From: Balanoglossus misakiensis
Lineage: Eukaryota > Animalia > Hemichordata
Assembly: GCA_040954595.2 (NCBI GenBank)
Contig: CM082576.2
Location: 18,771,028 to 18,835,027 of the forward strand
Reading direction: 5' to 3'
DNA length: 64,000 nt
In this document: positions 1-64,000 of the stretch, piece by piece
Numbering within the stretch: position 1 is the stretch's first letter
Layout of the letters: every line of letters begins with the position of its first letter
Position numbers and translations under genes: made by a program
The notes under the pieces: model-generated
Told to the model about the DNA's origin: nothing
Seen by the model: only the letters and a program-made list of their open reading frames with translations
Databases searched by the model: none

Positions 1-3000
1 AAATCGACGAAATTTTGAGATTTTGCAAAGTCGAAAATTTGTCATTTTTTGATGATTTTCACCCATGATTTTTTTCAAAAATCGACAAAATTTTTAGATT
101 TTGCAAAGTCGAAAATTTGTCATTTTTTGGTTATTTTCACCCATGATTTTTTTCAAAAATCGACAAAATTTTTAGATTTTGCAAAGTCGAAAATTTGTCA
201 TTTTTTGATGATTTTCACCCATGATTTTTTTCAAAAATCGACGAAATTTTGAGATTTTGCAAAGTCGAAAATTTGTCATTTTTTGATGATTTTCACCCAA
301 GACTTTTTTTCAAAAATTTACGAAATTTTGAGATTTTGCAAAGTCGAAAATTTGTCATTTTTTGATGATTTTCACCCATGTTTTTTTTTTTCAAAAATCG
401 ACGAAATTTTGAGATTTTGCAAATTCGAAAATTTGTAATTTTTTGATGATTTTCACCCATGTTTTATTTCAAAAATCAACGAACCCATGATTTTTTTTCA
501 AAAGAGGACAAAATTTTGAGATTTTGCAAAGTCGAAAATTTGTCATTTTTTGATGATTTTCACCCATGATTTTTTTCAAAAATCGACGAAATTTTGAGAT
601 TTTGCAAAGTCGAAAATTTGTCATTTTTTGATGATTTTCACCCATGATTTTTTTTCAAAAATCGACGAAATTTTGAGATTTTGCAAAGTCGAAAATTTGT
701 CATTTATTAATGATTTTCACCCATGAATTTTTTTCAAAAATCGACAAAATTTTGAGATTTTGCAAAGTCGAAAATTTGTAATTTTTTGATGATTTTCACC
801 CATGTTTTTTTTCAAAATTGAACGAACCCATGATTTTTTTCAAAAATCGACGAAATTTTGAGATTTTGCAAAGTCGAAAATTTGTCATTTTTTGATGATT
901 TTCACCCATGATTTTTTTCAAAAATCGACAAAATTTTTAGATTTTGCAAAGTCGAAAATTTGTCATTTTTTGATTATTTTCTCCCATGATTTTTTTCAAA
1001 AATCGACAAAATTTTTAGATTTTGCAAAGTCGAAAATTTGTCGTTTTTTTTCAAAAATCAACGAACCCATGATTTTTTTTCAAAAAAGGACAAAATTTTG
1101 AGATTTTGCAAAGTCGAAAATTTGTCATTTTTTGATGATTTTCACCCATGATTTTTTTTCAAAAATGTACGAAATTTTGAGATTTTGCAAAGACAAAATT
1201 TTTTCATTTTTTGATGATTTTCACCCGTGATTTTTTTCAAAAATAGACAAAATTTTGAGATTTTGCAAAGTCGAAAATTTGACATTTTTTGATGATTTTC
1301 ACCCATGTTTTTTTTCAAAAATCAACGAACCCATGATTTTTTTTCAAAAATCGACGAAATTTAGAAATTTTGCAAAGTCGAAAATTTGTCATTTCTTAAT
1401 GATTTTCACCCATGTTTTTTTTTCAAAAATCGACAAAATTTTGAGATTTTGCAAAGTCGAAAATTTGTAATTTTTTGATGATTTTCACCAATGTTTTTTT
1501 TAAAAATCAACGAACCCATGATTTTTTTCAAAAATTGACAACATTTTGAGATTTTGCAAAGTCGAAAATTTGTCATTTTTTGATGATTTTCACCCATGAT
1601 TTTTCTCAAAAATCGACGAAATTTTGAGATTTTGCAAAGTCGAAAATTTTTCATTTTTTGATGATTTTCACCCATGATTTTTTTCAAAAATCTACGAAAT
1701 TTTGAGATTTTGCAAAGTCGAACATTTGTCATTTTTTGATGATTTTCACCCATGATTTTTTTCAAAAATCTGCGAAATTTTGAGATTTTGCAAAGTCGAA
1801 AATTTGTCATTTATTAATGATTTTCACCCATGATTTTTTTCAAAAATCGACGAAATTTGAGATTTTGCAAATTCGAAAATTTGTAATTTTTTAATGATTT
1901 TCACCCTTTTTTTTCAAAAATCAACGAACCCATGATTTTTTTTCAAAAATCGACAAAATTTTGAGATTTTGCAAAGCCGAAAATTTGTCATTTTTTGATG
2001 ATTTTCACCCATGATTTTTTTCAAAAATCGACGAAATTTTGAGATTTTGCAAAGTCGAAAATTTGTCATTTTTTGATGATTTTCACCTATGATTTTTTTC
2101 AAAAATCGACGAAATTTGAGATTTTGCAAAGTCGAAAATTTGTCATTTTTTGATGATTTTCACCCATGATTTTTTTCAAAAATCGACGAAATTTTGAGAT
2201 TTTGCAAAGTCGAAAATTTGTCATTTTTTGATGATTTTCACCCATGATTTTTTTTCAAAAATCTGCGAAATTTTGAGATTTTGCAAAGTCGAAAATTTGT
2301 CATTTTTTGATGATTTTCACCCATGATTTTTTTTCAAAAAATCGACGAAATTTTGACATTTTGCAAAGTCGAAAATTTGTCATTTTTTGATGATTTTCAC
2401 CCATGTTTTTTTCAAAATTGAACGAACCCATGATTTTTTTCAAAAATCGACAAAATTTTGAGATTTTGCAAAGACGAAAATTTGTCATTTTTTGATGATT
2501 TTCACCCATGATTTTTTTCAAAAGTCGACGAAATTTTGAGATTTTGCAAAGTCGAAAATTTGTCATTTTTTGATGATTTTCACCCATGATTTTTTTCAAA
2601 AATCTTCGAAATTTTGAGATTTTGCAAAGTCGAAAATTTGTCATTTTTTGATGATTTTCACCCATGATTTTTTTCAAAAATCTGCGAAATTTTGAGATTT
2701 TGCAAAGTCGAAAATTTTTCATTTATTAATGATTTTCACCCATGATTTTTTTCAAAAATCGACGAAATTTGAGATTTTGCAAATTCGAAAATTTGTAATT
2801 TTTTAATGATTTTCACCCTTTTTTTTCAAAAATCAACGAACCCATGATTTTTTTTCAAAAATCGACAAAATTTTGAGATTTTGCAAAGCCGAAAATTTGT
2901 CATTTTTTGATGATTTTCACCCATGATTTTTTTCAAAAATCGACGAAATTTTGAGATTTTGCAAAGTCGAAAATGTGTCATTTTTTGATGATTTTCACCC

Positions 3001-6000
3001 ATGATTTTTTTCAAAAATCGACGAAATTTGAGATTTTGCAAAGTCGAAAATTTGTCATTTTTTGATGATTTTTACCCATGATTTTTTTTTCAAAAATTGA
3101 CCAAATTTTGAGATTTTGCAAAGCCGAAAATTTGTCATTTTTTGATGATTTTCACCCATGATTTTTCTCAAAAATCGACGAAATTTTGAGATTTTGCAAA
3201 GTCGAAAATTTTTCATTTTTTGATGATTTTCACCCATGATTTTTCTCAAAAATTGACGAAATTTTGAGATTTTGCAAAGTCGAAAATTTGTCATTTTTTG
3301 ATGATTTTCACCCATGTTTTTTTTCAAAATTGAACGAACCCATGATTTTTTTCAAAAATCGACAAAATTTTGAGATTTTGCAAAGACGAAAATTTGTCAT
3401 TTTTTGATGATTTTCACCCATGATTTTTTTCAAAAGTCGACGAAATTTTGAGATTTTGCAAAGTCGAAAATTTGTCATTTTTTGATGATTTTCACCCATG
3501 ATTTTTTTCAAAAATCTACGAAATTTTGAGATTTTGCAAAGTCGAAAATTTGTCATTTTTTGATGATTTTCACCCATGATTTTTTTCAAAAATCTGCGAA
3601 ATTTTGAGATTTTGCAAAGTCGAAAATTTGTCATTTATTAATGATTTTCACCCATGATTTTTTTCAAAAATCGACGAAATTTGAGATTTTGCAAATTCGA
3701 AAATTTGTAATTTTTTAATGATTTTCACCCTTTTTTTTCAAAAATCAACGAACCCATGATTTTTTTTCAAAAATCGACAAAATTTTGAGATTTTGCAAAG
3801 CCGAAAATTTGTCATTTTTTGATGATTTTCACCCATGATTTTTTTCAAAAATCGACGAAATTTTGAGATTTTGCAAAGTCGAAAATTTGTCATTTTTTGA
3901 TGATTTTCACCCATGATTTTTTTCCAAAAATCGACGAAATTTGAGATTTTGCAAAGTCGAAAATTTGTCATTTTTTGATGATTTTCACCCATGATTTTTT
4001 TCAAAAATCGACGAAATTTTGAGATTTTGCAAAGTCGAAAATTTGTCATTTTTTGATGATTTTCAACCATGATTTTTTTTCAAAAATCTGCGAAATTTTG
4101 AGATTTTGCAAAGTCGAAAATTTGTCATTTTTTGATGATTTTCACCCATGATTTTTTTTCAAAAAATCGACGAAATTTTGAGATTTTGCAAAGTCGAAAA
4201 TTTGTCATTTTTTGATTATTTTCACCCATGATTTTTTTTTCAAAAATCGACAAAATTTTGAGATTTTGCAAAGTCGAAAATGTGTCATTTTTTGATGATT
4301 TTCACCCATGATTTTTTTCAAAAATCGACGAAATTTGAGATTTTGCAAAGTCGAAAATTTGTCATTTTTTGATGATTTTTACCCATGATTTTTTTTTCAA
4401 AAATCGACCAAATTTTGAGATTTTGCAAAGCCGAAAATTTGTCATTTTTTGATGATTTTCACCCATGATTTTTTTCAAAAATCGACGAAATTTTGAGATT
4501 TTGCAAAGTCGAAAATTTGTCATTTTTTGATGATTTTCACCCATGATTTTTTTCAAAAATCGACGAAATTTGAGATTTTGCAAAGTCGAAAATTTGTCAT
4601 TTTTTGATGATTTTCACCCATGATTTTTTTCAAAAATCGACGAAATTTTGAGATTTTGCAAAGTCGAAAATTTGTCATTTTTTGATGATTTTCACCCATG
4701 ATTTTTTTTCAAAAATCTGCGAAATTTTGAGATTTTGCAAAGTCGAAAATTTGTCATTTTTTGATGATTTTCACCCATGATTTTTTTTTCAAAAAATCGA
4801 CGAAATTTTGAGATTTTGCAAAGTCGAAAATTTGTCATTTTTTGATGATTTTCACCCATGATTTTTTTTCAAAAAATCGACGAAATTTTGAGATTTTGCA
4901 AAGTCGAAAAGTTGTCATTTTTTGATTATTTTCACCCATGATTTTTTTTTTCAAAAATCGACAAAATTTTGAGATTTTGCAAAGTCGAAAATGTGTCATT
5001 TTTTGATGATTTTCACCCATGATTTTTTTCAAAAATCGACGAAATTTGAGATTTTGCAAAGTCGAAAATTTGTCATTTTTTGATGATTTTTACCCATGAT
5101 TTTTTTTTCAAAAATCGACCAAATTTTGAGATTTTGCAAAGCCGAAAATTTGTCATTTTTTGATGATTTTCACCCATGATTTTTTTCAAAAATCGACGAA
5201 ATTTTGAGATTTTGCAAAGTCGAAAATTTGTCATTTTTTGATGATTTTCACCCATGATTTTTTTCAAAAATCGACGAAATTTGAGATTTTGCAAAGTCGA
5301 AAATTTGTCATTTTTTGATGATTTTCACCCATGATTTTTTTCAAAAATCGACGAAATTTTGAGATTTTGCAAAGTCGAAAATTTGTCATTTTTTGATGAT
5401 TTTCACCCATGATTTTTTTTCAAAAATCTGCGAAATTTTGAGATTTTGCAAAGTCGAAAATTTGTCATTTTTTGATGATTTTCACCCATGATTTTTTTTC
5501 AAAAAATCGACGAAATTTTGAGATTTTGCAAAGTCGAAAATTTGTCATTTTTTGATTATTTTCACCCATGATTTTTTTTTTCAAAAATCGACAAAATTTT
5601 GAGATTTTGCAAAGTCGAAAATGTGTCATTTTTTGATGATTTTCACCCATGATTTTTTTCAAAAATCGACGAAATTTGAGATTTTGCAAAGTCGAAAAAT
5701 TGTCATTTTTTGATGATTTTTACCCATGATTTTTTTTTCAAAAATCGACCTAATTTTGAGATTTTGCCAAGCCGAAAATATGTCATTTTTTGATGATTTT
5801 CACCCATGATTTTTCTCAAAAATCGACGAAATTTTGAGATTTTGCAAAGTCGAAAATTTGTCATTTTTTGATGATTTTCACCCATGATTTTTTTTCAAAA
5901 AATCGACGAAATTTTGAGATTTTGCAAAGTCGAAAATTTGTCATTTTTTGATGATTTTCACCCATGTTTTTTTCAAAATTGAACGAACCCATGATTTTTT

Positions 6001-9000
6001 TCAAAAATCGACAAAATTTTGAGATTTTGCAAAGTCGAAAATTTGTCATTTTTTGATGATTTTCACCCATGTTTTTTTCAAAATTGAACGAACCCATGAT
6101 TTTTTTCAAAAATCGACAAAATTTTGAGATTTTGCAAAGACGAAAATTTGTCATTTTTTGATGATTTTCACCCATGATTTTTTTCAAAAGTCGACGAAAT
6201 TTTGAGATTTTGCAAAGACAAAAATTTTTCATTTTTTGATGATTTTCACCCGTGATTTTTTTCAAAAATCGACAAAATTTTGAGATTTTGCAAAGTCGAA
6301 AATTTGACATTTTTTGATGATTTTCACCCATGTTTTTTTTCAAAAATCAACGAACCTATGATTTTTTTTCAAAAATCGACGAAATTTAGAGATTTTGCAA
6401 AGTCGAAAATTTGTCATTTCTTAATGATTTTCACCCGTTTTTTTTTCAAAAATCGACAAAATTTTGAGATTTTGCAAAGTCGAAAATTTGTAATTTTTTG
6501 ATGATTTTCACCAATGTTTTTTTTTAAAAATCAACGAACCCATGATTTTTTTCAAAAATTGACAACATTTTGAGATTTTGCAAAGTCGAAAATTTGTCAT
6601 TTTTTGATGATTTTCACCCATGATTTTTCTCAAAAATCGACGAAATTTTGACATTTTGCAGAGTCGAAAATTTGTCATTTTTTGATGATATTCACCCATG
6701 ATTTTTTTCAAAAATCGACGAAATTTTGAGATTTTGCAAAGTCGAAAATTTGTCATTTTTTGATGATTTTCACCCATGATTTTTTTCAAAAATCGACGAA
6801 ATTTGAGATTTTGCAAAGTCGAAAATTTGTCATTTTTGATGATTTTCACCCATGATTTTTTTCAAAAATCGACGAAATTTTGAGATTTTGCAAAGTCAAA
6901 AATTTGTCATTTTTTGATGATTTTCACCCATGATTTTTTTTCAAAAATCTGCGAAATTTTGAGATTTTGCAAAGTCGAAAATTTGTCATTTTTTGATGAT
7001 TTTCACCCATGATTTTTTTTCAAAAAATCGACGAAATTTTGAGATTTTGCAAAGTCGAAAATTTGTCATTTTTTGATTATTTTCACCCATGATTTTTTTT
7101 TTCAAAAATCGACAAAATTTTGAGATTTTGCAAAGTCGAAAATTTGTAATTTTTTGATGATTTTCACCCATGTTTTTTTTCAAAATTGAACGAACCCATG
7201 ATTTTTTTCAAAAATCGACGAAATTTTGAGATTTTGCAAAGTCGAAAATTTGTCATTTTTTGATGATTTTCACCCATGATTTTTTTCAAAAATCGACAAA
7301 ATTTTTAGATTTTGCAAAGTCGAAAATTTGTCATTTTTTGATTATTTTCACCCATGATTTTTTTCAAAAATCGACAAAATTTTTAGATTTTGCAAAGTCG
7401 AAAATTTGTCATTTTTTGATGATTTTCACCATGATTTTTTTTTTAAAAATCGACGAAATTTTGAGATTTTGCAAAGACGAAAATTTGTCATTTTTTGATG
7501 ATTTTCACCCATGATTTTTTTTCAAAAATGTACGAAATTTTGAGATTTTGCAAAGACAAAATTTTTTCATTTTTTGATGATTTTCACCCGTGATTTTTTT
7601 CAAAAATAGACAAAATTTTGAGATTTTGCAAAGTCGAAAATTTGACATTTTTTGATGATTTTCACCCATGTTTTTTTCAAAAATCAACGAACCCATGATT
7701 TTTTTTCAAAAATCGACGAAATTTAGAAATTTTGCAAAGTCGAAAATTTGTCATTTCTTAATGATTTTCACCCATGTTTTTTTTTCAAAAATCGACAAAA
7801 TTTTGAGATTTTGCAAAGTCGAAAATTTGTAATTTTTTGATGATTTTCACCAATGTTTTTTTTTAAAATCAACGAACCCATGATTTTTTTCAAAAATTGA
7901 CAACATTTTGAGATTTTGCAAAGTCGAAAATTTGTCATTTTTTGATGATTTTCACCCATGATTTTTCTCAAAAATCGACGAAATTTTGAGATTTTGCAAA
8001 GTCGAAAATTTTTCATTTTTTGATGATTTTCACCCATGATTTTTTTCAAAAATCTACGAAATTTTGAGATTTTGCAAAGTCGAAAATTTGTCATTTTTTG
8101 ATGATTTTCACCCATGATTTTTTTCAAAAATCTGCGAAATTTTGAGATTTTGCAAAGTCGAAAATTTGTCATTTATTAATGATTTTCACCCATGATTTTT
8201 TTCAAAAATCGACGAAATTTGAGATTTTGCAAATTCGAAAATTTGTAATTTTTTAATGATTTTCACCCTTTTTTTTCAAAAATCAACGAACCCATGATTT
8301 TTTTTCAAAAATCGACAAAATTTTGAGATTTTGCAAAGCCGAAAATTTGTCATTTTTTGATGATTTTCACCCATGATTTTTTTCAAAAATCGACGAAATT
8401 TTGAGATTTTGCAAAGTCGAAAATTTGTCATTTTTTGATGATTTTCACCCATGATTTTTTTCAAAAATCGACGAAATTTGAGATTTTGCAAAGTCGAAAA
8501 TTTGTCATTTTTTGATGATTTTCACCCATGATTTTTTTCAAAAATCGACGAAATTTTGAGATTTTGCAAAGTCGAAAATTTGTCATTTTTTGATGATTTT
8601 CACCCATGATTTTTTTTCAAAAATCTGCGAAATTTTGAGATTTTGCAAAGTCGAAAATTTGTCATTTTTTGATGATTTTCACCCATGATTTTTTTTCAAA
8701 AAATCGACGAAATTTTGAGATTTTGCAAAGTCGAAAATTTTTCATTTTTTGATGATTTTCACCCATGATTTTTTTTAAAAATCAACGAACCCATGATTTT
8801 TTTCAAAAATTGACAACATTTTGAGATTTTGCAAAGTCGAAAATTGTCATTTTTTGATGATTTTCACCCATGATTTTTCTCAAAAATCGACGAAATTTTG
8901 AGATTTTGCAAAGTCGAAAATTTTTCATTTTTTGATGATTTTCACCCATGATTTTTTTCAAAAATCTACGAAATTTTGAGATTTTGCAAAGTCGAAAATT

Positions 9001-12000
9001 TGTCATTTTTTGATGATTTTCACCCATGATTTTTTTCAAAAATCTGCGAAATTTTGAGATTTTGCAAAGTCGAAAATTTGTCATTTATTAATGATTTTCA
9101 CCCATGATTTTTTTCAAAAATCGACGAAATTTGAGATTTTGCAAATTCGAAAATTTGTAATTTTTTAATGATTTTCACCCTTTTTTTTCAAAAATCAACG
9201 AACCCATGATTTTTTTTCAAAAATCGACAAAATTTTGAGATTTTGCAAAGCCGAAAATTTGTCATTTTTTGATGATTTTCACCCATGATTTTTTTCAAAA
9301 ATCGACGAAATTTTGAAGATTTTGCAAAGTCGAAAATTTGTCATTTTTTGATGATTTTCACCCATGATTTTTTTCAAAAATCGACGAAATTTGAGATTTT
9401 GCAAAGTCGAAAAATTTGTCATTTTTTGATGATTTTCACCCATGATTTTTTTCAAAAATCGACGAAATTTTGAGATTTTGCAAAGTCGAAAATTTGTCAT
9501 TTTTGATGATTTTCACCCATGATTTTTTTTTCAAAAATCTGCGAAATTTTGAGATTTTGCAAAGTCGAAAATTTGTCATTTTTTGATGATTTTCACCCAT
9601 GATTTTTTTTCAAAAAATCGACGAAATTTTGAGATTTTGCAAAGTCGAAAATTTGTCATTTTTTGATGATTTTCACCCATGTTTTTTTCAAAATTGAACG
9701 AATCATGGGTGAAATCATCAAAAAATGACAAATTTTCGACTTTGCAAAATCTCAAAATGTTGTCAATTTTTGAAAAAAATCATGGGTTCGTTGATTTTTA
9801 AAAAAAAACATTGGTGAAAATCATCAAAAAATTACAAATTTTCGACTTTGCAAAATCTCAAAATTTTGTCGATTTTGAAAAAAAAACATGGGTGAAAATC
9901 ATTAAGAAATGACAAATTTTCGACTTTGCAAAATTTCTAAATTTCGTCGATTTTTGAAAAAAATCATGGGTTCGTTGATTTTTGAAAAAAACATGGGTGA
10001 AAATCATCAAAAAATGTCAAATTTTCGACTTTGCAAAATCTCAAATTTTGTCTATTTTTGAAAAAAATCACGGGTGAAAATCATCAAAAAAATGAAAAAA
10101 TTTTGTCTTTGCAAAATCTCAAAATTTCGTACATTTTGAAAAAAATCATGGGTGAAAATCATCAAAAAATGACAAAATTTTCGTCTTTGCAAAATCTCAA
10201 AATTTCGTCGATTTTTAAAAAAAAAATCATGGTGAAAATCATCAAAAAATGACAAATTTTCGACTTTGCAAAATCTAAAAATTTTGTCGATTTTTGAAAA
10301 AAATCATGGGTGAAAATAATCAAAAAATGACAAATTTTCGACTTTGCAAAATCTAAAAATTTTGTCGATTTTTGAAAAAAATCATGGGTGAAAATCATCA
10401 AAAAATGACAAATTTTCGACTTTGCAAAATCTCAAAATTTCGTCGATTTTTGAAAAAAATCATGGGTTCGTTCAATTTTGAAAAAAAACATGGGTGAAAA
10501 TCATCAAAAATTACAAATTTTCGACTTTGCAAAATCTCAAAATTTTGTCGATTTTTGAAAAAAAAAAATCATGGGTGAAAATAATCAAAAAATGACAAAT
10601 TTTCGACTTTGCAAAATCTCAAAATTTCGTCGATTTTTTGAAAAAAAATCATGGGTGAAAATCATCAAAAAATGACAAATTTTCGACTTTGCAAAATCTC
10701 AAAATTTCGCAGATTTTTGAAAAAAATCATGGGTGAAAATCATCAAAAAATGACAAATTTTTGACTTTGCAAAATCTCAAAATTTCGTCGATTTTTGAAA
10801 AAAATCATGGGTGAAAATCATCAAAAATGACAAATTTTCGACTTTGCAAAATCTCAAATTTCGTCGATTTTTGAAAAAATCATGGGTGAAAATCATTAAT
10901 AAATGACAAATTTTCGACTTTGCAAAATCTCAAAATTTGGTCGATTTTTGAAAAAAATCATGGGTGAAAATCATCAAAAAAATGACAAATTTTCGACTTT
11001 GCAAAATCTCAAAATTTCGTAGATTTTTGAAAAAAATCATGGGTGAAAATCATCAAAAAATGACAAATTTTCGACTTTGCAAAATCTCAAAATTTCGTCG
11101 ACTTTTGAAAAAAATCATGGGTGAAAATCATCAAAAAATGACAAATTTTCGTCTTTGCAAAATCTCAAAATTTTGTCGATTTTTGAAAAAAATCATGGGT
11201 TCGTTCAATTTTGAAAAAAACATGGGTGAAAATCATCAAAAAATGACAAATTTTCGACTTTGCAAAATCTCAAAATTTCGTCGATTTTTTGAAAAAAAAT
11301 CATGGGTGAAAATCATCAAAAAATGACAAATTTTTGACTTTGCAAAATCTCAAAATTTCGCAGATTTTTGAAAAAAAATCATGGGAGAAAATCATCAAAA
11401 AATGACAAATTTTCGACTTTGCAAAATCTCAAAATTTCGTCGATTTTTGAAAAAAATCATGGGTGAAAATCATCAAAAAATGACAAATTTTCGACTTTGC
11501 AAAATCTCAAATTTCGTCGATTTTTGAAAAAAATCATGGGTGAAAATCATCAAAAAATGACAAATTTTCGACTTTGCAAAATCTCAAAATTTCGTCGATT
11601 TTTGAAAAAATCATGGGTGAAAATCATCAAAAAATGACAAATTTTCGGCTTTGCAAAATCTCAAAATTTTGTCGATTTTTGAAAAAAAATCATGGGTTCG
11701 TTGATTTTTGAAAAAAAAGGGTGAAAATCATTAAAAAATTACAAATTTTCGAATTTGCAAAATCTCAAATTTCGTCGATTTTTGAAAAAAATCATGGGTG
11801 AAAATCATTAATAAATGACAAATTTTCGACTTTGCAAAATCTCAAAATTTCGCAGATTTTTGAAAAAAATCATGGGTGAAATCATCAAAAAATGACAAAT
11901 TTTCGACTTTGCAAAATCTCAAAATTTCGTCGATTTTTGAAAAAAATCATGGGTGAAAATCATCAAAAAATGAAAAATTTTCGACTTTGCAAAATCTCAA

Positions 12001-15000
12001 AATTTCGTCGATTTTTGAGAAAAATCATGGGTGAAAATCATCAAAAAATGACAAATTTTCGACTTTGCAAAATTTCTAAATTTCGTCGATTTTTGAAAAA
12101 AATCATGGGTTCGTTGATTTTTGAAAAAAACATGGGTGAAAATCATCAAAAAATGTCAAATTTTCGACTTTGCAAAATCTCAAAATTTTGTCTATTTTTG
12201 AAAAAAATCACGGGTGAAAATCATCAAAAAATGAAAAAATTTTGTCTTTGCAAAATCTCAAATTTCGTACATTTTTGAAAAAAAATCATGGGTGAAAATC
12301 ATCAAAAAATGACAAATTTTCCGTCTTTGCAAAATCTCAAAATTTCGTCGATTTTTAAAAAAAAAATCATGGTGAAAATCATCAAAAAATGACAAATTTT
12401 CGACTTTGCAAAATCTCAAAATTTCGCAGATTTTTGAAAAAAAATCATGGGTGAAAATCATCAAAAAATGACAAATTTTTGACTTTGCAAAATCTCAAAA
12501 TTTCGTCGATTTTTGAAAAAAATCATGGGTGAAAATCATCAAAAATGACAAATTTTCGACTTTGCAAAATCTCAAATTTCGTCGATTTTTGAAAAAAATC
12601 ATGGTGAAAATCATCAAAATGACAAATTTTCGACTTTGCAAAATCTCAAAAATTTTCGTCGATTTTTGAAAAAAATCATGGGTGAATATCATCAAAAATG
12701 ACAAATTTTCGACTTTGCAAAATCTCAAAATTTCGTCGATTTTTGAAAAAAAATCATGGGTGAATATCATCAAAAATGACAAATTTTCGACTTTGCAAAA
12801 TCTCAAAATTTCGTCGATTTTGAAAAAAATCATGGGTGAAAATCATCAAAAAATGAAAAATTTTCGACTCTGCAAAATGTCAAAATTTCGTCGATTTTTG
12901 AGAAAAATCATGGGTGAAAATCATCAAAAAATGACAAATTTTCGACTTTGCAAAATCTCAAAATGTTGTCAATTTTTGAAAAAATCATGGGTTCGTTGAT
13001 TTTTAAAAAAAACATTGGTGAAAATCATCAAAAAATTACAAATTTTCGACTTTGCAAAATCTCAAAATTTTGTCGATTTTTGAAAAAAAACGGGTGAAAA
13101 TCATTAAGAAATGACAAATTTTCGACTTTGCAAAATCTCTAATTTCGTCGATTTTTGAAAAAAATCATAGGTTCGTTGATTTTTGAAAAAAAACATGGGT
13201 GAAAATCATCAAAAAATGTCAAATTTCGACTTTGCAAAATCTCAAAATTTTGTCGATTTTGAAAAAAATCACGGGTGAAAATCATCAAAAAATGAAAAAT
13301 TTTTGTCTTTGCAAAATCTCAAAATTTCGTCGACTTTTGAAAAAAATCATGGGTGAAAATCATCAAAAAATGACAAATTTTCGTCTTTGCAAAATCTCAA
13401 AAATTTTGTCGATTTTTGAAAAAAATCATGGGTTCGTTCAATTTTGAAAAAAACATGGGTGAAAAATCATCAAAAAATGACAATTTTCGACTTTGCAAAA
13501 TCTCAAAATTTCGTCAATTTTTGAGAAAAATCATGGGTGAAAATCATCAAAAAATGAAAATTTTCGACTTTGCAAAATCTCAAAATTTCGTCGATTTTTG
13601 AGAAAAATCATGGGTGAAAATCATCAAAAAATGACATATTTTCGGCTTTGCAAAATCTCAAAAATTTGGTCGATTTTTGAAAAAAAAAATCATGGGTAAA
13701 AATCATCAAAAAATGACAAATTTTCGACTTTGCAAAATCTCAAATTTCGTCGATTTTTGAAAAAAATCATGGGTGAAAATCATCAAAAAATGACAAATTT
13801 TCGGCTTTGCAAAAATCTCAAAATTTGGTCGATTTTTGAAAAAAAAATCATGGGTAAAAATCATCAAAAATGACAAATTTTCGACTTTGCAAAATCTCAA
13901 ATTTCGTCGATTTTTGAAAAAATCATGGGTGAAAATCATCAAAAAATGACACATTTTCGACTTTGCAAAATCTCAAAAATTTTGTCGATTTTTGAAAAAA
14001 AAAATCATGGGTGAAAATAATCAAAAAATGACAAATTTTCGACTTTGCAAAATCTCAAAATTTCGTCGATTTTTTGAAAAAAATCATGGGTGAAAATCAT
14101 CAAAAATGACAAATTTTCGACTTTGCAAAATCTCAAAATGTTGTCAATTTTTGAAAAAATCATGGGTTCGTTGATTTTTAAAAAAAAACATTGGTGAAAA
14201 ATCATCAAAAAATTACAAATTTCGACTTTGCAAAATCTCAAAATTTTGTCGATTTTTGAAAAAAAAACGGGTGAAAATCATTAAGAAATGACAAATTTTC
14301 GACTTTGCAAAATCTCTAAATTTCGTCGATTTTTGAAAACAAATCATAGGTTCGTTGATTTTGAAAAAAACATGGGTGAAAATCATCAAAAAATGTCAAA
14401 TTTTCGACTTTGCAAAATCTCAAAATTTTGTCGATTTTTGAAAAAAATCACGGGTGAAAATCATCAAAAAATGAAAAAATTTTGTCTTTGCAAAATCTCA
14501 AAATTTCGTCGACTTTTGAAAAAAATCATGGGTGAAAATCATCAAAAAATGACAATTTTCGTCTTTGCAAAATCTCAAAATTTTGTCGATTTTTAAAAAA
14601 AAATCATGGGTTCGTTCAATTTTGAAAAAAACATGGGTGAAAATCATCAAAAAATGACAAATTTTCGACTTTGCAAAATCTCAAAATTTCGTCAATTTTT
14701 GAGAAAAATCATGGGTGAAAATCATCAAAAAATGAAAAATTTTCGACTTTGCAAAATCTCAAAATTTCGTCGATTTTTGAGAAAAATCATGGGTGAAATC
14801 ATCAAAAAATGACATATTTTCGGCTTTGCAAAATCTCAAAATTTGGTCGATTTTTGAAAAAAAAATCATGGGTAAAAATCATCAAAAAATGACAAATTTT
14901 CGACTTTGCAAAATCTCAAAATTTCGTCGATTTTTGAAAAAAAATCATGGGTGAAAATCATCAAAAATGACAAAATTTTCGACTTTGCAAAATCTCAAAA

Positions 15001-18000
15001 TTTCGCAGATTTTGAAAAAAATCATGGGTGAAAATCATCAAAAAATGACAAATTTTCGACTTTGCAAAATCTCAAAATTTCGTCGATTTTTGAAAAAAAT
15101 CATGGGTGAAAATCATCAAAAAATGACAAATTTTCGACTTTGCACAATCTCAAAATTTCGTCGATTTTTGAAAAAAATCATGGGTGAAAATCATCAAAAA
15201 ATGACAAATTTTCGGCTTTGCAAAATCTCAAAATTTGGTCGATTTTTGAAAAAAAAATCATGGGTAAAAATCATCAAAAAATGACAAATTTTCGACTTTG
15301 CAAAATCTCAAATTTCGTCGATTTTTGAAAAAAATCATGGGTGAAAATCATCAAAAAATGACACATTTTCGACTTTGCAAAATCTCAAAATTTCGTCAAT
15401 TTTTGAAAAAAAATCATGGGTGAAAATCATCAAAAAATGAAAAATTTTTGTCTTTGCAAAATCTCAAAATTTCGTCGACTTTTGAAAAAAATCATGGGTG
15501 AAAATCATCAAAAAATGACAAATTTTCGTCTTTGCAAAATCTCAAAATTTTGTCGATTTTTGAAAAAAATCATGGGTGAAAATCATCAAAAAATGACAAA
15601 TTTTCGACTTTGCAAAATCTCAAAATTTCGTCGATTTTTGAAAAAAATCATGAGTGAAAATCATCAAAAAATGACAAATTTTCGGCTTTGCAAAATCTCA
15701 AAATTTGGTCGATTTTTGAAAAAAAAACATGGGTAAAAATCATCAAAAAATGACAAATTTTCGACTTTGCAAAATCTCAAATTTCGTCGATTTTTGAAAA
15801 AAATCATGGGTGAAAATCATCAAAAAATGACACATTTTCGACTTTGCAAAATCTCAAAATTTTGTCGATTTTTGAAAAAAAAAATCATGGGTGAAAATAA
15901 TCAAAAAATGACAAATTTTCGACTTTGCAAAATCTCAAAATTTCGTCGATTTTTTGAAAAAAAATCATGGGTGAAAATCATCAAAAAATGACAAATTTTC
16001 GACTTTGCAAAATCTCAAAATTTCGCAGATTTTTGAAAAAAAATCATGGGTGAAAATCATCAAAAAATGACAAATTTTCGACTTTGCAAAATCTCAAAAT
16101 TTCGTCGATTTTTGAAAAAAATCATGGGTGAAAATCATCAAAAAATGACAAATTTTCGACTTTGCAAAATCTCAAATTTCGTCGATTTTTGAAAAAAATC
16201 ATGGGTGAAAATCATCAAAAAATGACAAATTTTCGACTTTGCAAAATCTCAAAATTTCGTCGATTTTTGAAAAAAATCATGGGTGAAAATCATCAAAAAA
16301 TGACAAATTTTCGGCTTTGCAAAATCTCAAAATTTTGTCGATTTTTGAAAAAAAATCATGGGTTCGTTGATTTTTGAAAAAAAAGGGTGAAAATCATTAA
16401 AAAATTACAAATTTTCGAATTTGCAAAATCTCAAATTTCGTCGATTTTTGAAAAAAATCATGGGTGAAAATCATTAATAAATGACAAATTTTCGACTTTG
16501 CAAAATCTCAAAATTTCGCAGATTTTTGAAAAAAATCATGGGTGAAAATCATCAAAAAATGACAAATTTTCGACTTTGCAAAATCTCAAAATTTCGTAGA
16601 TTTTTGAAAAAAATCATGGGTGAAAATCATCAAAAAATGACAAATTTTCGACTTTGCAAAATCTCAAAATTTCGTCGACTTTTGAAAAAAATCATGGGTG
16701 AAAATCATCAAAAAATGACAAATTTTCGTCTTTGCAAAATCTCAAAATTTTGTCGATTTTTGAAAAAAATCATGGGTTCGTTCAATTTTGAAAAAAAACA
16801 TGGGTGAAAATCATCAAAAAATGACAAATTTTCGACTTTGCAAAGTCTCAAAATTTCGTCAATTTTTGAGAAAAATCATGGGTGAAAATCATCAAAAAAT
16901 GAAAAATTTTCGACTTTGCAAAATCTCAAAATTTCGTCGATTTTTGAGAAAAATCATGGGTGAAAATCATCAAAAAATGACAAATTTTCGGCTTTGCAAA
17001 ATCTCAAAATTTGGTCAATTTTTGAAAAAAAAAATCATGGGTAAAAATCATCAAAAAATGACAAATTTTCGACTTTGCAAAATCTCAAATTTCGTCGATT
17101 TTTGAAAAAAATCATGGGTGAAAATCATCAAAAAATGACACATTTTCGACTTTGCAAAATCTCAAAATTTCGTCGATTTTTTGAAAAAAAATCATGGGTG
17201 AAAATCATCAAAAAATGACAAATTTTCGATTTTGCAAAGTCGAAAATTTTTCATTTTTTGATGATTTTCACCCATGATTTTTTTCAAAAATCTACGAAAT
17301 TTTGAGATTTTGCAAAGTCGAAAATTTGTCATTTTTTGATGATTTTCACCCATGATTTTTTTCAAAAATCTGCGAAATTTTGAGATTTTGCAAAGTCGAA
17401 AATTTGTCATTTATTAATGATTTTCACCCATGATTTTTTTCAAAAATCGACGAAATTTGAGATTTTGCAAATTCGAAAATTTGTAATTTTTTAATGATTT
17501 TCACCCTTTTTTTTCAAAAATCAACGAACCCATGATTTTTTTTCAAAAATCGACAAAAATTTTGAGATTTTGCAAAGCCGAAAATTTGTCATTTTTTGAT
17601 GATTTTCACCCATGATTTTTTTCAAAAATCGACGAAATTTTGAGATTTTGCAAAGTCGAAAATTTGTCATTTTTTGATGATTTTCACCCATGATTTTTTT
17701 CAAAAATCGACGAAATTTGAGATTTTGCAAAGTCGAAAATTTGTCATTTTTTGATGATTTTCACCCATGATTTTTTTCAAAAATCGACGAAATTTTGAGA
17801 TTTTGCAAAGTCGAAAATTTGTCATTTTTTGATGATTTTCACCCATGATTTTTTTTCAAAAATCTGCGAAATTTTGAGATTTTGCAAAGTCGAAAATTTG
17901 TCATTTTTTGATGATTTTCACCCATGATTTTTTTTCAAAAAATCGACGAAATTTTGAGATTTTGCAAAGTCGAAAATTTGTCATTTTTTGATGATTTTCA

Positions 18001-21000
18001 CCCATGTTTTTTTCAAAATTGAACGAACCCATGATTTTTTTCAAAAATCGACAAAATTTTGAGATTTTGCAAAGACGAAAATTTGTCATTTTTTGATGAT
18101 TTTCACCCATGATTTTTTTCAAAAGTCGACGAAATTTTGAGATTTTGCAAAGTCGAAAATTTGTCATTTTTTGATGATTTTCACCCATGATTTTTTTCAA
18201 AAATCTACGAAATTTTGAGATTTTGCAAAGTCGAAAATTTGTCATTTTTTGATGATTTTCACCCATGATTTTTTTCAAAAATCTGCGAAATTTTGAGATT
18301 TTGCAAAGTCGAAAATTTGTCATTTATTAATGATTTTCACCCATGATTTTTTTCAAAAATCGACGAAATTTGAGATTTTGCAAATTCGAAAATTTGTAAT
18401 TTTTTAATGATTTTCACCCTTTTTTTTCAAAAATCCACGAACCCATGATTTTTTTTCAAAAATCGACAAAATTTTGAGATTTTGCAAAGCCGAAAATTTG
18501 TCATTTTTTGATGATTTTCACCCATGATTTTTTTCAAAAATCGACGAAATTTTGAGATTTTGCAAAGTCGAAAATTTGTCATTTTTTGATGATTTTCACC
18601 CATGATTTTTTTCAAAAATCGACGAAATTTGAGATTTTGCAAAGTCGAAAATTTGTCATTTTTTGATGATTTTCACCCATGATTTTTTTCAAAAATCGAC
18701 GAAATTTTGAGATTTTGCAAAGTCGAAAATTTGTCATTTTTTGATGATTTTCACCCATGATTTTTTTTCAAAAATCTGCGAAATTTTGAGATTTTGCAAA
18801 GTCGAAAATTTGTCATTTTTTGATTATTTTCACCCATGATTTTTTTTTTCAAAAATCGACAAAATTTTGAGATTTTGCAAAGTCGAAAATGTGTCATTTT
18901 TTGATGATTTTCACCCATGATTTTTTTCAAAAATCGACGAAATTTGAGATTTTGCAAAGTCAAAAATTTGTCATTTTTTGATGATTTTCACCCATGATTT
19001 TTTTCAAAAATCGACGAAATTTTGAGATTTTGCAAAGTCGAAAATGTGTCATTTTTTGATGATTTTCACCCATGATTTTTTTCAAAAATCGACGAAATTT
19101 GAGATTTTGCAAAGTCGAAAATTTGTCATTTTTTGATGATTTTTACCCATGATTTTTTTTTCAAAAATCGACCAAATTTTGAGATTTTGCAAAGCCGAAA
19201 ATTTGTCATTTTTTGATGATTTTCACCCATGATTTTTCTCAAAAATCGACGAAATTTTGAGATTTTGCAAAGTCGAAAATTTTTCATTTTTTGATGATTT
19301 TCACCCATGATTTTTCTCAAAAATTGACGAAATTTTGAGATTTTGCAAAGTCGAAAATTTGTCATTTTTTGATGATTTTCACCCATGTTTTTTTCAAAAT
19401 TGAACGAACCCATGATTTTTTTCAAAAATCGACAAAATTTTGAGATTTTGCAAAGACGAAAATTTGTCATTTTTTGATGATTTTCACCCATGATTTTTTT
19501 CAAAAGTCGACGAAATTTTGAGATTTTGCAAAGTCGAAAATTTGTCATTTTTTGATGATTTTCACCCATGATTTTTTTCAAAAATCTACGAAATTTTGAG
19601 ATTTTGCAAAGTCGAAAATTTGTCATTTTTTGATGATTTTCACCCATGATTTTTTTCAAAAATCTGCGAAATTTTGAGATTTTGCAAAGTCGAAAATTTG
19701 TCATTTATTAATGATTTTCACCCATGATTTTTTTCAAAAATCGACGAAATTTGAGATTTTGCAAATTCGAAAATTTGTAATTTTTTAATGATTTTCACCC
19801 TTTTTTTTCAAAAATCAACGAACCCATGATTTTTTTTCAAAAATCGACAAAATTTTGAGATTTTGCAAAGCCGAAAATTTGTCATTTTTTGATGATTTTC
19901 ACCCATGATTTTTTTCAAAAATCGACGAAATTTTGAGATTTTGCAAAGTCGAAAATTTGTCATTTTTTGATGATTTTCACCCATGATTTTTTTCAAAAAT
20001 CGACGAAATTTGAGATTTTGCAAAGTCGAAAATTTGTCATTTTTTGATGATTTTCACCCATGATTTTTTTCAAAAATCGACGAAATTTTGAGATTTTGCA
20101 AAGTCGAAAATTTGTCATTTTTTGATGATTTTCACCCATGATTTTTTTTCAAAAATCTGCGAAATTTTGAGATTTTGCAAAGTCGAAAATTTGTCATTTT
20201 TTGATGATTTTCACCCATGATTTTTTTTCAAAAAATCGACGAAATTTTGAGATTTTGCAAAGTCGAAAATTTTTCATTTTTTGATTATTTTCACCCATGA
20301 TTTTTTTTTTCAAAAATCGACAAAATTTTGAGATTTTGCAAAGTCGAAAATGTGTCATTTTTTGATGATTTTCACCCATGATTTTTTTCAAAAATCGACG
20401 AAATTTGAGATTTTGCAAAGTCGAAAATTTGTCATTTTTTGATGATTTTTACCCATGATTTTTTTTTCAAAAATCGACCAAATTTTGAGATTTTGCAAAG
20501 CCGAAAATTTGTCATTTTTTGATGATTTTCACCCATGATTTTTCTCAAAAATCGACGAAATTTTGAGATTTTGCAAAGTCGAAAATTTTTCATTTTTTGA
20601 TGATTTTCACCCATGATTTTTCTCAAAAATTGACGAAATTTTGAGATTTTGCAAAGTCGAAAATTTGTCATTTTTTGATGATTTTCACCCATGTTTTTTT
20701 CAAATTTGAACGAACCCATGATTTTTTTCAAAAATCGACAAAATTTTGAGATTTTGCAAAGACGAAAATTTGTCATTTTTTGATGATTTTCACCCGTGAT
20801 TTTTTTCAAAAATCGACAAAATTTTGAGATTTTGCAAAGTCGAAAATTTGACATTTTTTGATGATTTTCACCCATGTTTTTTTTCAAAAATCAACGAACC
20901 TATGATTTTTTTTCAAAAATCGACGAAATTTAGAGATTTTGCAAAGTCGAAAATTTGTCATTTCTTAATGATTTTCACCCGTTTTTTTTTCAAAAATCGA

Positions 21001-23495
21001 CAAAATTTTGAGATTTTGCAAAGTCGAAAATTTGTAATTTTTTGATGATTTTCACCAATGTTTTTTTTTAAAAATCAACGAACCCATGATTTTTTTCAAA
21101 AATTGACAACATTTTGAGATTTTGCAAAGTCGAAAATTTGTCATTTTTTGATGATTTTCACCCATGATTTTTCTCAAAAATCGACGAAATTTTGACATTT
21201 TGCAGAGTCGAAAATTTTTCATTTTTTGATGATTTTCACCCATGATTTTTTTCAAAAATCGACGAAATTTTGAGATTTTGCAAAGTCGAAAATTTGTCAT
21301 TTTTTGATGATATTCACCCATGATTTTTTTCAAAAATCGACGAAATTTGAGATTTTGCAAATTCGAAAATTTGTAATTTTTTAATGATTTTCACCCTTTT
21401 TTTTCAAAAATCAACGAACCCATGATTTTTTTTCAAAAATCGACAAAATTTTGAGATTTTGCAAAGCCGAAAATTTGTCATTTTTTGATGATTTTCACCC
21501 ATGATTTTTTTCAAAAATCGACGAAATTTTGAGATTTTGCAAAGTCGAAAATTTGTCATTTTTTGATGATTTTCACCCATGATTTTTTTCAAAAATCGAC
21601 GAAATTTGAGATTTTGCAAAGTCGAAAATTTGTCATTTTTTGATGATTTTCACCCATGATTTTTTTTCAAAAATCTGCGAAATTTTGAGATTTTGCAAAG
21701 TCGAAAATTTGTCATTTTTTGATGATTTTCACCCATGATTTTTTTTCAAAAAATCGACGAAATTTTGAGATTTTGCAAAGTCGAAAATTTGTCATTTTTT
21801 GATTATTTTCACCTATGATTTTTTTTTTCAAAAATCGACAAAATTTTGAGATTTTGCAAAGTCGAAAATGTGTCATTTTTTGATGATTTTCACCCATGAT
21901 TTTTTTTCAAAAATCGACGAAATTTGAGATTTTGCAAAGTCGAAAATTTGTCATTTTTTGATGATTTTTACCCATGATTTTTTTTTACAAAAATCGACCA
22001 AATTTTGAGATTTTGCAAAGCCGAAAATTTGTCATTTTTTGATGATTTTCACCCATGATTTTTCTCAAAAATCGACGAAATTTTGAGATTTTGCAAAGTC
22101 GAAAATTTTTCATTTTTTGATGATTTTCACCCATGATTTTTCTCAAAAATTGACGAAATTTTGAGATTTTGCAAAGTCGAAAATTTGTCATTTTTTGATG
22201 ATTTTCACCCATGTTTTTTTCAAAATTGAACGAACCCATGATTTTTTTCAAAAATCGACAAAATTTTGAGATTTTGCAAAGACGAAAATTTGTCATTTTT
22301 TGATGATTTTCACCCGTGATTTTTTTCAAAAATCGACAAAATTTTGAGATTTTGCAAAGTCGAAAATTTGACATTTTTTGATGATTTTCACCCATGTTTT
22401 TTTTCAAAAATCAACGAACCTATGATTTTTTTTCAAAAATCGACGAAATTTAGAGAGTTTGCAAAGTCGAAAATTTGTCATTTCTTAATGATTTTCACCC
22501 GTTTTTTTTTCAAAAATCGACAAAATTTTGAGATTTTGCAAAGTCGAAAATTTGTAATTTTTTGATGATTTTCACCAATGTTTTTTGTTAAAAATCAACG
22601 AACCCATGATTTGTTTCAAAAATTGACAACATTTTGAGATTTTGCAAAGTCGAAAAATTGTCATTTTTTGATGATTTTCACCCATGATTTTTCTCAAAAA
22701 TCGACGAAATTTTGACATTTTGCAGAGTCGAAAATTTTTCATTTTTTGATGATTTTCACCCATGATTTTTTTCAAAAATAGACGAAATTTTGAGATTTTG
22801 CAAAGTCGAAAATTTGTCATTTTTTGATGATATTCACCCATGATTTTTTTCAAAAATCGACGAAATTTTGAGATTTTGCAAAGTCGAAAATTTGTCATTT
22901 TTTGATGATATTCACCCATGATTTTTTTCAAAAATCGACGAAATTTTGAGATTTTGCAAAGTCGAAAATTTGTCATTTTTTGATGATTTTCACCCATGAT
23001 TTTTTTCAAAAATCGACGAAATTTGAGATTTTGCAAAGTCGAAAATTTGTCATTTTTGATGATTTTCACCCATGATTTTTTTCAAAAATCGACGAAATTT
23101 TGAGATTTTGCAAAGTCAAAAATTTGTCATTTTTTGATGATTTTCACCCATGATTTTTTTTCAAAAATCTGCGAAATTTTGAGATTTTGCAAAGTCGAAA
23201 ATTTGTCATTTTTTGGTGATTTTCACCCATGATTTTTTTTCAAAAAATCGACGAAATTTTGAGATTTTGCAAAGTCGAAAATTTGTCATTTTTTGATTAT
23301 TTTCACCCATGATTTTTTTTTTCAAAAATCGACAAAATTTTGAGATTTTGCAAAGTCGAAAATGTGTCATTTTTTGATGATTTTCACCCATGATTTTTTT
23401 CAAAAATCGACGAAATTTGAGATTTTGCAAAGTCGAAAATTTGTCATTTTTTGATGATTTTTACCCATGATTTTTTTTTCAAAAATCGACCAAAT
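1..23495. repeat. 78-bp tandem satellite array
   Basis: Monomer aaaatcgacgaaattttgagattttgcaaagtcgaaaatttgtcattttttgatgattttcacccatgatttttttca is repeated throughout, giving the 26-aa periodic ORFs. Variants include a ~28-bp truncated unit (aaaatcaacgaacccatgattttttc). The array runs off the left edge. Confidence 0.99.
9703..17229 (-). repeat. Inverted block of the 78-bp satellite
   Basis: Orientation flips at ~9702 (aaattgaacgaa|tcatgggtgaaatc) and flips back at ~17229 (aattttcga|ttttgcaaagtcgaaaatt). Confidence 0.97.
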
Positions 23496-23644
23496 AAATA
23501 AAACAACAATACTGTTGAATTAACGGACGTTTTATTTTGAAATTGCTCTGTGGAAATATTTTTCACTTTGCCACGCGCGATGCCCGTCTTGTCACTTTTT
23601 GTCGTCTGCTTCATGTTTAATGCTCGATCCCGGCTGGATCCCGG

Positions 23645-23795
23645 CCTTGCCGTTGTATGGGCATGCGAACGATTCCACTTGTATGTATATGGTCAGAAAT
23701 TCACCATTGTGACAGACCACAAGCCGTTGGTCCACATATACAACAATCCAATTTCGAAACCACCTGCCAGAATCGAACGTTGGGCACTGAAAATC
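23645..23795 (+). mobile_element. Ty3/Gypsy LTR retrotransposon RNase H fragment (copy 1)
   Basis: LAVVWACERFHLYVYGQKFTIVTDHKPL...PARIERWAL is the typical Gypsy RNase H signature. Only ~50 codons remain. Confidence 0.9.
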
Positions 23796-24000
23796 AACAA
23801 CAGTTAAATCAAAACTGATGTACCTAAAGACAAGCATGAAATAATGCATCAACTTGATTTTTATGAACAGTTTGGGAAATTTGAGAATATTATCTCAGAA
23901 GGAAAAACTATCTACTTTCTCACCTTGAATAAAGTTGATATTTCACCAAAAATTACAGTGAAGCAATAAAATTTTTGATGAGGAAACTTCTCAATTGTCA

Positions 24001-24126
24001 ACATACATACATACATACATACATACATACATACATACATACATACATGCATAAATACATACATACATACATACATACATACATACATACATACATACAT
24101 ACATACATACATACATACATACATAC
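24001..24126. repeat. (ACAT)n microsatellite; duplicate at 25372-25489
   Basis: Read directly from the sequence. Confidence 0.97.
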
Positions 24127-24230
24127 AATTTAAAATAATTTAGGGAGTGATTAAGACTTCAACTTGGACTCTATTGATAATAATATAACTCTTTGTAATA
24201 AATGCCATCGGTGCTTAAATCTTCATTATA

Positions 24231-24538
24231 TTATACCAGTGTATTGATGGTGTAAATCACGCTATTTGATTGGTCGAGACACGACACGTGACCGTGATAT
24301 ATTAGCCATATACCACAGTCATATATCATAGTCAAAGAAAATGCCTTTTTAAAATGTTTAATGCAAAGTTTCAATATACTGGCATAATATAATAGCAATA
24401 AAACACCCCAGTCATGGTATACCACTCGATTTTGACCAGTTCAACTCCATATACGCACTCGCTATCGCTCGTGCGTATATGTCGTGAACTGGTCAAAATC
24501 TCGTGGTATACCATGGCTGGGGGTGTTTTATTGCTTAA
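24231..24538. mobile_element. Non-autonomous element with a 142-bp terminal hairpin (24394-24535), possibly Crypton-like; duplicate at 25594-25901
   Basis: agcaataaaacaccccagtcatggtataccac...gtggtataccatggctgggggtgttttattgct forms an inverted repeat with apex cactcgctatcgctcgtg. Outer boundaries and family are tentative. Confidence 0.55.
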
Positions 24539-24630
24539 ATATTAAATCAAGTCAATCAATGTGCACAAACATTACACACACACTCATTAATACATAGAGA
24601 CAGACACAGACAGACACATACACACTCACT

Positions 24631-24631
<1 letters not shown>

Positions 24632-24680
<49 letters not shown>
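24632..24680. repeat. (CA)n microsatellite; duplicate at ~25995-26041
   Basis: Read directly from the sequence. Confidence 0.95.
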
Positions 24681-24683
<3 letters not shown>

Positions 24684-25015
24684 CCTATTTTGCTTTAATT
24701 TTTTGTTTGAAACTTTCATATCAACTGAAGAGTTGTTGACGTTTGACCTTGGATGTACTGAGGTCACCATACACACTCACATTTGTCTGTGTCATAATCA
24801 CAGACTGAAGCAAAGTAAAATTTTTTGATTTTTACCCATGATTTTTTTTTCAAAAATCGACCAAATAAATAAAACAACAATACTGTTGAATTAACGGACG
24901 TTTTATTTTGAAATTGCTCTGTGGAAATATTTTTCACTTTGCCACGCGCGATGCCCGTCTTGTCACTTTTTGTCGTCTGCTTCATGTTTAATGCTCGATC
25001 CCGGCTGGATCCCGG

Positions 25016-25166
25016 CCTTGCCGTTGTATGGGCATGCGAACGATTCCACTTGTATGTATATGGTCAGAAATTCACCATTGTGACAGACCACAAGCCGTTG
25101 GTCCACATATACAACAATCCAATTTCGAAACCACCTGCCAGAATCGAACGTTGGGCACTGAAAATC
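25016..25166 (+). mobile_element. Ty3/Gypsy RNase H fragment (copy 2)
   Basis: Identical to 23645-23795. Confidence 0.9.
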
Positions 25167-25993
25167 AACAACAGTTAAATCAAAACTGATGTACCTAAAG
25201 ACAAGCATGAAATAATGCATCAACTTGATTTTTATGAACAGTTTGGGAAATTTGAGAATATTATCTCAGAAGGAAAAACTATCTACTTTCTCACCTTGAA
25301 TAAAGTTGATATTTCACCAAAAATTACAGTGAAGCAATAAAATTTTTGATGAGGAAACTTCTCAATTGTCAACATACATACATACATACATACATACATA
25401 CATACATGCATAAATACATACATACATACATACATACATACATACATACATACATACATACATACATACATACATACATACATACATACAATTTAAAATA
25501 ATTTAGGGAGTGATTAAGACTTCAACTTGGACTCTATTGATAATAATATAACTCTTTGTAATAAATGCCATCGGTGCTTAAATCTTCATTATATTATACC
25601 AGTGTATTGATGGTGTAAATCACGCTATTTGATTGGTCGAGACACGACACGTGACCGTGATATATTAGCCATATACCACAGTCATATATCATAGTCAAAG
25701 AAAATGCCTTTTTAAAATGTTTAATGCAAAGTTTCAATATACTGGCATAATATAATAGCAATAAAACACCCCAGTCATGGTATACCACTCGATTTTGACC
25801 AGTTCAACTCCATATACGCACTCGCTATCGCTCGTGCGTATATGTCGTGAACTGGTCAAAATCTCGTGGTATACCATGGCTGGGGGTGTTTTATTGCTTA
25901 AATATTAAATCAAGTCAATCAATGTGCACAAACATTACACACACACTCATTAATACATAGAGACAGACACAGACAGACACATACACACTCACT

Positions 25994-26044
<51 letters not shown>

Positions 26045-26386
26045 CCTATTTTGCTTTAATTTTTTGTTTGAAACTTTCATATCAACTGAAGAGTTGTTGA
26101 CGTTTGACCTTGGATGTACTGAGGTCACCATACACACTCACATTTGTCTGTGTCATAATCACAGACTGAAGCAAAGTAAAATAAATCACAGCAGCTGTAC
26201 TGATGTTAACATTGCATTGTTTAATATTCAAGATCAAGTTAAAGTGCATTTATTTATTGGAAGAATCCAGTTATGGCAACTTGATCCTAGGCGATGTAAC
26301 TATCCGCCCCACACACAAGTTGAATCATGTATGATATATGTTTCAAACAGCGCGGCATAAGGCCAGAGTTAGCCTCAAGTTGTGAT

Positions 26387-26390
<4 letters not shown>

Positions 26391-26421
<31 letters not shown>
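26391..26421. repeat. (AT)n microsatellite
   Basis: Read directly from the sequence. Confidence 0.95.
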
Positions 26422-26423
<2 letters not shown>

Positions 26424-26856
26424 ATGGCATATGTTACATCATGAATCAAAAATCAAGCAAGTTAAGTTGAGTACGAGATACTGACAAGAACGTCTCAGTC
26501 AACCTATTGCATGCAGCACATTGTCAACGTCGCGTCGATCGTGTTTGGCATGATCATGATGACGCTTGACGTGCAAGGCGACTCAATAGATTGCCACATC
26601 ACAAACCAGTACAAATTGTGCATCGTGTGGTCATGTTACGTGTACGACAAATCTGCCGGTTATGAGAAGGAGGTAAAATCTCAACTTACCAACACTCAGT
26701 CAGTCTGATAAGATACGATGCAGCATGTAAGGCAGAATCCGACGAAAAGTCCTGGTACTAGGTCAAGCTAGTAAAAGAATGTCATATTCTCTGTACCGAT
26801 ACACCGCCCTCTCTGGACAGTCTCCGTACCAATACACCCGCCCTCTTTAGACAAAT

Positions 26857-27301
26857 TTATCTCGAGATCTCGAGATAAAAAAATAAAAAGTCGGGAAAAC
26901 GAATTGGAATTATCTCGAGATCTCGAGATAAAAAAATAAAAAGTCGGGAAAACGAACTTGAATTATCTCGAGATCTCGAGATAAAAAAATAAAAAGTCGG
27001 GAAAACGAATTGGAATTATCTCGAGATCTCGAGATAAAAAAATAAAAAGTCGGGAAAACGAACTTGAATTATCTCGAGATCTCGAGATAAAAAAAAATAA
27101 AAAGTCGGGAAAACGAATCGGAATTATCTCGAGATCTCGAGATAAAAAAATAAAAAGTCAGGAAAACGAATAGCATTATCTCGAGATCTCGAGATAAAAA
27201 AATAAAAAGTCAGGAAAACGAATGGAATTATCTCGAGATCTCGAGATAAAAAAATAAAAAGTCAGGAAAACGAATGGAATTATCTCGAGATCTCGAGATA
27301 A
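26857..27301. repeat. ~53-bp minisatellite with nine copies of the perfect 22-bp palindrome TTATCTCGAGATCTCGAGATAA
   Basis: Palindromes start at 26857, 26910, 26963, 27016, 27069, 27124, 27176, 27228 and 27280. Confidence 0.97.
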
Positions 27302-29310
27302 TTTTTTATTTATTGCGTATATACATGTCCCCAACTGGCTTTCATATAAAACCACTGCATCAGGTGAATCTCAATTTTTAAGAGCGATACTTCAAACATG
27401 CAGCACTGTTTACAAATCGGGGTCAAAGGTTATACAAGAATAACCATGTACAGTTGGTATTTTTCGGATGTACCTCTGGCCATGGCCTTGGTCTATAAAT
27501 TGTTCTTGACAACATATATTTTTAAAGATTTTGGTTTACTGAATTACATCTATAGCTTATAGTGATGGCTGTTTACCTAATAATTATTTTAACAACGCCA
27601 ACTTAGCTGGCGCTGGATCGAGGGTACAGGACTATCCTAGGTCAAGGGTCAATCGTGAATGTTTTGGTCGCGAATCAGCTGATCTTTTACAACAGCGTGT
27701 TACGCCCCTTTTTTAAATTTCTCATGAGTGGAGACGTCAGTGAAAGAACATATTTCGGATAATGGAGCATTCTTGGCAGTGTTTTCAAAGGGTTTCGCAA
27801 CCTTTCTACATGGGACGCGGCGGCGCTTGGCAGAACTTTGCGAGGTGGTCGTCATCACAGGTCGCACCGTAGTTGAGAGAGAGAGCCATGACACTGACAG
27901 AGCCGGGTGAGTGATTGAGATCCTGGATCAGTTGCCGTCACTCAGATCACTAGACATTCTCTCTCATTAGGGTGTAGCTACGGTGTTGCCACGGGACCTA
28001 CGACGTTTTATCGTGACGTCGGTGTTGCCCCGACCGGCCAGGGAAGTATATCAGATATGATGAGTCCGGTGATGACTTGGCTTTACGGCAGTCGCTGTGC
28101 CTGTAGATAAAGGAAAGGAACAGTACAACGCGCCGCCAGTGTGATTAGCATCGCTTGGAGCAAGACTAGATGACAGACATCGCCAGGGTCGTTGGCAAGA
28201 CCTTGGCGGGCAGAGATGTGTGACACAGGTCCTCCTACAGGTAAGCCAGTCTTAATTCTTTTACATGCTTTTCAGAGTCAGCTTTTTGAGATGGTGAGAT
28301 CTCTGTCTGGTGGTTTCTCTGTGTGACCTTTAGCTCTGCATACAGCCGGGAACACACAGACCTGTACGCAGAGCTATGTGACCTTCTGAGTCATATAATA
28401 ATGTCACATTTAGTACTACATTATCTCTATGGAAACACAGCTAGGGGGAGGGTGGAGGGGGGGGGGGGGTTCTATGCTGGTTTCCCCCATCATAGACCCA
28501 CCCGTGACCCCCACCACAAAAATCTGTTGTGAAACAACAGCCAAACCAGTGCACTATATCACAGTCCCTCTATTACATACTGTGACTGTATAAGCTAAAA
28601 AATAAGACATTCACTTTTTGAAATAAACATTTCTCTGTTAATTATCTCTGAAAGCTTGATATAGGAGAACATTTCGGTTACTTCAATGTCACCATTGTTT
28701 TCACTACTATCACGTAACAAGCAATTTAAATTACCTTCGCGAAAACAGTATGCTCTATGTTTTTTTGTTAACGCTTTGAGATGTCTGGCTCAAATCTTCG
28801 TGAATGCAAGCTGTCATAACTTTTGTACAAAGTAGTGTCTCATTTTTTTTTAAAGCAACTAGCTTGATTTTTAAAATGAAAAAAACTTCTGATATACTAG
28901 GAATAGTAGGATTTATTCACTGCTCCAGAAGTTTTCTGAATTACAATGCACTTAACGGGACATTAGCTGTAACTTTTGGCTTTAATTGATGTACATATAT
29001 TTTTGTTCTGAGTATCAATGGGAATTTCTTGTTCTACTCCAAACAGCATGCTAATATACCCATTTATACTTCACTTGTCAACATAGCCCGTGAATGTGTA
29101 ATGTTATCATTCACATTTTTTTACTACTGTTACGTAAATATGCAACATGTCTAAAAAATATGTTTTTATAGAATATATTTATTTATTTAGAGTAAAATGT
29201 TTTTGGTGACATTTAAATATGGTATTTTATACATCAATTGTGGGTTTCAACATATTGTTGGGAGTAGCACAAGAATCTTAAGTGGCCACATAGAATTAAT
29301 TTTCAACCTT

Positions 29311-29487
29311 CAGTAAAACCTGTCAAAACCAAACCCTGTCTAATCTGGAAACCTGTCTATACTGAACACCTTTTCAGTACCTTCGACATAGAATCACATG
29401 TTAAAAGAACCTTTACAAACTGGAAATGTCTGTAAACTGAACAATTTCTTCAGTGCCTTCAGTGTTCGGTTCAGACAGGTTTTACTG
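29311..29487. mobile_element. Tc1/pogo-like MITE
   Basis: TIRs cagtaaaacctgtc...gacaggttttactg followed by TA. Confidence 0.75.
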
Positions 29488-29494
29488 TATTTAA

Positions 29495-29953
29495 TTTCTC
29501 ACACTGCTGGCCGCTGGGAGTGTGGGATAGGATATCCCCGACGAGTGTGAGAAATACGATCTCAGGTCCTTGGGAGTGTGAGATTCTATTATTCTCACAC
29601 TCTCACTGAATCGAAAGCTGTATATGACGCGAGCGCTGATTGGTTGACAAAGAGTTCTTTCTCTTCGCGCACTAAATGTTATCCAATGGCGTGATGTGTA
29701 TTACAGGCACAGAACTATAACGTGCCCCCAGTCGACAGTTCAAGAGTCATTTATTCAATGTTTTAACGAATTTGGCTAATTTGTGACCGTGTGAGAAAAA
29801 TAATCTCACACACCAAGGACCTGGGATCATATTTCTCACACTCGTCAGGGATATTTTGTCCCACACTCGCCTGCGGCTCGTGTGTGACAGAAAATCCCCA
29901 ACTCGTGTGAGAAATACGATCCCAGGTCCTTGGGAGTGTGAGATTCTATTAAT
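29495..29953 (+). mobile_element. Hairpin-ended interspersed repeat (family also at 56298-56945 and 59375-59830), possibly Crypton-like
   Basis: A ~145-bp foldback (29802-29945) has the apex cacactcgcctgcggctcgtgtg, with repeated ttctcacac/gtgtgagaa motifs. Three copies occur in the window. Confidence 0.7.
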
Positions 29954-31145
29954 CCCAAATGTCATAGCAGCTGCCCCTTTAAAACAATTTCTTTAAAAAA
30001 TGTGTTTCTAATAGATTTGGTCAGGTGGAAAAGTATGTCACATACTGTTTTCACTGAACACTGATGTGGTTGCAATTTTATTGACACAAATTGAATCACA
30101 CTATGCATCACATTAGACTTAGGGGTAAACCATTTTATATTTAGGAGAGTGCAGTTTAGTTTCTACTCTGCCTATTCTCTGATGTTTTTTCTTTACTATT
30201 TGGCAGAGGCAAAATGCAGACTTGTTATGGAAGTGTTCCTAAGTAACTATGCATAAATTATTTCTATTAATCTAAGCACATTATGTAAAATATAAATCAA
30301 CCAGGTAGACTCATGTCTCCCCCTACAGTAATGGTGACAATTCTTTTTATAGTACCCAACTTACTCAAGTAAACACACTTAATGTTAGCAAACAGTCCTA
30401 TAGATATAGCCTGGTCCCCTGTCCCATTCCTGCTGCTGGTAGTGACAGCAGGGTTAGAAAGTGGGCAGAGAACAAGAGTATCTTACAGGCCTCTTTCATG
30501 ACCCCTGTGTGACCTTACATCCTGGTGATTTGTTGGTTTGACATCATTCATCATTCAATGTTGAACAGCTAACCTTTTCTAACAGGCAATGTTCACCAGT
30601 TTTGTTCAAGGATGAGAAAAAATGCATTGATTCAATAGCATGGTTGGTAAACTCGAAATTGTATACTCACACCGACAAAAAGCCAGGATGTAGAGGTCAA
30701 AAGGGGTCATAAAAGTGGCATGATATAGCACAGTTGCCAGTGGTGTAATGTTTATATGAACTGTGCAACTTCATTCATATTTCTTAGTGGCAGTAATGTT
30801 ATTATAAATATAAACTGACATCTGAAATCACTTTGCGATGTCGAAATTCAGTGGGAAGAAACAAACGCCAAAAGTTACCACATTTTATACTGACACTTAT
30901 TTGTTTTGTACAGTTTACCCTATGGATCCAGCTATCATAGGAATAGGTGCAATAATTGTAGCTTTGGTGGGCTGGTTGATCGCTTATGGGCTTGATCAAT
31001 CATCCCATCTAGGCTACAATTATTGCAGATATCATAGGAAGGGCACATTGGGAACCCCCCCCCCCCCCTCACACACACACACACACAATTTGGGCGACAA
31101 CACAATATATATATGATGCAGTCTACAAGTTGCACCGAAATATCT

Positions 31146-32040
31146 TTAGGTCCCATTTGTATATACTGGTGGTACCTCATGAGATCGGTTGCGTCTGTAT
31201 GGATGTATGTCCGTTCACATCAAAAACTTGAAAACCGCTGAGCATATAACCTCGATATTTGGTGTGCAGATGCAGGCAGGGCTGTAGATGGGAGTTTGTT
31301 CAAATGAAGTTGTTGGGAAAAACGTAAATTTGGCCAAAACTCAGAAACTCAACAACCACTGGTCATATTGATTTGAAAATTGGTATGCATGTACCTTATA
31401 TTTACCTCACACAGTTGTGTATGTTTTGAACTAATAGTTTGTATTTTCTATAATTTATGTATTTTTTTGTCTTTTTCCACATTTTTGGTAAAAAATCTAC
31501 TTTTCTGGAATTGATGACCTGACTTCTTTGAAATTTAGTATGGGGCTTCATATAGGTGATGTGAGTTATCAAAGTTTTGTTTAAATTTGCTGCAAAATTT
31601 GCAAATTTATAATTTTGGTGCAAATTTTGCCTTTTTGATCAATTTTTTTCTGTAAAACCGTTTGTCAGATTGCTTTGAAATTTGGTAGGCATAGAGATGT
31701 GTGTTTGTCAAATCAATTTGTAGAATTCAATAGTATATTTTTGGGGTGATTTTTGCCATTTTTGGTCAAAACTCTTTCTCAGAACCCTCTACCCCATTGC
31801 TTTGAAATTTGATTTGAAGGTTCCATGGTGAGTTGTCATGATGATTTACAAAACCTATGATGAAAGTGTCAATGTTTTGTGGGGGCAATGTCTTGTATTT
31901 TGGGGGTATATTTACCAATTTTGATAAAAAATTATATTTCTCAGAAAGTGTACACTGTATGGCTGATTTCTATAAATTTTAGTTGTAAGTTAATGGGATT
32001 GGCTTCTTTAGAATTATTATGAAATCATATCATAGGTAAT
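31146..32040 (+). mobile_element. Degenerate Helentron-associated (HINE/DINE-like) element
   Basis: Starts ttaggtcccat..., then a (GTAT)-type microsatellite, then degenerate internal repeats (gattgctttgaaatttg). Its start is the reverse complement of the end of 33815-34293. Right boundary is approximate. Confidence 0.5.
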
Positions 32041-32931
32041 TTGGAATTTCTACTGGGCTTGCGTTTGATATTTTATTTTTTACGCGCAGTGCACGCAAAG
32101 AGCCAATTTTTTTTTCGTGAAATTGTATTTGAATTACGTGCAACAAAATAGCGATAGACAAGCAGGCTTTCAGATAAACATACTTGAATGAGTTCTCCCT
32201 TCATGTCTAGATGGCCCAACACAAAAAATATCATTTAGAATGTAGCGAATAAAGTACATAAACATCATGAAAGAGACTGTGTACAGTGGTCCCCCCCCCC
32301 CCGATATGTATTAAGTACAGACAAGGTATGGAATTCTTGTGTTATATCATCAAGGAAAATGACCCAGAAGCCCTACTTGCTTTGTTATATCTAATGGCTT
32401 CTGTGTGCATAAATTATAGCCCGACACGTGTCAAGTTTGTGGCCTAGGTTACCGCACGTACATCATTGTGCGTCCTGCTACAGCATACAAGCGCGCGTAC
32501 GCGTACATGTGTACAGGGCGCCTGACCGGCCAACCTTGACAAGGCGCCCCAGATAGCCTCGCCCGCTGTTATCTTTCAATGGATTTTTTTTGTGCGCATG
32601 TCACGCAACTGTGACAAAATATTTGCCCGCACACATTGTAGTTTTGTGTTATTTAGTGTTATTTTAAATGGGTGTCACACCGATTTAATCAGCCTCCATT
32701 CAAAGAGTACACAACAGTCGTGTTATGCATTAATTAGCAAAAGATGATAAACTGATGCGGATACAATCAATATAGCTTAATGGTGATGATTCTAAAGCAG
32801 AAGGCTAATTGTCATTAGTATCATACATGCAGAGCCTGAATTTGCCACTTTCTATTGTTCTCACCAAATTTAGTGTAATAACCCCTAAGTACCACCCTCT
32901 AATTTTAAAGAACACTAATTATGGAAGCCCA

Positions 32932-33024
32932 TTAACCCTTTCACAACCAAGGTTCAGTCAAAACCCATTGTTTTCTATGAAAAGGTTTGACCTGCATAGA
33001 AGGAACTTGGGGTGAAAGGGTTAA
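32932..33024. mobile_element. ~85-bp TTAA-flanked piggyBac-like MITE; degenerate relatives at ~35207-35298 and ~50268-50348
   Basis: TTAA-CCCTTTCAC...GTGAAAGGG-TTAA. Confidence 0.75.
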
Positions 33025-33181
33025 AGGGACAAAGTCGCTCTTTTTGACTTTTGACTCACTTGCTTTTATTAGAGGTTCCTACCTTTAAATGTTTCATAAA
33101 ATGTTTAATCAAATCTGTCTACAATCAGAGTAGACATTGTTTACATATACCTTTTGTTAAATGATTGTTGTTGTATTTCAG

Positions 33182-33280
33182 ATTGTTGTCAGGAGCAGGT
33201 GAGAAATATGGTATGATTTCTGAAGGTCTGAGTACTGCATTGCAGTTATTTGACGATATGAAGAGGTTACGATATTCAAG
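33182..33280 (+). pseudogene. MED25: MED25 VWA-domain exon
   Basis: ag|...|gt exon of 99 bp encoding LLSGAGEKYGMISEGLSTALQLFDDMKRLRYS, matching the MED25 motif IAEGLSTALQLFDD as I recall it. Confidence 0.85.
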
Positions 33281-33498
33281 GTAATTATGGTAAAATTCTG
33301 AGTTTCAAGATCATTCTCTACATATGGCCCTGACTTTTTTTGGTGGTTTATCTGTTTTTGTAAAGTTCACCATGTCAACCAGGAAATGATTCCATACAGA
33401 CAGTGGAGTACAACTGAGATGTGAAGTACATTGAAACCTGCCTAGGAAGGACATCTCTGGGACCACAAAATGTGTCCTTAATAGAGAGGTGTCCTTAA

Positions 33499-34323
33499 AG
33501 GGACAAATTCTCTCCCTCGCTGCCCCTTTTCCATGAATTAGGTTTGTTACAGGGCACCATTTCTGTTATTCTCCATGTGGATATATAGTGAATCAATGTT
33601 TCACCACACACAACTTCAACCCTGCTTGTAGCCACCAGAGTGATAAAAAACACACGCCAATAATCGGTCTCTATCATTTATTCATTTTATGCGAGTTTTT
33701 ATGCTCATATCATTCAAGTGGGATGGAAATTGTGTATGGTTGAACGTTCATTAACTACATATACACATGTACATTAATATAAAATGTCTCTTGTATCAAA
33801 CATAATGGAAAAAATCGCGTCAAGGACACAGTGGTCCCATTGAGGGAATACACAAGAAAAAGTCTACACCGGAGTAAATGGCGATATACTGACAGACACA
33901 CACACTAAATAGAACAGCTGGCCTCTTTAAAACTTAGCCAGTTATGTAATCATTCAGGAATTTCCTGTGTATATAAACAACTCAATAAAGTAAATACACA
34001 CCACTTCGCAAAGCAATCTGACCAGTAGTTCTTGAGTTACTGAGTTTTGACTAAGTTCACATTTTTCCAGCTAATTTGCATATTTTTGGCAACGACAACT
34101 TCATTTGAACAAACTCCCATCTACAGCCCAGCCTGCATGTGCACACCAAATATCAAGGTGATACACACAGTGGTTTTCAAGTTTTTGATGTGGACGGACA
34201 TACATCCATACATCCATCCATACATACATACATACAGATGCAACCAATCCCATAAGGTCCCATGGTATATAGGCCTATACCAATGGGACCTAAAAAGGGC
34301 AGCGAGAGAGAGACTTTGTCCCT
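33499..34323. mobile_element. Kolobok-like non-autonomous element
   Basis: TTAA on both sides and ~31-bp TIRs agggacaaattctctccctcgctgcccctttt / aaaagggcagcgagagagagactttgtccct. Confidence 0.7.
33815..34293 (-). mobile_element. Helentron-associated (HINE/DINE-like) insertion
   Basis: Absent from copy B (49321-49335 atggaaaaaagggcag). Inserted in an A-run, with a terminal hairpin aggtcccatggtata...tataccaatgggacct next to (CATA)n. A related end occurs at 59280-59340. Confidence 0.65.
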
Positions 34324-35362
34324 TTAACAGAAATGTGCATGTAATATTCTATTCAAACCATTACTCTTGTCTTGAACAATCTTTCCTTAATAGAAAGGTG
34401 TCCTGATTAGAGAGATGTCTGTATTAATTGACAGGTTTCACTGTATTATCAACATTTTCAGTTTCATAATCCTTCTGGATGTCTTTGTCAGAAAATTTTG
34501 ACAGCAGCCAAAACTTTCTCTGCCATACTCACAATAAGAGAAAGCTTGCACCTGTGTGTAAAACGGGTTATTTTCGCAAGCAATTAATTTTTGCGAAATA
34601 GGCGAGAGCCAACAAAATGTGAAAAGAAAAAGTTGCGTAAAATGTTTTTCGGAGATAAAGATGCAATGAAATACAAGAACATGAAAATTAATCCTCGCAT
34701 AACAGTTGCCTCTTTTAATATCGCGAACATTTCCTGTCACGAAAATAATCCGTTTTACAGTAATATTGAAGGTCAGAATGCTTTTGATGAGAGAACAATA
34801 CACCAGTTGCAAAGTATCTTGACTAACATAAAAATGATGGTATTTTCTGAAGAAGATATATTCTCGCAGTTGGTGTTTTGTTTCCTCATCAAAAGCATTC
34901 TGACCTTCAATATTATTCTGTTGAGCTATACATGCAATCTAGTCTGATCAGAGATGATTATATCATCGACAATAGATCCTGGATACTAAAAGAGCATAAA
35001 ATGACTGCGACAGATACCTTGTTAGTTGTAACAGGTGTGAAATAAGAATTTGGATAACACTGACAGTATTTTGGCTATTGTTGGGGGGTGGGGTGGAGCA
35101 ATAAGTGATTTTGAAACCCCATGTAACACCTGTCTTACCATTAATATGACTGCATTTATGGTACCATAAGGAATGTTAACAAAATGACTGGGGAACCCTG
35201 GTTACATTACCCTGATCACCACAATGGTTCAGTCCAACTGCATTGTTTTCTATGTTAAGGTTGGAGCACTGAAGAGGAAATTGGGGTGGAAGGGTTAAAA
35301 AAAACACTGACTGACAATACTGCCAATAACAAAATATTGTTTTATCTTCTCTTTGTATACAG

Positions 35363-35482
35363 CGCACCAATATAGAAACATTGTATATTGATCTGAACTC
35401 TCCTCCATATCCTTTGCCAAGTCAAGGTAGTATTAATTACAGTGGATTTACTGTAGAACAATTGGCTGCCATGTTGGGTGAG
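35363..35482 (+). pseudogene. MED25: MED25 exon, copy A (in-frame TAG and a 1-bp deletion)
   Basis: HCILI/NSPPYPLPSQGSINYSGFTVEQLAAMLGE with AG/GT boundaries; resembles MED25 CLLICNSPPY. Confidence 0.85.
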
Positions 35483-35759
35483 GTAAGTAAGCGATGTAAA
35501 ACATTTCATACAACACTGCATACTAACAATAGTCATATCAACCTGACAAGGGAAGATGAAAAAAGCCTAAGCCCCTTTGAACAGCTGTATTTTCTTGGAA
35601 TCTGGTTTTATAATACACTTTGATTGATTCCCTTACGAAAAAGTTCTATAGAACTTCTATTGCTTTTCAATAAAAATTTCTATTAAGAATCAATGGATAT
35701 TCCATGGAAACTCAATGGAATTTCTATGGAAATTCTATTGACTTCTATGGACTTTTGGC

Positions 35760-36525
35760 CACTTTTCAATTAAACTTCTATAGAAGAGATATAGATTTCA
35801 ATTGATTTTCTATAGAAGAGATATAGATTTCAATTGATATTCTATTGATTTTCTATAGAAGAGTTATCGATGTGTATTGATTTTCTATAGAAGAGATATA
35901 GATTTCAATTGATTTTCTATTGAACTTCTATAGAAGAGTTATAGATGTGTATTGATTTTCTATAGAAGAGATATAGATTTCAATTGATATTCTATTGATT
36001 TTCTATAGAAGAGTTATCGATGTGTATTGATTTTCTATAGAAGAGATATAGATTTCAATTGATTTTCTATTGAACTTCTATAAAAGAGTTATAGATGTGT
36101 ATTGATTTTCTATAGAAGAGATATAGATTTCAATTGATATTCTATTGATTTTCTATAGAAGAGTTATCGATGTGTATTGATTTTCTATAGAAGAGATCTA
36201 GATTTCAATTGATTTTCTATTGAACTTCTATAAAAGCGTTATAGATGTGTATTGATTTTCTATAGAAGAGATATAGATTTCAATTGATATTCTATTGATT
36301 TTCTATAGAAGAGTTATCGATGTGTATTGATTTTCTATAGAAGAGATATAGATTTCAATTGATATTCTATTGATTTTCTATAGAAAAGTTATCGATGTGT
36401 ATTGATTTTCTATCGAAGAGATCTAGATTTCCATTGATATGCTATTGATTTTCTATAGAAGAGATATAGATTTCAATTGATTTTCTATTGAACTTCTATA
36501 GAAGAGTTATAGATGTGTATTGATC
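35760..36525. repeat. Left subterminal tandem array of the CACTA (~32/43-bp subunits)
   Basis: Repeats of ttttctatagaagagatatagatttcaattga and variants containing ttctattga. Confidence 0.92.
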
Positions 36526-36849
36526 CTGTATTATCTGGTTACCAAAGACAGAGGGGTGGGATTGGGGCAAAAAGATTGATATTTATAAAAAAAAATACTT
36601 CACTGAATACTCAGCATATTCTTTCAGTCTGTTGTTTAATATTAACACATAAATGTGCTAAATACAGTGTTGCCTCAGTCAAATTAGTTTTCTGCTGGCT
36701 TTCAGTGAAATATTTGAGAAAAAACCAACATACTCATCAAATTAAAACTTAACATTTTATTGCAATAAATCAATAAAAAAGGTGACATGAAAAATAGAGT
36801 TTAAATAAATAAAAATAAGCAAAACACATAAATGAAACAGTTAACCACA

Positions 36850-39800
36850 CTACTTGTGTTTTGCTTCGGAGTAAATTTTCATTTTAATGTACTGCTCCAC
36901 CTCAGCAACCTTGCAGTCAAACTTGCTGCATACAATATCTGTGGGGAAACAGAGAAAAATAATTGCTGAATGAAATTGTACTGAACCAAAGCTCAAACCT
37001 TAGAGATGTCTTTGTTTGCCATACTATATTTTTTTTTCTAAAACCTAACCGCCAGAAACAAAGAACAAACTAAATGAAAATATATCAAGGTTACGGTAGA
37101 GAGAATGGTATATTTGATTTGCAGTCCCTTAAACGCTTTTACAACTTTTTAAAGATGGCCTATCTCATTCCACATACAGGTCTCCATTAGCAGACCAAAG
37201 CAGATTTTGCAAAAGCACTGCAAAATTTGCACCCTATCTACAGCAGGTTACACTATGTTAAAGAGGTATACATCACTGATCACTCCAAATATACAAAATG
37301 CCAATATATCTTTGTGTATTCCTATGACCTAAAATAGCAAATTAATAATTGGAGATGATAAGTAACTTAATACCTACATACCTTTAATGGCTCTTATTTT
37401 GTCGGCATCCAGCGCTGGTTTGGGTAAAGAACCCTTGACTGAGTTGCACACTCTGCCACTATACGAATGAGTCCTGAGTGTTTCCCTATCAAACACCACT
37501 GCCATCAAATCATACGTCATTTTCTTCGCTGTTGATTCGTCAACGCGGCTCAGCTGCTTGGCAGTTACTATCATCTCATCATTGACCAAAATCTGAAAAA
37601 GACCAAAATAATTGGTAACACTAGAGGCAGACACAAAATAAATATGATTTCTGTCATAGAAAACCTGATAAAATAGAAAGTACAGTAAAAACTCTATCAC
37701 AGAGTTCTTACAATACTTTCTATTTTCTATGAAATCAACAGCTCTAACAATACAACCACATTTTCCATGGAAGTAAAGTTGCAGAGCCATGATCTGTTCT
37801 AAACAGAGTTGCAATCATCAGGTCTGCAGATAAATAAACAAAAACTTTATGACCAAAATAATTAAATTCTTTGTTTTGCATCCACTCAGATTTTGATAGG
37901 TAAGTGCACAAGTTCAGAAACACAGAAATTTTTAACAGGTAAATTTAATATTTACTCGATAGTTTCCATGTAATACAAGCACCTTAACAAGAATCCCAGC
38001 AGAAACTAATTTTTCACCCTGTTAAGTTGCACTCAAATGTGACATTCTGCAAGCATGCAGGTGTTCCAATCACATTTCCCAAAGCATGTATACAAAAAAT
38101 TTGCAGGCAGAAAAGTTTTTTTCATGAAATCTCGCAAAACATACACATGCAGAACAAAGAATTTTCTTACTTAGGCCATATGGTTGAACCTAAGAAGCAG
38201 AAGTATTATTTGAATGACTATTACTATATCTATGCAGATTCCTGAAATCACACAGTCATGATAAATTGAAATAGATATCAACAGTTACCTCTTCACTGTT
38301 CAATGGGGCATCATGTGTTCCACAGGAGTTATTTGTCTTTGAGACTGCAGGTGCACCAGTCTTTACACCAAATGTTCTTTTTACATCAGCAATTTGTCCA
38401 AGCAAGCCAGGTAACTCTATACCATTTGAAAAGATTAGAAAATAGAGGTATAGGACATATGTTCATTGATTTAACTCCAATAGTTCATAGGAAAAGGAAT
38501 AAAAAAGAGACAATCCTGGCAAAAAAATATTGTTAACCAATAAGACAGTGGACCATCATCCATAAACAAAATTATTTTAATTGTGGTGAACTGAGATGTT
38601 TACATACTGACCAGCATTATCAAACTATTGTCAAGTAACTACAAAACACATAGTTTGAGAAAGCTGGTCACAAATGAAGGCTTTCATTGGTGCTGAAAAA
38701 GGTAAGTTACAGCTTGCCCAGCTTAGTCATCATGTACAAGTGAATAAATTAAATGTTTTTCATTTATAAATTAATTATGGTAACATTTTACTTTGTATTT
38801 CAAAACATATATGGAGTCCTTGATACTTCAATTTCTCGTCAAAAAAATGCTGAAAATGATGTTCTTTTGTGATATTCATGAGTATTTTCAAAAACAATCA
38901 TTCTGTGGCATATTTTGGCTGTTGACTTTTGATATTTCTAAAAATAAAACCAAAAGAACACTGACAAAATAATTTGATTCAGCTAAAACCTACTCATTGC
39001 ATTAAAAATATACAAGAACTAAAACAATCCACTGACTTTATTCAATGCGTGTATCAATATTCTTTTACCTTTTAACACTCGAAGAGAATAGCGTAGTGCA
39101 GCATTTTCCTCCTTCAATTCCCTTATTTCTTGGTGTAGCTTGCCCTCATCATAGCCTTCTGAGCCACTGGACACTGGTGTTGAAGCACGGAATGAACTCT
39201 AGAATGCAGAGGAACATTAATGAAATAGACTAAAAATCACAGTTGTCAACAATAACAACACAGTTCATACATGGATTTCAACATGCTTGTGATATTTACC
39301 CATCAACAGCACTGAACTGCAGTCACGTTTTGATGGAAATATTATTAGTTTCAATAATTGCATAACTTTGCTCACATTTTAAAGATACATTTTGCAGGGG
39401 TTGCGTTAACCCCATATTTTGCTTCCCGAACTTTTCAGGGGGACTCTTACTTTTTACACAGAGGGGTCCCATCTCTCACATAAATACAAAAATTTTAATT
39501 TCCTGTCTTTAATTTCATGTGACAGGGACTCATTCTGAGCAAACACTAGTGCAATCCCTGTTTCATAATTAAGCCACACAAGCTCACAACACTCTCTTAT
39601 ACGTCAGCATTATTTTAGCTTTTGTGCAAGTTTGGAAGTAAAAGTATATGCTTCAGGGGCAGAAATTGTAGCGTATGACATTGCCAGTACTTACAGACTT
39701 AAGTGACTGGACATCCTCCTCCATTTTTTTACGAACTTCAGATGTCTTCTTGCTTTCTAACTTTCTCAGCAAATTTAAAGACGAATTCTTTTGGCTGATC

Positions 39801-40677
39801 TTCTTTTTTTTATTCAAGTTATTTTTTTCCTGAAAAAGAAATGAAATGATTATTGTGAGATACTTCTGAACACTTGGCATGGAGTTTTGAAAATGGGTGT
39901 TTATATTGACAACGAGAAATTAATATCATCTGTACCTAGATAAATCATATTGAATTCTGCATCAGCCACATGGTAGTTAAATATCAACTTACCGGTACAT
40001 AACCATCATCATCATCTTCGCTGTCGGTGTAGATTCTCTTTGGTGCCTTTTCACGTTTCCCCCGTCCATATTCTGGAGTCTTAATGTTTGTGTTCACCCC
40101 TTTTTTGACATAGACGTTGGCTAGTCGCAACAGCTCCTGCCTGTCATCTGTAAAGATAAACATTATGACCTGGTTGTGAAAAACACACACACACACAACT
40201 GAATGAGAAAATTTTGCTGACGATCAAAAATGCACAACACAAACCACGTAAAAAAATTGTGTCACAAAGTAAAACAAAGGGGTTGCTGGCTTTCCTGGCA
40301 ACTTGTTTTGTTATGCAAATAGTATAACAATGAACAGGAAGTAAACAAGCTGTGTTTGGTTCAAGGGAGCCCAAGACCCTGGGATCGAGATAAAGGTAAC
40401 TTTCTACAATGAACGTCTTCAACATTGGGAAATGTTTCTACCTGACACGTTTTTTTTGAGTTTTGAAAAAATCCAAACAATTCTTACCGCTAAACTTGAT
40501 AACTCTTGCTACATATCTCGCCGGATCTCTTCCTGCCTTCTTTGATGGCCACTGGACAGCACAATCTTCGTCGAAGTCAAAACTCATAACGTCGTCTTCA
40601 TCGAGATCTTCTATCCAATTCGTCTCACCAACTTCAACACTCTTTTCTTCGTAAAAATCAAATAAAGAGTACTTCAT
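36850..40677 (-). CDS. Transposon accessory protein with coiled coil and C-terminal BEN domain; 7 exons, 345 aa
   Basis: Exons 40677-40488, 40147-39993, 39829-39695, 39198-39069, 38416-38289, 37592-37382 and 36938-36850 are all GT-AG and phase-compatible, totalling 1038 nt without internal stops. BEN-like KMTYDLMAVVFDRETLRTHSYSG...KPALDADKIRAIKDIVCSKF...YIKMKIYSEAK. AATAAA lies ~90 bp downstream. Confidence 0.85.
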
Positions 40678-40760
40678 GGTGACTAGATCGATGTTCGTAA
40701 ATAGAGAAATCTTAAGCGGAGCTGGTAGCGAGTGACGCGTGGTGTGTCTTCGGTGGTTAC

Positions 40761-41080
40761 TGAATCAGCTGTAAAAGGTCAGGAGTTCGCCGACTATTTA
40801 TTTACCTTGATGCATGCTGGGTAAGAAATGCGGGCGTTTATGAGAAGAGTCAAAGGTCATGCAGTAGGTCATGTGATTTTAAAATACAGCATTTCTTAGA
40901 GCTGAGATGTTATTTGAAAAAAAAATACGTTAAGATATCATTCACTTTATTTTGAAACGCCAAAATTCACCTTAAAGTAGTACCACAGATCGATCGGAAC
41001 GTTAAAATTTGTACTTGAGATGATGCCATATCTATCACCCAGCATGCATCGCAGTCACCGACGCTTGCACAGCTGATTCA
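40761..41080. promoter_or_regulatory. Putative bidirectional promoter with mirrored motifs (two Staf/ZNF143-like sites, two TGAATCAGCTGT)
   Basis: GATGCATGCTGGGT at 40809-40822 mirrors ACCCAGCATGCATC at 41037-41050. TGAATCAGCTGT at 40761-40772 mirrors ACAGCTGATTCA at 41069-41080. The region lies between divergent ATGs at 40677 and 41117. Confidence 0.6.
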
Positions 41081-41116
41081 CTAGATCATCAGATCGCTGT
41101 TCGTCGCAGAAGAGAC

Positions 41117-44100
41117 ATGTCGAGGGTCGTGCGCGGTCCATACAAGTGTTACCTAAATGATACCGAAGTCAGTATTCCAAAGAGAACCTTGTTTAGATGG
41201 CGAATTCGCGATAAACATGGTTTAGAGGTAAGTGTAGCTCTTTTTTACCACGGCCTGAAGTATGCGCCGCGCTTGCTGCAGCTGCAGTTCCGTAGCCTGC
41301 AACATTCCTCGATGTGTGTGTGTTACGGAAAGGTGCCCCTTCCGTAACACACACATCGAGGAAAGTTGCTGGCTACGGAACTGCAGCAAGCGCCGGGCGA
41401 AAACTGGCATTGTCTGTCATTTCTCGGTGATTGTTATAATTATAGGGTGTCATAGGTAGTGTATGCATTTTATTTCTGTTCTTTTTGGTTTTATTAAAGT
41501 CCAAAAGGCTAGCTTGTACATCTCCAACTCTTTGTCTAAATATAGCAGCATTTATGCTGCTGCAGTATTTTTTTAATTGAAAAATAATTTAGTACTACGA
41601 ATATTGAGGGAAAAAAACAAAAAAAAACAGGTCATTACTGACACCAGCCTACTTTTCTTTATAAGAACTATTAAAGCATTAGCACTTTCCTCTGAGATTT
41701 AGAATCAAATGATGTAATATGCATTATGTAGTCCCGCTATACTGAAATACATATCTTAACCACATTCTATTCATATCTTTCAGACTGATGATATCGCCAT
41801 CGACACTGACAGTTGTTCTGTAAATAGTGACTACCAATCTGAAAGTGGCAATGATGAATATTTATATGATGGTAACGCCTCTCATGACAGTTATCGAAGT
41901 GGACTAACTTTCTCTCACAGAGATACAGACATTGATGAATACAGCACTACAGAACCAGACACAGATGACTATTTATCAGCCGACGAAACATCAGATGATC
42001 AGACATCATTCATCATAGATGACCAAGTACCAGCTCAGGAAATGTCACATGTCAACTTACTGAGTGACGGAAGTGGAGAGATTGAAGAAAGTGAAGAAAT
42101 TATACACACACGCATATCAAACAAAAACACTAATGGGACGGGCACAGGAGAAAGTGGTGATGAATTGGTAGGTTCTGCTTTTGACTTTAAAAATTTTATG
42201 GTTGCCAATTTGAATTTTGTGCGGTAACTTACCTTAATCACTTATGATCTATGACTTTTTACATTATTTTGATGATTTACTTTCAAAGTAAGTGTACTTA
42301 CTGAAGGGTGTGCATTTACAACTTGAAAAAGTGGACATGGTGCAATATACACATTGATTCCTTGACAGAAACATGACAGTGATACACACCAAAATGTCTC
42401 TATTCTTTTAGCAATGTGACCAACTTTTGATCATCGGAAATTTAAAAATTGTTTATTTGTTTAGCTATTACAACATCGTTTAGTATTCCACTAATCAATC
42501 TGTTTTATATGTTAATGCAACTTAATACACATCGTTATTATAAAATACAAGTATGAAAGCTAGTGTCTCTATGGTTGTGAATGCATTTATTTTAATTCTC
42601 AAGGAGGCCTATTATTTAGAGCATGACCCCTGTTTTCAAAATCTGGTGATCAATGCATAAGAGATCAGAGTCTGTTTTCACAAGGTCAAATCAAGGTTAA
42701 ATGTGTCAGTCCTGTGAGTGTGACCATTGCATTGTTCATGTTATTTCTGGTTGTCCTATTTTTCTAAATGTACTACTATGTTTCTAATTCTCAGGGAGCT
42801 GAAGAAGGAACTGGAGAGATGAATGTCACAACAGAACAGCTTTGTCTACTTCTCCAGGCTTTTGTCCTCAGACACCGACTTACGAAAGATGCTCTCAAAG
42901 ACTTGTTGCACGTCATTAACCTGATAGCACCAGAAACTGTACCAGCAACACCATACTTTTTTAAGAACTGTTTTGCTGAGACAGCTGTGTCGTGTAAGAA
43001 GCACTTCTATTGCTGTAGTTGTATGGCATATCTTGGTTCCGAGGGCGAAATTCAAACTGACACCACTTGTGGTAGCTGTAATGAGCCTTTCAGTGAGCAA
43101 ATATCTGTAGCAAATAACAATTTTTTCATTGTAATGCCAATCAAGGACCAACTTGTAGATTTATTAGAAAATCAGAATATTAATAGTGAATTGTCAGTTT
43201 CAACTTTATTGGATGGCTCCATTTATCAAGATCTCCTTGAAAATGGTATCATAAGAGATAATGACTTAACCCTTCTCTGGAATTGTGATGGGGTCCCTGC
43301 CTTTAAGTCCTCTGGTTTCTCAATATGGCCCATTCAGTGTGTAGTGACAGAACTGACTCCAAAATGTCAAAAACAAAATATTCTCATGCCTGGCCTATGG
43401 TTTGGTCAATCCAAACCACAGATGGATTGTTTTTTGGCACCATTTGGTGAAGAATGTGTGAAATTGGGTAATGATGGTTTTACCTGGAGAAATCAAAGTT
43501 CTGGTGAGATAATCACAACATGTGTCCATGTGTTATTGTGTTCTTCTGATTCAGCTGCCAGGCCTTTGATGCGCAATTGCAAACAGTATAATTGGCAGTA
43601 TGGATGTGACTGGTGCCTGCACCCAGGGGAATACATAGCAAAGGGCAATGGTCATGCACGTGTATATAGTGTACAGGATCTTCCTCATCCTGAGTTGAGG
43701 AATAACGATCAGTATGAGGATTGTTGTAGGCAGGCGGTTGAAAGAGACCGACCAATATTGGGTGTGAAGGGACCCAGTGTGTGTATGTTGCTTCCCAATT
43801 TCGACATTGTGAAAGGGTTTGTTCCTGATTATTTGCATTGTGTTTTATTAGGGGTTGTCAGGCAAATCACCTCACTTTGGCTTGACAGTGAAAACAAGCA
43901 GAAACCCTGGTACTTAGCCCCTGCTAAACAACGTGTAATTAATTCCCGTTTGGTGCAGCAGTTTCCTCCAAATGAAATAACCAGGACACCACGATCGTTA
44001 GATTACAGAAAGTATTGGAAAGGTTCGGAGTGGAGGGCATTTCTCCTTTTCTATTCTTTAATTGTTCTGAGAGGTGTGTTACCTGCAGTTTTTTCTGAAC

Positions 44101-45011
44101 CATTGGTTTTTGCTGGTTTTTGGAATCCACACGTTACTTCAGGAAAAAGTAACAGCCCGCTCTGTTGATCTGGCAGAGCAGGCAATCAGAAAGTTTGTGA
44201 CTCAAACTGAATGCCTTTATGGGAAAGAAGTGATGTCATTTAATATGCACATTCTACTGCATTTGTCTAGTAGTGTTAGGGAATGGGCACCTCTCTGGGC
44301 TACATCTTCCTTTGTGTTTGAAAGTCACAATGGTGTAATCATGAAGCTATTTCAGGGTACTCAAAGTGTGCCTTCACAGATATCAAACACATTCTGTCTG
44401 TGGAGAGATTTATCAAGAAGATCCACAATTATACCACAGGATAGTGATCTGAGGCCACTATTTGACAAATTGTCTAGAGGAATTGTGCATTTAAAGAGGG
44501 ACTTTCATAGCTGCTCAGGGGTTGTGGCCATGGGAGCTGCTGACAAACGGATATAAGATTGACAGACAGGTTAGCTGTAGAGGAGGCTGTGGGCCACCCT
44601 ATCTTGAATGTGAACGCCAAATATTACAAGAGATTCACTATATCAGGTGCTGTGTTCACAACAAGTAGCTACACTAGGGCAGCAAAGAGAACGAACCATT
44701 ATTTTCAGGGACAAGATGAGCAATTGTATGTAATAAGAAACCTTGTAATTCTTAGGCTAGGTTGCATATGCCAAGGTGATTGTCACTGTAATGAAAGATC
44801 ATTCCTGATAGCCAGTAGGTGTTTAAGTGGGAGGTCAATGTTTGTTGACAATGAAATTGGCATACAGTGTACACATGTAAAACCACTGCGTGAGATTTCA
44901 CATGAAAGAATTGCTGTGCGACCGTCGTTTTTGAGACGTAAATGTGTAGTTCTTGGAATGGGTGAGTCAATTTACCTCTCACCACTCCCCAACCCTTTTG
45001 AAAGGGACTGA
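41117..45011 (+). pseudogene. EnSpm/CACTA DDE transposase, ~900 codons, two frameshifts
   Basis: Exons 41117-41227, 41784-42167 (acidic) and 42795-45011. Motifs CxxC...CxxC, WNCDGVPAFKSSGFSIWPI, CSSDSAAR, YGCDWC, DYLHCVLLG, WKGSEWRAF and SFVFESHNG. The frame breaks in a T-run at ~44090 and at ~44555. AATAAA at ~45148. Confidence 0.92.
41270..41392. repeat. Long near-perfect inverted repeat in transposase intron 1
   Basis: cgcttgctgcag...ttcctcgatgtgtgtgtgttacggaa pairs with ttccgtaacacacacatcgaggaa...ctgcagcaagcg. Confidence 0.9.
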
Positions 45012-45340
45012 TAAGGGCTGCAAAAAAAGTCTGTAGGTAGCAAACACTTACCCCAGTACTGTAGTTGAGAGTCCGTTTCTTCTGATTTGTATTTATATAC
45101 AGATTTGTATATGTACCAGTGTTTTGCAGATATCATTTTGAAATTGTAATAAATGAATTATTTACAGAGACATATTTGTCAAGTATTCATTCACAATATA
45201 AAATAGAATGATTAAGAATGAATAGCTGTGTGTTTGAGCTGAATGTATACTGGTATCTGTTTGCTCGGGGTGAACTGGTTACTTTCCATGGCCAAACGAT
45301 ACAATCTTCGCCTAAATCAAAATCCTTAGCGTCCGGTCAT

Positions 45341-46365
45341 GGTTGGCAATATTTTTCAATAGAAAATCTATTGACGGCAATAGAATTCAATAGAGACAGT
45401 GGATTTTTGTTAAAATACACTGTTCACATTGAAATGTATGTAGTTGGGGCAAACCTGACAAATTCATTTGTCGTTTTGTGTTGATTATGTGCACACATTT
45501 GCTAAAAACTAGGGGAAAATGTTTCTTTCACCTATTTCATAGTTGGCAATATTTTTCAATAGAAAATCTATTGACGGCAATAGAATTCAATAGAGACAGT
45601 GGATTTTTGTTAAAATACACTGTTCACAGTGAAATGTATGTAGTTGGGGCAAACCTGACAAATTCCTTTGTCATTTTGTGATGATTATGTGCACACATTT
45701 GCTAAAAACTAGGGAAAAATATTTCTTTCAACCATTTCAAGGTTGACAATATTTTTCAATAGAAAATCTATTGACGGCAATAGAATTCAATAGAGTCAGT
45801 GGATTTTTGTTAAAATACACTGTTCACAGTGAAATATATGTAGTTGGGCCAAACCTGACAAATTCATTTGTCGTTTTGTGTTGATTATGTGCACACATTT
45901 GCTAAAAACTAGGGGAAAATGTTTCTTTCACCTATTTCATGGTTGGCAATATTTTTCAATAGAAAATCTATTGACGGCAATAGAATTCAATAGAGACAGT
46001 GGATTTTTGTTAAAATACACTGTTCACAGTGAAATGTATGTAGTTGGGGCAAACCTGACAAATTCCTTTGTCGTTTTGTGTTGATTATGTGCACACATTT
46101 GCTAAAAACTAGGGGAAAATGTTTCTTTCACCTATTTCATGGTTGGCAATATTTTTCAATAGAAAATCTATTGACATCAATAGAATTCAATAGAGTCTGT
46201 GGATTTCTGTTAAAATATACTTTGTTCACAGTGAAATATGTGTAATGGGGGCAAATCTTACAAATTGCTTTGTCATTGTATGATAATCATGTTAAAACCT
46301 ATTAAAAATCATTTTTCACTTATTTCATGCTAGGTAATATTTTCAATAGAAAATCTATTGACGGC
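45341..46365. repeat. Right subterminal 200-bp tandem repeats (5 copies plus a partial)
   Basis: Units start at 45341, 45541, 45741, 45941 and 46141; each holds TCAATAGA-AAA-TCTATTGA. Confidence 0.95.
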
Positions 46366-46756
46366 TAGTTTAATGGAAATCATCTGTATAATTCTATAGA
46401 AAATAATATTCTATTGATTTTCTATTGAATTCTACACGTTTCTATAGAGGTCTATAGAGTTCTATAGAACCTTTTTCGTAAGGGTTGAAATGTGTTTTAC
46501 ATCTAAATGCATCGTTTTGGGAACATTTTCTAGTATGTATGTGATTATTAAATTGAACTTGTATATTTGCTGGGGCAACTAAATTTTCAGTAAAGATAAG
46601 GAATGCCCAATGTTCGGAATGTCTTCAAAAAGATGACAACAACTCAAGTCTCAAAAACTCTTTTGTTTTTAAGTTTGAATTGTAGTTGTCACATCATTAA
46701 CGACTTCACATGTGAATGCCAAATTTCGATTCTTAGCAAATGTTGTATTTTCACAG

Positions 46757-46910
46757 AGAGGAGTCCATTTCTCAATCATATCACCCCGCAAACTGCCTGA
46801 ACTCCAAAAACTTAACTTCAAAGCATATGGTGAAGTACAGATGGTACCAATGAAGGATTATGCGGCTGATCCACACCACATGATACTTCTCAAAGGTTAT
46901 CAACTTGCAG
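46757..46910 (+). pseudogene. MED25: MED25 exon, copy A (end of the VWA domain; open frame)
   Basis: RGVHFSIISPRKLPELQKL...DYAADPHHMILLKGYQL resembles MED25 RGIHFSIVSPRKLP...DPRHMVL. Confidence 0.88.
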
Positions 46911-47453
46911 GTAGGTATCTGTTGCTACGCAAATATTTGCAATCATACCATGATCTAGATTCTAAAGTTCACTGGTCAAATATATAACTTGTTTACGTGG
47001 TCATTTACAACCAATTCATCATTTTGTGGTTTGTTAAGATTTCCAGTACTCTAAATTGGTACTTCAATAAAATGGTTGTAATATATTTATTAATATTTAT
47101 TACACATCACGTATTATTATGCGCTCCTGGTTGGCTAATACTAAATATGACAGAAATTCATGACCTGTGCACACGATCTGAGGCTTATGGAAGTTATTGT
47201 CGTGAGTGATGCAGTGTATTCTGTTGCAGTACTTTCACAAGCCAGCCTATTATTCCCCATCATTTCATTGCATGGCCAATTAATTACACATCCTCCTGAA
47301 AATTGTTGGAAGGTGGGCAATCAATTTCCATGGTTACATCCTGGATGAAACACTGGTACAGGTTCAAGACAAGTTTAGTGACATTGTGTGAATCCACAGC
47401 AGAATTTCACATAAACTGTATAATCCTCCATTTTTGTAATGATTGTGTTTCAG

Positions 47454-48816
47454 AAAAATCTGTGTCAAGTGGTGATACAAAAGAGGTTGCCATAGTGAAA
47501 CCTACAACCATAGTAACCACTTCAGTGTCTACAACCACTACCACAACACAGCCACTGAAACCTGCAAACAGTTACCATGGTTACAAGGGCCTAGCTCTGG
47601 TATGACTTCAAATCCTCTCAAATCAACTGTTGGAAGTTCATCTTTAGGTAAAGTCTCCAGTGTTGCTTCCCAGCCATTGTCAAATTAAGTCCACACACAA
47701 TTAGACCACCAAGTGTAGTGTGAGATATAGTAGAATTATTAAGAGTATTGCCGTGTTGATCTTCAGTACAATATGAGTTAAAGTTATATAGCACTTTGTG
47801 ATCAGAAATTGACTCAACCAAGTCAACCCCAGATGCAGGGCCAAGGTAGAGGATATTGGTGCAGTTAGTGAAATATGAGAATGCAAAATTTAAGTGTAGC
47901 GTAACAGCTGTCTCCTTTGATATGCGAACATTTCCTGTCACAGAAAATTCCCGTTTTACAGTATATAAATATATCAACTAGATATTTTTACTGCAGGTGC
48001 CACACCAAGTCATCTGTCACCTGGACAACCAAGTCAAATTGGAAGTCCGTCTCCACAACATCTGTCATCCTCTCAACAGAAACTGAGTCAGTCCCAGATG
48101 CAGGGCCAAGGTCAAAGGTCATCAATGCCTTTTGCCCAGCCTACCAGTTTACCAAACCAACCAGTATCCACTGTCACAGCAAACAGGACACAACAACCCA
48201 ATGTGACTGTTTCAAGTATCCCCATGAGACAATTTTGTCCACCCAGGTACAGTTGTGGTCTACCTTCTACTTTATGAGATTCAAATTAGCTGTTTCTAGT
48301 TACCCATCCTGTGAATTGAAAGCTTTTTATGACTGTTTCACATAGCCTTGTGTTACCATTTTCTATACAGTAAACTATTGTTTCAAAACACATTCAAAAC
48401 TTCTGTTTTGGTTGCTAGAAACCCACTCTGTGAATGCAAAGACTCTTTTGGATAATGCCAGAGACTCAGTGATCAATTTCAATTTTTAATGAGATGTGTG
48501 TTGAAAATAGGACTTTGAGAGTTGCAAGCTCAACATCGAATCAAAAATTGAAGTCATGAATTTAAAATGGGGTTTTGAATACTGGCCTTGATAATGCTTC
48601 ATATTAACTAGGTTTGTTACTCTTTTTGGACAGGCAACTTCACCATCAAAGATGACTTCCCAGCATGCACCAGCTGCTGCACTAAAAGCCACAGAGGGTG
48701 TCATGCAAATGGTAAATGCTAGTCAGTTCAGTAAGATGCCACCAATTGCTGCTGTGAATTCTATCAACTCACAGCCAGAGCAGAGATGGCCAGGTACAGA
48801 TTCACAGCCACAAAGA
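47454..48816 (+). pseudogene. Decayed S/T/Q/P-rich exons, copy A (about 47454-47647, 47997-48246, 48634-48816); probably the MED25 linker
   Basis: AG/GT-bounded low-complexity segments directly after the VWA exons, with frame disruptions. Confidence 0.55.
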
Positions 48817-50413
48817 GGTAGGTACAGTCAAACCTGTCTATACTGGCCAGTCAAGGGACTTCCAAAACTGACATTTATAGACAGGTGGCTTCTATAGACA
48901 GGTCAATAAATGTGCAATGTACATGTACATGAAATGAAACAAAGTTGCCACTACATAGAGGTTGCAACAAACACATAGTTGACTGTCATATATGTTATGT
49001 TGCCATGGCAGTCATTTACCATGAGTTCGATTATACATTGCCAAAACCGGAGGAAAAAATATTCAAGTTCCCCTTTTCATATTCTCCATCAATGGTATAA
49101 TACGCCAGTGTCATGACCACACACAACTTCCACCCTGCTTGTAGCCACGAGAGTGAAAAAACCTCACCAATATGAACAATCGGTCTCTATCATTTATTCA
49201 TTTTGGGCGAGTTCTTATGCTCATATCATTCAAGCGGGATGGAAATTGTGTATGGTTGAACATTCATTCACTACATATACATATGTACATTAATATAAAA
49301 TGTCTCTTGTATCAAACATAATGGAAAAAAGGGCAGCAAGAGAGAGACTTTGTCCCTTTAATAGAAATGTGCATGTAATATTTTATTCAAACCATCACTT
49401 CTGTCTTGAACAATCTTTCCTTAATAGAGTGGTGTACTGATTAGAGAGATGTCTTATTGACAGGTTTCACTGTATTACCAACATTTTCAGTTCCATAATC
49501 CTTCAGTGTTTGCCAGAGAATTTGACAGCAGTCAAAAACTTTCTCTGCCATACTCACAATAAGAGAAAGCTTGCACCTGTGTTTTACTGTTAAATTACCA
49601 TACCACAAAAAAACAGGTTGTTTTTGCGAGCAATAAATTTTTCGCAAAATATGCGAGAATCAACAAACGTGAAAATAAAAAGTCGCGTAAAATGTTTTTC
49701 GGAGATAAAGATGCAATGAAATACGAGAATGTGAAAATTAATCCTCGCGTAACAGTTTGGTCTTTTAATGTCGCGAAAAATTTCCTTTCATGAAAATAAT
49801 CTGTTTTACAGTCCGGTAATATTGAATGTCAGAATGCTTTTGATGAGAGAACAATACACCAGTTGCAAAGTATCTTGACAAACATGAAATGATTGAATTC
49901 TCCGAAGAAGATATAATCTCGCAGTTGGTGTGTTGTTTCCTCATCAAAAGCATTCTGACCTTCAATATTATTCTGTTGAGCTATACATGCAATCTAGTCT
50001 ATATATGTTCAGAGGTGATTATATCATCCATAATAGATCCTAAATACTAAAAGAGCATAAAATGACTGCGACAGATACTTTGTAAGTTGTAACAGGTGGG
50101 AAATAAGAATTTGGATAACACAGTATTTTGGCTATTGTTGGGGAGCATGAATAAGTGATTTTGGAACCCCATGTAACACCTGTCTTACCATTAATATGAC
50201 TGCATTGATGGTACCATGAGGAATGCTAGTAAAATGACTGGGGAACCCTGGTTACATTACCCTGATCATCACTATGGTTCAGTCCGAAAGCATTGTTTTC
50301 TATGTTAAGGTTGGACCTCTGAAGAGGAAATTGGGGTGGAAGGGTAAGAAAAAACACTGACTGACAATACTGCCAATAACGAAATATTGTTTTTCTCTTC
50401 TCTTTGCATACAG

Positions 50414-51123
50414 CACACAAGAACAGAAACCTTGTATATTGATCTGCAACTCTCCTCCACATCCCTTGCCAAGTCAAGATAGTATTAATTACAGTGGATT
50501 TACTGCAGATCAATTGACTGCCATGTTGGGTAAGGTAAGCGATGTAAAACATTTCATACAACACTGCCTACTAACAATAGTCATATCAATCTGACAAGGG
50601 AAGATGAAAACAAAAACATCTTTTCAAACTAGCTTACTGTGCGGACCAATTTCATTAAGCCCCATTTAACAGGAATTCTGGTTTTATAATTAACTTTGAT
50701 TGATTGACATGTGTTTTACATCTAAATGCATCGCTTTGGGAACATTTTCTAGTATGTATGAGATTATTAAATTGAACTTGTATATTTGCTGAGGGCAACT
50801 AAATTTTCAGTAAAGATGAGGAATGCTCAATGTTTTGATTGTCTTCAAAATGATGACAACAACTCAAGTCTCAAAAACTCTTTGTTTTGAATTTTGAATT
50901 GTTTTTGTTGCATCAGTAACGACTTCACATGTGGATGCCACATTTGATTCTTAGCAAATGTTGTATTTTGACAGAGAGGAGTCCATTCCTCAATCATATC
51001 ACCCCGCAAACGGCCTGAACTCCAAAAACTTAGCGACAAAGCGTGAAATACAGATGGTACCTATGAAGGATTATGCGGCTGATCCACACCACATGATACT
51101 TCTCAAAGGTCATCAACTTGCTG
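50414..51123 (+). pseudogene. MED25: MED25 exons, copy B: 50414-50534 (open) and 50975-51123 (frameshifted)
   Basis: CILICNSPPHPLPSQDSINYSGFTADQLTAMLGK, then RGVHSSIISPRKRPELQK followed by a 5-bp deletion. Confidence 0.85.
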
Positions 51124-51820
51124 GTAGGTATATGTTGCTATGCAAATATTTGCAATCATACCATCCAGATTCTAAAGTTCACAGGTCAAATATATAACTT
51201 GTTTACTTGGCCATTTACAACCAATTCATCATTTTGTGGTTTGTTAAGATTTTCATTACTCTAAATTGGTACTTCCATAAAATGGTTGTAATATTTATTA
51301 CACATCACGTATTGTTATGCGCTCCTGGTTGGCTAATACTAAATATGACAGAACTTCATGACCTCTGCACACGATCTGAGGCTTATGGAAGTTATTGTCG
51401 CGAGTGATGCAGTGTATTCTGTTGCAGTACTTTCACAAGCCAGCCTATTATTTCCCATCATGTCAATGCCTGGCCAATTAATTACACATCCTCCTGAAAA
51501 TTGTTGGTAGGTGGGCAATCAATTTCCTTGGTTACATCCTGGATGAAACACTGGTACAGGTTCAAGGCAAGTTTAGTGACATTGTGTGATTCCACATCAG
51601 AATTTCACATCAACTGTATAATCCTCCAATTTTGTGTTTCAGAAAAATTGGTGTCCAGTGGTGATACAAAAGAGGTTGCCATAGACAAACCTACAACCAT
51701 AGCAACCACTTCAGTGTCTACAACCACTACCACAACACAGCCACTGAAACCCGCATCAACAGTTACCATGTTTACAGCATCTACCTCCAGTATGACCTCA
51801 AATCCTCTCAAATCAAATGT

Positions 51821-52287
51821 TAGTCTCGGTTACCCAGATGCCTTTGCTTCTTCCGATGCTCTCCAGAAAAGGGTCTGGGGAAATGCTATTGAAAGCTTTG
51901 TAAAACAAAATGGCCGATGTCAGGATTTTGATCATCGCCTGATTGGCTGAGCTGTCAGTATGACCCGGGTCACTGGCTCTCAACAATGTGTGATTTTTTG
52001 TCGTCTCTTCATATCAAGAGACCGGTACTTGTTGGTTGATGCGAAAGGCAAAAGGCGTCCTCTGTTAGCATTGTTGGAGAAATTATACGAAATATCTTTG
52101 GTAGACGATTGTCGAAACTATTGCGGTGACCCGGGTCATACTGACAGCTCAGCCAATCAGGCGATGATCAAAATCCTGACATCGGCCATTTTGTTTTACA
52201 AAGCTTTCAATAGCATTTCCCCAATTTCCCCAGACTCTTTTCTGGAGAGCATCGGAAGAAGCAAAGGCGTCTGGGTAACCGAGACAA
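51821..52287. mobile_element. MITE with ~155-bp TIRs and a 9-bp TSD, AcademH-like
   Basis: TAGTCTCGGTTACCCAGA...TCTGGGTAACCGAGACAA with TSD atcaaatgt/atcaactgt. The empty site is in copy A (47612-47635). Confidence 0.85.
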
Positions 52288-54360
52288 ATCAACTGTTGGA
52301 AGTTCATCCCCAGGTAAAGTCTCCAGTGTTGCTTCCCAGCCATTGTCAATTTAAGTCCGCACATAATTAGACCACCAAGTGAAGTGTGAGATATAGTAGA
52401 ATATTGCCATGTTGATCTTCACTACAAGTTAGTTAAAGTTATATAGCACTCTGTGATCAACGAGTTGAAAATACAGCATGAGTTTTCGGGGACATGTAGT
52501 CCCCTTCATCAGATGCACACGTGGAATGAACAGAGAAACAGAGAATCATGGGGTATTCAAAGTAGGAAATATGTGCAGGACCAGGTGCATCAGAAATTTT
52601 TCCTGCAGTGGATTTTCTATCTGAGGATGGTGACTTCATGACCGAAATTTTGTGTCCGTGAGCAAGGCACTTTACTTCTCATTGCTCTGAGGAGACTCAT
52701 GGCTTTGTGTAGGTGATTTGCACCTTTTCTAGTCTTTCTACTAGACATATTTTCTGTGTTTGTGATAGATGAATTACTGTCTTACAGGAAATTTTTGTGA
52801 ACTTCGTGAGAACCAAAAAATGCGAATTAAAAAGTCATGTAAAAATATTTTTCAGGGATATTGGTGCAGTTAGTGAAATATGAGAATGCGAAATTTAATT
52901 GTAGAATAACAGCTGTCTCTTAGGATTATGCGAACATTTCCTGTCACAGAAATTTTCTGTTTTACAGTATATAAATAAATCAAGTAGATCTTTTTACTGC
53001 AGATGCTACACCAACAATTCATCTGTTACCTGGACGACCAAGTCAAATTTGAAGTCAGTCTCCACAACAACTATCGTCCTCTCAACAGAAACTGATTCAA
53101 CCAAGTCAGCCCCAGATGCAGGGCCAAGGTCAAAGGTCATCAAAGCCTTTTTCCCAGCCTACCAGTTTACCAAACCAACCAGTATCCACTGTCACAGCAA
53201 ACAGGACTCAACAACCCAATGTGACTGTTTCAAGTATCCCCATGAGACAATTTTGTCCACCCAGGTACAGTTGTGGTCTACCTTCTACTTTTTGATATTC
53301 AAATTAGCTGTTTCTAGTTACCCATCCTGTGAATTGAAAGCTTTTTATGACTGTATCGCATAGCCTTGTCTTACCAGTGTCTACACAGTAGACTATTTAT
53401 TTTCAAAACACATTCAAAACTTCTGTTTTGGTTGCAAAAAAGCCACTCTGTAAATGGAAAGACTCTTTGGATAATGCCACAGACTCATTAATCAAATTCA
53501 ATTTTTAATGTGATTAATGTTGATAAGCCCTAAAACCTGATCCCTTCCAAATGTGAGTATGTGTGTTGAAAATGGGACTTTGAGAGTTGTAAGCTCAACA
53601 TCGATTCAAAAATTGAAGTCATGAAGTAAAAAATGTGGTTTTGAATACTGGCCTTGATAATGCTTCATATTAACTAGGTTTGTTACCCTTTTTGGACAGG
53701 CAACTTCACCACCAAAGATGACTTCTCAGCATGTGCCAGCTGCTGCACTGAAAGCCACAGAGGGTGTCATGCAAATGGCAAATGCTAGTCAGTTCAGTAA
53801 GATGCCACAAATTGCTGCTGTGAATTCTATCAACTCACAGCCACAGCAGAGATGGCCAGGTACAGATTCAAAGCCACAACGAGGTAGGTACAGTCAAACC
53901 TGTCTACAGTGGCCAGTCAAGGGACTTTCCTAAACTGGCATTTATAGACAGGTGGCTTCTATAGATAGGTCAGTTAATGTGCAATGTACATGTACATGAA
54001 ATGAAACAAAGTTGCCACTATAATAGAGGTGGCCACAAACACAGATTTGACTGTCATATATGTTATGTTGCCATGGCAGTCATTTACCATTAGTTTGAAT
54101 ATACTTTGCCAAAACCTGAGGAAAAAATATTCAAGTTCCCCTTTTCGTATTCCCCTATCAATGGTATAATACAACAGTGTCATGGTAAAATTTTGTGACA
54201 TTTTAGCTAACTGCTAAAGCCCAAGTAACATTGTTTTTTTCAGTATTTTTCAGCAAAGGAATTAACCCTAGTTACTTGTTCTGCTATGGATAGCTTTATG
54301 AAATGTTCAGTCTTTAGCTTCTATACAAAACTTGTACATGAGTAATGGCCATTGTGAATA

Positions 54361-55564
54361 TTAACCCTTACGCTGTCGAGTCCGTAGCAGAGCGCCCGAT
54401 TTCCGGTGTGGGTAGAAGTCGAACGTTGGCGAGTGATGAATGACCTAATCGGTATGGATCGATATGATTCACCGACCCGCTGGAGTCTCTAGGCGTTTGC
54501 GTGCCCTTCGCTATAACGGGTTGACTTTGAACTACCGTTTTGAGGGCAATATCTGTTAGGACAGGAAAGTCTCGACAGGGTTCTTTGCCTTGAACTACAG
54601 AGAGCACACTATCCTAAGAGGCACATTCCGCCGGTCATTCCCGACCCTGTGGAGACCGTTTTTTTGCGTCCGTCAAAAACGTACTTGGCATCGATGCATT
54701 GTTTACTATAACAGACGGTTCCACAACGACATGGGGTATCGACCTTTTCGATGGCCAGCGGTGTCGGATGCACTCGTGGGTAGCACTGTTTGGGAAAGTG
54801 CGTTTTGGGATCGACTCGGGAAACATGACGAAATGGTGCAATGGGGCCCGCAGAGCTTGCGGGATACCTATGACTGTGTCGGTACAACCCTGTGCCGTAA
54901 AAAATTTATAGCGTATTAACACCGTACTGAACGTCAGTTTGCCGTGCGTAAGTAACCAACGTGTCGTTATCACAACGTCCGTGTGTGTCTCGTCTGAAGA
55001 AATGAGTCGTTATCACAACGTCCGTGTGTGTCTGGTCTGAAGAAATGAGTCGTTGTCGGGCGGCTGTAGAGTGGGACACTGTGCGCCAGTGTCTAGTCGT
55101 TCGCATTACGTGTCGAACTAACTCGTACCCTACGGGAAAGTGGCAGGGGAAGGTGTGCCCGAACACCCCTGGCGGTACACCCTGGGTCCCCTACTGACAA
55201 CTAATGGTGTCGTCGTTGTGACGTGATATGGCGTGTGCTAACACACTAACTTTATTTTCGTAAAAGTAAGCCTCGAAATGACGTTGACAGACGCTCCCCT
55301 CCCAGGGGAATGAACCCGATGACCCCACAACTTTTACCCGGTTAATTGTTGTTTGAGGTCCCGCCAACACGGGACTGTGCCAAACTTGAAGTCTAGCACG
55401 TTCAAAAGCAGCTAAAATGACCCTCCAAAAACCCGATTTTCAGGCAAAAAGCCTGGTAATCCAGCGGGTGTAGAATGCCGGATTCTACATACACCGAAAA
55501 GGAGGCGGTCTCGTAACGACTCGGCAGCCCAACGGGTTATGACCCCCGGTAGCAAGAGGGTTAA
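54361..55564. mobile_element. TTAA-flanked, CpG-rich piggyBac-like non-autonomous or degenerate element
   Basis: TTAA-CCC at the left and GGG-TTAA at the right; the left end ccttacgctgtcgagtc imperfectly mirrors gactcggcagcccaacggg (55518-55536). I could not recognise a transposase. Confidence 0.6.
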
Positions 55565-56297
55565 ATGAACTCAGACGAGAATTCATTTTTCAACAATAAC
55601 AATGCTGATCAATATATAAAACGCCTTTGTTTGAAAACCAAACTCTGAATAAATTCTTAATGTTTTACAGAGTAGAATAAAGTCTTACAGCTGATATCCA
55701 AAGTTAACATTGAAGTTATTGACGTTTTAATACTACTGTGTTTACTTATCAGCAGGTATGCAGTCAACGATGCGAACAGGAGTGCAGTCAACACAACCGA
55801 CAGTACCTAATGTGAGCGACAGCAAAAATCCACCTGTCACCACTGGCACCAATGTTATTCCAACTCTGACACAGCCACAAGTACATGTACAAAACCAGTC
55901 ATTGGTATGTTATGTTATGAGCTGAGTTATAATACCCACCTATCCCTTTTGCCTGGCAAGTGACAGTTTATCACTTTTCAGTATTTCAATGGAACTGTAT
56001 TTGGATAATTTGTTACCTAACATGACATCAGAAGATGGCAGCTTGATGTCTTAACTGAGGACATTGGATGACCAGTAGATAAAGATTTTCTTTGATATCA
56101 ATGACATCAGACGCAGTTCCGTTGGCATTCAAATTTCCAGCTGACGGGGAATTTCAGCAACGTGGTGCAAATGACGACTGTGCAGATGAATACCAAGATG
56201 CTGTTGAGGCACCATGCCTGATACATATTACCTGTCTGGTGGTACTAAAGTATAAACACATCCGGAAAAAAATATTTTACGGGATACCAATTGAGAC

Positions 56298-56945
56298 TAA
56301 TAGAATCTCACATTCCCAAGGACCTGTGATCATATTTCTCACATGAGTTGGGGATTTTTGTCCCACACGAGCCGCAGGCGAGTGTGGGACAAAAAATCCC
56401 CAACGAGTGTGAGAAATACGATCCCAGGTCCTTGGTGTGTGAGATTCGTTTTCTCACACGACCAGAAATTTGCAATATTAACGTTTATTTACAATAAAAG
56501 GACTAAATCTATAAAATACCAACTGATAACTGCATGACCAGTCATATATTGATCCGCCCCTCAAAATATAGTCCCCATTTCATCACGAGTTTACAGTACA
56601 CACATGCTATAAAAATGTGCTCAACACATTTTAATATGGAGATTGTTTCCAGTGGTATAAATTCAAGCGATATCTAGAAAATACAACCATGTTTTTTAGT
56701 CTGTCGCCAACCACGTACACCACTGTCGTCTGCACATGACCTGATCACATTGTAGTTCAGGTTTGTGTACAACACATCACACAATTGGATAATATTTGTT
56801 CGTTCTGAGGGGTATGAATATCATTATCCAATCAGAGCTCGTGTCAGATAACAGTTGTCTGTGTGCGCATTAACACAGAGTGTGGGATCAATTTGATCCC
56901 ACACTCTCTATCCCACACTCCCAGCGGCCAGGAGTGTGAGAAAAA
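56298..56945 (-). mobile_element. Hairpin-ended repeat, same family as 29495-29953
   Basis: Foldback at 56299-56447 with apex cacacgagccgcaggcgagtgtg; other end cccagcggccaggagtgtgagaa. Confidence 0.75.
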
Positions 56946-57862
56946 TTATTCCCATCTTGTTATAAATCTGAGCCCAGGTGTCTTTGGTGTGAGATTCCAG
57001 TAGTCAAGAGTAGGCTTACCTTGAATAATGTAATGCTTGTAAATAATTTATAATTTCTTCTTACCCTCCAGATATGAATGTCACAGTGGTGGAAATGCGT
57101 GCCAACACTATTGTCAGAATACCCATGGTAGTTATCTCTGCGCTTGCAGACCAGGATTCTATCTGCTGGAGGATGGCTATGCATGTGGCGGTATGTAACT
57201 GTGGATATTGATCTCTTCTGTGGCTACACTGTTTGGGGATTGTATATTGCTATGGTTACAATCAGCTAAACACACATCCTGTCAGTCCATTGCACACATT
57301 TTAAAATTTGAAATCAACCGCACACTCGTACTGAACACATGTTTGTTGAAATTGTATCTCAGAATTTTTCCATTTATAATTATGCATAATATAAACAAAT
57401 TAACAAATGTGAAATTTTATCTTTGAAAATTTGTTTGCAAGGGTGAAAAAGTAATCTGTTTTTTTAAAAATCAGACAAAGTTTTGCTGACAGGGTACACG
57501 AGTTTCAGGGGATTTTGTTAAAATGAGAATGATAGAGAGTGTTAAAATTCTTAGATTCTGAGATTGCCATGGATATTGAGGACTTTGATGTAAAAACAAT
57601 TAATTGATCAAGAAATATGTGGTTAAGTATATGTGTCATCAACCTCACACTATACTATAAGACTGTCTGATATATTTATGCACAAGTACAATGTATTTTC
57701 ACTACTTATATGCATAACTCAATCAAATTAACATAATTTATCGACCTATAGCTAAATAAATTACCACAGCAAAGAATAAATATACACTTAGAAAATTCAT
57801 ATAGTTTTCATCTCATTTTAAAGACATTATAAATGCTTCTCCGAGGGGTACAGTAATTTTTA

Positions 57863-58417
57863 GGGTAAGCCTAATTCAAGATTCACGTTTCAAGATTCAC
57901 GTTTCACGTTCCACAGCCCAAGATTCATATTCTGATTCAGATTCTAGTCTTGTCTAATATGTTTATGCTGCCGTAACCAGGGGTGCGTACGATTGTTTAT
58001 TGTCCTTGATCCCTGCCCAAGCAAGGTTCCCCAAATATTCTGTTCGATTAACGCGTGACGTCATTGTCGGGTATCTCTTCAAGTTCAGTTTCAACAACAT
58101 TTTTCAAAGAGAGATGCACCCTATTTATTATTTTCTAACACATGAATGACCCTAGGCCTGAGATCGCACCATGGCCGGCAATCTTGGTATTCACAGATAC
58201 TTTTAAGCGTAATTCTGATATAATTGATAGGTTTAGGTATATTTTACAACCAATAACTTAAGCAAAGGACTAATTCCTATATTCTGAATCAAGTGAAAGT
58301 AATATTGTAGATGGCGAAAGGACGTGACAAGACTCGAATCTGAATCAGAATATGAATCTTGGGCTGTGGAACGTGAAACGTGAAACTTGAAACGTGAATC
58401 TTGAATTAGGCTTACCC
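57863..58417. mobile_element. Mutator-like (MULE) MITE
   Basis: ~90-bp TIRs GGGTAAGCCTAATTCAAGATTCACG... and a perfect 9-bp TSD TAATTTTTA. Confidence 0.85.
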
Positions 58418-59374
58418 TAATTTTTAATGGGTATATTCTTGATAACTCATCACCATGAATGATCATTTCAAAACTTAACAAGGCATATGGCTAAAGAGGA
58501 TTCAGTGTTTGTGCACCTTCTATCTGCTATGCTGGATCTATTGACAGTTTTCAAAGGGGTTTAAAGACTCGTCTTTTTATTCAGTACTTTCTATTTCATT
58601 CCATTGCTTTTTTGGTTAATAGGGACTGTCTTTCAGAACTCTTTGGTTTGTTTCGTGTTTTTAAGTGTAATTTATTATCCTTTAAGCTTTCACTTGTTTT
58701 CTAATTTTATTATTTTCTGTAGAAAATGCACTGAGATGTATGTGTATTATGTTTGTCAGGAAATAAATAATAATAAAATTAAAAATAATAAACTATCTTT
58801 GATTTCAGATGTCAATGAATGTATGGAGAGAGCAGATCTTTGTGAAGGCCAGTGTGTGAATACAGCAGGCTCTTTTTATTGCACTTGTGTTGTGGGATAT
58901 TGATTGGTCAATGGAGAGTGTACAGGTAAGACCAGCACAATATGTGGGCAACGAAAGGTCCTGTATCTGTAACTTTTGAATTTTTATTCAATATTATTCT
59001 GGGTGTCACCCATCATTTCTTGTTCAGCTCGGTGAAGCTAGGTAAGCAATGTTGTTATTGTTTAAACATTGTATTCAAGCCTGGGTCTGGACTTGGATGC
59101 AATTTGTCAATAATAACAGTGATTGGTAACTGCATGTTTACATAACTGGCTAACTGTTAAAGAGACCAGCTGTTCTTTTTGCTGTGTGTACAGTACACAT
59201 GCCATTGGCAGCTTATGGCTCAGTCAGTGTTTGCCTGTTGATTTCTCTATGTGTGTGTGTCTGTCTGTCTGTATATGTACTCCGGTGTAGACTTTTTTAT
59301 TGTGTTATCCCTGAATGGGACCACTGTGTCCTTAACGCGATGTTTTACACTCAGCAGCGATAGTTTGTCTAACA

Positions 59375-59830
59375 CGAGCCAAAATATCCCCAACTCGTCT
59401 GAGAAATCTTATCCCAGGTCCTAAGGTTGTGAGACTAATAGAATCTCACACTCCCAAGGACTTGGGATCATATTTCTCACATGTGTTGAGGATTTTCTGT
59501 CCCAAACAAGCTGCAGGCGAATGTGGGACAAGATATCCCCGACGAGTGTGAGAAATACGATCCCAGGTCCTTGGTGTGTGAGATTAGTTTTCTCACACGG
59601 TCACAAATTAGCCAAATTCGTTAAATAAATGACTCTTGAACTGTCATCTGGTACATTGTAGATTCAGTATCGCGTCATTGGATAACATTTAGCACATGTT
59701 GTTAAAGAACTCTTTGTCATCCAATCAGCGCTCGCATCATATACAGCTCTCGATTCAGTGAGAATGTGGGATTGATTTGTTCTCACACTCTGATCCAACA
59801 CTCTCAGCATGCCAGGAGTGTGAGAATCTA
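59375..59830 (-). mobile_element. Hairpin-ended repeat, third copy
   Basis: Reverse complement of 29495-29953. Confidence 0.75.
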
Positions 59831-60946
59831 TTACGAGTTTGAAATCTTAGGTGAAGAGTTTATCAATTTCACTGCCAACCCTGTAGGGCATTCTGGGATA
59901 TGTGCTCATGCCAAAGCACAAACAGCCATGACCTGACAGCTCAGTTTGTAAATCATTTCTACAAATCCACAAAGAGACTCAAAGTTTAGAAAAGTTGTGT
60001 CTGTTAGAAATATTAGAAATATTACTGTTAATACTTAATTTCAAAGCCATGTGAATTTGTTCACTTTAATAGGGAAATTTTTAAAGGAAGGGAGGATTGG
60101 TATTGACTTGAATAATTACAATGGATGTTTTTGTTCTCTATATTCAGATGTGAATAATGAGTGTTCAGATTCTGTTTGTGCTGGAGGGTGTCTCAATGCA
60201 GAGGGTGGATTCAGCTGTAATTGTGGTGATGATGGTTTCTCTCTGAGTGCAGATCATGTCAATTGTTTAGGTAAGTTTTTTTTGAGTGGGGAGGGGATAG
60301 ACCAACAATTGCTTTGCATTTCCTGCCTCAAAAGGGCGCTTACACAAGTTGTAAGTGGCAAAGATTACAGCGAGTCACCATGTAAAAAAAATAATAAATA
60401 AAAGTTATCAGGCACTTTCCAAAGTTACACATTTAGAAAAAAATGAGTTTGTTGTCTCATGTGTGATATTTTTGGCTAACAAAACACTAGCGTCTAATGT
60501 GGTTACTACATTGTTTGTTTATCAGTATACAGTACTGGTACATATAAACATATGATATGACCAAGTTATATGCCAGATGATATTTATCAAGTTTCACACA
60601 ATTTTGCTCTCTTGTATATTTTTTTCAAAGCCAACTGTACATGTAATTCAGATGTATTCATTCAAACACAATGTATCATATTTGTGTTTTCAAGCTGGTT
60701 GGTCACCATGCCAACAAGCGTGTTACAACACACCAACCAGTTACCAGTGTGGTTGCAGACCAGGATTTAAGTTGCACAGAAATCAACAAACATGTGTTGG
60801 TGAGTATCTACAATTGGGAGAAAGTAAGATGTAGGTGTTTGTGCAATGTAAGTGTCCAATACATGTACATGTATATGTGACACTGAAATTACACATTGTA
60901 CAGTCAATAATTGGTAAATGTCTATTATTCATGACACAAATCAACA

Positions 60947-61135
60947 TACAGTCAAACCTCTGTGACTGGCCACCTCTATTAAACAGCCACCTCTATATAG
61001 TGCCCACTTTATTCTAGTCCCTGTGTAATTTATATCTACATTAATTGACTTTTCTACCAGGTATAATGGCCACCTGTCTATAAAGGCCAGTTTAGGAAAG
61101 TCCCTTTACTAGCCATAATGGACAGGTTTGACTGC
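60947..61135. mobile_element. Tc1/pogo-like MITE (relatives at ~48823-48988 and ~53889-54053)
   Basis: Termini tacagtcaaacct...aggtttgactg. Confidence 0.65.
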
Positions 61136-61181
61136 ACTTGTGTTGATTTCTGTCTGTAATACGTGTAACACAATCATAAAA

Positions 61182-61451
61182 TTTTTCATAAAGAGGGCAC
61201 ACTTCCAAAATAAGGTGTCATCTCCAAGCAGACAATGTGAAAAAGGAGGCCGGTAGGTTACAGAGTACTGCTCGAGCTCATCTACTTTGTTGTATACATG
61301 ATACAAGTTGTGTGTAAAACTGACCTTACAATAAAATGTGGCTGTCGAAAGTCTGTCCCAACTATAGTGTTGATACACAAGACAAAGTTTTTACTCTTTG
61401 ACCAACTGGCCTCATGTTTGCGTCTTGGAAGGGCACCCTCTTTATGAAAAA
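61182..61451. mobile_element. Small element with ~27-bp inverted repeats
   Basis: tttttcataaagagggcacacttccaa pairs with ttggaagggcaccctctttatgaaaaa; no clear TSD. Confidence 0.55.
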
Positions 61452-61978
61452 GGCATATGATATCACTACAAGGAATAAATTAACATGATAGAACATTGCT
61501 GATTAATGTCATAGATCATGATAACATGAATGCATAGCAATGTTTTGTTACAATTTGGTACATAAAGAAATGGACTACTGTGACAGTATTGACTCTGGGC
61601 ACTACGTAGATGATTCCCAGCCTCAAAATTCTGACTTGCTTCACCGTTGGAAGAAGTCAGTTTTCAGGTTAACATGTATATTTGTACAGAGTGTGGCATT
61701 AGTGAGTGGTTGCATCACATCAATGCATGACAAAAGGTCATCACTGTGTAAGACTCAGAAATAGAATTTGAATACAAATCCTATTAAACAAAATATTCTA
61801 AAATTTACATGTTATTTTAACATGTTTACTCCTATAAAAGTGAGTGCACGTGTTTTCGAGGTCTCTTCAATTCAGAAGCCACTGTGTAGGCCTTAGTTGG
61901 TGCATGCAGCTCGTAGACTTAGAAATTAAGTTTGGTTCAACTCAAACGCTTCAAGTCCAGTTGACCATCTCACACTTC

Positions 61979-62058
61979 TGGCACTGGTGGGATTCAAACC
62001 CACGCCATCGAAACGACTGCAGGTGCCTAAAACCCCTTGACTGTAGGACACAAATGCC
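61979..62058 (-). mobile_element. Degenerate tRNA-Leu-derived sequence (SINE head or tRNA pseudogene)
   Basis: The minus strand reads ...tttaggcacc..cagtcgtttcgatggcgtgggtttgaatcccaccagtgcca, with a long variable arm and B-box; the 5' half is decayed. Confidence 0.65.
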
Positions 62059-63061
62059 TGACAGTGATATAACTATGTTATAATGTTACATCGACAATAC
62101 ATAAGTTTGGGGATATGTTGTCTCAAATGATCAAATTGAGACAAATTATCCCCATCTTGTTATAAATCTGAGCCCAGGTGTCTTTGGTGTGAGATTCCAG
62201 TAGTCAAGAGTAGGCTTACCTTGAATAATGTAATGCTTGTAAATAATGTATAATTTCTTCTTACCCTCCAGATATGAATGAATGTCACAGTGGTGGAAAT
62301 GCGTGCCAACACTATTGTCAGAATACCCATGGTAGTTATTGCTGCGCTTGCAGACAAGGCTTCAATGTGCTGGAGGATGGCCATGCATGTGCAGGTATGT
62401 AACTGTGGATATTGATCTCTTCTGTGGCTACACTGTTTGGGGATTGCATATTGCTATGGTTACAATAAAACATGCATCCTGTCTGTCCATTGCACACATT
62501 TTAAAATTTGAAATCAACCGCACACTCGTACTGAACACATGTTTGTTGAAATTGTATCTCAGAATTTTTCCATTTATAATTATGCATAATATAATCAAAT
62601 TAACAAATGTGAAAACTTATCTTTGAAAATTTGTTTGCAAGGGTGAAAAATTAATCTGTTGTTTTAAAAATCAGACAAAGTTTTGCTGACAGGGTACACG
62701 AGTTTCAGGGGATTTTGTTAAAATGAGAATGATAGAGAGTGTTAAAATTCCTAGATTCTGAGATTGCCATGGATATTGAGGACTTTGACGTAAAAACAAT
62801 TAATTGATCAAGAAATATGTGGTTAAGTATATGTGTGATCAACCTCACACTATACTATAAGACTGTCTGATATATTTATGCACAAGTACAATGTATTTTC
62901 ACTACTTATATGCATAACTCAATCAAATTAACATAATTTATCGACCTATAGCTATTAAATTACCACAGCAAGGAATAAATATTCACTTAGAAAATTCATA
63001 TAGTTTTCATCTCATTTTAAAGACATTATAAATGCTTCTCCGAGGGGTACAATAATTTTTA

Positions 63062-63606
63062 GGGTAAGCCTAATTCAAGATTCACGTTTCAAGATTCACG
63101 TTTCATGTTCCACAGCCCAAGATTCATATTCTGATTCAGATTCCAGTCTTGTCTAATATGTTTATGCTGCCGTAACCAGGGGTGTGAACGATTGTTTATT
63201 GTCCTCGATCCCCGCCCAAGCAAGGTTCCCCAAATATTCTGTTCGATTATCGCGTGACGTCATTGTCGGGTATCTCGTCAAGTTCAGTTTCAACAACATT
63301 TTTCAAAGAGAGATGCACCCTATTTATTATTTTCTAACACATGAATGACCCTAGGCCTGAGATCGCACCATGGCCGGCAATCTTGGTATTCACAGATACT
63401 TTTAAGCGTAATTCTGATATAATTGATAGGTTTAGGTATATTTTACAACCGATAACTTAAGCAAAGGACTAATTCCTATATTCTGAATCAAGTGAAAGCA
63501 ATGTAGATGGCGAAAGGATGTGACAAGACTCGAATCTGAATCAGAATATGAATCTTGGGCTGTGGAACGTGAAACTTGAAACGTGAATCTTGAATTAGGC
63601 TTACCC
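63062..63606. mobile_element. MULE MITE, duplicated copy
   Basis: Same TIRs and TAATTTTTA TSD as 57863-58417. Confidence 0.85.
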
Positions 63607-64000
63607 TAATTTTTAATGGGTATATTCTTAATAACTCATCACCATGAATGATCATTTCAAAACTTAACAAGGCATATGGCTAAAGAGGATTCAGTGTTTG
63701 TGCACCTTCTATCTGCTATGCTGGATCTATTGACAGTTTTCAAAGGGGTTTAAAGACTCGTCTTTTTATTCAGTACTTTCTATTTCATTCCATTGCTTTT
63801 TTGGTTAATAGGGACTGTCTTTCAGAACTCTTTGGTTTGTTTCGTGTTTTTAAGTGTAATTTATTATCCTTTAAGCTTTCACTTGTTTTCTAATTTTATT
63901 ATTTTCTGTAGAAAATGCACTGAGATGTATGTGTATTATGTTTGTCAGGAAATAAATAATAATAAAATTAAAAATAATAAACTATCTTTGATTTCAGATG

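What the first reader, a model, noticed from the sequence alone, without database searches (positions are those of the whole stretch)
35630..46484. Animal CACTA transposon with an intact head-to-head BEN-domain accessory gene
Seen: TIRs, TT TSD, an empty site, a transposase on +, and a 7-exon 345-aa open gene on -. That protein has an acidic N-terminal domain, basic NLS-like runs, a coiled coil (LHQEIRELKEENAALRYSLRVLK) and a C-terminal BEN-like domain; the ORF track shows it only as fragments. Established: plant En/Spm uses TnpA to bind subterminal repeats, and BEN domains are sequence-specific DNA-binding and chromatin modules. Inference: this is a two-component system in which a BEN protein plays the TnpA role or regulates silencing. 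BEN domains have been linked to transposons before, so novelty needs checking.
Basis: partly seen in the sequence, partly recalled or inferred. Interest (0 to 1): 0.8.

Follow-up and report, generated by a model that had tools for sequence, protein, structure and literature searches.

The report
Animal transposon carrying Tudor-BEN helper gene
This is a recently spread cut-and-paste transposon of an animal that carries, back to back with a broken transposase gene, an open spliced gene for a BEN-type DNA-binding protein, which likely binds the repeated palindromes at the element's ends and would do the helper job that an unrelated protein (TnpA) does in plant relatives.

Summary
The element spans 35630-46484, with 14-bp CCC-type inverted ends, a TT duplication and an empty site. 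The 7-exon, 345-aa minus-strand gene is open and hits Pfam BEN (E 6e-7). One contig from a probable RNA run joins exons 3-7 at the predicted borders, but carries one extra base that would truncate the protein. The 'acidic' N-terminus is predicted to fold as a Tudor barrel (Z 7.4). The transposase has two frameshifts, which the family's majority contig shares, so these copies are probably non-autonomous. The pairing is not a one-off capture. Among related loci, 7 of 8 with at least 6 kb upstream carry the same gene head-to-head, with shared intron positions, across all main transposase clades found. Most clades have their own end palindrome centred on AT, resembling known BEN sites (CCAATTGG, ACATGT). 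Best reading: a TnpA analogue, not a homologue, that binds the ends (0.55); binding is untested. Ten paper searches found no description, but Repbase and two key BEN papers could not be read. This scan has already noted the same pairing in at least four other genomes.

The parts
35628..35629 (.). left target-site duplication (TT)
   Evidence: empty-site joint
35630..35643 (+). left terminal inverted repeat, 14 bp, begins CCC
35645..36532 (.). left subterminal array (75/150-bp units) with 38 TCWATWGA palindrome-like motifs
36850..36938 (-). accessory gene exon 7: end of the BEN domain and stop; AATAAA signal at 36756-36761
   Evidence: joined to exon 6 in the X3 contig
37382..37592 (-). exon 6: N-terminal two thirds of the BEN domain
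   Evidence: Pfam PF10523 E 6e-7; PDB BEND6 E 1.5e-4, Insensitive E 1.1e-3; splice joints
38289..38416 (-). exon 5: linker
39069..39198 (-). exon 4: coiled coil
   Evidence: coiled-coil family CCDC92 E 2.6e-5, below its cut-off; long helix in the homologue model
39695..39829 (-). exon 3: basic, NLS-like run; the X3 contig has one extra base in the T-run after 39803
39993..40147 (-). exon 2: helix after the Tudor-like domain, basic and acidic runs
   Evidence: partial X3 cover inferred from variants and depth
40488..40677 (-). exon 1: start codon and predicted Tudor-like beta-barrel (63 aa)
   Evidence: pLDDT 86; KDM4C Tudor Z 7.4, rmsd 1.8 over 55 residues; junction to exon 2 not covered by any contig seen
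40678..41116 (.). 439-bp CpG-rich spacer between the two start codons, inferred bidirectional promoter
   Evidence: CpG observed/expected 1.19 against about 0.4 in both gene bodies
41117..41227 (+). transposase exon 1 (predicted)
   Evidence: GT donor; same N-terminal motif in full-length fish homologue P0146 and in L004
41784..42167 (+). transposase exon 2, acidic linker (predicted)
   Evidence: AG/GT ends, in frame
42795..45011 (+). transposase exon 3: Transposase_21 core, broken by two frameshifts; first frame stops at 44166-44168
   Evidence: Pfam PF02992; 93 homologues; homologues align across two or three frames
44089..44094 (+). frameshift 1 (T-run one base longer than in an ~80% relative)
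   Evidence: relative contig in X2 lacks one base here; majority X1 contig is gap-free over it
44535..44553 (+). frameshift 2 (approximate interval)
   Evidence: covered without gaps by the X1 majority contig, about 32 bases from its end
45337..46468 (.). right subterminal array (200-bp units plus terminal cluster) with 24 TCWATWGA motifs
46471..46484 (-). right terminal inverted repeat
46485..46486 (.). right target-site duplication (TT)
50704..50705 (.). empty site: single TT in the paralogous host segment

Best explanation
This is an animal EnSpm/CACTA (TRC-type) cut-and-paste element with two divergently transcribed genes, a frameshifted transposase and an open Tudor-like/coiled-coil/BEN gene, whose product likely binds the clustered palindromes at both ends and would act as a non-homologous stand-in for plant TnpA. 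Shown: ends, duplication, empty site, other insertion sites, both gene structures, the BEN domain, and the conserved pairing in relatives. Predicted: the Tudor-like fold. Inferred mechanism: BEN dimers bind TCWATWGA; the coiled coil builds higher oligomers that coat and bridge the two ends and/or keep the shared promoter active; the Tudor-like domain may tie the complex to methylated histones. These copies are probably moved in trans by an intact relative.
For: (1) 14 of 60 non-redundant related loci hold a BEN or N-terminal exon; this includes 7 of 8 with at least 6 kb upstream. All 20 hits lie upstream on the opposite strand, and reversed-sequence controls gave 0 hits. (2) Phase-1 intron donors sit at the same place in 5 of 7 BEN exons and 9 of 10 N-terminal exons. 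BEN hits fall in all four large transposase clades plus L052. In L052 the BEN exon lies inside 19-bp inverted ends with a GA duplication. (3) 62 motifs in the two ends and 0 in the 8.7-kb interior; 51 of 61 gaps are 10, 11, 20, 21, 32 or 43 bp, near whole helical turns. 30 of 81 loci have such a palindrome cluster against 0 of 81 shuffles; all five motif classes have a central AT. (4) The closest solved BEN structures are Insensitive, Bsg25A and BEND6. Insensitive binds CCAATTGG as a dimer and multimerises through its coiled coil to bridge distant sites (PMC6317261, passages). NACC1/2 bind ACATGT, and NACC2 prefers 10 nt between cores (PMC8887127, passages). (5) Plant TnpA binds clustered, family-specific terminal motifs (bioRxiv 10.64898/2026.08.24.746577, section 4; PMC2613891, passages). 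No Pfam HTH family was hit in 8 homologous transposases at E up to 0.5, a weak hint that this clade lacks the fused TnpA-type domain.
Against: Motif class follows the transposase tree as closely as it follows BEN type, so co-inheritance explains the pattern without BEN binding. The preprint says the TnpA-type DNA-binding domain is typically fused to the transposase in animals (section 6), and I did not fold the transposase to exclude this. The only spliced contig carries an extra base that would end the protein at 145 aa, and its alleles are those of sister copies, not this copy. Of 6 listed coding differences between this copy and the majority, 5 change an amino acid (table cut), so no purifying signal is seen at this depth. 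L048 (8.3 kb upstream) and 8 of 12 loci with 2-6 kb upstream gave no hit. BEND6, one of the best structural matches, was solved on methylated DNA, so a CG-type site is possible. Tandem amplification inflates the motif and spacing counts.
Confidence: 0.55

Rival explanations
1. The transposase itself reads the end arrays. The Tudor-BEN protein acts elsewhere, for example by steering the element to particular chromatin or by regulating the shared promoter through a different site.
For: Animal Spm transposases typically carry their own DNA-binding domain (preprint section 6). Motif classes track the transposase tree. The N-terminal barrel matches the methyl-lysine-reading half of KDM4C (residues 905-961; HTD-2 is 909-960 in PMC5114558, passages). 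The spacer is CpG-rich and holds no TCWATWGA motif.
Against: No HTH family was hit in 8 homologous transposases. The AT-centred palindromes resemble known BEN sites.
Confidence: 0.22
2. The protein binds the ends but works as a repressor or insulator that limits or shields the element, not as a helper of transposition.
For: Insensitive, its closest structural match, is a boundary factor, and BEN-solo proteins are described as repressors and insulators (abstract listing). The gene stays open and spliced in a family whose transposase is broken.
Against: Retention across all main clades with shared introns fits a required function at least as well. At about 0.3% divergence between copies an open frame needs no selection.
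Confidence: 0.17
3. The gene is a captured host BEN gene riding along with no role in the element.
For: Similar proteins are annotated as ordinary genes (BEND6-like, Elba-like) in a hemichordate, fishes and insects. No purifying signal is seen among the few copy differences.
Against: Same position, strand and intron phase in 14 loci whose BEN exons are only 11-68% identical to each other.
Confidence: 0.04

Closest known systems
Animal CACTA/EnSpm 'TRC' elements (SmTRC1, Aedes and Tribolium TRCs; PMC1636069, abstract and section 6 read)
   Same: CCC termini, 2-bp duplication, Transposase_21 domain, internal repeats near the ends, about 5-10 kb long.
   Different: The parts read describe one alternatively spliced gene and no second, divergently transcribed BEN gene.
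Plant En/Spm (CACTA) with TnpD and TnpA (PMC2613891 passages; bioRxiv 10.64898/2026.08.24.746577 sections 4, 6, 21)
   Same: Same transposase superfamily; dense, family-specific subterminal motif clusters; a second protein with a DNA-binding domain.
   Different: TnpA is a tandem tri-helical HTH protein derived from the transposase and restricted to flowering plants; plant ends are CACTA with a 3-bp duplication. Here the partner is an unrelated Tudor-like/coiled-coil/BEN protein on the opposite strand.
BEN-solo factors: Drosophila Insensitive and Bsg25A/Elba1, human BEND6 (PDB 4IX7, 4X0G, 7YUL)
   Same: One C-terminal BEN domain behind a coiled coil; the homologue model matches at TM (target) 0.87-0.90, rmsd 1.4-1.5.
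   Different: These are host genes, not transposon cargo; the element's protein adds an N-terminal Tudor-like barrel; its site is not determined.
PIF/Harbinger two-gene transposons (recalled, not checked here)
   Same: Transposase plus a separately encoded DNA-binding partner, often in opposite orientation.
   Different: Different transposase superfamily; the partner is Myb/SANT-like; 3-bp duplication.

Membership tests
EnSpm/CACTA (CMC), animal TRC type | Transposase_21 (TnpD-like) DDE transposase | tested here: met
   PF02992 28.7 bits, cut-off 28.6; 93 homologues, best E 1e-120
EnSpm/CACTA (CMC), animal TRC type | Short inverted ends starting CCC | tested here: met
   14-bp perfect repeat; criterion from PMC1636069
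EnSpm/CACTA (CMC), animal TRC type | 2-bp target-site duplication | tested here: met
   TT against the empty site
EnSpm/CACTA (CMC), animal TRC type | Subterminal repeat arrays | tested here: met
   62 motifs in the ends, 0 inside
Autonomous element | Uninterrupted transposase with the full catalytic triad | tested here: not met
   Two frameshifts and a stop at 622 aa. Two invariant aspartates lie before the break; the conserved glutamate motif lies after it (its catalytic role is recalled, not from a call)
BEN-domain proteins | Pfam PF10523 above the curated cut-off | tested here: met
   30 bits on exon 6 alone, cut-off 23.2
BEN-domain proteins | BEN fold | tested here: met
   Shown on the whole-length homologue P0116 (Foldseek E 4.5e-8 to 4IX7); the window's own exon 6 matches 7YUL and 4IX7 by sequence
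BEN-domain proteins | Sequence-specific DNA binding | not testable with these tools
   Inferred from homology only
TnpA (plant Spm accessory protein) | Tandem tri-helical HTH domain derived from the transposase | tested here: not met
   The accessory protein's folded domains are Tudor-like and BEN; TnpA definition
TnpA (plant Spm accessory protein) | Binds the subterminal motifs and activates or mobilises the element | not testable with these tools
   Circumstantial only
KDM4-type hybrid Tudor (methyl-lysine reader) | Hybrid-Tudor barrel fold | tested here: inconclusive
   Z 7.4, 7.1 and 5.7 to three interdigitated Tudors, next hit 3.6; Foldseek probability 0.99 but E 0.55; no sequence match; Z under 8 can be a common arrangement
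KDM4-type hybrid Tudor (methyl-lysine reader) | Three-residue aromatic cage | tested here: inconclusive
   F8 and W43 are nearly invariant and position 55 is Y, F or H in all 11 rows. The end registers would put F8 and Y55 on the KDM4C equivalents of KDM4A F932 and Y973, but no residue-level alignment was printed

The most novel reading that the evidence does not exclude
A whole branch of animal EnSpm transposons replaced the TnpA-type DNA-binding module with a Tudor-BEN protein that reads clade-specific palindromes and methylated histones. It is a required second component of their transpososome and a source from which host BEN-solo genes were domesticated.
Probability: 0.3. Interest if true: 0.8.

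Novelty: new variant of a known kind. Interest (0 to 1): 0.5.

Why it matters
Animal EnSpm elements are usually treated as transposase-only. If a BEN protein is their standing partner, tests of their activity need two genes, and the element supplies a natural matched set of BEN domains and candidate sites (five palindrome classes) for learning how BEN domains read DNA. It would also suggest a transposon route for the scattered, multi-copy 'BEND6-like' and 'Elba-like' genes annotated in fish and invertebrate genomes. This copy is only a fair model, because its transposase is broken; L052, L015 and L006 are complete relatives worth examining, though I did not check whether their transposase frames are open.

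Tried and rejected
No whole genome is held for this window, so copies could not be collected and dN/dS could not be computed. A word-based protein search with exon 6 found nothing; the full HMMER search found 36. A profile search added few new relatives, so co-occurrence could not be tested through neighbouring accession numbers. Viral contigs gave no transposase relative; prokaryotic genomes gave one 3-kb contig in a MAG, probably host contamination. No run is on record as RNA. Run X4 (another organism) showed only low-depth pieces and was not used. A Pfam scan of 145 of 167 upstream minus-strand frames from 10 loci found no further BEN or DUF4806 exon; the 22 frames left out lay between the accessory start and the transposase in L004 and L008. 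The N-terminal profile matched no PDB sequence, and the Atlas search for exon 1 gave only unnamed clusters with a low recognition score. Introns were considered as an explanation of the transposase breaks and rejected, because homologues run continuously across both. Assembly error was rejected as the main explanation because the majority read contig has the same sequence. The tree is the quick version, without bootstrap, on 58 rows after 21 near-duplicate loci and short matches were dropped. The bacterial promoter scan is irrelevant to an animal sequence. No complex prediction was run. Abhiman 2008 and Pan 2023 are not held.
Full report
ELEMENT. The element runs from 35630 to 46484. Its first 14 bases are the exact reverse complement of its last 14, begin CCC, and are flanked by TT on both sides. 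A paralogous host segment later in the window aligns to both flanks and carries one TT at the junction. Contigs from two DNA runs join 35627 to 46485, i.e. lack the element plus two bases. In run X1, two contigs leave each end into other flanks. Summed contig depth is about 660-790 on the main interior contigs, against 23-62 for diverged relatives. The tool warns that depth is not a copy number; I read it only as 'many near-identical copies'. CCC ends with a 2-bp duplication are the marks of animal CACTA-related (TRC) elements (PMC1636069, abstract and section 6).

ACCESSORY GENE. Seven minus-strand exons with GT-AG introns give 345 codons without a stop. Exon 6 passes the Pfam BEN cut-off alone, matches BEND6 and Insensitive chains, and gives BEN clusters in the Atlas. 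Of 16 HMMER hits scanned out of 36, 15 are BEN proteins. The closest whole-length relative, P0116, annotated 'BEND6-like' in a hemichordate, aligns over residues 2-112 and 170-343. Its model shows a beta-barrel, a long helix and a BEN domain that matches Insensitive at E 4.5e-8. The window's own exon 1 folds confidently (pLDDT 86) and matches interdigitated Tudor domains: KDM4C Z 7.4, ARID4B 7.1, RBBP1 5.7, next hit 3.6. The KDM4C range is the methyl-lysine-reading half (PMC5114558, passages). Conserved F8, W43 and Y/F/H55 could form a cage, but this is inferred from end registers only.

SPLICING. Run X3 is labelled 'DNA?' by the tool. Only four of its contigs lie on the element, all exonic; one 845-nt contig joins exons 7, 6, 5, 4 and 3 at exactly the predicted borders (three joints in table 5, the fourth from table 8). 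Its last 101 bases fit exon 2 by depth and variants. I infer a transcriptome; a processed copy is the alternative. So 4 of 6 introns are seen, 1 is inferred and 1 is untested. Against: this contig has one extra base in a homopolymer, absent from the X1 and X2 contigs, that would end the protein at 145 aa, and it carries the majority alleles rather than this copy's. Three short X3 contigs lie on transposase exon 3 and its 3' end.

TRANSPOSASE. The plus-strand gene starts 439 bp from the accessory start, across a CpG-rich spacer. It is a Transposase_21 protein 43-48% identical to unannotated proteins of an oyster and several fishes. Seven homologues tested align across two or three reading frames: there are two frameshifts, and the first frame stops at 622 aa, before a conserved glutamate motif that I recall as the third catalytic residue. 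The X1 majority contig spans both breaks without gaps, while an ~80% relative in X2 lacks the extra base of the first. The amplified family is therefore probably non-autonomous. A rare intact copy could be hidden, because contigs drop minor variants.

RELATIVES. A metagenome scan returned the best 80 of 154 loci with a related transposase; their hosts are unnamed and may be few species. Profiles seeded from non-locus proteins found 7 BEN exons in the first round; 4 pass the Pfam cut-off, one falls just short and two give no Pfam hit. After iteration there were 7 BEN and 13 N-terminal hits, all upstream on the opposite strand, with none in reversed controls; the iterated E-values are inflated by training on the hits. 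After dropping 21 near-duplicates, 14 of 60 loci carry at least one exon: 7 of 8 with at least 6 kb upstream, 4 of 12 with 2-6 kb, 3 of 40 with less. Short contigs explain many misses but not L048. Phase-1 donors recur at the same place in 5 of 7 BEN and 9 of 10 N-terminal exons. BEN hits fall in all four large clades of a quick transposase tree plus L052. L052 is a complete element with 19-bp ends and a GA duplication enclosing its BEN exon; L015 and L006 have CCC-type ends enclosing theirs but no clean duplication. In L004 the two genes start about 310 bp apart. The pairing is therefore old and inherited with the transposase.

ENDS. The motif TCWATWGA occurs 38 times at the left end, 24 at the right and never in the 8.7-kb interior; 51 of 61 gaps are near multiples of a helical turn, though tandem amplification inflates this. 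30 of 81 loci have a cluster of one palindromic 8-mer, against 0 of 81 shuffles. The classes are TCTATAGA, ACCATGGT, ACTATAGT, CATATATG and AGTATACT; each of the first four marks a transposase clade, the fifth was seen in one locus, and all have AT at the centre. Insensitive binds CCAATTGG as a dimer and multimerises through its coiled coil (PMC6317261, passages); NACC1/2 bind ACATGT (PMC8887127, passages). This makes the accessory protein a good candidate reader, but clade-wise inheritance alone would give the same table.

MECHANISM. Most likely (0.55) the protein binds the end palindromes and oligomerises, serving end pairing and/or activation of the element. TnpA binds clustered, family-specific terminal motifs in plants (bioRxiv 10.64898/2026.08.24.746577, section 4; PMC2613891, passages). 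So the BEN protein is at most an analogue, and the transposase remains a rival binder (0.22). Eight homologous transposases hit no HTH family, which is weak support for BEN. A repressor or insulator role (0.17) and a passenger (0.04) are the other rivals.

NOVELTY. Ten literature searches (listings only, except the papers cited above and passages of PMC10789644, PMC11601247, PMC5704228 and bioRxiv 2023.12.06.570431) showed no description of a BEN partner gene in EnSpm elements. Repbase, Abhiman 2008 and Pan 2023 could not be read, so absence from print is not established. Earlier notes of this scan report the same pairing in at least four other genomes, two of them with a Tudor-like module, and a BEN gene in a Tc1-type element of this genome; these are unchecked AI notes and are not counted as evidence. 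This case adds spliced junctions, a family amplified with a dead transposase, and a clade-by-clade table of AT-centred palindromes. Verdict: real, a new variant of a known kind, interest 0.5.

Noticed in passing
window 35390-35480, 46757-46905 and 50440-51130: The element sits in an intron of a MED25 (Mediator subunit 25, VWA domain) fragment that is present twice in tandem (Pfam E 5e-5 and 7e-15); the second copy is frame-broken. Read depth on these flanks is in the thousands, so the MED25 piece seems to be part of an amplified repeat, perhaps captured by another element.
   Followed up: partly
window 1-23500: A 78-bp satellite with higher-order units that changes orientation near 9.7 kb and 17.2 kb.
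   Followed up: no
window 23541-23804 and 24912-25175: Two identical short fragments of an LTR-retrotransposon RNase H domain next to the satellite.
   Followed up: no
window 41281-41387: A hairpin with 41-bp arms, 95% complementary, in transposase intron 1, probably a small MITE.
   Followed up: no
window 58565-60831: Several EGF-like exons on the + strand; 56937-58811 is duplicated at 62137-64000.
   Followed up: no
runs X1 and X2 on window 35620-46494: At least two diverged relatives (about 80% identical in the transposase, depth 23-62 in X1) share end structure; one contig also matches accessory exon 2. They are candidates for the trans-acting transposase.
   Followed up: no
L048:1-8260: The only long locus without a detected accessory exon; it has a long branch in the tree and a DDE_Tnp_4 fragment at its far end.
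   Followed up: partly
proteins P0097, P0130-P0133, P0011, P0147: One catfish genome holds several near-identical 'Elba-like' BEN proteins and several related transposases, some on chromosomes of the same length; adjacency was not shown.
   Followed up: no
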